Shown: piece by piece, positions 1 through 64,000 of the stretch | Numbering within the stretch: position 1 is the stretch's first letter | Layout: each line of letters begins with the position of its first letter | NCBI RefSeq assembly: GCF_036365525.1 | Contig: NC_090389.1 | Location: 36,020,973-36,084,972, forward strand | DNA: 64,000 bases | Source: Heterodontus francisci | Taxonomy: Eukaryota | Reading direction: 5' to 3' | Notes under the pieces: model-generated | Seen by the model: the letters and a program-made list of their open reading frames with translations, nothing else | What the model was told of the DNA's origin: nothing | Databases searched by the model: none | Made by a program: the position numbers and the translations under genes

Positions 1-286
1 GAGTTTCTGGGCTGTCTTCCTACCCCTTCTCTCTTTCAGAGAGCATTCTCTTGTTCTGGTCTCCAAAACAGGTTCCTTCCAACTGGTCTTTTCTTGCAAA
101 AGAGAAATTAAAAATTCCCCAGCAGCCTGTCATGTGACAGTCATTTCTCTGTGCTGAGTGGCTTAGAAAAACAGATTGCCTTAGAAGTGCCCCACCCATT
201 TCAGCATTCACTGTTCCCAGAGAAATCCTTTTCCGAGTCTAAAAGACACACACCTCTTTTTTTTAAAAAACAAAGCACTTATAGCA
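1..286. mobile_element. End fragment of an LTR-like element (truncated by window start)
   Basis: Terminal motif 'aaagcacttatagca' preceded by T/A runs resembles the terminus 'gaagcactttcacaaca' of the LTR-like element at 35322-36219. Confidence 0.4.
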
Positions 287-1229
287 ATATATATACTGTA
301 TGAGCTAGATTTAAACACGTCTTGCTCTGTTCTATTCCACCCACAACTGGTCACTTATGACGTGACATCAGTTCCTTCAGTGATCTTCACTTAGGGCTCC
401 TTAAGGTGGTCTGCTCTTCAGGTGCTCCCACAACAATACTTTCCTGATGATAATGAAACATTGTTTACGTGGGCTACTCTTCATATACTTCACCGTTGCT
501 GCCCTGAAGGTTTAACAGTTGATTGGAAAGCCTTCACCTTTTATTTCATTACCAGTACAACCTTCCAAACTCAGATGTAACCATATTTAAAAGACAACTG
601 TAGTTTGAGGAAACCACTTCAAAAACGGACACTTTTCTTTACTTAAAATACTTGGATTCTTTCATATTCATTGAAAAATCGTTTAGTTTTAAACCAGATT
701 ATATTTTTGACTGCTGCTAAAAATAGATCCTTTCAGTAAATGATGAATAAAAAGCCTCGGGCCTATGCATGCTACAAGTACTTTGTGTGGCAGGGTCAAA
801 TTCCGTTAATCCCTTGCTAATCATACTTCCAAAAAGTGACCTGAAAGAGGCTGCTATATAACGTGCAGTCTCGAACACTGTTGTAAAATTAATAAATTAC
901 TATCAAGACAATGATGGTGGATTTTGCTGTAAATTACCATTCAATCTGGGGAAAACAGCAAAATAGGCTGGTAATGATTACCACCTCAAAACTGCCAATA
1001 AACATGACAGCAAATCCATCTAAGTCTTGGCCACTGCAACTAGATGGGCTCAAGTGAACATGACTGATTCATCTGTCCTATTTTAACCTATGCCCACCCT
1101 AAACCTACATCAAATTATTATGATGTAAATGGCAGTGTGAGTCCCAGGAAGGTATACTGTTGTCAGGAGGCCATTTTGTTTGTTGCAACTAAACCTTGGT
1201 CATTTGCCTTCGAATAAATCTGTTGGTAC

Positions 1230-2600
1230 TTTGGAGGTCTGATCAAGACTTCTGGTGCTCAGCAAGCAGTACAGTTTTGGACTGGGAATATGGATTTCTA
1301 ATGGGAATTTCTCTATTCCCATGTTACAAAGCCACATATGACGGCTGTAATTTTATGAATGGCTTTCATTTGATTAACTTGCAGCTGTTATGTGATGCCA
1401 ATGACCTTACTCTGCATGTCAATGGCTGATTCTCAGAAAGCTGTCATGATGCTTTCATTTGTGACAATCTATCACACTGGTCCTTATTACTCAGTCATGT
1501 ATTAGGATGGTTGCTTAGTGTTGTCCAGAAATCATGTTTTATATTGCCAGTAAGGCTTCAGCAGACAGAGGGGGACAACATATATAAAGAGCAGAATTTT
1601 CCTGGCTCCGGGGTGGTGGGAGTGGAGACAGTGGGAGGGCATGGAAAATAGCGGGGAGCCACGTTGGGATGGCGCCTTTATGCATTCCAGCCATCAGGGA
1701 AGTTTCCTGGGGGCGGGCCAGCATGTGGATCGGCTGCCCACTGCAAGGCAGCTGGCACACAATCTGCATCGTTAAGCCTCCAATTTGGAGCACTTGCTGG
1801 CACTTTGCCAGCAGTAGAGCGAGCCCCCAACACTTGCGGAGGCCACCAGCTTAATGGAGGTGGCTTCCCTGGACCAGTCCGGTGGGGGGAGGGGGGGGGG
1901 GCATCAGAACATGAGGCTCCATCATCCAAAGAGGGGGCTGCCAGCAGCAAAGATTGCATCTGTGGACGAAACGCTGGTGCTGGAGGGGTTTCCCCTCAGA
2001 TCAGAGTGCTCTGCCTGATGGGCCCCTCTTCAAAAAAAAATTATTAATTGTCACCTTGCAAGAGGACCTCCATTTTGAGGCACCCCCGTGTCCTCCTAAC
2101 TGCCTCAGCAGTATGCATACTCTCTCACTGGGGCTGGTGAGCCTCTGGAGCTGCCTGCCCAGTGGTTGCTGCCAGCAGTATCTGGAGCCTGCCTGCCATC
2201 CTTAATTGATTGGCGGCCAATGAGGAGGCTGTCTACAGGAAAATAGTTCCATGGTCTGGCTCCTGGCAAGTGTGGGCTCCGGACCCCTGTTGGGTCTGGA
2301 TGCTGGGGGCCCGAAGACCCCAGGAAATCTGCCCAATGAGACTCGTGGCTTCACAAGAAATGTCACAGAACAAACTATAGGCATTCTCAAGTCTTGCTTT
2401 AGGTGCCCCATTAAATCCTGCGGAACTCTGCAATAAAACTGAGCTAAAGTCTGCAGAATCATTTACAATGCAACTTGCTGATGAAAGGCTTGCTGATTCC
2501 AGAAGCTAATGGGGATGATGCCGAAAACTAGGTGGATGACCTCCAACCCCACATGTTAAAGATGGAAAGACTAGGAACTGAGGAGCCAGAAATTAGAGGA
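1230..2600 (+). pseudogene. Decayed PIF/Harbinger DDE transposase, split by a MITE
   Basis: Translates to FMNGFHLINLQLLCDANDLTLHVNG*FSESCHDAFI (cf. NRKGFHS.N.Q..CD...PGS.HD), then GWLL...QTEGDNIY, and after the MITE NETRGFTRNVTEQTIGILKSCFRC..SCGTLQ. These are HARBI1-type motifs with stops and frameshifts. Confidence 0.8.
1589..2334. mobile_element. Harbinger-type MITE (non-autonomous, GC-rich)
   Basis: Imperfect TIRs gagcagaattttcctgg / ccaggaaatctgccc; 3-bp flanks aaa/aat; removing it restores the transposase reading (IY|NET). Confidence 0.75.
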
Positions 2601-3964
2601 CAGGACTTCTAACCTAGTTCTTTCAATGAATAAAAGTTGCCGCTTCAAATAAAGTCACTTCGCAGTGATCTGTTCTCCACCACATCCTCACAAAATCCCT
2701 CACAGTTAAATACTTCTGCCTAGTCCCTTCATAACTCAGAAGCCTGCATTTACCTTGTCACTATTTAAACTTCCAAAAGCAGAAAGCATACCCAAAAATG
2801 AACTCAGAACTCGAAGCACAAAAATCGGATTTATTTTGCAGAGCAATATATTCACCAAGAAGTTCAAAAAATTCTGATCACATTTTTTACAATTGCTTAA
2901 CACTCCTTTGCCCAGCTAACTTACTTGTTTGTGTTTCTAACCTACTACTCCTTTGAGGTGCTCTGTTAACGAGTTAGAATTGTGTGCTGAATAGTTGGTG
3001 TGTGTGTGTGTGTGTTCCCTGCCCCCCACTCCTGCCGCAGATTAGAGGGCTGAGGGAACTCTTGCCTCCGGGAAGCAGCTGTTCAGAGGGACTGGCTGTT
3101 GATAGCCTTTCTCCTGCAGTGTCAAGGATTACCAAGCCCACATTGGAAGCTCTCTCGTGTGTAGGCACACAAGGGAACCTTAAGGATGTCAGCTTATTGG
3201 CACTCTCCAGAAAGACAACGGCATCTGTGACCACTCACTGGTGCATGGCAGAGGCTCGAGGTGCAACCGATGAATGTCATCGCAGACCAAATATTCTGAA
3301 TCAGATCTTGTGAAAATATTCTGTCCAAAGCATCAATTGAACTGTAGTACCTGTCACTCCAGCTGCCATTAGTGTTTTAGTACCTCCTTGGTGCTATAGA
3401 AATCTCTTGGACTGTCACTGCATTGTGTTCTGCAGGTTGGTAGAAACTTCTCTATCATTTTAACCTTATAAATGGAAACCGTGTTCACCGTCTCCACCTG
3501 ATATCAATTGTCGCCAGTTTTAGTTCTTTGTTTTTGCAAGACTAGTCCCCTGCTATCTGAATATCTCATGTCTTCATCTAGGGTGGTTGTTTCACCACCC
3601 TTCATGGTGGAACAGCAGTCTCCCACTCTTGCACTCCCAAGTCCTTGTTCTCACTCATCCTCATTGCTTCACCTAGTGACAGCTCTTCTTGACTCACTAG
3701 CTACATCCTCTGAGTAGGTCTCTCTAGACTGGCACTTGTGCAAGCAAGATGCCTTAATGGAGCTGGTGAAGGACTGGTGAGTCTGGATGTACCCAGGTAG
3801 TCATCTGAATGGCAGAACCTATTCCCATCCATGATGTGAAACATAAAAGAGCTTATTTAGCTCTGCACACAGTGGTATCTGACCTTGAAAATATAGCTGT
3901 TGAGTGTAAGAGCATTGTAATGCTTTGAGAAAGCACATTAAGCTGCCATTATTTATGCAGAAAT

Positions 3965-4164
3965 TTGCCCTGCCTTTACCCAACTTGTGCCAACTCACCT
4001 CCAACTGCACCATCCTCCAAAGCCTCACATGTTTGTCTGTCTACTATTTGAAAAGTTTCCTGTTGATGCAGACTCAGAGTTTTCATTCTTGATGTTCCTC
4101 TCCCAATTCCAGTTTCATGTCGGTCGCTGTGTGCAACCTTTTCCTTTTTGGGGTAAAAAGACAT
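3965..4164 (-). pseudogene. Remnant of a Harbinger Myb/SANT-like accessory protein gene, convergent with the transposase
   Basis: KEKVAHSDRHETGIGRG...TLSLHQQETFQIV resembles the 'K.K.AHN.RE...TGGG...LT..EE' segment of Harbinger Myb-like proteins. Confidence 0.55.
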
Positions 4165-4587
4165 TGCTGAAAGAATGTGGGTGGCATGGACCCCACATGA
4201 TGATGAAGTGCAGGTCCTTTTTCACTTTAAATGAAACGCTGTCACAGGACTTGTCTTATTGCCAGTCAGGCACATTGCGCTGCCCTGAATTTGGTGGGCT
4301 GCATTAGGATGATCATTTGGGATGGGCAGCTCACCACTTCCATTTAAATGAGGCCCAGACTTCGAATCTGTCTGGTCTCGTTGTTCCCGACATAGGCACT
4401 CAACCAGTCAGCTGCTCGAAAAATAAAATATACCTGTCATTGTTTGGAATATGAGGGGATGGGGTTACGGGTTTTACAACATGTGACCTTGTGATGAATC
4501 TTTTTTTGTTTCTATTTGCTCAGTTGTCAATTAATTGTCATGTTGCATTGAATACAGCACATTACCCCAAGAAAGAAATGAAAGTGA

Positions 4588-4965
4588 CCGATATGCCTTC
4601 CTTTATCTTCAGCCGAGGATTTCACCTCAATGTGGTTGACAGGGCGCTTGATAGTGTCCATTCCATTTCCTGCACTTCTGTTCTCACTCCTTCCCTTCCC
4701 TCCCAGAACCACAATAAGGTTCCCCTTGTCCTCACCTTCCACCCGACCAACCTCCACATTCAACTGATCATCCTCTGTCATCTCAAGCCTGATGCCAAAC
4801 ACATCTTCCCCTCCCCTCCTGTTACAGCATTCCGAAGGGCCGCTTCCTCCATGACATGCTGGTTCACTACTCAATCACCCCCAAAACCCCTCCCATGCAA
4901 GCACAGGAGATGCAACACCTGTCTTTTTGCCTCCTCCCTTCTTGCTATCCAAGGTCCCAACACTC
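4588..4965 (+). mobile_element. Penelope-like element fragment (RT C-terminal/linker region)
   Basis: RGFHLNVVDRAL...KVPLVLTFHPTNLHIQ...HIFPSPPVTAFRR...PCKHRRCNTC, the linker and Cys motif upstream of the GIY-YIG domain. Confidence 0.8.
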
Positions 4966-4967
4966 CA

Positions 4968-5872
4968 GCAATGGAAACAGTTTTTCCCTATCTACCTTGT
5001 CCAGACCCCTCATGATACTGAATACCTCTATCAAAATCTCCTCTCAACCTCCTCTTCTCCAAAGAAAACAGTCTCAACTTCTCCAATCTATCCGCCTAAG
5101 TGAAGTTCTTCATCCTTGGAATCATTCTCGTGAACCTTTTCTGCACTCTCTCCAATGCCTTCACATCTTTCCTAAAGTGGTGCCCAGAACTGGACACACT
5201 GCTCCAGTTGAGGCTGAAAAAGTGTTCCATATAAGTGCAACATAACTTCCTTGCTTTTGTATGCAATGCCCCATTTAATGAAGGCGAGGGTGCTGTATGT
5301 TCTATTAACAGCGCTCTCAACTTGTTCTACTACCTTCAATGATTTATGCACATATACACCCAGGTTCCTCTGCTCCTGCACCCCCTTTAGAATTGCACCC
5401 TTTATTTTTCATTGTCTCGCCACGTTCTTCCTACCAAAATGAATCACTTCACAGTTCTCTGGATTAAATTTCATCTGCGACTTGTCTACACATTCCACCA
5501 ACCAGTCCTTTTGAAATTCTACACAATCCTTCTCACAGTTCACAACTGTTTCCCAGTTTTGTATCATCCACAGATTTTGAAATTGTGCTCTGTACACCAA
5601 GATCTAGGTCATTAATATAGGTTAGAAACAGCAAACCTAACACTGACCCTTGGGCGACTCAACTACAAACCTTCCTCTAGTCTGAAAACATCCATTAACC
5701 ACTACATGCTCTGTTTTCTGTCACTAAGCCAATTTTGGATCCATGTTTCTACTGTCCCTTTTATTCCATGATCTTTAACTTTGTTCACCAGTCTGTTGTG
5801 TGGCATTGTATCAAATGCTTTTTGGAAGTTCATGTACACCACATCAACAGCATTGCCCTGATCAACCTTCCA
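4968..5872 (-). mobile_element. CR1 LINE, RT C-terminal fragment
   Basis: AVDVVYMNFQKAFD, MKFNPENCEVIHFG, PQLEQCVQFWAP, LERVQKRFTRMIP in short broken ORFs. Confidence 0.9.
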
Positions 5873-5877
5873 TGTTA

Positions 5878-7012
5878 GCTCATCTCCATCCGCAACAATG
5901 GGGGAGCCCAGCACATCAGCCCAAAAGATAATGCTTAATCATTTGCATTAATCTCAGCTAGAAGTGCCGAGTTGATGATCCAGCTCGGCCTCCTCCTGAG
6001 GTCCCCAGCATCATAGATGCCAGTCTTTAGCCAATCTGATTCACTCCACATGATATCAAGAAATGGCTGAAGGCATTGGATACTGCAAAGGCTATGGGCC
6101 CTGACAACATTCCGGCAATAGTACTGAAGACTTGTGCTCCAGAACTAGCCACGCCCACTCCCCCCCCCCCTTCAAGCCAAGCTGTACCAGTACAGCTACA
6201 ACACTGACATCCATCCAGCAATGTGGAAGATTGCCCAGGTATGTCCTGTGCACAAAAAGCAGGACAAATCCGACCCGACCAATTACTGCCCACTGACCAC
6301 CTCCAGGCGCGTATCCATTGTCTCTCGAGATAAGGATGTCCAAAAGAAAGAAGTCTACTCTTGATCATTAGTAAAGTGATGGAAGGCGTCGTCGACAGTG
6401 CTACCAAGCAGGAATTGCTCAGCAATAACCTCCTCACTGATGCTCAGTTTGGGATCCGCCTGGGCCACTCAGGTCCTGACCTCATTACAGCCTTGATCCA
6501 AACATGGACAAAAGAGCTGAATTCCAGAGATGAGGTGAGAGCGACTGCCCTTGACATCAATGCAGCATTTTACCGGGTATCGTATCAAGTAACCCTAGCA
6601 AAACTGGAATCAATAGAAATCAGGGGGAAAACTCTCCGCTGGTTGGAGTCATACCTAGCACAAAGGAAGATGGTTGTGGTTGCTGGAAGTCAATCATCTC
6701 AGTCCCAGAACTTCACTGCAGGAGTTCTTCAGGGTAGTGTCCTAGGCCCATCCATCTTCAGCTGCTTCATCAATGACCTTCCCTCCAATATAAGGTCAGA
6801 AGTGGGGATGTTTGCTGATGATTGCACAATATTCACCATTCGTGACTCCTCAGAGACTGAAGCAGCCTGTGTCGATATGCAGCAAGACCTGGACAACATC
6901 CAGGCTTGGGCTGATAAGTGGGAAGTAACATTTGCGCCACACAAGTGCCAGGTAACGACCATCTTAAACAAGAGAGAATCTAACCATCTCCCCTTGACGC
7001 TCAAGGCATTAC
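5878..7012 (+). mobile_element. Zenon/CR1-like non-LTR retrotransposon, RT region (5' part of an interrupted element)
   Basis: KAMGPDNIP, QFG.R.GHS, ALDI..AF, GVLQGSVLGP, FADD. Broken at 7012 and resumes at 18123, with ATTAC duplicated at 7008-7012 and 18123-18127. Confidence 0.85.
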
Positions 7013-7955
7013 ATACAAAAATACGAATTAGGAGCAGGAGTATGCCCCTTGAGCCTGCCCCGCTATTCAACAAGATCATGGCTGATCAGATTGTAACCTC
7101 AATTCCACATTTCCGCCTACCCTCAATAACTTTTCACCCCCTTGCTTATCAAGAATCTATCTACCTCTGCCTTAAAAATATTCAAAGACTCTGCTTCCAT
7201 CACCTTTTGAGGAAGAGCTTTCCAAAGACTCATGGGCCTCTGAAAGAAAATATTTCTCCTTATCTCAGTGTTAAATGGGTGACCCCTTACTTTTAAACAG
7301 TGACCCCCCTAGTTCTAGGTTCTCCCACAAGGGGAAACATCCTTTCCACATCCACCCTGTCAAGACCCCTCAGGAGCTTGTATGTTTCAATCAAGTCACC
7401 TCTTACTCTTCTAAATTCCAGCAGATATAAGACTAGCCTGTCCAACCTTTCCTCATAAGACAACCCACCCATTCCAGGTATTGGTCTAATAAATCTCCTC
7501 TAAACTGCTTCCAACGCATTTACCTCCTTCCTTAAATAAGGAGACCAGTACTGTACACAGTACTCCAGATGTGGTCTCACCAATGCCCTGTATAGCTGAA
7601 GCATAACCTTGCTAAAGGAACATAGGAACAGCAGTAGACCATTCAGCCCAATGAGCCTGCTCTGCCATTCAATACGATCATGGCTGATCATCCACTTCAA
7701 TGCCTTTTTCCCACCATATACCCATATCCCTTTATGTCATTGGTATTTAGAAATTAGTCAATCTCAACTTTAAACATACTCAATGAGTGAGCTTCCACAG
7801 CCCTCGAGGGGAGAGAATTCCCAAGATTCACAATGCTCTGAGTAAAGAAATTTCTCCTCATCTCTGAGCTAAGAGGCTTCCCCCTTATTTTGAAATTGTG
7901 TCCCCTGGTTCTAGACTCCCCAACGAGGGGAAACATCTTACCTGCATCTACCCTG

Positions 7956-9964
7956 TGTTACGACCAGGTGAGAAATGTGTCTAGGGGTGTTTTGCTGTCT
8001 TTACCTGGTCTTATTGTAACTGGGTTTTTATTTTTAAACACACTGTGTTTTAGGGTCATAGAGTCATAGAGTTATACAGCACAGAAACAGGCCCTTCGAC
8101 CCATCATGTCCGTGCCGGCCATCAAGCACCTAACTATTCTAATCCCATTTTCCAGCACTTGGCCTGTAGCCTTGTATGCTATTGCGTTTCCAGTGATTAT
8201 CTAAATACTTCTTAAATGTTGTGAGGGTTCCTGCCTCTACCATCTCTTCAGGCAGTGCATTCCAGATTCCAACCACCCTTTGGGTGAAAACATTTTTCCT
8301 CAAATCCCCTCTAAACCTCCTGCCCCTTACCTTAAATCTATGCCCCCTGGTTATTAACCCCTCCGCTAAGGGAAAAAGTTTCTTCCTATCTAACCTATCA
8401 ATGCCCCTCATAATTTTGTATACCTCAATCAAGTCCCCCCTCAGCCTTCTCTGCTCCAAGGAAAACAACCCTCGCCTTTTCAGTCTCTCTTCATAGCTGA
8501 AATGCTCCAGCCCAGGCAACATCCTGGTGAATCTCCTCTGCACCCTCTCTAGTACAATCACATCCTTCCGATACTGTGGTGCCCAGAACTGTACACAGTA
8601 CTCCAGCTAGGGCCTAACTAGCATTTTATAGAGCTCCATCATAACCTCCCTGCTCTTATATTCTATGCCTCGGCTGATAAAGGCAAGTGTCCCATATGCA
8701 GCTGGATACACTTCCTGCACACATGGCCATCAGGGACACTGGAAGCGTCCCTGATTTCCCACATAGCGCAGGAGGAGCATATCACTGGTGCAAGCTCTCT
8801 TGCCATGACTTCCCTTTAGATTAATTAGTTACTCCCTTAATTAAAAAATACTAATTACACTCAGGGCCTTGTTCTACTCCAAACACTACCCACTACAATC
8901 TAAATTACACTAATTTTAAAATAAACACACTAGTAGTACTCACTTTATCACTTGAGGTCTTTTTTCAAAAGAAAACAACTTTCCGCTTTTTTTAAGCTAT
9001 TTAAATTGACTAACAGCTGTTACTTATCCAACCAATCACCTTGCAGATTTCCCGTGATGTCACTGTAAGTCTTTTTTATCCTCTTTCGAGTCTCAGTGTG
9101 CACCGAGAGACACAGGAAGCCTGCCACCGCTCCGGATCAGCTTCCTCGCAGGTCTGCCAGCTGCCACTCCACTCCCAGGTAAGTAAGGTCCTCAAGCCCC
9201 ACCCTTTATTTATAGCTGCCGCTCTGGATTAGCTTCCTCGCAGGTCCGCCAGCCGCCAGTCTGCTCCCAGGTGAATCCTTGTTCACAGCTTTCCAGTTAT
9301 AAGACAAAGACATCAATTCACACAGGTTTTTGGAGGTTTAAAGAAGAAAGATGAAATTTTATTCAAACTTAAACTCTAATACAGTTAAAATCTATGGATA
9401 TATGACGTACCCACGCTAGCATGCACATGCGATACACTCATGCAAATAGCGACAGAAAAGGGGAGAGGGAAATATAGTAGAGAGGTGTTTGAGGCAATAT
9501 CAGAAGAGTTTCTTGTTTACTGTGCTTTGAGCTCACTTGATTGTAGGTAGTCTTGCTGTTCGTCGGGACCCAGTGTTCTTCTTAAACCTTGTTCATGTAG
9601 GAGACTTTTCTCTTTTTGAAGTTCACGTGTTTTCACAAGATTTAGTTCCGTGGGAAAGAGATGGAGGCAGGCAGGACAGGAGAGGGAGTTCTGTTCCAAC
9701 CAGGAGCACACGGATTTCTGAGTTCAAATCCTCTGTTGGAACTTCAAATTCAAAACCTCCAACAGTCAGTCAGTCATGTGACCAAAACTGGTCTGACCAC
9801 TCTTCTGTATATTGGGAAAGCAACAACTGGGTCCCCATTGTTCCGACACTGTTGGTTAATGTGCAAATGTCTTTCCAATCAGGGGCTTGCAATTTTAAGT
9901 TTTAATGTTCATGTGGCAAAATAATGTGTGCCTCAGTCTTGGCAGGTGGGGGGTTTGCCTGACA
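7956..9964 (-). mobile_element. Solo LTR (family 1), interrupted by a CR1
   Basis: TG...CA termini; TSD CCTG at 7952-7955 and 9965-9968; homologous to 38641-39538 and 46215-47046. Strand inferred from the AATAAA orientation. Confidence 0.9.
8054..9268 (-). mobile_element. Internally deleted CR1 (CR1-C): 5' UTR and ORF1 start joined to the ORF2 3' end
   Basis: (tcatagag) tail; ORF2 C-terminus at 8139-8698; MARELAPVICSSCAMWE...CRKCIQL from ATG at 8806 joins directly at ~8698. Confidence 0.85.
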
Positions 9965-11380
9965 CCTGTCTATCCCTTTATGTATTCTGTAGGCTTCAAT
10001 GAGATCACTTCTCATTCTTAGAAACTCTAGAGAATACAGGCTCAGTTTCCCCAATCTTTCTTCATAGGACAGTCCTACCATCCCGGGAACAAGTCTGGTG
10101 AACCTTCGTTGCACTCCCTCGATTGCAATAATATTCTTCAAAAGGTCAGGGGACCAAAACTGCACACAGTACTCCAGGTGCAGTCTAACCAAGGTTCTAT
10201 ACAATTGAAGCAAGATTTCACTACTCCTGTACTCTCATCCTCTTGCGATAAAGGCTAGCATACCATTAACCTTCTTAATTGCTAGCTGCACCTGCATGTT
10301 AGCTTTCATTGACTTACTGATGAGGACACCCAGGACCCTTTGTACATTTACACTTTCTAATTTCTTACCATTTAAGAAATACCCTGCACATCAATTCCTC
10401 CTATCAAAATGGAAAATCTCACATTTTCCACTTTATATTCCATCTGCTATGCTCTTGCCCATTCACGAAGTCTGTCCAAATCCTCTTGAAGCCGCTTTAC
10501 ACCTTCCTCACAACACACATTCCCATCTAGTTTTGTGTCCCCACATCCAAATCATTGATTTCTATTGTGAACAGCTGGGGCCCTAGTACTGATCCTTGCA
10601 GTACCCAACTAGTCACAGCCTGCCAACATGAGAATGACCTGTTTATTCCTACTCTCTGCTTTCTGCCTGTTAACCAATCCTTAATTCATGCCAGTATATT
10701 ACCTCCTATCCCATGTGCTTTAATTTTGCTATCCAACCTCCTGTGGGAAACTTTATCAAAAGCCTTCTGAAAATCCCAGTATGCTACTTCCACTGACTCC
10801 ACTTGATCAATTTTGTCAGTAACATCCTCAAAACAACTACAACAGGTTCGTCAAACATGATTTCCCATTTATAAATCCATGTTGACTATGCACAATCAGA
10901 TCATTATTATCCAAGTGTCCATTTATCAAATCCTTTAGAATAAATTCTAACATTTTTCCTACTACTGATGTAGGGTAACAGGTCTGTAATTCCGTTTTCT
11001 CTCTCCCTCCATTCTTAAATAGTGGGGTGACATTTTCTACCTTCCAATCTGCAGGAACCGTTCCAGAATCTATAGAATTTTGGAAGATGATCACCAATGC
11101 ATCCACTATCTCCATTGCTACCTCTTTCAACACTCTAGGATGTAGAATATCAGGTCCTGGGGACTTATTAAACTTCAACGCCATTAATTTCTCCAATACA
11201 ACCTTCTTACTAATACTAATTTCCTTCAGTTCCTCATTCTCCCTAGTTCCTTGGATCTCTAATTATGGGAGATTTCTTGCATCTTCCTCAGTGAACACAG
11301 GCATAATGTAATCTTTTACCTTCTCTGCCATTTCTCCATTCCCCATTATGAATTCTCCTGACTCTGCCTGTAAAGGACCC

Positions 11381-11952
11381 GCAGGAATACTACGGTAACT
11401 CACCTCCTGACTCCCCAAAGCCTGTCCACCATCTACAAGGCACAAGTCAGGAGTGTGATGAAATACTCTCCACTTGCCTGGATGGGTGCAGCTCCAACAC
11501 TCAAGCAGCTCCACACCATCCAGGACAAAGCAGCCCGCTTGATTGGTACCCCATCCACAGCATTCACTCCCTCCACCACAGACACACAGTGGCAGCAGCG
11601 TGTACCATCTACAAGATGCACTGCAGTAATGCACCAAGGCTCCTTAGACAGCACCTTCCAAACCCGCAACCCCTACCATTAGAAGGACAAGGGCAGCAAA
11701 TGCATGGGAACACCACCACCTGCAAGTTCCCCTCCACTTCATACACCATCCTGACTTGGAACTATATCTCCGTTCCTTCACTGTTGCTGGGTCAAAATCC
11801 TGGAACTCCCTTCCTAACAGCACTGTGGTTGTACCTACCTCACATGGACTGCAGCGGTTCAAGAAAGCAGCTCACCACCACCTTCTCAAGGGCAATTAGG
11901 GATGGGCAATAAATGTTGGCCTGGCCAGCAAGGCCCACATCCCATGAATGAA
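11381..11952 (+). mobile_element. Zenon/CR1-like LINE 3' end inserted in CR1-B
   Basis: YKAQVRSVMKYSPLAWMGAAP; 3' end gggcaataaatg...cccatgaatgaat; near-identical in part to 18240-18485. Confidence 0.85.
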
Positions 11953-14493
11953 TTTTTTAAAAATTGTCTTCGCCAAACATTTCCTTTTTACATACCTACA
12001 GAAGCTTTTACAGTCCTTTTTATGTTTTTTTGCCAGTTTACATTCATATTCTGTTCTCCCTTTCTTTATCAGTTTCTTGGTCCTCCTTTGCTGCATTCTT
12101 AAATGCTCCAAATCCCCATGCTTACGACTATTTCTGGCAACTTTATCGACCTTTTCTTTTAATCTTATACAATCCTTAAATTCCTTTGTTATCCACGGTT
12201 GACTGCCTTTACTTTTGGGTTTTTTGTGCCTTGAAGGAATGTATAGTTGCTGTAAACTATGTAATAATTATTTGAAGACTATCCATTGTCTATGCACTGT
12301 CGTAACTTTTAATGTATTTCCCAATCTGCCTCAGCCAATTTACCGCTTATACTTTCATAATTTCCTTTGTTCAAATTTTACACCCTGGCTTCAGATTGAA
12401 CTAACTCACTTTCAAATATAATGTAAAATTCTATCATATTAAGGTCATCCCTAAAGGTTCTTTTACAACAAGATTATTAATTAGCCCTTTCTCATTACAT
12501 CATACTAGATCTAAAGTAGCCTGTTCTCTAGTTGGTTCCTCAACACACTGCTCGAAAAAACCATCCCGAACACACTCCAGAAACTTGTCCTCCACAGCAT
12601 TAGTGCTCAATAGGTCTATCCTGTCTATGTACAGATTGAAGTCACCCATAATTACTGTGTTACCCATGCCACATGCTTCTCTAATCTACTGATTCATACC
12701 ATGCCCCACACTACCACTACTACTTGGGGGCCTATAAACAACTCCTACAAATTTTTGTTGCGCCTTGCTGTTTCTTAGCTCCACCCAAACAGATTCCACA
12801 TTTTGTTCTTCCGATCTGAGATCCTCCCTTACTAATGTACTGATCCAATCCCTTATTATCAGCACAACACCATCTCCTTTTCCTTTTTTCCTATCCGTCC
12901 TAAATGTGGAATATCCTTGAATATTCAGTTCCCAGTCTTGGTCACCCTGTAGCCACGTTTCTGCAATGGCAATTAGATCATACCCATTTACCTCTATTTG
13001 TGCCTTTAAATCATCTACCTTGTTGTGAATGCTGCATGCATTTAGGTAGAGTGCCCTTAATCTTGTTGTCTTGACATTATTCTGCATTCTAAACCTAGTT
13101 GTATCGCCAGCCTTCTAATGTCACTTGCTACTTTTCTACCTCCTGTTACCAGCTTTACTTCCTTCCAATTTGAGCTACTCTCAGATTCCCATCTCCTTGA
13201 CGAGCTAGTTTAAACCCTCCCCAACAGCACGAGTAAATCTCCCTGTGAGGATATTAGTACCAGTCCTGTTCACGTGTAGCCCATCCATCTTGTACAGGTC
13301 CCACCTGCCCCAGAACCGGTCCCAATGCCTCAGAAATCTGATTCCCTTCCTCCTACACCAGTCACCCAGTCACGTGTTCAATCGATCAATCCTCCTATTC
13401 CTTTGCTCACTAGCACGTGACACTGGGAGTAATCCTGAGATTACAACTCTTGAGGTCCTGCTTTTAAATTTCCTTCCTAACTCCCTGACATCTGCTTTCA
13501 GGACCTCATCCTTCTTCCTCCCTATTTCATTGGCACTAATGTGGACATTGGCCTCTGGCTGTTCACCCTCCCCCAGAAGGATGTCCTGTAGCCACACTGT
13601 GTTGTCCTTGACCCTAGCACCAGGGAGGCAACATACCATCCTGGAGTCACATTTACTGCCGCAGAAATGCCTGTCTGATCCCCTGACTATCAAATCCCCT
13701 ATCACTATTGCTCTTTCACTCCTCTTCCTCCCCTGCTGTGCAGCTGAGCCAACCCGTGGTGCCATAGACTTTGCTCTGGCTGCACTCCCCTGAGGAACCA
13801 TAGTTTTCACCAGTATCCAAAATGGAAAACCGATTAGCAAGCAAGATAGACTCAGGGAACTCCTGCAGTGCCTGCCTGGTTCTCTTGGACTGCCTGGTAG
13901 TCACCCATTCCCTCTCTGCCTGCATGCTCCTAACCTGCAGTGGTACCACCTCCCTAAGCGTGCTATCCACATATTCCTCTGCCTCATGAGTACACAACAA
14001 TGACTCCAGCCACTGCTTGAGTTCTGAAACCCGGAGCTCAGGCTTCTGCAGCCATTTACACTTCCTGCAGATATGCTCATCCAAGACATGTGGTGTGTCC
14101 ATGACTTCCCACATATCGCAGGATGTACATTCCACTTCGCCAAGCTAACTTGCCATACTGTAACTTTAAAAATTATTTATTACATTTAGAAGTAGAATAA
14201 CTTACCAGTTACTCATCAATCAGCTTCTTCCCCTGTACTGAAGAGAGAGGCAGCAACTGGAGGCTGAAAAAGGTAGAAAAGAAAAGAAAGGAGCCCCTTC
14301 CTCACTGAACTCCCTCACTCACCAAACTCTGACTTAACATTCTGTGCTTTCCAGCAGCACTCAGTGCTACTTTTGTATTCAAGTCCCCTTGGAATAAATG
14401 ATAACATTCGATTAGCTTTCCAAATTACTTGCTGTACCTGCATACTAACCTTTTGCGTTTCATGCACTGGGACACCCAGATCCCTCTGCATCT

Positions 14494-14585
14494 GATGAAG
14501 GGTCGCTGACCTGAAATGTTAACTTTGCTTTTCTCTCCACAAATTCTGCCAGACCTGCTGAGTATTTCCAGCATTTCTTGTTTTT
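14494..14585 (+). mobile_element. Short Penelope terminal-repeat (pLTR) insertion with a hammerhead core
   Basis: 14-bp TSD ATCCCTCTGCATCT at 14480-14493 and 14586-14599; begins ctgatga-agggtc-gct-gacct-gaaa. Confidence 0.8.
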
Positions 14586-17500
14586 ATCCCTCTGCATCTC
14601 ACAGCTCTGCAATCTTTCATCATTTAGATAATATGTTTCTTTTTTATTCTTCCTGCCAAAATGGACAATTTCACATTTTTCCACATTATACTCCATTTGC
14701 CAGATCTTTGCCCACTCACTTAACCTATCTATATCCCTTTGTAGCCTCCTTATGTTTTCTTCACAACTTACTTTCCTACCTATCTTTGTGTCATCAGAAA
14801 TTTAACAACCATACCTTCAGTCCCTTCATCCAAGTCATTTATATAAATTGTAAAAAGTTGAGGCCCCAGCACTGATCCCTGTGGCACACCACTCATTCTA
14901 TCTTGCCAACCAGAAAATGAACCATTTATACTGACTCTCTGTTTCCTGTTAGCGAGCCAATCTTCTATCTGTGTCATTATGTTACCCCCTACACCTGAGC
15001 TTTTATTTTCTGCAATAGCCTTTGATGTGGCATCTTATCAAATGCCTTCTGGAAATCTAAGTACAGTACATACACCAGTTCCCCTTTATCTACAGCACAT
15101 GTTATTTTTTCAAAGACCTCCAATAACTTGGTTGAACATGGTTTCCCTTTCACAAAATCATGTTGACACTGCCTGATTACCTTGAAATTTTCGAAGTGCC
15201 TGCTATAATATCTTTAATAATAGCTTCTAACATTTTCACTGTGACAGATGTTAAGCTAACTGGCCTATAGTTTCCTGCTTTCTGTCTCCCTCCCTTTTTG
15301 AATATAGGAGTTACATTGTCTATTTTCCAATCTAATAGAACCTTCCCCGAATCTGGGGAATTTGGAAAATCAAAACCAACGCATCAACTATCTCACTAGC
15401 CACTTCTTTTAAAACCCTAGGATGAAGTCCATTAGGACTCGGAGACTTGTCAGCGCACAGCTCCAAGAATCTGTTCAGTACCACTTCCCCGATTATTGTA
15501 ATTTTCTTGAGTTCCTCCTTCCCTTCCAGTTCCTGATTTACAGCTATTTCTGGGATGTTACTTGTATCCTCAATGGTGAAGTTGAATGCACAATACCTGT
15601 TTAATTCATCTGCCATCTCCTTATTTTCCCTTATTAATTTCCTTGAGTCATTTTCTATAGGACCAACACTCACTCTGTTAACACTTTTTTTTATAATATA
15701 TATAGAAACTCTTATTATCTATCTGTATATTTCTTGCCAGCCAATTCTCGTACTTTAACTTTTCCCTCTTCATTAAACTTTTAGTTGTTCTTTGCTGCTT
15801 TTTATACTCTGTCCAATCTGCTGACCTGCTACCCATCTTTGCGCAATTATATGCTTTTTCTTGAAATTTGATACTATCTTTAGCTTTTTAGTTAACCACG
15901 GATGGTGGGTCCTCCCCTTACAATGTTTCTTTCTTATTGGAATTTATCTATTCTGTGTATTCTGAAATATCCCCTTAAATGTCTGTCACTGCATCTCCAT
16001 TGACCTATCCTTTAACCTACTTTGCCAGTCCACTTTTGCTCTGCTTTCATGCCCTCATAATTGTCCTTATTTAAGTTTAAAATACTATTCTTAGACACAC
16101 TTCTCTCCCTCAAACTGAATGCAAAATTCAATCATATTATGATCACTGCTGCCTAGGGGCGCCTTCACTATGAGGTCATTAATTAATCCCATCTTGTTGC
16201 GCAATACCAGGTCTCGTATAGCCTGCTCGCTGGTTGGCTCCAAAACTTGCTGTGACTTCTTGCATTTATCATTTCTCACTTTGACCCAAAGCGCTTCTAT
16301 ATCTTGGTTTCCTGAACTTAGGTCATCCCTCTCTATTATGCCATTACCATCATTAATTAACAGAGCCACCCTCCACCTTTCCCTAGCTTCTTGTCCTTTC
16401 TAAACGTCATGTACCCTTCAATATTCAGGTCCCAATCTATGTTGTCCTGCAGCCATGTCTCTGTAATGGCTAAAAGATTGTACTTATTTATTTCTGTTTG
16501 CACTATCAGTTCATCTATTTTGTTTTGAATGCTGCATGCATTCAGATACAGAGCCTTTAGTTATGTCCTTTTACTATTTTTGTAACCTCTAGCCTTGTCT
16601 GCTGATTTACTCTTAGATTTGTAATCACTGTCCCTACCAGTCACTGTCTGTTTATCTTTTCCCATATTAATACTTTTCTCTCTTGCCTTGTCTCTACTCT
16701 TTGATTTACCATATCATCCCAAATTTGATCCCTTGCCTCCACTATTTAGTTTAAAACCCTCTCTACTTCCTTGGTTAAGCCACTCGCTAGAACACCAGCC
16801 CCAGCATGGTTCAGGTGTACACCGTGCCAATAGTACAGCCGCCACTTTCCCAGTGCTGGTGCCAGTGTCCCATGAACCAGAATCCAATTCTCCCACACCA
16901 GTCTTTGAGCCATGCATTCATTTCTCTAATCTTATTTGCTCTACTCCAATTTGCACGTGGCTCAGGTAATAATCCAGAGATTATTAACTTTGAGATTCTG
17001 CTTAAGTTGATGCTTAGCTCCTCATACTGACTATGCAGAACCACTTTCCTTGTCCTGCCTATGTTATTGGAACCACATTGACCACGACGACTGGATCCTC
17101 CCCCTCCCACTTTACGTTCCTCTCCAGCCCTGAGCAGATGTCCCAAACCCTGGCACTGGACAGGCAACACAGCCTTCTGGACCCTGCTCTTTGCTGCAGA
17201 GAACAGTGTCAATCCCCCTCACTATATTGTCTCCAACTGCCACTGCTTTCCTTTTTGCTCCCCCCACGTGAACATGGTCAGTCTGCTCATCCACACTATG
17301 ACCCTCACTCTTGTCCATATAAATTGCAAGAACCTCAAACTTGTTGCTTAATTGCAAGGGTGAAGGCTTCCCCACTTCCACCTTCTCAATCCCCTTACCT
17401 GCCTTAGTCAGTCACACCCTCCTGTCCCTGACCACTGACCAAAACAAATGACTGTATCCTAAGGGGGGGGGGTGATTGCCTTCTGGAACAAAGTGCCCAG

Positions 17501-18122
17501 GTACCTTTCTTCCTCCCTGATGCATCGGAGTGTCTGCAGCTCAGCTTCCAGCTCAGTGGCTCTGAGCCGAAGCTCCTCAAGCTGCAGACACTTACTACAG
17601 ACGCGGTTGCCATAGATTGCCGTGGCATCCAGGTGCTCCCACATACTGCAGCCATGACACATCACCTGTCCTGCCACCTTTATTGTGCTAATTGAATTAT
17701 TTTTTTCTCTTAATTAATTTATAGTTCCCCTCCTTATTGAACTCTCTCACTTATCAAACTCCTTTCTTCACATTCTGTGCCTTCCAGCAGCACTCACTGG
17801 AGACAAGCAACACTGAGAGTCCCCTGAATTTATGCTCTTTGAAAACAATGATGTGTCAGCTTTGCTAGAGCTCAGAAACCAGTTTAAGCTAGCTAGCTAC
17901 CTAATTAACTAACTAATAAGCTCTCAGAGAGCTTGTATACCTCTGTTTAAAATTGTAAGAAACATAACTTGCCTCTTAACTTAAACAGTAATTTCAGTTA
18001 ATTGCTAAATGTAAACAAAAGAAAAACTAAAATTTAAAGAGATTAACCTTTAAAATCCACTCAGTGACCAAATTCCCTTCTTCACACTCTCTGCCCTCCA
18101 GCATCGTTTAATGTAGACCACA

Positions 18123-18497
18123 ATTACCATTGCTGAATCCCCCAATATCAATATCCTGGAGGTCACCATTGACCAGAAACTGAATAGACCAGCCACATAA
18201 ATGCTTTGGTTGCAAGAGCAGATCAGAGGTTGGAAATTCCGCAGCGAGTAACTCACCTCCTGACTCCTCAAAGCCTGTCCACCATCTACAAGGCACAAGT
18301 CAGGAGTGTAATGGAATACTCTCCACATGCCTGGATGGGTGCAGCTCCAACAACACTCAAGAAGCTCGACACCATCCAGGGCAAAGCCTGCTTGATTGGC
18401 ACCCTATCCACCACCTTCAACATCCACTCCCTTCACAACAATGCTCAGTGGCAGCAGTGTGTACCATCTACAAGATGCACTGCAGCAACACACCAAC
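18123..18497 (+). mobile_element. Zenon/CR1-like LINE, continuation of 5878-7012
   Basis: ITIAESPNINILEVTIDQKL...YKAQVRSVMEYSPHAWMGAAPTTLKKLDTIQ follows directly from ...NHLPLTLK at 7000. Confidence 0.85.
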
Positions 18498-18499
18498 CA

Positions 18500-18653
18500 C
18501 ATTGTGGTTTTCAAAAGAGAATTGGATTATTATCTGAAGAGAAAAGAATTGCAGTGCTACATGGAAAAGGCAGGGGATTGAGACTAGCTGAGTTGCTCTT
18601 GCATGGACAAGATGGGCTGAACGGCTTCCTTTGTGGTGCAACTATTCTATGAT
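18500..18653 (+). mobile_element. CR1 3' terminal fragment
   Basis: FKRELDYYLK...; 3' UTR gatgggctgaacggcttcct...attctatga. Confidence 0.7.
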
Positions 18654-18654
18654 A

Positions 18655-19205
18655 AAGAGATATTAGGGCAGATGACCAAAAGCTTGGTCAAAGAGATATA
18701 GGTAGATAGGTTTTATGGAGCATCTTAAAGGAGGAGAGAGGCAGAGAGGTTTAGTGAGGGAATTCCAGACTTTGAGGCTCTTGCAGCTGAAGACACAGTC
18801 GTCGAGAGCAGAATGATTAAAATTGGAGATGCGCGAGACCAGAATGGAGGAGCGCAGATATCATGGAGGTTGTAGGGGTGGACAAGATTACAGAGATAGG
18901 GAGGTGCAAGGCCATGGAAGGATTTGAAAACACGGATGGGAATTTTAAAATTGAGTGTTGCTTAACCAGAAGCCAGTGTAGGTCAGTGAGTATGGGTAAA
19001 CAGGAGGGGGTACATGTTATGATACCAGCAGTGGAGCTTTGGATGAGCTTAAGTTTGTGAAGGGTTGAAGGTGGAAGGCCAGGCCGTAGTGTGTTGGAAT
19101 AGTCAAGTCTAGAGGAACAAAGGCATGGATAAAGGTTTCAGCAGCAGATAAGCTGAGGCAGGGGCGGAGTCGAGCGATGTGACGGAGGTGGAAAAGGTGG
19201 TTTTA
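18655..19205 (-). mobile_element. L2 LINE 3' region
   Basis: Reverse-complement homology to the L2 ends at 20120-20455 and 61795-62486 (ctctagacttgactattcca, ctttgaccaagcttttggtca). Confidence 0.75.
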
Positions 19206-20119
19206 GTGGGGAATATGTTGTGGGGAGTTCATATTCTTAAAGGCATAGGAGTTGGGTCTCACCAATAAGATAATCTAAGATGCTGGAATCAAAATATCAA
19301 GAGTAAGAAGGGTTTTAAAAAAGCATATCCCAAAATATAAGTCATGTGAGGACTCACATGATCCTATGGTAGCTGCTGTTCTCCTAAGTTCTCCTTTGAG
19401 TCATGTCTCTTTGACTTGAGTCAATTTATACCAAAATCTTGTGATGCTTGCCATGGTTTATTGAATGACAGGAGGCACCAAGAAGTGAAAACTTGGCATT
19501 GTGAGCATGATTATATTTCACTTCTGCTGGAATTTGGGATTTGACATGAGTCATGAATCAAAGAGGATGCCAGACTATCATCTATGTACCACACAAATAA
19601 AATGCAATACTGAACTCTGATCAAGTAACATAACAAGAGATATTACTTACTGAATGACAGTTGCAAGATAAATCTTCATCTCAAATATCCTGCTCAAATC
19701 TCATTGAAAGAATGTCTTTGAAAGCCAAATACTTTGGTTCACATTTCCTTGATGATATTGCAGGTATTACAGTGGTTAAAGGAACAGTCATTGTGGATAA
19801 TGCTTTCCAACAGAGACTTCAGTGCTTTATGAGCAGAAAGCTTTATTTCAGTTCAGGAACTAACCAAATTCCAAGCAAAGTTGGTTGTGTGTAGCTTCAG
19901 ATTTAACCAGCATGGAAACATGATCTTGATGTTGCTTCAACCTATGGCCATAAGAGGGTCCATGGAATCTCAAAGTTTGAGACTTCTTGTGGAATTCTTC
20001 ATGATTTTTATAAATGTAAATTGCAATAGTGCTGAGAAACATTGGCATCTAGTGCAACATAATGGGCTGCTTAGGCATTCAGAAGCAGGGAACCCTCAAT
20101 GTGTCACCCCTCTCTGTCT

Positions 20120-20455
20120 TTGGAACCTCCTCCAGCCTTACAAACCTCCAAGATCTCTGCATTCCTCCAATTCTGGCCTCTTGTGCACCCCCACCCTGCC
20201 CCTTCCTTCAGCCCACCATTGATCACCATGCCTTCAGCCATTTAGGCCCCAAGCTGTGGAATTCCCTCCCCAAACCTCTCCACTTCTCTCTCTTCCTTTA
20301 AGATGCTCCTTAATATTTACCTTTTTGACCAAGCTTTTTGTCAGTTGCACTAATATCTTCGGCTTGATGAAAATCTTTGCCTGATAACAATCTTAGGAAG
20401 TGACTTGGGACATTTAACTATGTTAGAGGTGCTATAAAAATATAAGTTGTTATTG
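20120..20455 (+). mobile_element. L2 LINE 3' end
   Basis: AFSHLGPKLWNSLP motif; tail gctataaaaatataagttgtt. Confidence 0.8.
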
Positions 20456-20596
20456 CTAATCTTTATTTCTAATGTTATAGAGAAGTCAATTTTATAGAGG
20501 ATCCCTGAGTAGAAGGTGAGTGCGGGTAAGTAACTGGTTAAGAGCAGATATTATGCTGGTATTTTATCTAATGGTCAAGAGTTGAAAAGAGCTCAG

Positions 20597-21932
20597 AGAG
20601 CAGGGAGAGGCTTCACTTCAAAAAGAGCTCGTAGTGCTGGGAGAGACTTCACTTCAAAAAGAGTGGGGAGAGACTTCACTTCAAAAAGAGCAGGGAGAGG
20701 CTTCACTTCAAAAAGAGCATGGAGAGCAGGGAGAGGCTTCACTTCAGAAAGAGCATGGAGAGCGGGGAGAGGCTTCACTTCAAAAAGAGCGTGGAGTGCT
20801 GGGAGAGACTTCACTTCAAAAAGAGTGGGGAGAGGCTTCACGTCAGAAAGAGCATGGAAAGCGGGGAGAGGCTTCACTTCAAAAAGAGCGCGGAGAACGG
20901 GGAGAGATTTCACTTCAAAAAGAGCAGGGAGAGGCTTCACTTCAAAAAGAGTGTTGAGTGCTGGGAGAGGCTTCACTTCAAAAAGAGCGGGGAGAGGCTT
21001 CACTTCAGAAAGAGCATGGAGAGCGGGGAGAGGCTTCACTTCAGAAGAGCGTGGAGAACGGGGAAAGGCTTCACTTCAAAAAGGGCAGGGAGAGGCTTCA
21101 CTTCAAAAAGAGCGCAGAGTGCTGGGAGAGGCTTCACTTCAAAAACAGCAGGGAGAGGCTTCACTTCAAAAAGAGCGTGGAGAGCGGGGAGAGGCTTCAC
21201 TTCAAAAAGAGCGCGGAGAACGGGGAGAGGCTTCATTTCAAAAAGAGCGCAAAGTGCTGGGAGAGGCTTCACTTCAAAAAGAGCGCAGAGAGGCTTCACT
21301 TCAAAAAGAGCGCAGAGAGGCTTCACTTCAAAAAGAGCAGGGAGAGGCTTCACTTCAAAAAGAGTGTTGAGTGCTGGGAGAGGCTTCACTTCAAAAAGAG
21401 TGGGGAGAGGCTTCACTTCAGAAAGAGTGTGGAGAGCGGGGAGAGGCTTCACTTCAAAAAGAGAGCAGAGTGCTGGGAGAGGCTTCACTTCAAAAAGAAC
21501 AGGGAGAGGCTTCATTTCAAAAAGAGCGTGGAGTGCTGGGAGAGACTGCACTTCAAAAAGAGCGGGGAGAGGCTTCATTTCAAAAAGAGCAGGGAGAGGC
21601 TTCACTTCAAAAAGAGTGTTGAGTGCTGGGAGAGGCTTCACTTCAAAAAGAGTGGGGAGAGGCTTCACTTCAGAAAGAGTGTGGAGAGCGGGGAGAGGCT
21701 TCACTTCAAAAAGAGAGCAGAGTGCTGGGAGAGGCTTCACTTCAAAAAGAACAGGGAGAGGCTTCATTTCAAAAAGAGCGTGGAGTGCTGGGAGAGGCTG
21801 CACTTCAAAAAGAGCGGGGAGAGGCTTCATTTCAAAAAGAGCGGGGAAAGGCTTCACTTCAAAAAGCGGGTAGAGGCTTCATTTCAAAAAGAGCGGGGAG
21901 AGGCTTCACTTCAAAAAGAGCGGGGAGAGGCT
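20597..21932 (+). repeat. Tandem array of 42 monomers (27- and 36-bp variants), core GGAGAGGCTTCACTTCAAAAAGAG
   Basis: 42 cores counted by eye; 252-bp higher-order duplication (21371-21622 repeated from 21623). Confidence 0.97.
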
Positions 21933-22198
21933 ATCCTATTCTATCCTCTATCCTATCCAGTTCAGTGGAACGAGCCCTCCAAAGAAAATCAAGTGTGACT
22001 TCCCAGGCAAGCAGGTAGGTGATTGGTTGGAGAAGAAGCTACCTGTTTGGTGAGTATCTGGTAAGTGGTTAAGGTCTATTCTAATCTTAACATTTAAAAT
22101 AGTAAAGGAACCAGTGGTAAGCTTAAGAAAATATATAAAAAAGGAAAATAAAATAAATAATTGAATAAAATAATTTAGTTAATTGAAACACATTAAGG

Positions 22199-23160
22199 AT
22201 TGCAGGACAGATGATGTGTCACAGCTGCAGTATGTGGGAGCTCCTGGATGCCAAAGTGATCCAGGGCAAACACGTCTGCAGTAAATGTTTGCGGTTCAAA
22301 GAGCTTCGGCTCAGAGTCATTGAACTGGAGGCCGAGCTGCAGACGCTGCGACACATCAGGGAGGGGGAAAGCTACCTGGACATTTTGTACCAGGAGGTGG
22401 TCACATTACTTAGGATAGGGTCTTCTGGTTTGGTTTGTGGTCAGGGACAGGAGAGTGCGGCTGCAGCTGAGGCAGGTAAGGGGACCCAGAAGGCAGGAAT
22501 GCAGGAGCCTCAGCCTTTGCGATTGTCCAACAGGTTTGAGGTTCTTTCAGCTTATTTGGATGAGCATGGTGGCTGCAGGGTGGATAAGCAACCTGACCAT
22601 GGCACCATGGTACAGGAAGCCATTCAAGTGGAGGTAGAAAAAAGGAATGTAGTGGGAGTAGGGGACAGTATAGTTTGGGAGATTGACACTGTTCTCTGCA
22701 GCACAGAACGAGAGTCCAGACGTCTGTGTTACCTGCCTTGTGCCAGGGTTTGGGACATCTGCTCAGGGCTGAAGAGGAACTTAGACTAGGAGGGGGAGGA
22801 TCCAGTCGTCGTGGTCCATGTAGGTACCAACGACAAGGGCAGGACAAGGAAAGAGGTTCTGCATAGTCAGTATGAAGAATTCGGCACTAAATTAAGAAGT
22901 AGAACCTCAAAGGTAATAATCTCTGGATTATTATTTGAGCCACATGCAAATTGGCACAGGACGAATAAGATTAGAGAAATGAATGCGTGGCTCAAAGACT
23001 GATGTGGTAGAAGTGGATTCCAGCTTGTGGGGCACTGGCACCAGTACTGGGGAAAGTGGTGGCTGTACCATTGGGATGGTCTACACCTGGACCGTGCTGG
23101 GGCCGGTGCTCTAGCGAACCGCATAACGAGGGAAGTGGAGAGAGTTTTAAATTGAATAGT
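22199..23160 (+). pseudogene. CR1 ORF1 (Zn finger/leucine zipper + SGNH esterase), disrupted
   Basis: CHSCSMWE...CSKCL, ELEAELQTL, VGDSIV, VHVGTND, DGLHL; in-frame stops at ~22787 and ~23000. Confidence 0.88.
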
Positions 23161-23236
23161 GAGGACAAGGGATCAAATTTGGGAAGATATGGTAAATCAA
23201 GGAGTAGAGACAAGGCAAGAGAGGAAGGTATTAATA

Positions 23237-26190
23237 TGGAAAATGATAAACAGATGATGACAGGAAGGGACAGAGCGTACAAATCTAAGAGTAAATCAGC
23301 AGATAAAGCTAGAGGTTACAAGAATAATAAAAGGACAAAACTAAAGGCTCTGTATCTGAATGCACGTGGCATTCAAAACAAAACAGATGAACTGAGAGCG
23401 CAAATAGAAATAAATAAGTACAATATGATAGCCATTACAGAGTCATGGCTGCAGGATGATATAGATTTGGACCTGAATATTGAAAGGTGCATGGTATTTA
23501 GGAAGGGCAGCAAACTAACAAAAGGTGAAGAGGTTGCTCTGTTAATTAATGATGGTATTAGCGCAATAGAGAGGGATGACCTAAGTTCAGGAAACCAGGC
23601 TGTAGAAGCAGTTTGGGTAGAGATGAGAAATCATAAAGGCAAGAAGTCAGTTGTGGGAGTGGTGTACAGGCCACCTAATGTTAACCACACTGTAGGAAGG
23701 GGTATAAAGGAAGAAATAATGGCAGCCTGTCAGACAGGTACGGCGATAATAATGGGGGATTTTAACCTAAATATAGACTGGAAAAATCAGATGGGAAGAG
23801 GTAGCCTAGATGAGGAGTACATAGAATGTTTTCAGGATAATTTCTTGGAAAAGTACGTTCTGGAGCCAACCAGAGAGCAGGCTATACTAGACCTGGTATT
23901 GTGCAATGAGATATGATTAATTAATGACCTCATAGTTAAGGCACCCCTAGGTAGCAGTGATCATAATATGATTGAATTTTGCATTCAGTTTGAGGGAGAG
24001 AAGAGTGGATCCAAGACCAGTATTTTAAACTTAAATAAGGGCAATTATGAGGGCATGAAAGCAGAGCTAGCTAAAGTGAACTGGCAAATCAGGTTAAGGG
24101 ATAGGTCAATAGAGATGTGGTGGCAGACATTTAAGGGGATATTTCAGAATACACAGAATAGATACATTCCAATGAGAAAGAAAAATTCCAAGGTGGGGAC
24201 CTGCCATCTGTGGTTAACTAAAACAGTTAAAGATAGTATCAAACTTAAAGAAAAAGCATATAATTGTGCAAAGATTGGAGGCAGGTCAGAAGATTGGACA
24301 GAATATAAAAAACAGTAAAGAATGACTAAAAGATTGATAAAAAGGTAAAATTAGAGTATAAGAGAAATCTAGCTAGAAATATAAAGACAGATAGTAAGAG
24401 TATCTATAGATAGTTAAAAAAGAAGAGTTAACAAAGTGAGCGTTGGTCCTATAGAAAGTGAGTCTGGGGAATTAATAATGGATAATAAGGAGATGGCAGA
24501 TGAACTGAACAGATATTTTGCAATAGTCTTCACTATTGAGGATACAAGTAACATCCCAGTATTAGCTGTAAGTCAGAAATGGAAGGGAGGGAGGAACTCA
24601 AGAAAATTACAATCACCAGGGAAACGGTACTGAACAAATTGTTGGAGCTGCGGGCTGACAAGTTCCCGGCTCCTGATGGACTTCATCCTAGGGTCTTAAA
24701 AGAAGTGGCTAGTGAGATAGTTGATGCGTTGGTTTTAATTTTCCAAAATTCCCTAGATTCTTGGAAAGTTCTGCTAAACTGGAAAATAGCGAATGTAACT
24801 CCTTTATTCAAAAAGGGAGGGAGACAGAAAGCAGGAAATTACAGGCCAGTTAGCATAACATCTGTCTTGGGGAAAATGTTAGAAGCTATTATTAAAGACA
24901 TTATAGCAGGGCATTTAGAAAAATTGAAGGTAATCAGGCAGAGTCAACATGGTTTTGATAAAGGGAAATCATGTTTAACCAATATATTGGAGTTCTTTGA
25001 GAGAGTTACATGTGCTGTGGAAAAAGGGGAACCGGAGAATGTATTGTACTTAGATTTCCAGAAGGCATTTGATAAGGTGCCACATCAAAGGTTATTGCAA
25101 AAAATAAAAGCTCATGGTGTAGGGGATAACATGTTAGGGATGGAAAGAAGATTGGCTAGCCAACAGGAAACAGAGAGTCGGCATAAATGGTTCATTTTCT
25201 GGTTGGCAAGATGTAACAAATGGTGTGCCACAGGGATCTGTGCTGGGGCCTCAACTTTTTACAATTTATATAAATGACTTAGATGAAGGGACCGAAGGTA
25301 TGGTTGCTAAATTTGCTGATGACACAAAGATAGGTAGGAAATTAAGTTGTGAAGAGGACATAAGGGGGCTACAAAGGGATATAGATAGGTTAAGTGAGTG
25401 GGCAAAAATCTGGCAGATGGAGTATAATGTGGGAAAATGCAAAGTTGTCCATTTTGGCAAGAAGAATAAAAAATAAGCATATTATCTAAATGGTGAGAGA
25501 TTGCAGAGCTCTGAGATGCAGAGGGATCTGGGTGTCCTGGTGCATGATTCACAAAAGGTTAGTATGCAGGTACAGCATGTAATTTGGCAAGCTACTAGAA
25601 TGTTATCATTTATTGCGAGGGGAATTGGATACAAAAGTAGGGAGGTTATGCTTCTGCTATATAGGGCATTGGTGAGACCACATCTGGAGTACTGTGTACA
25701 ATACTGGTCTCTTTATTTAAGGAAGGATGTAAATGGGTTGGAAGCAGTTCGAAGAAGGTTTACTAGACTCATACTAGGAATAGACGGGCTATCTTATGAG
25801 GAAAGGTTGGACAGGCGAGGCTTGTATCCACTGGAATTTAGAAGAGTAAGAGGCAACTTGATTGAAACATAAAATCCTGAAGGGTCTTGACAGGGTGGGT
25901 GTGGAAAGAATGTTTCTCTTTGTGGGAGAATCTAGAACCGGGGGTCACTATTTGAAAATAAGGTGTCACCCATTTAAGACAGAGATGAGCTGAAATTTTT
26001 TCTCTCAGAGGATCGTGAGTCTTTGGAACTCTCTTCCACAAAAGGCAGTGGAAGCAGAGTCTTTGAATATGTTTAAGGCAGAGGTAGATAGATTCTTGAT
26101 GAGCAAGGGGGTGAAAGGTTATCAGGGGTAGGTGGTAATGTGGAGAAATCAGTTCATCCATAATCTTATTGAATGGTGGAGCAGGCTTGA
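23237..26190 (+). pseudogene. CR1 ORF2 (APE endonuclease + reverse transcriptase), disrupted
   Basis: YLNARGI, ITESWL, YRPP, GDFN, LDLVL, SDH; [30 protein letters not shown]; several stops and frameshifts. Confidence 0.92.
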
Positions 26191-28321
26191 GGGGTTGAGT
26201 GGCCTACTCCTAATTCGTATGTTCGTATGTACGTAGTTCCTCCTGGAAACCAAATTTTATTTTGAAAAAGATTTTCTTACTTGAAATGACTGAAACCATT
26301 TTGATAAATTATATGACCAGAAATTGACTGAATAAAAACAGCAGTTGGCACCTGATAAAAAAAAAATTCCCAACAGAAATTGCTTTTCGTAGGAAGTCAC
26401 TTTCCCACTGTTACAAACTGATTCAAAACTTAATGCTTGACTTATACTGGCTGGCAGAATTGGAATTCATAATCTGCTTACTCTGCTGAAATTAATATAA
26501 TTCTAGAGAGAAGAAATAAATTTGTTGGAACATTTTTGAATGTGCTTGTTCCCTCCAGCTGTGCAATTTTATTGCAAAATAAAGATATTTGAAGGTGACA
26601 GCCAAAGTGGAAGTTTAATTTAAAAGTAGCGTTAGGTAATTTAAACCTAATTAGATAGACTGCTCTTTTTACATTGCCATCAATGGAAAGTAAAGTCAGG
26701 TGGTATTTAATACAGGCGGTAAATCACATCACTTCAGTTTCCCACTGGACAGTTAAGGATAAAAGTAACATTTGCTGTGATTCAATCCTGCAGGTTATTA
26801 TGCATGTCCTTACCTGAAAGATTTCTGCTTAGTTTGTACATTGCAACTGCGTGTAGCTGCCTTTGATTGGATTATATATCCAGCAGCACACAACTCTTCA
26901 TACTGCTGGGTAATGAGGTTGATTTTAACTTGCTGAGGGTAGCATTAACAGGCCAGTAATGGCCTCAAAGTGGTGTGGATGTACTTACCAATCTTTAATG
27001 CTGAGTATCAGCCTGCTGTTACTTCCAGAGTGACCAGCTACTGGGCAACCAAAGCACCTGCGTGTCTTGGCTATCGCCCCTTTCAAAATGCAAATTGGAG
27101 TCCTGTGACACACAGAGGATCCTGCTTGTTATTTTAGGATAGAACTGATTGGAGCTTGTACTGTGCAGTCTCTGACCAGTTGTGTTTGAATGAGACTTGG
27201 ACTTCAAAGTGACTCTGGCCACTTCACCCTGGAACGGACAGATGGTCTGCATTCAGCTTAACACAAGTTGTGTAGTATCACATTGTGCGGAGGCCGGTCA
27301 TCAAAATCTTTTCTCCTACCAAGAGAGTGAGATAGAAATGGTTGAGACTCAAGAATGGTAACTAAAAGCTTGTGAATACATGAAATAGATTCAGAGAACG
27401 TGCTCTGTATCCTTGTAAAACTGAAGGACATATCATTGGTTTACAGTGTTGTGATACCAGTTTAGTCAACATGTGTTACCTTTGTCCAACTCAAAATTTT
27501 TATGTTGAACATGATGTGCAAGCACTTGAAGTTCATGCTGTTGGTCTAAATGCAGACAGTCATCCCCTTGAAGGAAAATTGCAAATTGACTGAGCATATT
27601 GGAAAAATTTAAAAATTGATGTAACTATCATGACATGAGGATGAATACCTACAAGGCAGAAAGAGCTTGCAGCAAAGTGCTGTTACATTTCTCATAAAAT
27701 TTGTGTTGAGTGCCAAAACAGAAAGTCTAAAGTTTGCATTCAAGAAACATACAGTGTATGGCTTTAGTGCCTGAGACTAATATCATTACCATTATTAGAA
27801 TTTCTCTAACATTTACTGTTTAGATATCCCAACTAAATAGTGAAGATCATATTCCATTTCTAATCAGAAGTCAAAAATAAAATCAAAGCTTCAAATAATC
27901 TTAATTAAATAATTTAATAATCCCTGTTGATCAGCAGCATTCATTTAAAAAAAGAATCTCATTTGACTGCAAGAATTATTTTGAAAGTTCACAATCATGT
28001 ATCCAAATCCAGTTAGATGAATCAAGGTCAGATACAGGAAAGAGGCATACAAGTACAGTTGAGGCCCTAGAAATTGGACTGTACTTGCTGGTCTTGCATG
28101 TATGCTGAAGGGTCCAATATGGTGGGCAACATGCGGGCACTCATTCTTTGTCGGAAGCGCAGCGCCTAGCATATTGGTAAAAGATCTACCAAACATCCAG
28201 GGTGTGCATCGTTAGGTCCTACTTGCATATGCAAAACGCCTAACGTCCGTTCATTTGTGATTGAGTGCAGCACGCAGTATTCTCAGATGCTTGGTAGCCA
28301 AATCACCGGTCATTAAAGTGA

Positions 28322-28460
28322 TAATAAAAACAAAATATTGTAGATGCTGGAAATCTGAAATAAAAACAAAAAGTGCTGGAAATACTCAGCAGGTCTGGCA
28401 GCATCTGTGGAGAGTGAAGCAGAGTTAATGTTTCAGGTCTGTGACCTTTCATCAGAACTG
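28322..28460 (-). mobile_element. Short Penelope pLTR insertion with a hammerhead motif
   Basis: Homologous to the 14494, 50833 and 59377 copies; minus strand reads AGTT-CTGATGA-AAGGTC-ACA-GACCT-GAAAC-ATT-AACT. Confidence 0.8.
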
Positions 28461-28787
28461 TATTTGCACTTTTATTTCCTGTTTTTTTCTGTGGCAAAAT
28501 TAGCTGTGTCTTTTATGTCCTGAATCGGTCTTGCATGTCTCAGCTCTGCTTTCATGTCATGAGACCTCCCAATGGTTCTGCATAGCTCTACCAGTCAGTT
28601 TTTCTTATTCCAGTTCTATATTTTTGAATCTCTACTGTTCTGCTGGCTCTGCAACTTATTTATCTTAGCTTTGTTTTTTCATTTCCTGGATTTGTATTTC
28701 TTTTCCTAGCTCGTTTTTAGTTCCATTGTTCCACTCTTAGGATTTACAGCATTTACATCTCATTGACGAGTATTTATTAGTCATAGG

Positions 28788-29872
28788 TAGGACCCTACCA
28801 AAGTTACGGCCATGTGAAATGCTTCACGGACCGTGAAATCTCTGGTCCTGTCTGAAATGTTCATTGATACAAGGCTCACCTCACTGATTGGTAGACGAGG
28901 GAAGACTTCCGGTGCAGTTTTGAGAGAAGCAGTATCAAGTATTAGCAGACAAGTGAGAATGCCAGAATGAGCACATCAAAAACAGCCACAACCATTACTA
29001 CCGCACACTGGAAGCCAAATTCTGTATGCCAATGGTGGAATGCTGTCTTGTACAAGCTGCACTGTTTCATTGGATCACATACGACAGGCAATGGTTCAGC
29101 ACCACTTATAGTCCGAAAGCCATCGCAGCAGAAAGAGAGCATCCGACACCGCACTGCTGGAAAACAAACACGCAGAAAAAACAAGCAACGATTTCCTCTC
29201 TTTTTCAGAAATCGATGTCAGTTGGTTACAGTAGAACTTGTGGATGCTGTTGCAAGTGCCAACATACCTTGGAAAAATTTGATCACCCAAAGCTGTGGGT
29301 ATTCTTTCAACGTAATGTGCAAAATGGTGGTTGCTTGCCAAGTGCAAATGAACTATGACAGGACTACCAACCAAAGGTTTTTGCTACACATTGTGAAGAA
29401 TGAAGTCTTTTGCAATTACTTGTGATGAGTCCGCCGATGAGCAAGGTTCATGTTTTGTTTGAGTTTATGTGTTGTAAGGCCGAAGATGTACAGTCAGGAA
29501 AGTTAACAACAGTGCTTGCGGACTGTATCCACTTTGAAGCTGTTAATTACACCAGTTTCTTGAGCAATAATCAAAACATTTTCCAAATATGGTGCAGATT
29601 TCAACGACGCATCTGCTTTCATTAGTGACAATGCAACATACATGACAAAATCTTTCAAATCTGTGCTCCGAGGTGTAAAGCCAAATGCAGTCATATTACA
29701 TGTAATGCACATATAAACCTCCCTTGTCTTGTCTTTTTGTTTTAAAAAGATCATTTTCATGGTTTGCTACAACACCATGAAATTTATGATTTAAATACAT
29801 GAAATTCACAATTCTTAACATGCTGTGACAGTGAAATTTGTTAAATTTGACCGTGAATTTGGTAGGGCCCTA
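28788..29872 (+). mobile_element. Internally deleted hAT transposon with a CGGBP1-like N-terminal region
   Basis: TIRs taggaccctaccaaagttacgg / ccgtgaatttggtagggcccta; degenerate 8-bp TSD gtcatagg/gtaatgag; frameshifted coding ANGGMLSCTSCTVSLDHIR ... ASANIP/LEKFDHPKL..F.QRNVQNGGCLPSANEL; ISDNATYM. Confidence 0.8.
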
Positions 29873-32800
29873 GTAATGAGATCTGGAACACAAGTATCGA
29901 CAGTGAAAGTTGAAAAATTCCTCCTTTTTTTCTGGTTGCAAACCATTTCAGTTAAATATCAGAAACTGAAGCAGGGAACAGAGGACAGAGATGTACCAGG
30001 GCTAGAACAAAGGCTGAGCAATGAGGTGAGAGGGCCGGCAGGATGAAAATATCTGCTAATGTTTCACTGATTGTATCTGCTAAATGAATGGGAGCCTTGT
30101 TACAATAATCAGCTCTTTACAGTTAAGGCTGAGTGTTCACAGTTTTCAGTTCAGGGCACATAAAACTTGCATATTTACAAAGTCAAAGCCAATCTCACAG
30201 GTCAGTAGGTGAGCTTCTCAACATTGCCAGCGGTGCAAACACTTCCCTTCATATGCTGAACTAAAAAGCCCTTCAAGATTGCAGGGGATATTGAATGCAT
30301 ATTTTGTAATTGGGACCAACCAGAATCAACTGCATCGAAAAATAATGATTGAGATTGCCTTTGACGTGTTTGCTTCAATCAAAGATCTCACCATTGAAGC
30401 AGGAAGCCATGGTACCATGACAGGTACCCAAAAGGAACCATCCCTGTCAGCACAGTGTTTTTTTTTTGCCAGTTTTCTCCCCTCTGCTTACTGCTGTCCC
30501 AGAATATGGTTCTATATATATCCACTAATGTACACTTAGCCATATTTCCTGTATAAACTGAGATAGTTGAATAGTTTGATGTGTCAAGGACATAACACAT
30601 TAGTCCAATCCAATCCTTATTCATTGTCCAGAAATGTGCAGTTTCAGCAGGAGTCATTCAGGAGGTTTTGTTTGATTTCTTAACTCAGGAACTGAGGTCA
30701 ATTGCAGTAATTCATATCTCTGATCAATTAACTCAGCACAGATCTGAGATCCAAAATGGGGCCTTCTGCCTATATGATTTGGCTACGCAGTGGTCTAACT
30801 TCAATAAATTACCATTGGACCTCTCAACCCACAGTAACAGCTGAGAGGCATAGAGCCAGGCCAAGTCCTGCCATCATTGGGAGCCCAAAGATCTTTGGAC
30901 CACAATCCCTGCAGCCCTGGACCCACCACAACATGCTGGGTCAGGGAGGGCACCTCATTTCCATGGATGCAGTGGACAGCTACGCTAGTATGGGTGCATT
31001 CTGGGTGTTGTCCAGCCCAAAGATTTGGAACCTCCCTGGATGTCATATCATGAGGGTCGAGATTACTAATTTTAATCATTACTTTTCCTTGGACTCTAAC
31101 CCCAGTTGGGCCCATTTGCACACTTCTGGAGGTTGGTGCACCTCATTTCATTAGGTGTTCTGGCCTCAAAACATACAACAGATCCCACTGAGATTGGGAT
31201 GTAGGAAATCAATATAGGAGTTCCTGCTTCAAGCTCCACCTCCTTTACCTCATTGGCCTCATCCGAGGCAGCTGGAGGTTCCCCTCCTGACAAGTCTGAC
31301 ACAGAAATTCCGATATCAGTCAGGACCAGGCATATTTTGGTCACAGTCTATTTCTGTACCATTGCCCTGGACTCCTGTCAAAGGGATGATGGCTGGAATG
31401 GACTTGCAAGTTCAGCCCCCTGATGTCCATCGGAAATAAATCAGGAGTGAAAACCTTGACCATTTTTTCTTTGCCCAATCTAGAATTGTGGTGCCCCCCC
31501 ATTGCCTCTCAAATAAGATTAGCTAATTCAACATACAAAAAGGCTTAAGAGAATTTACATGTTTGTATTGATCAGCTGCTCACTGTATGAAATAGCTGAC
31601 CCATCAAAAATATATTTTTCCTCTACATGTATGTGGCATCATTTTTGAAAGAGTCATATCCTCCAAATGTAACTTGTCTTTTAAGTAACTGATCAGTCTT
31701 GAAGTAGCCTAATCCATCTCACTAAAGTTCTGCATTCAGCTCATTGCCTGACCTTGGACACAATATGGTTGACTCCCAAATAGCCTAGTAAGCCAGACTC
31801 TGCAAATGAATAACAGCTCATTAGGATCTGTCCCTGCAACAGATTTGATTTAATTTGTAATTCTGTGTGTTACATACATTGTAATCTTTAGTACTCACAT
31901 TCAAAGTGTAACTTTGAAGAGTTCTATTCCATACTTTGATTAAGCACCTGGAAGTGTGACTCTTGTTTCCTAGTATCGAATCACTTGGCCATTATTTGGG
32001 AAAATGCGAGTCGACAGGTCAGAGGAGGCAGTAAGGCCAGTGAAACTGATTATACTTTTGGCAAGAAATAAGTCTTTAAAAAAATGTAACTGTGAGTTGT
32101 AACTTGCTCTTAAGAGACAGCTTTTGGGAGAGGAGTGGCATCAGAGAAAGGAGTTTCTCTGTCCAAAATCCTGGCTGGATAATAGAATTACATAGAAGAA
32201 CATTAAGATCAAAAATTTACATCACAGCATGCATGGTCTCTAACTGAAAATCTGGTTGAAATGCAGAGGATATGGGAGTGAGATAGACACAGAATTGTTA
32301 AAACTCTAGCAGAGTTTCCAACACATGTAAGAGAGGACGGTTATTGTCAGAAGCAGTCAGCAAATCCTTCATTATGACCATTCATTGAAGAAAATCCATA
32401 CAATCAAAGAAAATTTACTGTGTTAGGGAAGAATTAGGCACAAATCTGATTTATTATCAGATGGGATAGGGGCCAAAGACTGATCTACTCTTTGGTTCAA
32501 AGTAGCATGTTATCTTTGTTTTGAGTTGTGAAAAATTATTATTTTGATTTGCAAAATTGTGAACATTTGAAATTGAGTAGAGTTAGGGCAGTCGGGATGG
32601 TTTGCATGTATTCTTCTGATTTGAAACCATCTCAAATTACATATCCCTCAGGAATTATATTATTTAATGAAAATGCAACAATTCATATTTTGATATGGAT
32701 TTTTAAAATGCAGATGGAAGTATTGAGATTTGTATCTATTACATTTTATATTTAGTAATAAGCATACCAGCTGTACTCGGGGATCCAGACTGGCTCCATG

Positions 32801-33957
32801 AGTTACATACTTCTAACACTGCCCTGATTTCTTTACTACCTGTTATGCTTCAGTTTCCCATTTTATTTAATTTGTTGCTCACTGTTAACTTTCACTTTGT
32901 CCTTTCTATCTTACATTAAAATGTATTCATGAATTATTCTATTCCTGTTCCATGGGTTTTGCTGAAAGAGATAAACAACATCCTGAACATTTCCAACTGA
33001 ATTTCACAGCCTGCCACTCACAGTTAGTAATGTGTAGCGGGTCTAAGTGTTGTGAGACTGATATTGCTGATTAGTTCAAAGAGTTCTTATTTCTTTCTTC
33101 TGCCTAGATTAAGAGGGGGATTCTTACAGTGAATATACTCCTTGCTGCATGATGCTATTTCTAGGCCAAATCTTAAAATCAGATCATGAATAGGCTGCAC
33201 TGTTTGCAGTATTGTGGCATCATCCTCACATATGTGGAAGATAATGATTAAAGAAGAAAGTTAGATTACCACCATCCCCCTACCTGCCCCCCGCACCCCG
33301 CTCCTCCAACCACTGCCAGCCCCGTAGCATTGTGTTCTTTAGTCTTTGATTGAAGTAGTTTTTCTCCCTCCATCCTCATCATTTGTGTTTCATTTGAGAT
33401 TCATTTCAACTAAATGAATCCCTGTGGCATAAACTTGCTTAATTAAAAATTTAAAAAAACTGCACGGAAATAGAGCAGGATCATAAGACAGCAACAAGGT
33501 TACCACAAATCAAGATTTTATAAAGATAAAGCCCATTTGATGGTCAACCTAATTTAGTTTGTATAAATGAGTCTGAGTATATTCTGTAACTTTATTAACA
33601 CTGTATGTGGCATCCTGATTTGTACTGTTGAGCAGATGCAACTCCATGAATCTTGCTTATATTTTATTGAAGCCCAAAGGGATGAATGGTGCTAATGGCA
33701 ACAACATTACAGAGAGATATCCATGCAAATTACAGAGCTAGGTGAATGATTGAAGTTCCTTCTCAAGGGCATGGCTTGGGTGAATCAGAATAAATTTGTT
33801 GCCAGCCTGACAGGATATTTCACACTTGGGTTAGACTTCTCGGAAATGAATTTACAAAAGCTCATTAATTAGTAAAACTAGCATGCCATAGTTACTGCAA
33901 TCATTCATTCATTAATGCAATTCCAGTAAAACTAAAGAAAAATGTGCTGTCTTGGTA

Positions 33958-34367
33958 TTAGCTGTGGCTCATTGGTAAAACTCTTGCCTCTGAATAAGGA
34001 GATTGTGAGTTCAAATCCAGGCTGACATTCCAGTACAGTATTGAGAGAGTACTACAATGTTAGAGGTGCTGCGTTTTAGATGAGATGTTAAACTAAGGCT
34101 TTGCCTGCCCCCTCAGGTGGCTGTAAAAAAAATCCCATGATATTATTTCAAAGAAGAGCAGGGAAGCTTTCCCTGGAGTTCTGCCCAATATTTAACCCTC
34201 AACCAGTATCACTAAAAAAAAGATTATCTAGTTAGTTATCTCATTGCCATTTGTGAAACCTTGCAGCGTGCATATTGGCTACTGCGTTTTCACATTATAA
34301 TGGTGATTACACTTCAGAAAATATTTAATTGGCCGTAAAGCATGAAAGGCTCTACAGAAATGCAAGA
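33958..34367 (+). mobile_element. Deu-domain SINE (SacSINE1/AmnSINE-like)
   Basis: tRNA-like head (tggctcattggt ... gttcaaatcc), Deu core (gatgagatgttaaac...ctcaggtgg...gaagagcaggg), L2-like tail (aaatgcaag). Confidence 0.85.
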
Positions 34368-35137
34368 GTATCAGCTAAGAACAGATTTTAAGGGTTCATT
34401 TTCTCATCAAATTAGACTTTTGTCTATAAACCTTGTGCTTGAATTTGGGAACTCTGTACAGTGAAATTGTTTATTTATGTATTTGTGTGTATCTTTGTTT
34501 TTTTATCCATTATTTCTAATCTGAAGTTTTAGATAGGCCACTGCAACTTTGCTTTTGAATCAGCCACAAGAAGGTGTATTCAAGGCAGCTGCTCTACTGG
34601 TTGCCCCAACCATACTGTACAATATCATAGATCATGATATTTGAAATGGCAGCGATAAATTTAATATATTGGAATTCTATATCTAGATTGGGAATGTATT
34701 TTTCTGTCCTCAAGCTTCAGATCAGATTTTCCTTCCCAACCTTAGCAGCTATGTCAGCATTGAAAGAACTGTTAGAATTGTAGCTTTTATATCACAATGT
34801 CCACACAAAGGATTCTAAACGGCAGATGTTCAACATTATAAAATAGAACTGGATAAATGTCGAAATTATAAACCAGTTTTTATTCTACAGAATTTATAAT
34901 TTTTTTTAAATCCCATGTTTTGGTTTTCATGCAGTCCTCAGTGGGTTGAGTAGCTTCTTTAGCTTCATGCATGAATTATTAATAGAATCCCTAATTAAAA
35001 TGCAGGGATTTAACTGGGTGACCGATGGGCATTAATTACTTATCAAGTTCTGTGTTCTTGCAATACAATTTAACTATCAAAGAAATATGACAAGTTCTTA
35101 AAAACCTATGGCATTCAGAGGACTGGACCTACTAATG

Positions 35138-35280
35138 GAACATAGAAACATTAGGAACAGGAGCAGGTCATTTAGCCCCTTGGGCCTACTCCACCATTCA
35201 GTTAGATCATGGCCAATCTGCACCACAATTCAATTTTTCTGCCTTTGCTCCATGTTCCGTGACGTCCGGAACTAACAACA
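35138..35280 (-). mobile_element. CR1 3' UTR fragment
   Basis: aacatagaaacattaggaacaggagcagg...gatcatggc, homologous to the CR1-B 3' end. Confidence 0.7.
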
Positions 35281-35321
35281 ATGGTTATGGTAAATAAACT
35301 CATTGGTTCAAAACTGAGAAA

Positions 35322-36219
35322 TATTACGACAGAGGCTGGAGGAGTGCACTGTCTTTCTGTAGCTCCACTTCTCCATGTATATTTAAATGTTTTACCCAGT
35401 TACCAATACAGGCAATTATACTCTATTTTTATTTCAGAATAAAATCCACCAACCAGGTTTCTTTAATAAACAACAAAACTATTAATTTATTATAAAACAG
35501 GACTTTTTCAGTAAATATGCAAAGCATTAACACACACATTGAAATATGAAAGTTCCTTTTTAAATTAACCCAACACACACGTGCACACACACACACGCTG
35601 GTTAAAGAAAAAATAAATATGTTTTCTCTGCAGAGATCTCTTTACAAAAAAAGACAAAAAAAAACTTTGGCCAAATACTTGTTAATCCTTGGAGGAAAGG
35701 GATAAGATATGGAATGATATCAGTTGTCCCTTTTCCAGCATCCCAAATACATGTAGACAGCTGTCACTGGGATCTTTTTGGAGCATTTCTTTTCAGGTGA
35801 CATCGAGGATTAGTCTGGCAGACTTTCCAGGAGAAATGTGGCATCAGGGGTTTTGGCTATCACACACTGGGTTCTCAGGGTTTCTTAGAGATGGAGAAAG
35901 GATGAGATGGGTGCTTCTCTCAGCAAGCTGCAATCCCAAGTGACTCAAAACAATCCAAAACAAAACCAAGTCTTGACCACCATAAATCTTGGCATGTCAC
36001 TTCTTTGTAAACAGCTCCCCCAAGTCACCATAGTCACCAAGGCTTCTGACATGTGACATCCAGTAGTGTTTTTAAACAGAAAGTTCAAGTCCTTCCAGTG
36101 ACCTTTTTGAAAATAAAGTCCAGCATCTTTGGAATCACTTCAGTCCTTCAAATGAATCCCTTTCCACAATTCTAAAACACCTCAAAAAATATTTTTAAAA
36201 TGGAAGCACTTTCACAACA
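35322..36219. mobile_element. Solo LTR-like element (family 2)
   Basis: tattacga ... tcacaaca termini (inverted, TG mutated); flanks gaaa/ggaa; internal layout parallels family 1. Confidence 0.65.
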
Positions 36220-36335
36220 GGAATCTCAAACTGATTAAATTTCTGAGCCATTATCTTATGTTTGAAATGCCTGTAACTCTTGATTCAGGGAATTCATACA
36301 CTGTATATATAATAGTTGAATAATAGTGTTGAAAT

Positions 36336-38497
36336 TTGGACTACAAGAAAGCCCCCAGCGAGTTAACATCCATAGCACTTAAAGCAGCCAGAAGCGCTGC
36401 ACAAAGAACAGCCAGGCGCTGCGCAAATGACTACTGGCAACACCTATGCAGTTGTATTCAGCTGGCCTCTGACACCGGAAACATCAGAGGAATGTATGAT
36501 GTCATTAAGAGAGCTTTTGGGCCAACCATCAGGAAGATCGCCCCCCTCAAGTCTAAATCAGGGGACACGATCACTGACCAACGCAAGCAAATGCACTGCT
36601 GGGTGGAGCACTACCTAGAACTGTACTCCAGGGAAAATGTTGTCACTGAGACCGCCATCAATGCAGCCCAGTCTCTGCCAGTCATGGATGAGCTGGATGA
36701 ACAGCCAACAAAATCGGAACTCAGTGATGCCATTAATTCTCGAGCCATTGGAAAAGCCCCTGGGAAGGACGGCATTACCCCTGAAATAATCAAGAGTGCC
36801 AAGCCTGCTATACTTTCAGCACTCCACGAACTGCTTTGCCTGTGTTGGGATGACAGAGCAGTACCACAGGACATGCGCAATGCCAATATCATCACCCACT
36901 ATAAGAACAAGGGTGACCGCGGTGACTGCAACAACTACTGTGGAATCTCCCTGCTCAGCATAGTGGGGAAAGTCTTCACTCGAGTCGTTTTAAACAGGCT
37001 CCAGAAGCTGGCTGAGCGTGTCTACCCTGAGACACAGTGTGGCTTTTGAGCAGAGATATCCACCATTGACATGCTGTTCTCCCTTCGCCAGCTACAGGAG
37101 AAATGCCACGAACTACAGATGCCCCTCTCGGTTGCTTTCATTGATCTCACCAAAGCCTTTGATCTCGTCAGCAGACGTGGTCTCTTCAAACTACTAGCAA
37201 ACATCGGATGTCCACCAAAACTACTAAGTATCATCACCTCATTCCATGACAATATGAAAGGCACAATTCAGCAGAGCGGCGCCTTATCAGACCCCTTTCC
37301 TATCCTGAGTGGTGTGAAACAGGACTGTGTTCTCGCACCTACACTGTTTGGAATCTTCTTCTCCCTGCTGCTCTCACATGCGTTCAAGTCTTCAGAAGAA
37401 GGAATTTTCTTCCACACAAGATCAGATGGCAGATTGTTCACCCTTGCCCGTCTAAGAGCGAAGACCAAAGTATGGAAGGTCCTCATCAGGGAACTCCTCT
37501 TTGCTGACGATGCTGCATTAATATTCCACACTGAAGAGTGTCTGCAGAGACTCATCAACAGGATTACGGCTGCCTGCAATGAATTTGGCCGAACCATCAG
37601 CCTCAAGAAAACAAACATCATGGTACAGGACGTCAGAAAAGCTCCATCCATCAACATCGGCGACCATGCTCTGGAAGTATTTCAAGAGTTCACCTACCTA
37701 GGCTCAACTATCACCAGTAACCTGTCTCTCGATGCAGAAATCAACAAGCGCATGGAAAAGGCGTCTGCTGCTATGTCCAGACTGGCCAAAAGAGTGTGGG
37801 AAAATGGCACACTGACACGGAACACAAAAGTCCGAGTGTATCAAGCCTGTGTCCTCAGTACCTTGCTCTACGGCAGTGAGGCCTGGACAATGTATGTCAG
37901 CCAAGAACAACGTCTCAATTCATTCCATCTTCGCTGCCTCCGGAGAATCCTTGGCATCAGGTGGCAAGACAGTATCTCCAACGCAGAAGTCCTCAAGGCG
38001 GCCAACATCCCCAGCATATATACCCTACTGAGACAGCGGGGCTTGAGATGGCTTGGCCATGTGACCCGCATGGAAGATGCAGGATCCCCAAGGACACATT
38101 GTACAGCGAGCTTGTCACTGGTATTAGACCCACCAGCCGTCCATGTCTCTGCTTTAAAGACGTCTGCAAACGCAACATGAAGTCCTGTGACATTGATCAC
38201 AAGTTGTGGGAAGCAGTGCCAGTGATCGCCAGAGCTGGCAGACAGCCATAAAGGCAGGGCTAAAGTGTGGCGAGTCGAAGAGACTTTGCAGTTGGCAGGA
38301 AAAAAGACAGAAGCGCAAGGGGAGAGCCAACTGTTTTACAGCTCCGACAACCAATTTTATCTGCAGCGCCTGTGGAAGAGTCTGTGACTCTAGAATTGAC
38401 CTTTATAGCCATTCCAGGCGCTGCTTCACAAACCACCTCCAGGCGCTTACCCATTGTCTCTCGAGACAAGGAGGCTGAAAAAGAAGAAGAAGAAGAG
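36336..38497 (+). mobile_element. 5'-truncated RTE-clade LINE
   Basis: GKAPGKDGI, KGDRGDCNNYCGISLLS, QCGF, FIDLTKAFD, GVKQDCVLAPTLF, LFADD, LLYGSEAW, C-terminal CSACGRVC...SH; (GAA)n tail; stop at 37047. Confidence 0.93.
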
Positions 38498-38640
38498 TAG
38501 TGAAATTCTGTCTAATAGATGCAGATCCAGAAGAAAAGAACCCATTCAAAGGGAGCAGTGGAGCCCTGAGGATCGGCCAATTGATTTAATTTTTAGGTCT
38601 TGAATTAAGTCAAGGAGTTTAAAATTCAAATTATTTATTG

Positions 38641-39538
38641 TGTTATGATCTGGTGAGAAAGAGGTCTAGGGTTCCCTTCCAGCCTTCACCTGGTCTTACT
38701 GTAACATGGTTTAATTTTAAACACACCATGTTTTTTTAGCCCCCCCTTGGTGAATCCTTGTTCACCACTTTCCAATTATAAGGCAAAGAAACCAGTACAA
38801 AGAGGCTTTCTTAGGTTTAAAGAAGAAAAGTTGAAATTTATTGAACTTAAACTCTAATTCAGTTAATGCCTATGGATACACGACGCGTCCAGGCTAGCGT
38901 GCATATGCGATACACACATGCTAATCAAGACAGAAAAGAGCAGAAGAAAAATAAAGTAGACAAGTTTGAGGCAATATCTGAAGAGTTTTTGTTGTGGTTC
39001 TTCGAGCTTACCGTAGGGTCGTTGATTGTAGGTAGATCTTGCTTTTCATTGGGGCCCAGTATTCTTCTTAAACCTTGTTCGCTGTAGGAGACTTTTCTCT
39101 CTTGGGATTCATGTGTCTTCAGTGGATTCAGAGGCTTGTGAGAAAGACATGGGAGCAGATAGGAGAGATCTTCTCCGTCCAGGAGCAAACTGCTTTCTGC
39201 CCAAAGTGTTTGTACAAATTCAAAAAACTCAGGTTGCCCAGCAGGTTAGTTATGTGACGAGTTGGTTTGACCATGTCCGTTTGTGTATTCGACCAGTCAA
39301 CCTGGAATGCGAGCTCCCCCACTTTCAACGTCTGTGATCAAAAGTCCATTGTGGGTTAAATGTGTCAGGGATGGCTGATTTATCCTTCCAAACACTGTCT
39401 GTTAATATGCAAATGTCTTTTCCAGCCACGGCTGATCTGTTTAACAAGTCCTTTCTTCTCTCCAGTAACAGTTTAAAGTCAATGTTCATGACAAAATTAA
39501 TGTGCCTCATTCTTGACAGGTGGGGGCCTCGCATGACA
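38641..39538 (-). mobile_element. Intact solo LTR (family 1), 898 bp
   Basis: TGTTATGA...CATGACA; TSD ATTG at 38637-38640 and 39539-39542. Confidence 0.92.
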
Positions 39539-41094
39539 ATTGGCATTGCAGTGCTGTGCAGTGATGATAGTTGTTCGAAATAAACAGGTGAAAGTATAAT
39601 AAAGATTAGAGTTACCTCACACATGAGGGCCTGAGACCATTTAAATGCATTTTTGAAGACTTGGTAAAATACAATTAAATCAAGCATGAGTTCATGTAAA
39701 AGCCTCTTTAACTCTTTACCACAACTTCTGATTCTGGAATCCAATGATTTTTAAGATAATTGCATTTTCTCTACATACACTGAGCCCTTCATATGCCAGA
39801 ACGCAGAGTCCTCTCCCTTCCTTATTGATCAATGGAAATTGACAGATTTGTAATAACTCCTATGGATGATTTTGAAAATTATATTTAAAGAATTTATTTT
39901 GCGGCTGAAAAGTCCCCATATTGAACCTCGCCAAGATTTTCAGTTGAATCCTTCAGATTTTTCTCTCTTGCTATCTAGGTGATTAATCTCAATACAAAAT
40001 GGATGTATTTCACTGTCTAAGAATAAACCACTGTACAATCTTAACATTCTGATCGGTGTACAACATATGTGAAGGCCTCTTTCAATTTCATCCATTAAAA
40101 TTCTGTTTGAGCCATCCTGGAAAAACACCAGCCTTAAAATGCTACAATTCAAAGATTCTCATCTGAACACTTGGCTTATTCATGAACAATTCCTTTGTCT
40201 ATACCAGCTATTTTAACCAATTAATGTTTAATCTAACATTTAGATTGTGTCACCAATCAGACTGGAAATATCAGACATGCTAAAAATAAATGACAGTTCC
40301 ATTGCAAATTGGAAATGTCATAAAGTTCAGAGTTTTTAATATCTGCTCTAATATTCTTTAATTCTAAGTGATAATGTGTCACAGTTTGACTCAATTTGTG
40401 TTCACAAATTTCTAATAAAATCTGAAGATCTTTACTGTGACCCTCAGCAGTTATGTTGGTGTTGGCAGGCATATTCAGATTTGTTCAAGTTGCTCACCTG
40501 CGAGAGTTGGTTAAGAAGTGGATCTTCCTGCAGCTGGAGTTAGCAAACCCCTAGGTTGGCATTGGGGTTGTTGCTGGCTGAATGGGACCCACACTTCTGG
40601 AACTTCATTGATACCAATATAAGAGGTTTTTTCGAGAGAAAGTATTGATAACAAGTCTATGAACTGGATTTGAATCTGGATCTCAAAAGAAGAACTAGCT
40701 ACCTCAGAATTAAAATCAAACCAAGCTGTTAACATTTAGCAGGATTTTCAGTCACAAGACAACTGCAGACCCAAGGCATCACCACAAGCTGGAAACATAA
40801 ACACAGTTAAAAGTAATAGCCTGTGTCCATCACATGGGTCAGGGGACAGCCTGTCCTGCTTTAATCTGCGGACAATGTTTTGTTACCACCGATGCAACTG
40901 CTCTGAGCCACTGATTTTCTTTCATCAGAGCAACTGATTCATGTCTTCTACCAACTGTGAGAAGAATGACACAGGCAGTTTGTCATGGTCCCTCACCTTC
41001 CACAATGATCCCACAAGCACTGAAAACTAGCTCACACTTGCATTATTGTGAAAATAGAGTGAAAACTGTCTTTCTGTGCCATGTAAAAATGGGA

Positions 41095-42583
41095 TGCTAT
41101 GGTCAGGTGGGCAATGGCGTGGCTGGTTTCCACTGTTCACCTCCCAACTGACCACAGTAACTGTTTTTTTTGTTACTAGTGTTTTAACCCCTTGTGTTTT
41201 ATTTACCAAATAAACAGACAGTGACAGGTTGTCTTGTAGTTTTAAAACAGCAGATTAACTATTTAACTAAATGGGTGGCACAGTGGCGCAGTGGTTAGCA
41301 CCGCAGCCTCACAGCTCCAGGGACCAGGGTTTGATTCTGGGTACTGCCTGTGCGGAGTTTGCAAGTTCTCCCTGTCCCCGTGTGGGTTTTCGCCGGGTGC
41401 TCTGGTTTCCTCCCACAGCCAAAGACTTGCAGGTGATAGGTAAATTGGCCGTTGTAAAATTGCCCCTGGTGTAGGTAGGCGGTAGGGAATATGGGAGTAC
41501 TGTCGGGTTAGTATAAATGGGAGGTTGTTGGTCGGCATAGACTCAGTGGGCCGAAGGTCCTGTTTCAGTGCTGTATCTCTAAAATAAAAAAAAAATAAAC
41601 AATACTCATTCCCTGAAAACGTTTGCAACACCACTCACACACGCATCCACTCTCGAGAAGATAGGTAGAAAAGTAAGTGGTGTTCAGAGTTCAGGTTGTA
41701 AAAGTTTGTTGTTTCAGGAATAACCTGTGGGATTACCTCAGGAGGTGAATTTTAAAGTTGCAGACCTGTTTGCTGGTTGTCTGGTAATCGTTGGGCTGTT
41801 GCAGTCTCCTGGCAGTTCATTTTGGGTTGAAGACAATTCTGAAGTCTTGGGTCAATTCTCACCTGTAAAAGAGTAATTTTTACAAAGGCACTTTCTTGTC
41901 TCTGCTGTAACTCGCTTCCAACTTGTCTCAGCAGGGTTCAACTGTATTGGCCGGAACCGATCGCGCACACGCTCTCTGGCTCTGTATTTCTCTGTGTGTG
42001 TGTGTGTGTGTATCTCTCTCCCTCTCTCTCTCTGCCTTGCTGGAAATCAAGATGGCTTTTTGTTGCACTGTGTGACTGAGGACAGACCAGACTGATGATG
42101 ATGTCTTTAGTCCTGTCCTGAAAAGACTTACCCCTTTGTTCCTCTCAACGATTATCTTTTAAGGTGAATTTTACAAGGGTTGGTTTTGCCCATGTGACTT
42201 GAGGTTTCATTGCTACCTGGGCTGTATAATACCTTGACGATGGCCCCATTCTGTGGAGATGAGAGTGGTTCGCACTCCATTGTAATGAAGGTTATTCGGA
42301 GTCAAGAAGTCTGAGCAAGGTCTTGTCTCATTGTTTTTGAGTATCGCTCACATCCAGGTGTGATTATCTGTCGCATTTCCATGCAGATAGGGCTTAATTG
42401 GTTTTCAGTCTTAATAGGCATGGATGTGGATTTGGGTTCAAGACATGCTGAGGGTCATCTGTCTTGTCCTCAATTTTGTTGACAGCACATATTTAAAAAT
42501 TGTTCTTTTAACAATTGTTCCAATTTTTTTATAACTCATTTTGGTTCTGTATTTTCATTGCTGCATTTTTCGTGAGTGTGACA
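41095..42583. mobile_element. Solo LTR (family 3) carrying a SINE insertion
   Basis: TG...CA termini; TSD GGGA at 41091-41094 and 42584-42587. Confidence 0.8.
41273..41597 (+). mobile_element. HE1-type tRNA-derived V-SINE
   Basis: A box tggcgcagtggttagc, B box ggtttgattct, V domain (ggagtttgca...ggtgctctggtttcctccca), CR1-derived tail and A-rich end. Confidence 0.9.
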
Positions 42584-42638
42584 GGGATTAAAATAGTTTT
42601 TTCTTATTTCTCTTACTTTGCTTTCCCTACTGTTCTCC

Positions 42639-43992
42639 TTAGAACATTAGAACATTACAGCGCAGTACAGGCCCTTCGGCCCTCGATGTTGCGCCGACCT
42701 GTGAAACCATCTGACCTACACTATTCCATTTTCATCCATATGTCTATCCAATGACCACTTCAATGCCCTTAAAGTTGGCGAGTCTACTACTGTTGCAGGC
42801 AGGGCGTTCCACGCCCCTACTACTCTCTGAGTAAAGAAACTACCTCTGACATCTGTCCTATATCTATCACCCCTCAACTTAAAGCTATGTCCCCTCGTGT
42901 TTGCCATCACCATCCGAGGAAAAAGACTCTCACTATCCACCCTATCTAACCCTCTGATTATCTTATATGTCTCTATTAAGTCACCTCTCCTCCTCCTTCT
43001 CTCCAACGAAAACAACCTCAAGTCCCTCAGCCTTTCCTCGTAAGACCTTCCCTCCATACCAGGCAACATCCTAGTAAATCTCCTCTGCACCCTTTCCAAA
43101 GCTTCCACATCCTTCCTATAATGCGGTGACCAGAACTGCACGCAATACTCCAGGTGCGGCCTCACCAGAGTTTTGTACAGCTGCAGCATGACCTCGTGGC
43201 TCCGAAACTCGATCCCCCTACTAATAAAAGCTAACACACCATATGCCTTCTTAACAGCCCTATTAACCTGGGTAGCAACTTTCAGGGATTTATGTACCTG
43301 GACACCAAGATCTCTCTGCTCATCTACACTACCAAGAATCTTCCCATTAGCCCAGTACTCTGCATTCCTGTTACTCCTTCCGAAGTGAATCACCTCACAC
43401 TTTTCCGCATTAAACTCCATTTGCCATCTCTCAGCCCAGCTCTGCAGCCTATCTATGTCCCTCTGTACCCTACAACATCCTTCGGCACTATCCACAACTC
43501 CACCGACCTTCGTGTCATCCGCAAATTTACTAACCCACCCTTCTACACCCTCATCCAGGTCATTTATAAAAATGACAAACAGCAGTGGCCCCAAAACAGA
43601 TCCTTGCGGTACACCACTAGTAACTAAACTCCAGGATGAACATTTGCCATCAACCACCACCCTCTGTCTTCTTTCAGCTAGCCCATTTCTGATCCAAAGC
43701 TCTAAATCACCTTCAACCCCATACTTCCGTATTTTCTGCAATAGCCTACCATGGGGAACCTTATCAAACGCCTTACTGAAATCCATATACACCACATCCA
43801 CTGCTTTACCCTCATCCACCTGTTTGTTCACCTTCTCGAAAAACTCAATAAGGTTTGTGAGGCACGACCTACCCGTCACAAAACCGTGCTGACTATCGCT
43901 AATGAACTTATTCTTTTCAAGATGATTATAAATCCTATCTCTTAGAACCTTTTCCAACATTTTACCCGCAACCGAAGTAAGGCTCACAGGTC
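42639..43992 (-). mobile_element. Young 5'-truncated CR1 (CR1-E) with an uninterrupted 423-codon RT frame (42716-43987)
   Basis: All RT motifs intact; (aacattag) tail; CpGs retained. Confidence 0.95.
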
Positions 43993-45577
43993 TTCTCTTT
44001 CTATCTCTTGCACACCATCTGGATGGAGCTCGTAATAGCTGAGGATTCCAGTTCTTCAGTGCACTCAGATGATCTCCTCTACTCTATGCTCTTTAGACTC
44101 TGTGGCTTACTTGAGATGACACAGTAAATACTTTTAGCAAATATTATCTGTAAGTAAGATCATCACATTTTGGACACAAAGTCAGGACTCAGGGGTTGGT
44201 GAGCATTTCTGGAGGAGGAAGCTGAAGTATCAGGTTCTGTGCAAGTGAGAGATGGACCGCAGCACTGGGACATAAGTGCATGGGAGAGGAGGTAGTGAGA
44301 TCAGGACTTAGGCAGGCAACCCTTCAGAAAGATTTCTATTGTGGCTGATGAAAGGTTCTCTGTGAACATGTCCAGACATATCTAACAGCACGGAATGCCA
44401 AAGATTATAAGCGGGAATGTTTTATGGTGCTGCTCTTCACTGAAAGAAATGGGACTCTTCATGAACAAGAAATCACCATCCTCAGACCAGAGGGATGAAA
44501 CTGTCATCTCATATGTGAGCCTTCCTCCCCTCTGTGGGAGATTTGGCAGACTTGGAGATCAGTGTACCTCTTTGGTTATTTAAGGTATCATAAACTAAGC
44601 AGACACTAATCAGCAGTGTGACAGCAGTGCCACAAAAAAATCACCTTGTAGTGTTTCATTTATCAAGCATTAAAAAAAAACACAATTGAGACCTAGGATT
44701 TCGACCTCTACAGCAATGCATCTGGGTTGCTTGAGCTTTCTGTAGCCACATGCCGCTTGCTATAAACAGAGTACAGAACACTGGCTCCTAATTCTATATT
44801 GAAGTGATAAAAGATCAAATGAAATAATGACTCCCACTCACATTATCATAACAAAGTCAAAATTCCTTCGACTTCAGCGCACCATTCAATATTCCTTCAC
44901 AAATCATGAGTGTCATTTATTTAAATTGCAGACAGGAAAATAACCCATAAAACTTGACATTCTCTTTTATTGCTATGAGCTGCAACCTTTCAGCGAATTT
45001 ATCTGCCTAATATTTTTATGTATGAATTGCTCAATGATGGTACCAATAAAATTGAAATATAATTTCCTTGTATTTTTATCTCCTATCTACTGTTTGTATT
45101 TTTCACTTAACCTTCAAGCATCATTATAATCATTACATTGAAGGAACCAAAGGTAATAAAAGTGTATTCATAGGTTAATGGAGCTGACTTTCTCAGGGTT
45201 ATAGCTGGAAATATCCATTGAATCAAAAAAGAGATGAGGAATAGTGTACAGAGCTCCATTCATGAGGGCTCCTCGCACAGAGGAGTGAGGATATATAAGT
45301 GTATTCGCATGATCCCCTGACCATTAATTTTAATGGGCTAAAGATCATAGGGAGCATGCCTGCAATTTCCCAATAGGCATTCCCAATTAGCAAGGTTCCA
45401 CACCTACAGCCTTCATTTAGAAAATTAGCTCTATGGTCTTTTTTATCATTATTTAAACATATTTTTTTGAAAGTCTTAATTGTATTCAATAGTTCTTATT
45501 CTTTTCACCTGCTCATGTTGTTTACAGTCCATTCCCATTTGATATCCATTCCTACACATTTTAATCGCTATTAGGCT

Positions 45578-47310
45578 TGTCATGAAGACCCCCACCTGCC
45601 AAGAATGATGCATATTAATTTCATCATATGAACATTAATTTTAAACTGTTGATGGAGGAAGAAATGACTTGTGAAACAGATCACCAGACCTTTGACTGAA
45701 GGATATTTGCACGCTAAGAGACGGTGCTTGTGGAGACAAAGCACTGCTCTCTGAATCCAATTAACCCAAATGGATTTTGATCACCAGACATTGAATATGT
45801 AAGGAAGCGCATTCCAGGGACTGCGAAGATGATACAATCCACAAACACAGGAGTGGTTAAGCCAGTTAGTCACATGACTGACTTGCTGGCCAACTTGGAG
45901 TTGAATTGTGCCACACAGAAAGGAACAGTCTAGTTTTTGCAACTGAAGCTGGAACAAGGAAGCCTCTCTCCTGGCTGTCTCTATCTCGCTTTCTCCCAAG
46001 CCACCAGACCCACAGAAGACACATAAACCTCAAGAGAGAAAATACTCCTACATCGAAACGAGTTGAAGCGTGAACTTGGCCCCAACAAATATCAGGACTT
46101 AGTGGCAACCAAAGACTTCACTTTGAACTCAAAGGACAGTAAATAACTAAGAGATATTGCCTTAAACTTTTTCCCTTTATTATTTTCTACTTTTTCTGTC
46201 TTTATCTGCGTGTGTATTATGACCAGGCGAGAAAGAGGTCTAGGGGTCCCTCTCACCCGCCACCTGGTCTTACTGTAACAGGGTTTTATTTTTAAACACA
46301 CTGTGTTTTGAGCTCCCCCTTAGTGCATCCTTATTCACTGCTTTCCAATTATAAGGTAAAGAAACTAGCACAAACAGGCTTTCTTAGGTTTAAAGAAGAA
46401 AAGTGAAATTTATTAAACTTAAGCTCAAATTCGGTTAACGCCTATGGATACATGATGTGCCCAGCTAGCATGCATACGCGATACACACACATAGATAGGG
46501 ACAGAAAAGAGCAGAAGAAATAAAGTGGAAAAGTTTGAGGCAATATCTGAAGAGTTTTTTGTTACAGGTCTTCGAGCTCACTGCATAGTCCTTGCTTTTC
46601 GGTAGATCTTGCTTTTCGTTAGGGCCCAGTATTCTTCTTAAACCTTGTTCACTGTAAGAAACTTTTATCTCTTGAGTTTCATGTGGCTTCAATGGATTTC
46701 AAAGCTGGTGAGAAAGAGATGGGAGCAGACAGGAGAGGCTCTTTTCAATCCAGGAGCCAAGAGCTTTCTGCCAGTTCAAACACTGTCTCTACAATTTAAA
46801 ACTCCCCAAGTTGGACAGCAGGGTAGTCATGTGACTGGTATAACCACTTCTGGCTTTGTGTATTGGGTGGGTCAGGGGATAGCTCCTTTGTTCCAACACT
46901 GTTAATATGCAAAAATGTCCTTCCAGCCAGGCGCCTACAATCCCTTGTTATAGGTCTTCTCTTCTTCCCAGCAACAATTTAAAATTTAATGTCCATGTGG
47001 CAAAATTAATGTGCCTCATTCTTGGCAGGTGGAGGCCTGCATGACAGTGTGTGTTTATCGCGTATGCGTGCTAGTGTGGTTGCATCGCATATTTGTAGTT
47101 GTTAACCAGATTGGAGTTTAAGATTAATAAACTTCCATCATGTTTAAACTAAGGAAACCTGTCTGATTTCTTTGTCTTACACATGGAGTAGTGAACAAGG
47201 ATTCACTGAGGGGGAGCTAAAACAGTGTTTCTAAAATTAAACCCTGTTACGGTTAAACCAGGCAAAGGCTGAGAGGGAACCCCTAGAAACCTTCTCACTT
47301 GGTCATAACA
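45578..47310 (+). mobile_element. Solo LTR (family 1), outer copy
   Basis: TGTCATGA...TCATAACA; TSD GGCT at 45574-45577 and 47311-47314; AATAAA near 47126. Confidence 0.9.
46215..47046 (-). mobile_element. Solo LTR (family 1), inner antiparallel copy
   Basis: tattatgaccagg...catgaca, colinear with 38641-39538; flanked by gtgtg on both sides (TSD length ambiguous in a GT repeat). Confidence 0.9.
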
Positions 47311-47589
47311 GGCTAAAAAACCATTATCCTCGCACATCGGTTAAGTGTAAGCATCCCCAATCAAGGCAGAATAAAGAGGATCTTTAAAATAACCGCGCTG
47401 AACAGCCAGACAAGCAGACAAAATTCTGTGGGCCTTGAGAATCAATGGGGTGTCTGAGCGCCCGTATGATTTTCCTGTGCCATTTTCCCATTTTTTTTTC
47501 AAGCAAGAAATAGTTGATGAGCACTTTAAAATCTCTCCCAGAACATACCGTGCCTATTGCTGTGGGTCAGGTGGAGTAAAAGAAACCTT

Positions 47590-47785
47590 GGCAGGATGTG
47601 AAAAGGAACAGGGAGTTCCCTTGAACAATGTTCCTCCTTCAGTCAAAACAGATTGGCTGGTCATTCATCCAATTGTCATCACTGGGATTTTGCTGTGCCC
47701 ACAATAGCTCCCATGTTCACCTACATAACACTCCACTTTAAAGTGATTCACTGTATGTGATGCTTTTAAATATTTTGAGAAACAT
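47590..47785 (+). mobile_element. Deu-SINE 3' fragment
   Basis: aacagggagttccc...acagattggctggtcattcatc...gggattttgctgtgc, homologous to 34155-34340. Confidence 0.55.
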
Positions 47786-49319
47786 TCTTTTAAGTGTTTT
47801 ACTTAATTTTCTTTTATTTAGATATGTCCACTTCTTAACAAGCTTTCTCCCCAAGAAATATGGTGTTCATTTTATTTAGGGCTGTAATTATCCAGCTGAT
47901 TATCAACTTTGCTGTTTATCAATTTTGTGTGATATCAAAAAAATCCAGCATATTTTCATGAGAGAAAACACTGAAAACCTATTTTCTCTTCACTGGCATT
48001 TTCAAGTTTTTCATGAGAGTCTAGACACTCAATAAAGATTAGCCTTTACTGGTATTCCTTTATTTGAGGTAATTGTTAGCACATTGAAATGTGGCTAGCC
48101 TCTCCTCCAATAGCATTGCTCTTTTTACCTGCATGTAACCTTGCACCTGCACTTCTCATATTGATGCAGGCCAATCAGCAGAAGTAAAAATTGAGTAAAT
48201 GAAAGCCATTGACAGGCATTGTTTATGTGGTACAGGATGATATTTACAACTCTGTCTAAATAGGCATTGTAGCTGTGGGAAACCAACGAAACACAGCATA
48301 TATAAACTGTACAGCTGGGAACACAGAGACCCAGTCAAGCATGGCTCAAAGATATCTCTTTTTGGCAAGTCACTGACCTGTTGCTATGCGATACACACTG
48401 TAAAACCTTGTTCTCAGCTCCCTTTAAGCTAGAAATCTGTTTCAAATCAGCATAGAATTGCACTGGAGAGCAATGTCAAAAATGTTTGTGTACATAATAA
48501 AGTATGTAACAAGAAAAGCTCGTTCAACCTATCAAATCAGTTCTTTCCATGGACCAAATACAGTTTCCTCTATTATGGTCCTTACTCAAATCACCCATGT
48601 GTCGTCTTCCACCCAATCCCATCAAAAGCTGAGCAAAACTCCAGACACTATACTAATAATCATTGACTAGTTGCTTTCTTTGGTAAAACATGTCCATGGA
48701 CACAGCAGCTCAGCAACCATCATGTTCTATGCAACATGCAATTGTACTTATTTGTACTTGTGTTTCAGTGTTCAATCCATTCCTAACCAGACATTCATTC
48801 AGCTCTTTTTGTAAACTATTTACAGAAATTAACTGTTTTACCTTGCATAATCTAACCCATATTGGAGTAAGACCAGTAAAGTTGTACAACTCCCTAAATC
48901 TAATCCTGCAGTGCTGAAACACAAATGCTTGGCACTTTATCATCCTCTTCTTAATAGTTTCTTCAAACTCAAACATTCTTTCATTCCCTACTTTGCCATA
49001 CCATGCCATGCATTATCATTTGTCGTTTCTATCATTACGGCTTTAGGCTAAACTGACCTTTATTTCTCGTAGCCTTTTGTGGTGATGAGACTCATGGGTA
49101 ATAACATCTCTGTAAACCTTTTGCATGAATATAGCTGAACATAATACTGTTTGCATGAATAAAGACAATGTAAAAACACCATTGGAAATGCTTACGATCA
49201 ACAGAAGATCCATAAAGGCACAAGGTAAATGCATAAAATGGGTGGCTAACTGCTAGCAGTCATGTAAGTCATGGAGGGAATTTGGTAAGGCATTACAGGT
49301 GGGAAGGGGGAGAGTCCAG

Positions 49320-49807
49320 GGGCTGAATTTTACCAGCCCTCCAAGGTCGGGGGTCATTGCAGGTGCACCTGTAAAATTCTTTGGTGAGAGGCCCGCCTTG
49401 ACCCCCAATGCCGAGAAGGCCCCACCGCATTTTACTGGCAACGGCAAGGCCTCGGTACGGCCTTCGGCCGCATGGCGGCGGAGCATTCATTTGCCGAATA
49501 AAATTAATGCATATACATGTTAATTAACTTAGATTGACTGGGCAGCCATCCCACGCCGATATTCCGGCTAGTGGCCGGAAGTCCTGCACCTTCAAATGCC
49601 CATTTGGGGATTCAAGGCGAGACACTGGTGGGGAGTGGGGAGGAGTTTAATTTTCAGGTGGGGGTGGGAAGCGGAGAAAACTTATTCCATTGGCTGAGGG
49701 GATGGTGGGAAGGGGTCGAAGGGCAAAGATCATAAAGTTTGGGGGTGAAAGGTCAGGACCGGCAAAAATGGTTTTTCGTGGGGGAAGAAGGAACACAAAA
49801 TCTGCCC
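49320..49807. mobile_element. Harbinger-type MITE or element end
   Basis: gggctgaattttac ... aaaatctgccc, the same TIR type as 1589-2334; GC- and CpG-rich. Confidence 0.6.
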
Positions 49808-50329
49808 TGAGACAAGCCGGGGATTTGGTTACCATGAGAACAAGGTACCCAGATCAAAGACCCTTTTGAAAGCAGGGTGCAAGGTTGTAAACCTAAAGGA
49901 CAATGGGTTTCACTCTCCCCGACTCTATGGGCGGATCGGTTAGTGGCTTGGGGGTGGTGTAAAATTGAACGGGAGGCTGCGGGAGGCTGGAGACGTGAAA
50001 GGCCGCCCAGCGATAGCTGCCAGCCATTCCGCGCCCCGGGAGGGGCCATGGCAGTCGGGCACAAGGTGCCCAATTGAGGGCCGCCCCTGCCTCCCAACCC
50101 ATCCCCGTCTGGAGGCATGGAGGGTGGGAGAAAGCGGGCAGTGAGCGAGAGGGGAAGCGGGGAGTGAGTGGCCAGACAGCGGGATGGCACTGAAACCTCA
50201 GAGAATTACAGAGGGTTTGCAGCACTGTCAGAGGTGCTGCACTTCTGATGAGACTTTATACCTTCTCCGAGTGAACAACATGTGCACTGTGTGCTGCCAT
50301 GGGTTGGAGTTGTATTTCTGTGATTAATT

Positions 50330-50830
50330 GAACAGCGCCATCTTTAATCCTGGCAGCTGCCTGAATGTTGCAGACTGCGACGTTTTAGTGGAACAGGCTG
50401 CATTTGCGTGTGTGCCAGTACTGTTCCACTTAGCGGCAATTTTCAGAAGCCACCAGCATTTTCCTAGTGTTGGGCAGGCCCTCCTCGGAATGATGTTCTG
50501 CCGTGACAGTTTGTGTGGCAGGCTGAGGGGGTGCCATTGGAGCTTCCTTTCAATCCCCCAAATTACAGAGCCACATGACGAAAAGGTCACAGCCACAACC
50601 ACAACATATCCTGTGGAGGGATTCCCCTCCATACTGATGGTCTTAATAGCTGTGGGCCTTCATTCTTCTTAAATTTTCAGGAGGCTTCCGAGAGTGCCTC
50701 CATTTGAGGTGCCCTCGCAGTCCCCTACCTGCCTCAGCAGCGCTCACCTCTCTGGTGGGGCTTCCAGCCATAGAGTGCTGAGGGTCCTCTGGGCCTCCTG
50801 CCTCAGCAACTCGCCCACCATCCTTAAGTC
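50330..50830 (-). pseudogene. Highly decayed Harbinger transposase N-terminal remnant
   Basis: SMEGNPSTGYVVVVAVTFSSCGS aligns by eye with 'HP..VAVKVTVALNF.A.GS' seen at 52260-52330. Confidence 0.4.
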
Positions 50831-50832
50831 GA

Positions 50833-51058
50833 TAATAAAAGCGAAATACTGCAGATGCTGGAAATCTGAAATAAAAACAAGAAATGTTGGAAATACTCAG
50901 CAGGTCTGGCAGCATCTGTGGAGAGAGAAGCAGAGTTAACGTTTCAGATCAGTGACCCTTCATCAATTCTAAAGAAGGGTCACTGACCTGAAACGTTAAC
51001 TCTGCTTCTCTTGACACAGATGCTGCCAGACCTGCTGAGTATTTCCAGCATTTCTTAC
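50833..51058. mobile_element. Inverted (head-to-head) pair of Penelope pLTR fragments
   Basis: About 90-bp palindromic arms centred on aatt at ~50966-50969; TSD ccttaagtcga/ccttcagtcga at 50822-50832 and 51059-51069. Confidence 0.85.
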
Positions 51059-51194
51059 CCTTCAGTCGAACGGGAAGGTGGCCTCTTAATTGGCTGTTTC
51101 CTGTAAGATTGCACTGGTGGATGCTGAGCAGAAGCAAGCAGGGTTGGTACCCACAACTGGTCAACTCTTCCTCCTCCCCGATGCTCCATCATGT

Positions 51195-51339
51195 CTACAG
51201 CTCTGACTCCAGCTGAGCAACCCTGAACCACAGTTGCTCGAGCTGCAGACACTTATCACAGATATGGTTGTCTGGGATCACAGTTGCTCGCCACAAACTC
51301 TCATAGGTTGCAGTTACAGCACACCATCTGCCCTGCCAT
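51195..51339 (-). mobile_element. CR1 ORF1 N-terminal fragment
   Basis: MAGQMVCCNC...HICDKCLQLEQLWFRVAQLESE. Confidence 0.7.
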
Positions 51340-51709
51340 ATCTGTCTAACCTTATTTATTTATTTATCTATTTTATTAGTTAATTAGTTACCCATTTAGT
51401 AAAGTAATAGCAAGGCTGAATTTTCACCACGAAGGTAGGAAACAGACTGGATTTGTTTTCAGATCAGAAACTTGTCTCCAGTGAGAAACTGATCAAAGTT
51501 AAGAATTTTACTTGGGGACACCCATAGTTGGTATTGAGACAGTTTTCCTGTCCACTTACAGCCAGTGAGAATGGGAAGGGAGGTGGGTGAGGTGAAGTGT
51601 AGGCCTCATTTTGACACTGCTGAGCAGCCATCACTCACGTTGCTAGTTGTCCTGAGGGAGAGATCTGCAGTTTGTGCCAAAGCTTTCCACTGCACCAGAG
51701 GGAAGCAAG

Positions 51710-51860
51710 ATGTCCCAGGGGAGCCAGAGGACTGGGCCCCAAGGCAGGGCAGACCCTTGCTTCATTGATTCCAGCCTTGATCTAATGCTGCAGGGTGTGA
51801 GAGAGCGGAAGGAGATCATCTTACTGGAGCGTGGTAGGAGGAGACTGCCTCATTGTGCAG
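51710..51860 (+). pseudogene. Harbinger Myb/SANT-like protein N-terminus
   Basis: RADPCFIDSSLDLMLQGVRERKEIIL...GRRR, cf. R.PRFS..LE.L...V..R...LF. Confidence 0.65.
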
Positions 51861-51889
51861 CAGGGCAACTCTCTGTTCAGTCTCTCCCT

Positions 51890-52580
51890 CTACCTGGGCT
51901 GGTGGAGGATCAAGAAGTCATGGCAGCTGCCAGAAAAGCGAGGGAACACATGGAGGAAGCTCTTGTTTTGGTCACAGACCATCCGAACATTGAGGGAGTG
52001 GAAGCCCTTCCTGTTGATGGACCTCACTGGGTGTCTTGATGGCCACATGGGTGCATTCGATGATGACATGCACCTGGGGGAATCCAGTGATGGAGGCGAA
52101 ACCCAAAGCCCTCTGCGCCTGCGCAAACCGCGTCTGTGCAAACCGCGTCTGTTGTGAAATGAATTTCCAGTCCAGCTCTGGCAAAGAGGGGATCAGTGAC
52201 TAGCAAGATGCAATGGTGTGCAGCTATTTTTGAGTTGCTGCTAATGTCTGCAGCTGATCCTTGGAAGGAGCCATAAGCAAAGAAATTCAAGGCCACAGCG
52301 ACTTTGACAGTCACAAGCAGGGCATGGTGACCGGTGCTGCAAGGTCTTCGGTCATAAGGGCATCTACCGAGAGTGTCACAGTCTTCTGTAGCACTCGTTC
52401 TTGTTCATCTCCAGGTAGCTCCATCTTCGACGTAGATCCTGTATTGAGGGTTTGGCCTCCGTTGCTTTCCTGCTCTTCTTTCCTCTCCCGTGCCCTCCTG
52501 ATATTCGGGGTTCTGCTCTTCCTGCGGAGGGTTTTCCCCTCAGTGCCACTGGGCCCAAAATCTGACAGTTGTGCCCCTAT
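51890..52580 (-). pseudogene. Harbinger transposase N-terminal half
   Basis: SYLEMNKNECYRRL, VKVAVALNFFAYGSFQ, GFPQVHVIIECTHVAI, INRKGFHSLNVRMVCD, FSGSCHDFLIL across frameshifts. Confidence 0.9.
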
Positions 52581-54157
52581 TGCCAGCTAGAGCCTTCCTT
52601 TTGGGCAGGTGGATGCCCAATTGTCCTTGACAGCCTTGCCCACTGCTCTTCTTTCCCCATGATGCCAGGGGGTTCTGACTCCATTCAGTGTCTGGGCACG
52701 GCATGTCCACTCTCCCTGCCACCTGTGCAACACCAAGGGCATCCCTTTACCAAGTGCCAAGTCCCCCTTTGTCCCACTGATCCTCCTGTGAGGACAGGGT
52801 GATGCCTTGGGGCAGCCATGATTGGAACCTCACACTTTACCTGCCTTCCTTCATCTGATCTGTTTCTGAAGGCATGGAAAACCTGTACACCCTTTAAAAA
52901 TCTGAAGCCTTGGTAGCCCCACCAGGAGAGGTGAGCGCTGTGGAGGATGCCTACCTTTTGAGGCCAATTAAGTAAGCAAAAATTAAAAATCAGAAGAGCC
53001 AAGCAGGCAGGCCCCTCCGGATGGCCCATTGGGGTCATGGGGGCAGCCTCCCTACTCTTGGCCCCCTCATTGAAGCATGAAGCCTCCAGCTCCAATGGCC
53101 TTCTGGACAGCCTCAGGGAGGCTGTCCCCACTCTGCCGCCAGCTAAATGCCAGAAAAAATGCCCTTCGTAGAGCCTTTACTTATTTAAATTGGCTGTCTG
53201 CCTCCAATCAGGCAGCCGATCCGCGTCTAGTCCTGCCGCTGCTCCCCACTATTTTCCCAACTGCCCCCCACCTCCCAGCCCATCACTGTGGGACCAGGAA
53301 AATCCTGTCTAATGCATCAGATCATTGATCTATTATCGGAACTGCTGTATCTCATGTCTTCCAATGTGTCAATGAGCTTAATTGGCAGGCATGAACCTAA
53401 AAGATCACCTTTATGGTCCTTTTCTCCACCAAGTGCTATGTTCATGACAGTATTAAGTGCACAAATCTGAGCTTGCCTTTTGGAGAACAAAATTAAATTA
53501 GTTGCTTTTTCACAGCACCTGACAGCTATTAAGAGGATGAGTGTTCCATTTATTCAGTGCGGCGTAAAAATTCTGCTCGTACATCTGTTTCTCCTGGATT
53601 CTCTGCCCTACTAACCAATGAAACAACCACATCAAATGCTCCTTGTCCATATGCAAATTTCACACACTTGTTTGTATGCAAAAGTAGAAAGGCAAAGAAT
53701 AACTTGGGAGGTGAGACGGCTAAAAATATCCTTTCAGCTGCTTTATCCTAAGCCTAGTGTATTGAACCCAAATTCCAAGTTTGGACAAGTTACTGGGCAA
53801 AGTGGGATGATGGCGAGTGGAGGGGAGATGGGTGGCTGGGTGCACAGGTGATTGTTGTTGGAAAACAGAGATTGGTCCAAGTCACAGCTGTTGGGGTCTG
53901 AAGTTCTGTTAATGGATGATAAATACCTGGTAGTTCACGATAATAGGGTGAACAGGTGCTGGGTGTTAATTGAATTCAAGTGTGTATATATAATGATGAG
54001 CCAGGCAGCACTGCCTGGTGATGTTGTTTGAAGAGTAGAGGGAAGCAGTTATAAAAAAAAAAATCTACACCAAAGCATCCTAGTCTCAGTGTCTTCTTCA
54101 CAAACAGGCTTGGAGATTTCTCTAACAGTAGCTGAGCTTGATTCATGGCTGCTTAGA

Positions 54158-54497
54158 ATTTATTTAGAGATACAGCACTGAAACAGGCCCTTTGGCCTAC
54201 TGAGTCTGTGCCGACCATCAACCACCCATTTTATACTAATCCTACACTAATTCCACATTACTACCACATCCCCACCTGTCCCTATATTTCCCTTCCACCT
54301 ACCTATACTAGGGGCAATTTATAAAGGCCAATTAACCTATCAACCTGCAAGTCTTTGGCATGTGGGAGGAAACCGGAGCACCCGGAGGAAACCCACGCAG
54401 ACACAGGGAGAACTTGCAAACTCCACACAGGCAGTACCCAGAATTGAACCCGGGTCTCTGGAGCTGTGAGGCAGCGGTGCTAGCCACTGCGCCGCCC
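54158..54497 (-). mobile_element. HE1-type V-SINE
   Basis: Reverse-complement homolog of 41273-41597; B box gggttcaattct. Confidence 0.9.
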
Positions 54498-55898
54498 TTC
54501 AAGAATGTTCTTGAAGAACCAACTGTTACATTTATAGTTCCTGTTAGATTCTTGAGTTTAACTATGTATGTGTGGCCAACTGTGCAGGGTCACTGAACAT
54601 TCTTGAAATCTTGCACTGTTTTTGGAATACTGGACTATGTATTCCTGTATATGTCAATTGTTGTGCGTTTAGCAAACTTTAACATTTTGGGATTGTGGCT
54701 TGGTTATAGTTACAGTTCAATTATGGTCTGGCACAGACACAATGGGCCAAGTAGCCTCTTTCTGTGCCTTAAACTTTCTATGATTCTATTATGAACAATC
54801 TCTCCCACATAACCTTATAAGTTAATTTGCATTTCAGAAACTTAGCTGGCTTACACACCCCAGTCAGTGTTCTATTATTAACCCAAAAACTCTTAGGCAC
54901 ACACTTGATCTTCTATAACTAAGAAACATAACGGGGATAAATTTGATCTCAACAGAGAGGCCTCACATCTACCCCGTTCTTGTTGGCATAAGGTCCTATC
55001 TATTTTGAGGCTTCATTTCGATCCTGGTGATGGCATCAAGTGGTGCAGTGCTGCAGCTTGCCAGTTGTGCGAGCAGAGATAATCGGCCAGCTCCCGGTGG
55101 GGGAGGGGGGGTTGTGTGTGTATGTGGCTTTTCATGCGGATGGTGACCTTGGACAGGTCTGGCTGCAGGCCAGAGTTTTCTTTTACTTTTGGGTCATGAA
55201 AAAGCATCAGTTGGGTGGCAGAGGTGAGAAACTAGCAGCTGATGGATGAAAATGGTTTCCATAGCATCATAGAAAAAAAGAAAATTAATTCATTCTATAC
55301 CTCCCCCATTTATAAATCTATAATTTAGACTTTATGAAAAATATTCTGTGAAATGTTTACACACTTATGAGATGATATAGTAATATTTCTATTTTTTCAT
55401 TGCAACATCAGGTTTAGCATCTTTAAGACAAAAGGCATGCGGGTTCATTCAATACAATAATTTTCCTGATTTCAGCAGCAACAGATTCAAGTTGATACAC
55501 CGCGTACGCATGGATTGAGAGCGGATCTAGAAAGTGATCGTACACGTAATAAAATTGGCAGAACAATCTGATCTCCGCTATAATGGAAAACATAACTGGT
55601 TACAGGAGCCAAACAGAATCTTGAAGTATTGGCCTCCAATCAGCAAAGTACAATCTCTGGAGCCAAACTCTTTTTCAATTCAGAGTATAAACTGGCATCC
55701 CAGTCTCAATTAACTATTCGGAAACACATCTGCCGCGCTCCCACGCTCGCTCTCGTGCATATATATTTTCTTTCTCTCTCTCTCCTCAGTCTGTAGGGAT
55801 TACAAACTAGCACTACATCACTGGGGAATTGGATATCTAAAAGTCAAAAATCCAGCAATATCCACCTTTGCATTACTGAGGAATAGTTGATTAACCAA

Positions 55899-57815
55899 TT
55901 AGAACATTAGAACATTACAGCGCAGTACAGGCCCTTCGGCCCTCGATGTTGCGTCGACCTGTGAAACCATCTGACCTACACTATTCCATTTTCATCCATA
56001 TGTCTATCCAATGACCACTTCAATGCCCTTAAAGTTGGCGAGTCTACTACTGTTGCAGGCAGGGCGTTCCACGCCCCTACTACTCTCTGAGTAAAGAAAC
56101 TACCTCAAACATCTGTCCTATATCTATCACCCCTCAACTTAAAGCTATGTCCCCTCGTGTTTGCCATCACCATCCGAGGAAAAAGACTCTCACTATCCAC
56201 CCTATCTAACCCTCTGATTATCTTATATGTCTCTATTAAGTCACCTCTCCTCCTCCTTCTCTCCAACGAAAACAACCTCAAGTCCCTCAGCCTTTCCTCG
56301 TAAGACCTTCCCTCCATACCAGGCAACATCCTAGTAAATCTCCTCTGCACCCTTTCCAAAGCTTCCACATCCTTCCTATAATGCGGTGACCAGAACTGCA
56401 CGCAATACTCCAGGTGCGGCCTCACCAGAGTTTTGTACAGCTGCAGCACGACCTCGTGGCTCCGAAACTCGATCCCCCTACTAATAAAAGCTAACACACC
56501 ATATGCCTTCTTAACAGCCCTATTAACCTGGGTAGCAACTTTCAGGGATTTATGTACCTGGACACCAAGATCTCTCTGCTCATCTACACTACCAAGAATC
56601 TTCCCATTAGCCCAGTACTCTGCATTCCTGTTACTCCTTCCAAAGTGAATCACCTCACACTTTTCCGCATTAAACTCCATTTGCCATCTCTCAGCCCAGC
56701 TCTGCAGCCTATCTATGTCCCTCTGTACCCTACAACATCCTTCGGCACTATCCACAACTCCACCGACCTTAGTGTCATCCGCAAATTTACTAACCCACCC
56801 TTCCACACCCTCTTCCAGGTCATTTATAAAAATGACAAACAGCAGTGGCCCCAAAACAGATCCTTGCGGAACACCACTAGTAACTAAACTCCAGGATGAA
56901 CATTTGCCATCAACCACCACCCTCTGTCTTCTTTCAGCTAGCCAATTTCTGATCCAAAGCTCTAAATCACCTTCAATCCCATACTTCCGTATTTTCTGCA
57001 ATAGCCTACCGTGGGGAACCTTATCAAACGCCTTACTGAAATCCATATACACCACATCCACTGCTTTACCATCATCCACCTGTTTGGTCACCTTCTCGAA
57101 AAACTCAATAAGGTTTGTGAGGCACGACCTACCCTTCACAAAACCGTGCTGACTATCGCTAATGAACTTATCCTTTTCAAGATGATTATAAATCCTATCT
57201 CTTATAACCTTTTCCAACATTTTACCCACAACCGAAGTAAGGCTCACAGGTCTATAATTACCAGGGCTGTCTCTACTCCCCTTCTTGAACAAGGGGACAA
57301 CATTTGCTATCCTCCAGTCTTCCGGCACTATTCCTGTCGACAATGACAACATAAAGATCAAGGACAAAGGCTCTGCAATCTCCTCCCTATCTTCCCAGAG
57401 AATCCTCGGATAAATCCCATCTGGCCCAGGGGACTTATCTATTTTCACACTTTCCAAAATTGCTAACACCTCCTCCTTGTGAACCTCAATCCCATCTAGC
57501 CTAGTAGTCTGAATCTCAGTATTCTCCTCGACAACATTTTCTTTCTCTACTGTAAATACTGACAAAAAATATTCATTTAACGCTTCCCCTATCTCCTTTG
57601 ATTCCACACACAACATCCCACTACTATCCTTGATTGGCCCTAATCTAACTCTAGTCATTCTTTTATTCCTGATATACCTATAGAAAGCCTTAGGGTTTTC
57701 CCTGATCCTATCCGTCAATGACTTCTCGTGTCCTCTCCTTGCTCTTCTTAGCTCTCCCTTTAGATCCTTCCTGGCTAGCTTGTAACTCTCAAGCCCTAAC
57801 TGAGCCTTCACGTCT
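55899..57815 (-). mobile_element. Young 5'-truncated CR1 (CR1-E), ~570 uninterrupted ORF2 codons
   Basis: Near-identical to 42639-43992; complete RT domain; premature stop at 56105-56107. Confidence 0.95.
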
Positions 57816-59376
57816 CTAATCCTACACCTCCACCAAGAACAGGCATAATTGATGGAGTGAAAAGGAACATTTCTGGAACTATACAACAGATCCATCAGCA
57901 CCTGTTTAAAAAAAAAAATTGATATTCTGAAATGCTGTGTTCTCTGTATTTCCAGCAGTCTGTTCTTGATTCAGATTAAAGCAGTTGCAGGTTTAATTCC
58001 TTTTTGTATCTACAATCGATTTCATAGCATATTTTAATTTTTTAAAAAGTTTTAAAAGTGCAAGTCTATTTACACGTGCCATATACAGATATAGGGGCAA
58101 GAATTCCAATGAGCCATTCTACCACTGCAAGGGCAGAGGAGTGAAGCCTGTGGCCACTGAGAGTGATGGCCATTGACTCTATCTAATTTGTAAGAATGGG
58201 GTCAGATTGGTATGGATGAACATCAGTCTTGTTAAAGCACAACAATTGTGCCTGCTCTGAGGTAGGCTGAGAATGTCAGATCAGCTCCATGGCGCTCTTA
58301 TTCACCACATGTAGCCTCGGAAAGGCCTCAAAGTAACAGAGCAGCCTGAACTCTGCAGGTCCCAAAACAGCAGGGTAAATGGTTTTCTCCAGGTTTGAGT
58401 ACTTGCTTGCTCTGCAATCCTCCAAGCCTTTACAAGGTCCACAGTGGAGCCGATGGCCTGCTCTCTGCACTGAGGACTGGGGAATTTCCCCAGCCACATC
58501 CCTTTACAATAGAGGAACTTGAGTAGATCCAAACCCTCCAACCAGAATTTCTGCATAAGGGAGAATCCTGAGGGAGCTCAGTTTTCAAACCACTCCTCCC
58601 GCCACTGCTGCTTTTGAAGAATTCCAAAGGTACATCCAACACAAAAGTGGAACTTTGGACTCATAATTGTTTGGGGAAAGAAATGCAAATCAAGTAAAAT
58701 TACATTTATTTATTTTGACAAAGGTAATTAATATCTTTCTTCATTCTGATTTTTGTGCGAGTTTTATGCCCTCCCCACCTCTTCTTTCCACCCCCCCCAC
58801 CCCCCAACCACCGCCACCCCCTTCCCCCCCCCCCCCCATCATGGGAGCAGGCTGGGGTGGGGGTTGCTGCTGGCTGTAAAATCGGATATAGGTTGGCAGA
58901 GTGTGCCGTGGCTGTTGCCTACCTGCCTCTGCTGGTATTTTACTTGGGTCAGTTGAGGCTCTCAATTGGCTAATTATTTAACGGCCTCTTCCTGCCATCA
59001 GTGGTATTTTACCAGCAACGGGTAGGGGTGGGGGAGCTACACCATGTAGCGAGGCTCCCTGGTAGCCTGACTGCAGGCTTGGGGAATGGGGGGGGTGCCT
59101 CCTGTTTGGGCACCCTGTGCCCCATGGAGAGCCCCCCCCCACCTCCCTGCCACTATATCCCTGCCTGCATGGCCCCAGCAAGCCAGCCCTACTTACCTTT
59201 ACTCCGGGCCTCCAGCACTCCTTCTGGTCCTGGGCTGACTGCAATCCCAGCAATAACCACTGCCCTCTGTTTGGTCAGCAGCTCTTGGAAGTGGGACATC
59301 CTGCATCGCAGTGAGGTAGTGGGGGGGCAGAAGCCACGTCCTCAGGCAACTAATGGCCTGACAACAGTAAAATCCA

Positions 59377-59539
59377 ATAATATAAAAGCAAAGTACTGTG
59401 GACGCTGGAAATCTGAAATATGAACAGGAAGTGCTGGAAATACTCAGCAGGTCTGGCAGCATCTGTGGAGAGAGAAGCAGAGTTAACGTTTCAGGTCAGT
59501 GACCCTTCTTCAGAACGCTAACTCTGCTTCGCTTGCTAA
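59377..59539 (-). mobile_element. Short Penelope pLTR insertion with a 5' inversion
   Basis: TSD AGTAAAATCCA at 59366-59376 and 59540-59550; short inverted copy aacgctaactctgcttc at 59514-59530. Confidence 0.85.
59482..59516 (-). ncRNA. Minimal type I hammerhead ribozyme motif (intact core)
   Basis: GUU-CUGAAGA-A-GGGUC-ACU-GACCU-GAAAC-GUU-AAC: stem I, CUGANGA box, stem II, GAAA box, palindromic ACGU in place of stem III. Confidence 0.7.
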
Positions 59540-60857
59540 AGTAAAATCCAGTTGTGTCTAGGGCCGACAGAGGCGGGCTCGTCCCCAACTTTCCAGCCCG
59601 TGGGCCACCGCCACTGTGTTAAATCCTGGCCATACTCATCCGTGATAATTTGAAGAATCAGTTTGTGTAGACTGATTATTTTTATAGCTTCGGGAAGTGC
59701 ATAGAATGGTCCGGGCACAAATTGGGATATGCTTTGTAAGTAACCAGTAAATGCTGTAAACTCTAAAGTAGCTGCTGTTTGGAGCCAATACTGGTAGCTG
59801 CTGGGCTCTGGCCTTGGGTTTTCTGTCTGCTGCATAAATATTTCAATGCTCTGGTCAGAGTTCTGTCACCATACAAAAGCTTTGTTGCCTCGTTTGTGTT
59901 GCCATGTTTTTATAGTTATGTTTCCATGCTAGTTAGAATTAATAAGCTCACTGATGCATTTAAGATCTATCAGAATGTAGCTAATGGTTCACTTTTCTGT
60001 ACCGTATGACAGCAGAGACATTTTGAGGGTAATTGCAAGCATGAAACTCTATTATTCCAGTTGAATGTTTGATAACTGTTGCACTTGAGCAGTTATGGCT
60101 TCAAGCAAGCAATGTTGCTCAGAGCAATCAGAAAAATTATTGCTTGTAATCATTAATGAAACCATCTCACTTAAATATAGATTTTGTTCTCTATGCAAAA
60201 GTCCTGTTGTCGTTTTCTTGGAGATCATTTCATTTTTATAGAGAAACCACAGAAAAGTGGGATTTTAGTTGATCTATTGGGAAAAAACAGGCTTAGTTCA
60301 GAACTGATCATGTAGATAGTCCCCAAATTTCTCAGCTTGTGATCTCAGCAGTTACCCTCCTGGACTGACCCTGTAGGAGTTTGTCGGCGTCCATGTAAGA
60401 ACACCTTATTTTCATGGGGCAGGTAGGTTTAAAGGAGTAGATCAAGTTTTCAAAAAAAATCTGATTTTTTTTCAGGGATTTGAAGCCTCCATTGAGGCCC
60501 ATTTTCACTCACCTGTTGGATGGTATGCTTCATCTCACTTGGTTTCCCACGTACAGTACTATTCTGCTTTATTCTGACTGAGCCAATTGAGTAGGAACTT
60601 TTTATCTTAAATCACATGATTTCCAGCAAAAGGTTGTTTTCAACAACAACATCTCAAATGTCCTCTCGGTGAACTTTAAAAAAAAAAGAGTCCAGTAGCT
60701 ATGAAATCTTCAGCCTCACAAAAATGAATTCATTTCCACAATTTAAATACAAGTCCTCAAAAATTTAACAAAAATGGTGTTGTAATACCATCAAAATGTC
60801 CTCAACATCCAAGTCTATTTTGAAAAAGGCGGTTGATGATTGCAGACCAGCATAAAA

Positions 60858-61275
60858 ATATAACATAAGAAATAGGAGCAGGAGGAAGCCTTCTGTGCCA
60901 TTCAGTAAGATCATGGCTGAACTTATCCATCTACTTCACTTTCCTGCCCTATTCCCATATCCTTTGAATCCCCTAGTTCCCAAAAATCTATCAATCTCCA
61001 ACTTGAATATACTCATCGACTGAGCAGCCACAGCCCTCTGGGGTAGGGAATTCCAAAGATGTGCAACCCCTGAGAGAAGAAATTTCTCATCATTGAGGTA
61101 TAAATGGTGGACACCTTATCCTGAAACTATGATACCTAGTTCTAGACTTTCCAGCCAGGGGAAATGGCCTTTCAGAATCTACCCTGTCAAGCCCCCTCAG
61201 AATTTTATACATTTCAATGAGATCACCTCTCATTCTTTCTAAATTCCAGAAAATATAGGCCCATTCTTCTCAAGC
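60858..61275 (-). mobile_element. CR1 3' end
   Basis: aacataagaaataggagcagg tail and UTR plus ORF2 C-terminus, homologous to the CR1-B 3' end. Confidence 0.85.
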
Positions 61276-61479
61276 ATCAGATAATGTTCCAGGCAATGGA
61301 ACAATTGTCATCACTTTGGGTTCCTGCAGCCAATACATCTGCAAGCATACAGTTTTTGTGACTGTGGTCAGGAACCATCCATTAATATGTTAAGACGTTG
61401 TATTGGCATGCGGCATTAGTGTTGTATCATGTCTCGTTAATGAAAATGTGAAGGATCAACACAGGAATACAAGGACCTG

Positions 61480-61790
61480 TAAAGGACTTGTGTTTATCGA
61501 GCACCTTTTATTAACTCAGGCCGTCACCAAGAGGTGTACAGCCAACTGAGTACTTTTTTGAACTGTCGTCACTGTTTAATGTAGGGAAACATGGCAGGCA
61601 TTTTCTCACAACAAGGTGCCACAAACAGCAATGAGATACATGACCAGATAGCTTGATCTAGTGATGATGTTTGAAGGATAACTATTGGCTAGGAAACTGA
61701 CAGAACTTTCCTACATGTTTTTGAATACTGTAATGGTATCTTTTACATCCACCTGAGAGTGCAGACAGGGCCTCAGTATAACATCTTATC
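61480..61790 (-). mobile_element. Deu-SINE (SacSINE1-like)
   Basis: Reverse-complement homolog of 34080-34367 (tttacatccacctgagag, aaacagcaatgagata). Confidence 0.75.
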
Positions 61791-61794
61791 CACT

Positions 61795-62486
61795 CATCAT
61801 AGCTTTGGTGCCATATTTGGCCCAGAGATGAGCTTCTGACCACATTCGCTTAATCACCAACACTACCTACTTCTACCTCCATAACATCGCACAACTTTAT
61901 CCTTGCCTCAGCTCATCTGCTGCTGAAACCCTCATCCAAGCCACTATTACCTCTAGACTTGACTGTTTCAATGCTCTCCTGGCCAGCCTCCCATTCTTCC
62001 ACCCTCCATAAACTTGAGCTCATCCCCAATAGCTGCTGCTATTCCCCAACTTGCACTAAGTCTTGTTCACTCATCACCTCTGTGCTTGCTAACCTACATT
62101 GGCTCCCAGACCAGCAACACCTCGATATTAAAATTCTCATCCTCGTTTTCAAATCCTTCCATGTCCTCACCCCTCCCTATCTCTATAACCACATCCAGTC
62201 CTACAACCCTCCAAGATCTCTGTCCTCCTCCATATCTGGCTTCTTGCGCAGCCATGCCTGCAGTTGTCTGGGCCCGAAGCACTGGAATTCCTTCCCTAGA
62301 CTTCTCTGCTTCTCAACCTTGCTCTCCTCCTCGCAAAAGCACCTTAACGCCTACCTCTCTGACAAAGTTTTTGGTCATGTGTCCTAATATTTCCTTATGT
62401 AGCTCAATGCCAAATTTTGTTTCATAATGCTCCTGTGTAAGTTTTACTACATTAAAGGTGCTATATTAATGCAAATTGTTGTTGTT
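61795..62486 (+). mobile_element. L2 LINE 3' end
   Basis: AETLIQATITSRLDCFNALL, ITSVLANLHWLP, KILILVFKS; tail gctatattaatgcaaattgttgttgtt. Confidence 0.88.
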
Positions 62487-62969
62487 CCTTTCATCTTCTG
62501 GTTTTAATTTGCATCTCAAGTTTGGCTAAAAACCTATCTTTATGCAGATGACAGAGACTATATGCCTGATTTGATTGTGCATTTTGATGGGATAATTGAG
62601 TGAAGACAAAGAGAAAGACCTGTATGAAATGAGGCTGAGATTCTGCAGAGAGTTGAGAGAAGGAAATTACCTCCACATAAATAAATTCCCTTTTAACACA
62701 CTTTAGTGGTTCTGAATGTGCTTATGTAAACTGAGAGGCAAAAATTGCATGCAATGTACCCATGGGCACATATATAAACTGCACATATGAAGAGCACAGA
62801 ATTCTGCAAATGTAGAAGTGCTCAGTTACAGGGAATTATAATGTCATTGATGTTCAAAATAGATTTTTTTTGAAAATACTAACAGGTTACAGCAGACCCA
62901 AAGTAAAATAGAACTGTAGATGGGAATGATGTATGAAATGTAATGTTGTTGAGGCAATGGAATTAAGTT

Positions 62970-64000
62970 TGAAAGCAAAATGCAGCAGAAACTGGAAGTC
63001 AGATAAAAACAGAAAATGCTCAAAATACTTGGCTGGTCAGGCATCATCTGTCAAGAGAGCACAAGGCAATGATTTGGATATGGAATCTTTCCTCACGGCA
63101 GGAACATGCAGATGAAAAAACAGAACCAGGCAAAAAGGGAACACACAATGACCACGCATAAAGGAAAAAAAGTGGAAAGATCTGTGACGTGTTTAGTTGG
63201 CGAATAGGAGATGGGTAAACGACGAGTGATTTATACATAAGACAAAAGCAAGCAGAATGAAAGAAATCAAAGACACGTGCAAGACATGAAAAGGAGTTGC
63301 ATTCACCTGTAGGGTTGCACAATATGAATGACAAAAGAGCAGTGGCTCGTTATATGCACTACCTGATTTCAACAGAATGGAAGTCCAGACAGGGTGAATA
63401 ATGGACGAATGATCAGCTACAGGCTGTTTTGTGCTCCCAATGCTATTGAATTTCACCCCGAGAGAATGTGGGACTTCCTAAAGGGAAATAGCCAAGTAAA
63501 ATGGGAAAGAGAGAGGTGTTAAGGATGACAGAAGAGTGAACCATTTTCAGGGAGGACACAGTTCCTTCAGAAAACAGAGAACGGACGGACATGATGATTT
63601 TGGAGGTGGCAAAATTGCAGATGATCTGTTGCAGAGGATGGTGGAGCAATGCCGACCTTATCACAGTTCTGTGGGGAAGGAGAAAGGGTTGGGCAGAAGC
63701 ATGGAGAATGGAACAGACTCAGTTCAACCATGGTGGAGTGCATTTTGGAGGATGGGGTGTGGGTGGTGGTATCATCAGAGCAGGTGCGATGGAGAAAGAG
63801 AAACCTGGGAAAGGGAATGGAATCCTTATGGGAGGTGGGATGAGAAGAAATGTAACCAGGCAGTTGTTGGAGTCAGTGGGCTGAAATAGATGTTGGTGAA
63901 CAGTGTTTCCACAGCGATAAGAGGTAGAAAAGTCCAGAAAGGGGTGAGAAGAGGAAGAGATCACCAATATAAAGGTAAGGGAGGAGTGGAAATTTGAAAT
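62970..64000 (-). mobile_element. Old Penelope element: RT remnant plus 3' pLTR
   Basis: ISSSSHPFLDFS...QPTDSNN (cf. PFLD...KPTDSHSYL), IPFP; divergent pLTR at 62970-63065 in the same orientation. Confidence 0.7.

What the first reader, a model, noticed from the sequence alone, without database searches (positions are those of the whole stretch)
59377..59539. Mini Penelope insertions carrying a minimal hammerhead ribozyme
Seen: four related 90-225 bp insertions (14494, 28322, 50833, 59377), three with 11-14 bp TSDs. Each has all or most of stem I-CUGANGA-stem II-GAAAC-GUU-stem I', with a palindromic AACGUU where stem III would be. The 59482-59516 copy has an intact core; the others have point changes (CpG decay at 14517 and ~28428). 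The motif is on the same strand as the Penelope RT at 62970-64000. Established: Penelope-like elements carry minimal hammerheads in their pLTRs, proposed to cleave as dimers. Inference: this is a high-copy, ORF-less, ribozyme-bearing derivative that could cut host transcripts it lies in.
Basis: partly seen in the sequence, partly recalled or inferred. Interest (0 to 1): 0.7.

Follow-up and report, generated by a model that had tools for sequence, protein, structure and literature searches.

The report
Penelope retrotransposon stubs with hammerhead motif
These short repeats are end pieces of a full-size Penelope-type jumping gene that carries an already known tiny self-cutting RNA motif; they likely arise when the copying enzyme runs off the front of the element's own RNA, and the flagged copy is predicted to fold so that it would not cut.

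Summary
The four insertions, three target-site duplications and the minimal hammerhead motif are real. They are not a separate ORF-less family. The same 140 bases lie in an autonomous Penelope-like element (916-aa RT plus GIY-YIG, Neptune-type) in this genome, and short and long copies interleave on a tree. In 1.32 Mb sampled blind, 20 of 96 segments begin at one base, the first base of the hammerhead and 30 bases after a TATA-like box. The predicted cut site shows no comparable peak (at least 9,778 versus 736 pattern matches genome-wide). Most likely the stubs are cDNAs primed inside the RNA that ran off its uncleaved 5' end (inferred). The flagged 59377 copy has a short inverted arm predicted to lock the cut site in a 17-bp helix, so cutting of host transcripts is unlikely there. 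Minimal hammerheads in Penelope repeats, dispersed single copies, inverted arms and tails are published. I did not find the 5'-end pile-up in print, but this scan noted it before in other genomes. The youngest subfamily carries a U4C core change. Known kind, with a modest mechanistic clue.

The parts
59377..59516 (-). Main arm of the flagged insertion: parent positions +2 to about +141 (hammerhead, leader, tail)
   Evidence: blastn to parent references
59482..59516 (-). Minimal type I hammerhead motif: 3-bp stem I, core C3 at 59513, 5-pair stem II closed by G-U, AACGUU palindrome; predicted cut between 59485 and 59484
   Evidence: sequence; pair counts
59514..59539 (+). Short inverted arm (parent +28 to about +47), joined at a 3-base overlap; predicted to pair with the cut-site region in a 17-bp helix
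59366..59376 (.). Target-site duplication, left copy (11 bp exact)
59540..59550 (.). Target-site duplication, right copy
50833..50965 (-). Arm with tail (+6 to +137) of a head-to-head pair; core C3 lost
50967..51056 (+). Arm without tail (+3 to +92) of the same pair; core G5 changed; whole insertion folds as one long hairpin; TSD 50822-50832/51059-51069 with one mismatch
28323..28460 (-). Solo stub (about +1 to +137), A-U closing-pair subfamily, palindrome lost by CpG decay at 28429, no TSD found
14491..14587 (+). Solo tail-less stub (+4 to about +98) inside another retroelement, palindrome lost at 14517, 14-bp exact TSD
62972..63059 (-). Decayed leader/tail of an older related Penelope copy; hammerhead not recognisable
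63654..64000 (-). Decayed Penelope RT fragment (parent residues 577-711, runs to 64018 just past the window)
   Evidence: tblastn

Best explanation
The insertions are short copies of the 5' leader and tail of an autonomous Penelope-like retrotransposon, likely made when its reverse transcriptase primed inside an uncleaved element RNA and ran off the RNA's front end, which likely lies at the first base of the hammerhead. Shown: the parent with an intact RT plus GIY-YIG frame; shared 3' ends at about +100 and +136 in short and long copies; a 5'-end peak at +2; TSDs; head-to-head pairs with the tail on one arm. Inferred: that +1/+2 is a transcription start driven by the TATA-like box 29-30 bases upstream; that pairs come from extension of both nicked target strands and joining at short overlaps; that most stubs are dead ends. 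Predicted: the flagged copy's inverted arm blocks the active fold, and lone copies would need a second motif or the element protein to cut.
For: Parent: 916-aa frame with RVT_1 and GIY-YIG matches in L070, 3,304-base tandem unit in L051-L052. 11 of the 30 best matches to the flagged copy continue upstream into shared element sequence by 50 bases or more, 5 of them by about 1 kb or more into the endonuclease/RT region. Blind sample, 132 x 10 kb: 20 of 96 segments start at +2, no other single position has more than 4; 31 start within -5..+5; 23 extend upstream. Genome-wide: at least 9,778 matches that break from the parent just before +2, against 736 at +34 and 321 at +37. 3' ends fall in the two clusters in 26 of 31 start-site copies and 23 of 23 long copies, like the two internal RT start sites in PMC11167929. 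Tail on exactly one arm in 16 of 18 pairs, P = 0.0007. 1,821 head-to-head junctions with a +2 arm, control 0. TA-rich box at about -29 to -34 in 17 of 22 long copies by a loose pattern. Short and long copies interleave on the tree. Fold of the flagged copy: -31.5 kcal/mol, z = -4.5; active register -16.2.
Against: No RNA 5' end was measured: only assembled contigs were available and they cannot show ends. In 30 young U4C loci the 16 near-start ends spread over -2 to +5 (3 at +2, 4 at +1), less sharp than in the blind sample. The G at +2 is templated in the parent, so no cap-derived G could be shown. Sequence just upstream also reads as a branch point, pyrimidine tract and AG acceptor, and the D. 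virilis intron ends at helix I (PMC4209133). The TA-rich box is degenerate and had no shuffle control. 42 of 96 segments start inside +6..+100, so ordinary truncation is common too. TSDs were found for only 14 of 56 solo copies. The raw +34 count is 2.3 times the +37 control. Folding results are predictions without protein.
Confidence: 0.68

Rival explanations
1. The +2 boundary is not the RNA start. It is set by a splice acceptor just before helix I, by a protein or structure that stops the RT there, or by self-priming on an antisense template as proposed for rotifer Penelopes.
For: Upstream sequence resembles a 3' splice site in most subfamilies. The D. virilis intron ends at helix I (PMC4209133). 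Antisense self-priming was proposed in PMC3846280. Many pair junctions sit at 2-6 base overlaps around +2.
Against: No shared upstream exon: in the 5 of 14 solo start-site copies where a TSD was found it lies within -3 to +4 bases of the element start (13 listed). An acceptor predicts +3, seen in 2 of 96 against 20 at +2. Some long copies lack the AG. Solo stubs also start at +2.
Confidence: 0.16
2. The stubs are solo pLTRs left by recombination between the two direct repeats of full-length elements.
For: Two of 30 ORF-bearing copies start at +1/+2 and would leave such a solo. Solo pLTRs were attributed to recombination or deletion in PMC3846280.
Against: Only 2 of 30 ORF-bearing copies have that start (16 extend upstream, 12 start inside +13..+145). 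The blind sample holds 31 start-site segments and no ORF N-terminus. Stubs 96-99% identical to the parent are already common. This rival still needs an RNA end at +2.
Confidence: 0.08
3. One reading: a self-propagating non-autonomous hammerhead element (retrozyme-like) whose copies cut host transcripts.
For: About 50,000 exact intact motifs genome-wide; 20 of 46 complete motifs in the blind sample are intact; the leader is abundant in contigs of runs guessed to be RNA; PLE-derived non-autonomous retrozymes exist in vertebrates (bioRxiv 2026.07.22.740005).
Against: No short-only lineage. No tandem array of stubs among the window copies. Stubs that start at +2 lack the upstream TA-rich box. No 5'-end peak at the cut site once 6-base deletions (27 of 100 listed) and fold-back junctions (22 of 100) are set aside. 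8 of 20 intact motifs are in head-to-head pairs. The flagged copy is predicted masked. Single minimal motifs did not cleave (PMC4209133), the anole motif needed protein (PMC11167929), and 8 of 9 tested retrozyme dimers did not cleave (preprint).
Confidence: 0.08

Closest known systems
[quoted passage not shown]
   Same: Type I core, no helix III, palindrome at 15.2-16.2, extra base between 9 and 10.1, most motifs dispersed as single copies tied to truncated PLEs.
   Different: Stem II is 5 pairs and often opens with G-U or A-U instead of G10.1-C11.1; the youngest subfamily has U4C; no shark entry was found in the searched supplement file; no 5'-end pile-up is described in the parts read.
Neptune-type endonuclease-positive Penelope-like elements (Craig et al., bioRxiv 2021.04.23.441226, passages)
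   Same: RT then Cys-rich linker then GIY-YIG; partial tandems; adjacent inverted 5'-truncated copy; 30-40 bp tail on one end; frequent 5' truncation.
   Different: Here the commonest product is a 100-140 base stub that begins at the hammerhead edge.
PAc (Poseidon) of Anolis, internal RT initiation (Frangieh et al. 2024, PMC11167929; parts 1-2 of 4 read)
   Same: Two internal RT start sites bounding the tail, both target strands extended, uncleaved RNA as the main substrate, no reads ending at the cut site.
   Different: Other clade; in PAc the ORF starts inside the hammerhead, here the long frame starts at +173; genomic 5' ends at an RNA start are not reported in the parts read.
Non-LTR retrozymes (bioRxiv 10.64898/2026.07.22.740005; parts 1-3 of 5 read)
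   Same: ORF-less, hammerhead-bearing, related to PLE pLTRs, with dispersed monomers.
   Different: Defined there by tandem units each with a hammerhead; the window copies are solo or head-to-head and are not a separate lineage.

Membership tests
Penelope-like element, EN+ (parent) | Single ORF with RT and C-terminal GIY-YIG | tested here: met
   916 aa in L070; Pfam RVT_1 E 1.2e-5 and GIY-YIG E 0.0018, both below curated cut-offs; catalytic motifs located
Penelope-like element, EN+ (parent) | Tandem or partial-tandem arrangement forming pLTRs | tested here: met
   3,304-base unit in L051-L052; 16 of 30 ORF-bearing copies extend upstream
Penelope-like element, EN+ (insertions) | Inverted 5' copy and 30-40 bp tail on one end, TSD | tested here: met
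   18 head-to-head pairs in 78 insertions, tail on one arm in 16 of 18; TSDs
Neptune clade | Cys-rich linker between RT and endonuclease | tested here: met
   Cys motif at residues 782-790; shared with Nematis per Craig et al.
Neptune clade | RT phylogenetic placement | not tested
   No reference PLE set was fetched; Neptune rather than Nematis is inferred from the vertebrate distribution in the 2026 preprint
Minimal type I hammerhead | Core CUGANGA, GAAA, UH | tested here: met
   10 of 11 core positions 93-100% conserved in the blind sample; U4 74% because of a U4C subfamily; flagged copy has U4
Minimal type I hammerhead | Stems I and II with covariation | tested here: inconclusive
   95.5% of cells pair; only the closing pair varies (G-U 8, A-U 7, G-C 5); 45 of 500 shuffles as high; in the blind set A-U 19, G-C 15, G-U 11, other 1
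Minimal type I hammerhead | Palindrome allowing a dimer helix III | tested here: met
   AACGUU present; predicted duplex only -3.5 kcal/mol
Minimal type I hammerhead | Self-cleavage as dimer or with protein | not testable with these tools
   No genomic trace of cleaved ends; needs a bench assay
Non-LTR retrozyme | Tandem units each with a hammerhead | tested here: not met
   Window copies are solo or head-to-head, 8.5-22.5 kb apart; a genome-wide search for tandem stubs was not run
Non-autonomous family with its own master | Short copies form their own lineage | tested here: not met
   16 label changes against 16.8 shuffled, 216 of 500 shuffles as low, 51 rows, weakly supported tree

The most novel reading that the evidence does not exclude
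The genome holds tens of thousands of 'strong-stop'-like Penelope cDNAs that map the element's RNA start to the first base of the hammerhead. They would show that uncleaved RNA primed near its own 5' end is the main in vivo substrate, and that a lineage whose ribozyme carries a weakening U4C change has spread the most recently.
Probability: 0.55. Interest if true: 0.5.

Novelty: new member of a known kind. Interest (0 to 1): 0.33.

Why it matters
How Penelope-like elements copy themselves, and what their hammerheads are for, is still open. If the stubs are run-off cDNAs, genome sequence alone maps the RNA start and both RT start sites, and supports in vivo the test-tube result that uncleaved RNA is used. 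An intact young parent with a natural U4C core gives a direct test of whether cleavage is needed. The claim of widespread cutting of host RNA is not supported, so this is of interest mainly to retroelement and ribozyme specialists.

Tried and rejected
Rfam scan of the window: no hammerhead family matched. Cleavage-site 5' ends: several solo starts at +31 to +38 were copies split by a later 720-780 bp insertion at the same palindrome; junctions compatible with +34 were 5 of the first 100 listed, like other short-overlap classes at 4-7 of 100 (counted by eye); rejected as evidence of cleavage. I first read the flagged copy's inverted arm as starting at the cut site; folding showed it runs to +28 with one change. 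Cap-derived G: not separable, since G+2 is templated; the base before it was A 52, G 32, T 12, C 4 in the first 100 listed matches (by eye), with fold-back and overlap junctions contributing. Pol III termination at T runs as the cause of the 3' ends: rejected because long copies end at the same sites. Search for far-diverged subfamilies with a different stem II using a model of +37..+137: none clear. RNA evidence: only contigs of runs guessed to be RNA; no joint matching the putative +75..+170 intron among those listed, and no ends; unique flanks of the flagged copy were not covered, which proves nothing. Host gene in the window: 20 of 45 open frames scanned, only retroelement domains and one weak zinc-finger hit inside a Penelope fragment. 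Endonuclease remnant at 62970-63600: no significant match. No flanking loci were obtained for the canonical-core pattern, so 5' ends of that subfamily rest on the blind sample. Lunse et al. (PMC5785218) is not held. Earlier-findings look-ups by place and by sequence returned nothing.

Full report
Verdict. The insertions are end pieces of an autonomous Penelope-like element with a published type of minimal hammerhead, not a separate ribozyme element. What is worth keeping is where the pieces begin. Numbering below: +1 is the A four bases before the core's first C in the parent; the core starts at +5 and the predicted cut follows +33.

1. Observation. The four copies are 87-94% alike. TSDs are 11 bp exact at 59377, 14 bp exact at 14494, 11 bp with one mismatch at 50833, and absent at 28322; random pairs gave an exact 11-mer in 5 of 400 trials. 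The 59482-59516 motif has a full core, a 3-bp stem I, a 5-pair stem II closed by G-U, and the palindrome. The 14494 and 28322 copies have lost the palindrome's CpG. The 50833 insertion is a head-to-head pair with a different core change in each arm. The element at 62970-64000 is an older relative: RT residues 577-711 at 63654-64018, a 72-77% leader remnant, no recognisable hammerhead. Rfam has no match.

2. The parent. The window lies in a 6.0-Gb genome. A cartilaginous-fish host is my recollection of these repeats plus earlier notes; it was not tested. Of the 30 best matches, 11 continue upstream into shared sequence and 5 reach about 1 kb or more into endonuclease and RT sequence. L070 holds an uninterrupted 916-aa frame with RVT_1 and GIY-YIG matches, both under Pfam's cut-offs, and L051-L052 holds a 3,304-base tandem unit. 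A Cys-rich linker points to Neptune or Nematis (passages of bioRxiv 2021.04.23.441226). In the parent the order is 3' UTR, TA-rich box, hammerhead, leader, tail, long frame from +173. A 96-base intron at +75..+170 would put an ATG at +56 in frame; this is inferred and no read supports it.

3. Blind sample. I took 132 stretches of 10 kb at round coordinates on contigs C1-C39 (1.32 Mb; the window and 8 adjoining stretches left out). They hold 96 segments of the leader, in 78 insertions, 18 of them head-to-head pairs. This extrapolates to about 355,000 insertions (281,000-443,000); a few split copies are counted twice. Twenty segments start exactly at +2, no other position has more than 4, 31 start within -5..+5, 23 extend upstream and 42 start inside. 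No ORF N-terminus was hit. 3' ends cluster at +95-111 and +134-144 in short and long copies alike. The tail is on exactly one arm in 16 of 18 pairs (P = 0.0007). In a tree of 51 rows (49 of the 54 long or start-site segments plus 2 window copies) short and long copies interleave; support is weak.

4. Genome-wide patterns (exact matches, reversed controls 0). Intact motif with U4: 15,899. With U4C: 34,080. Break from the parent just before +2: 9,778, with a prefix that admits about a quarter of random flanks. Break at +34: 736; control at +37: 321. Of the first 100 listed +34 matches, 27 look like 6-base deletions and 22 like fold-back junctions (by eye), which leaves about the control level. 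Head-to-head junctions with a +2 arm and a short partner: 1,821. Against sharpness: in 30 young U4C loci the 16 near-start ends spread from -2 to +5. Among 30 ORF-bearing copies only 2 start at +1/+2.

5. The ribozyme. Ten of 11 core positions are 93-100% conserved; variation falls at N7, loop II, the closing pair and U4 (94 of 96 segments, two lost to a name clash). The closing pair is A-U 19, G-C 15, G-U 11, other 1, but formal covariation on 20 aligned copies is not significant (45 of 500 shuffles). Twenty of 46 complete motifs are intact, 10 with U4 and 10 with C4; 8 of the 20 are in head-to-head pairs. U4C considerably lowers activity in vitro yet allowed viroid infectivity (passage of PMC3088659). 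In the flagged copy the inverted arm (+28 to about +47) pairs 17 bases across the palindrome and cut site: -31.5 kcal/mol, z = -4.5, against -16.2 for the active register. Solo copies rarely form stem I either (probability 0.001-0.17 in 5 copies).

6. Mechanism. Shown: parent, shared 3' ends, 5' peak, TSDs, pairs. Established for PAc: internal RT initiation at two sites, extension of both strands, uncleaved RNA as substrate, protein-assisted cleavage (PMC11167929). Inferred: transcription starts at +1/+2, 29-30 bases after a TA-rich box (17 of 22 long copies by a loose pattern, no control); the protein primes at +100 or +136 on the 5' copy of the leader and reaches the RNA end within 100-140 bases; two such cDNAs join at short overlaps to give pairs. 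The stubs carry a whole hammerhead because only uncut RNA has one. Confidence 0.68. Rivals: splice acceptor, RT stop or antisense self-priming 0.16; solo pLTR recombination 0.08; self-propagating cutter of host RNA 0.08.

7. What is known. Minimal hammerheads in PLE repeats, mostly as dispersed single motifs, no cleavage as monomer and low as dimer: PMC4209133 (parts 1-2 of 4; supplement file 2 searched, file 1 not searchable). Inverted copies and tails: passages of bioRxiv 2021.04.23.441226 and PMC3846280. Internal promoter and leader intron of Penelope: passages of PMC2377424. Retrozymes as PLE derivatives, 1 of 9 dimers cleaving: bioRxiv 2026.07.22.740005 (parts 1-3 of 5; supplements closed). 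Reviews PMC6765202 and PMC6155905: passages. Lunse et al. was seen only as a citation. Seven searches found no paper describing a 5'-end pile-up at the hammerhead edge or a shark PLE hammerhead; subscription papers, Repbase and Fig. S2 of PMC11167929 (not held as text) could hold it.

8. Earlier scan notes. I stated the run-off reading before looking. The look-up by words returned 277 findings in at least 31 genomes, several with the same idea. They are not independent evidence. One note's cleavage-site clustering was tested and not found here.

9. Score. New member of a known kind; interest 0.33. The run-off signature and the U4C lineage make an open question testable; the host-cleavage idea is unsupported.

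Noticed in passing
genome-wide pattern; parent in L051:6900-6940 and L070: The youngest subfamily, including the intact parent, has U4C in the core and a G-C closing pair; 34,080 exact motifs against 15,899 with U4.
   Followed up: partly
L098:3131-3855, L176:7372-8149, L181:8055-8777: A 720-780 bp element with short inverted ends and an apparent 3-base duplication (Harbinger-like, recalled label) inserts at or beside the hammerhead palindrome and mimics cleavage-site ends.
   Followed up: partly
L191-L220: 10 of 30 ORF-bearing copies begin inside the leader or tail (+62 to +145), close to one unit length from the RT start sites; compatible with copying round a circle or a template jump.
   Followed up: no
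L051:6955-7072: Putative 96-base intron that would join a short upstream ATG exon in frame to the long ORF; both RT start sites lie inside it.
   Followed up: partly
one search list: A recurrent 6-base deletion between the two AAC repeats of the palindrome removes the cut site (27 of the first 100 listed matches).
   Followed up: no
window 4584-4961 (+): Another decayed Penelope RT/linker fragment, 54% identical to the parent protein.
   Followed up: partly
window 20550-21960: Tandem array of 27- and 36-base units.
   Followed up: no
window 14367-17687 and 22189-25640: Two long inverted copies of an RT-bearing LINE-like element (72-92% complementary) flank the tandem array; the 14494 stub sits in one of them and is absent from the other, an empty-site control.
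   Followed up: partly
window 42639-44083 and 55899-57970 (-): Two near-identical RT-bearing copies 13,260 bases apart with long open frames (455 and 621 aa).
   Followed up: no
L004-L007: Four loci on different contigs share 98-99% identity across the whole upstream 1.5 kb and the downstream junction: a stub-bearing segment amplified as part of a larger duplication.
   Followed up: no
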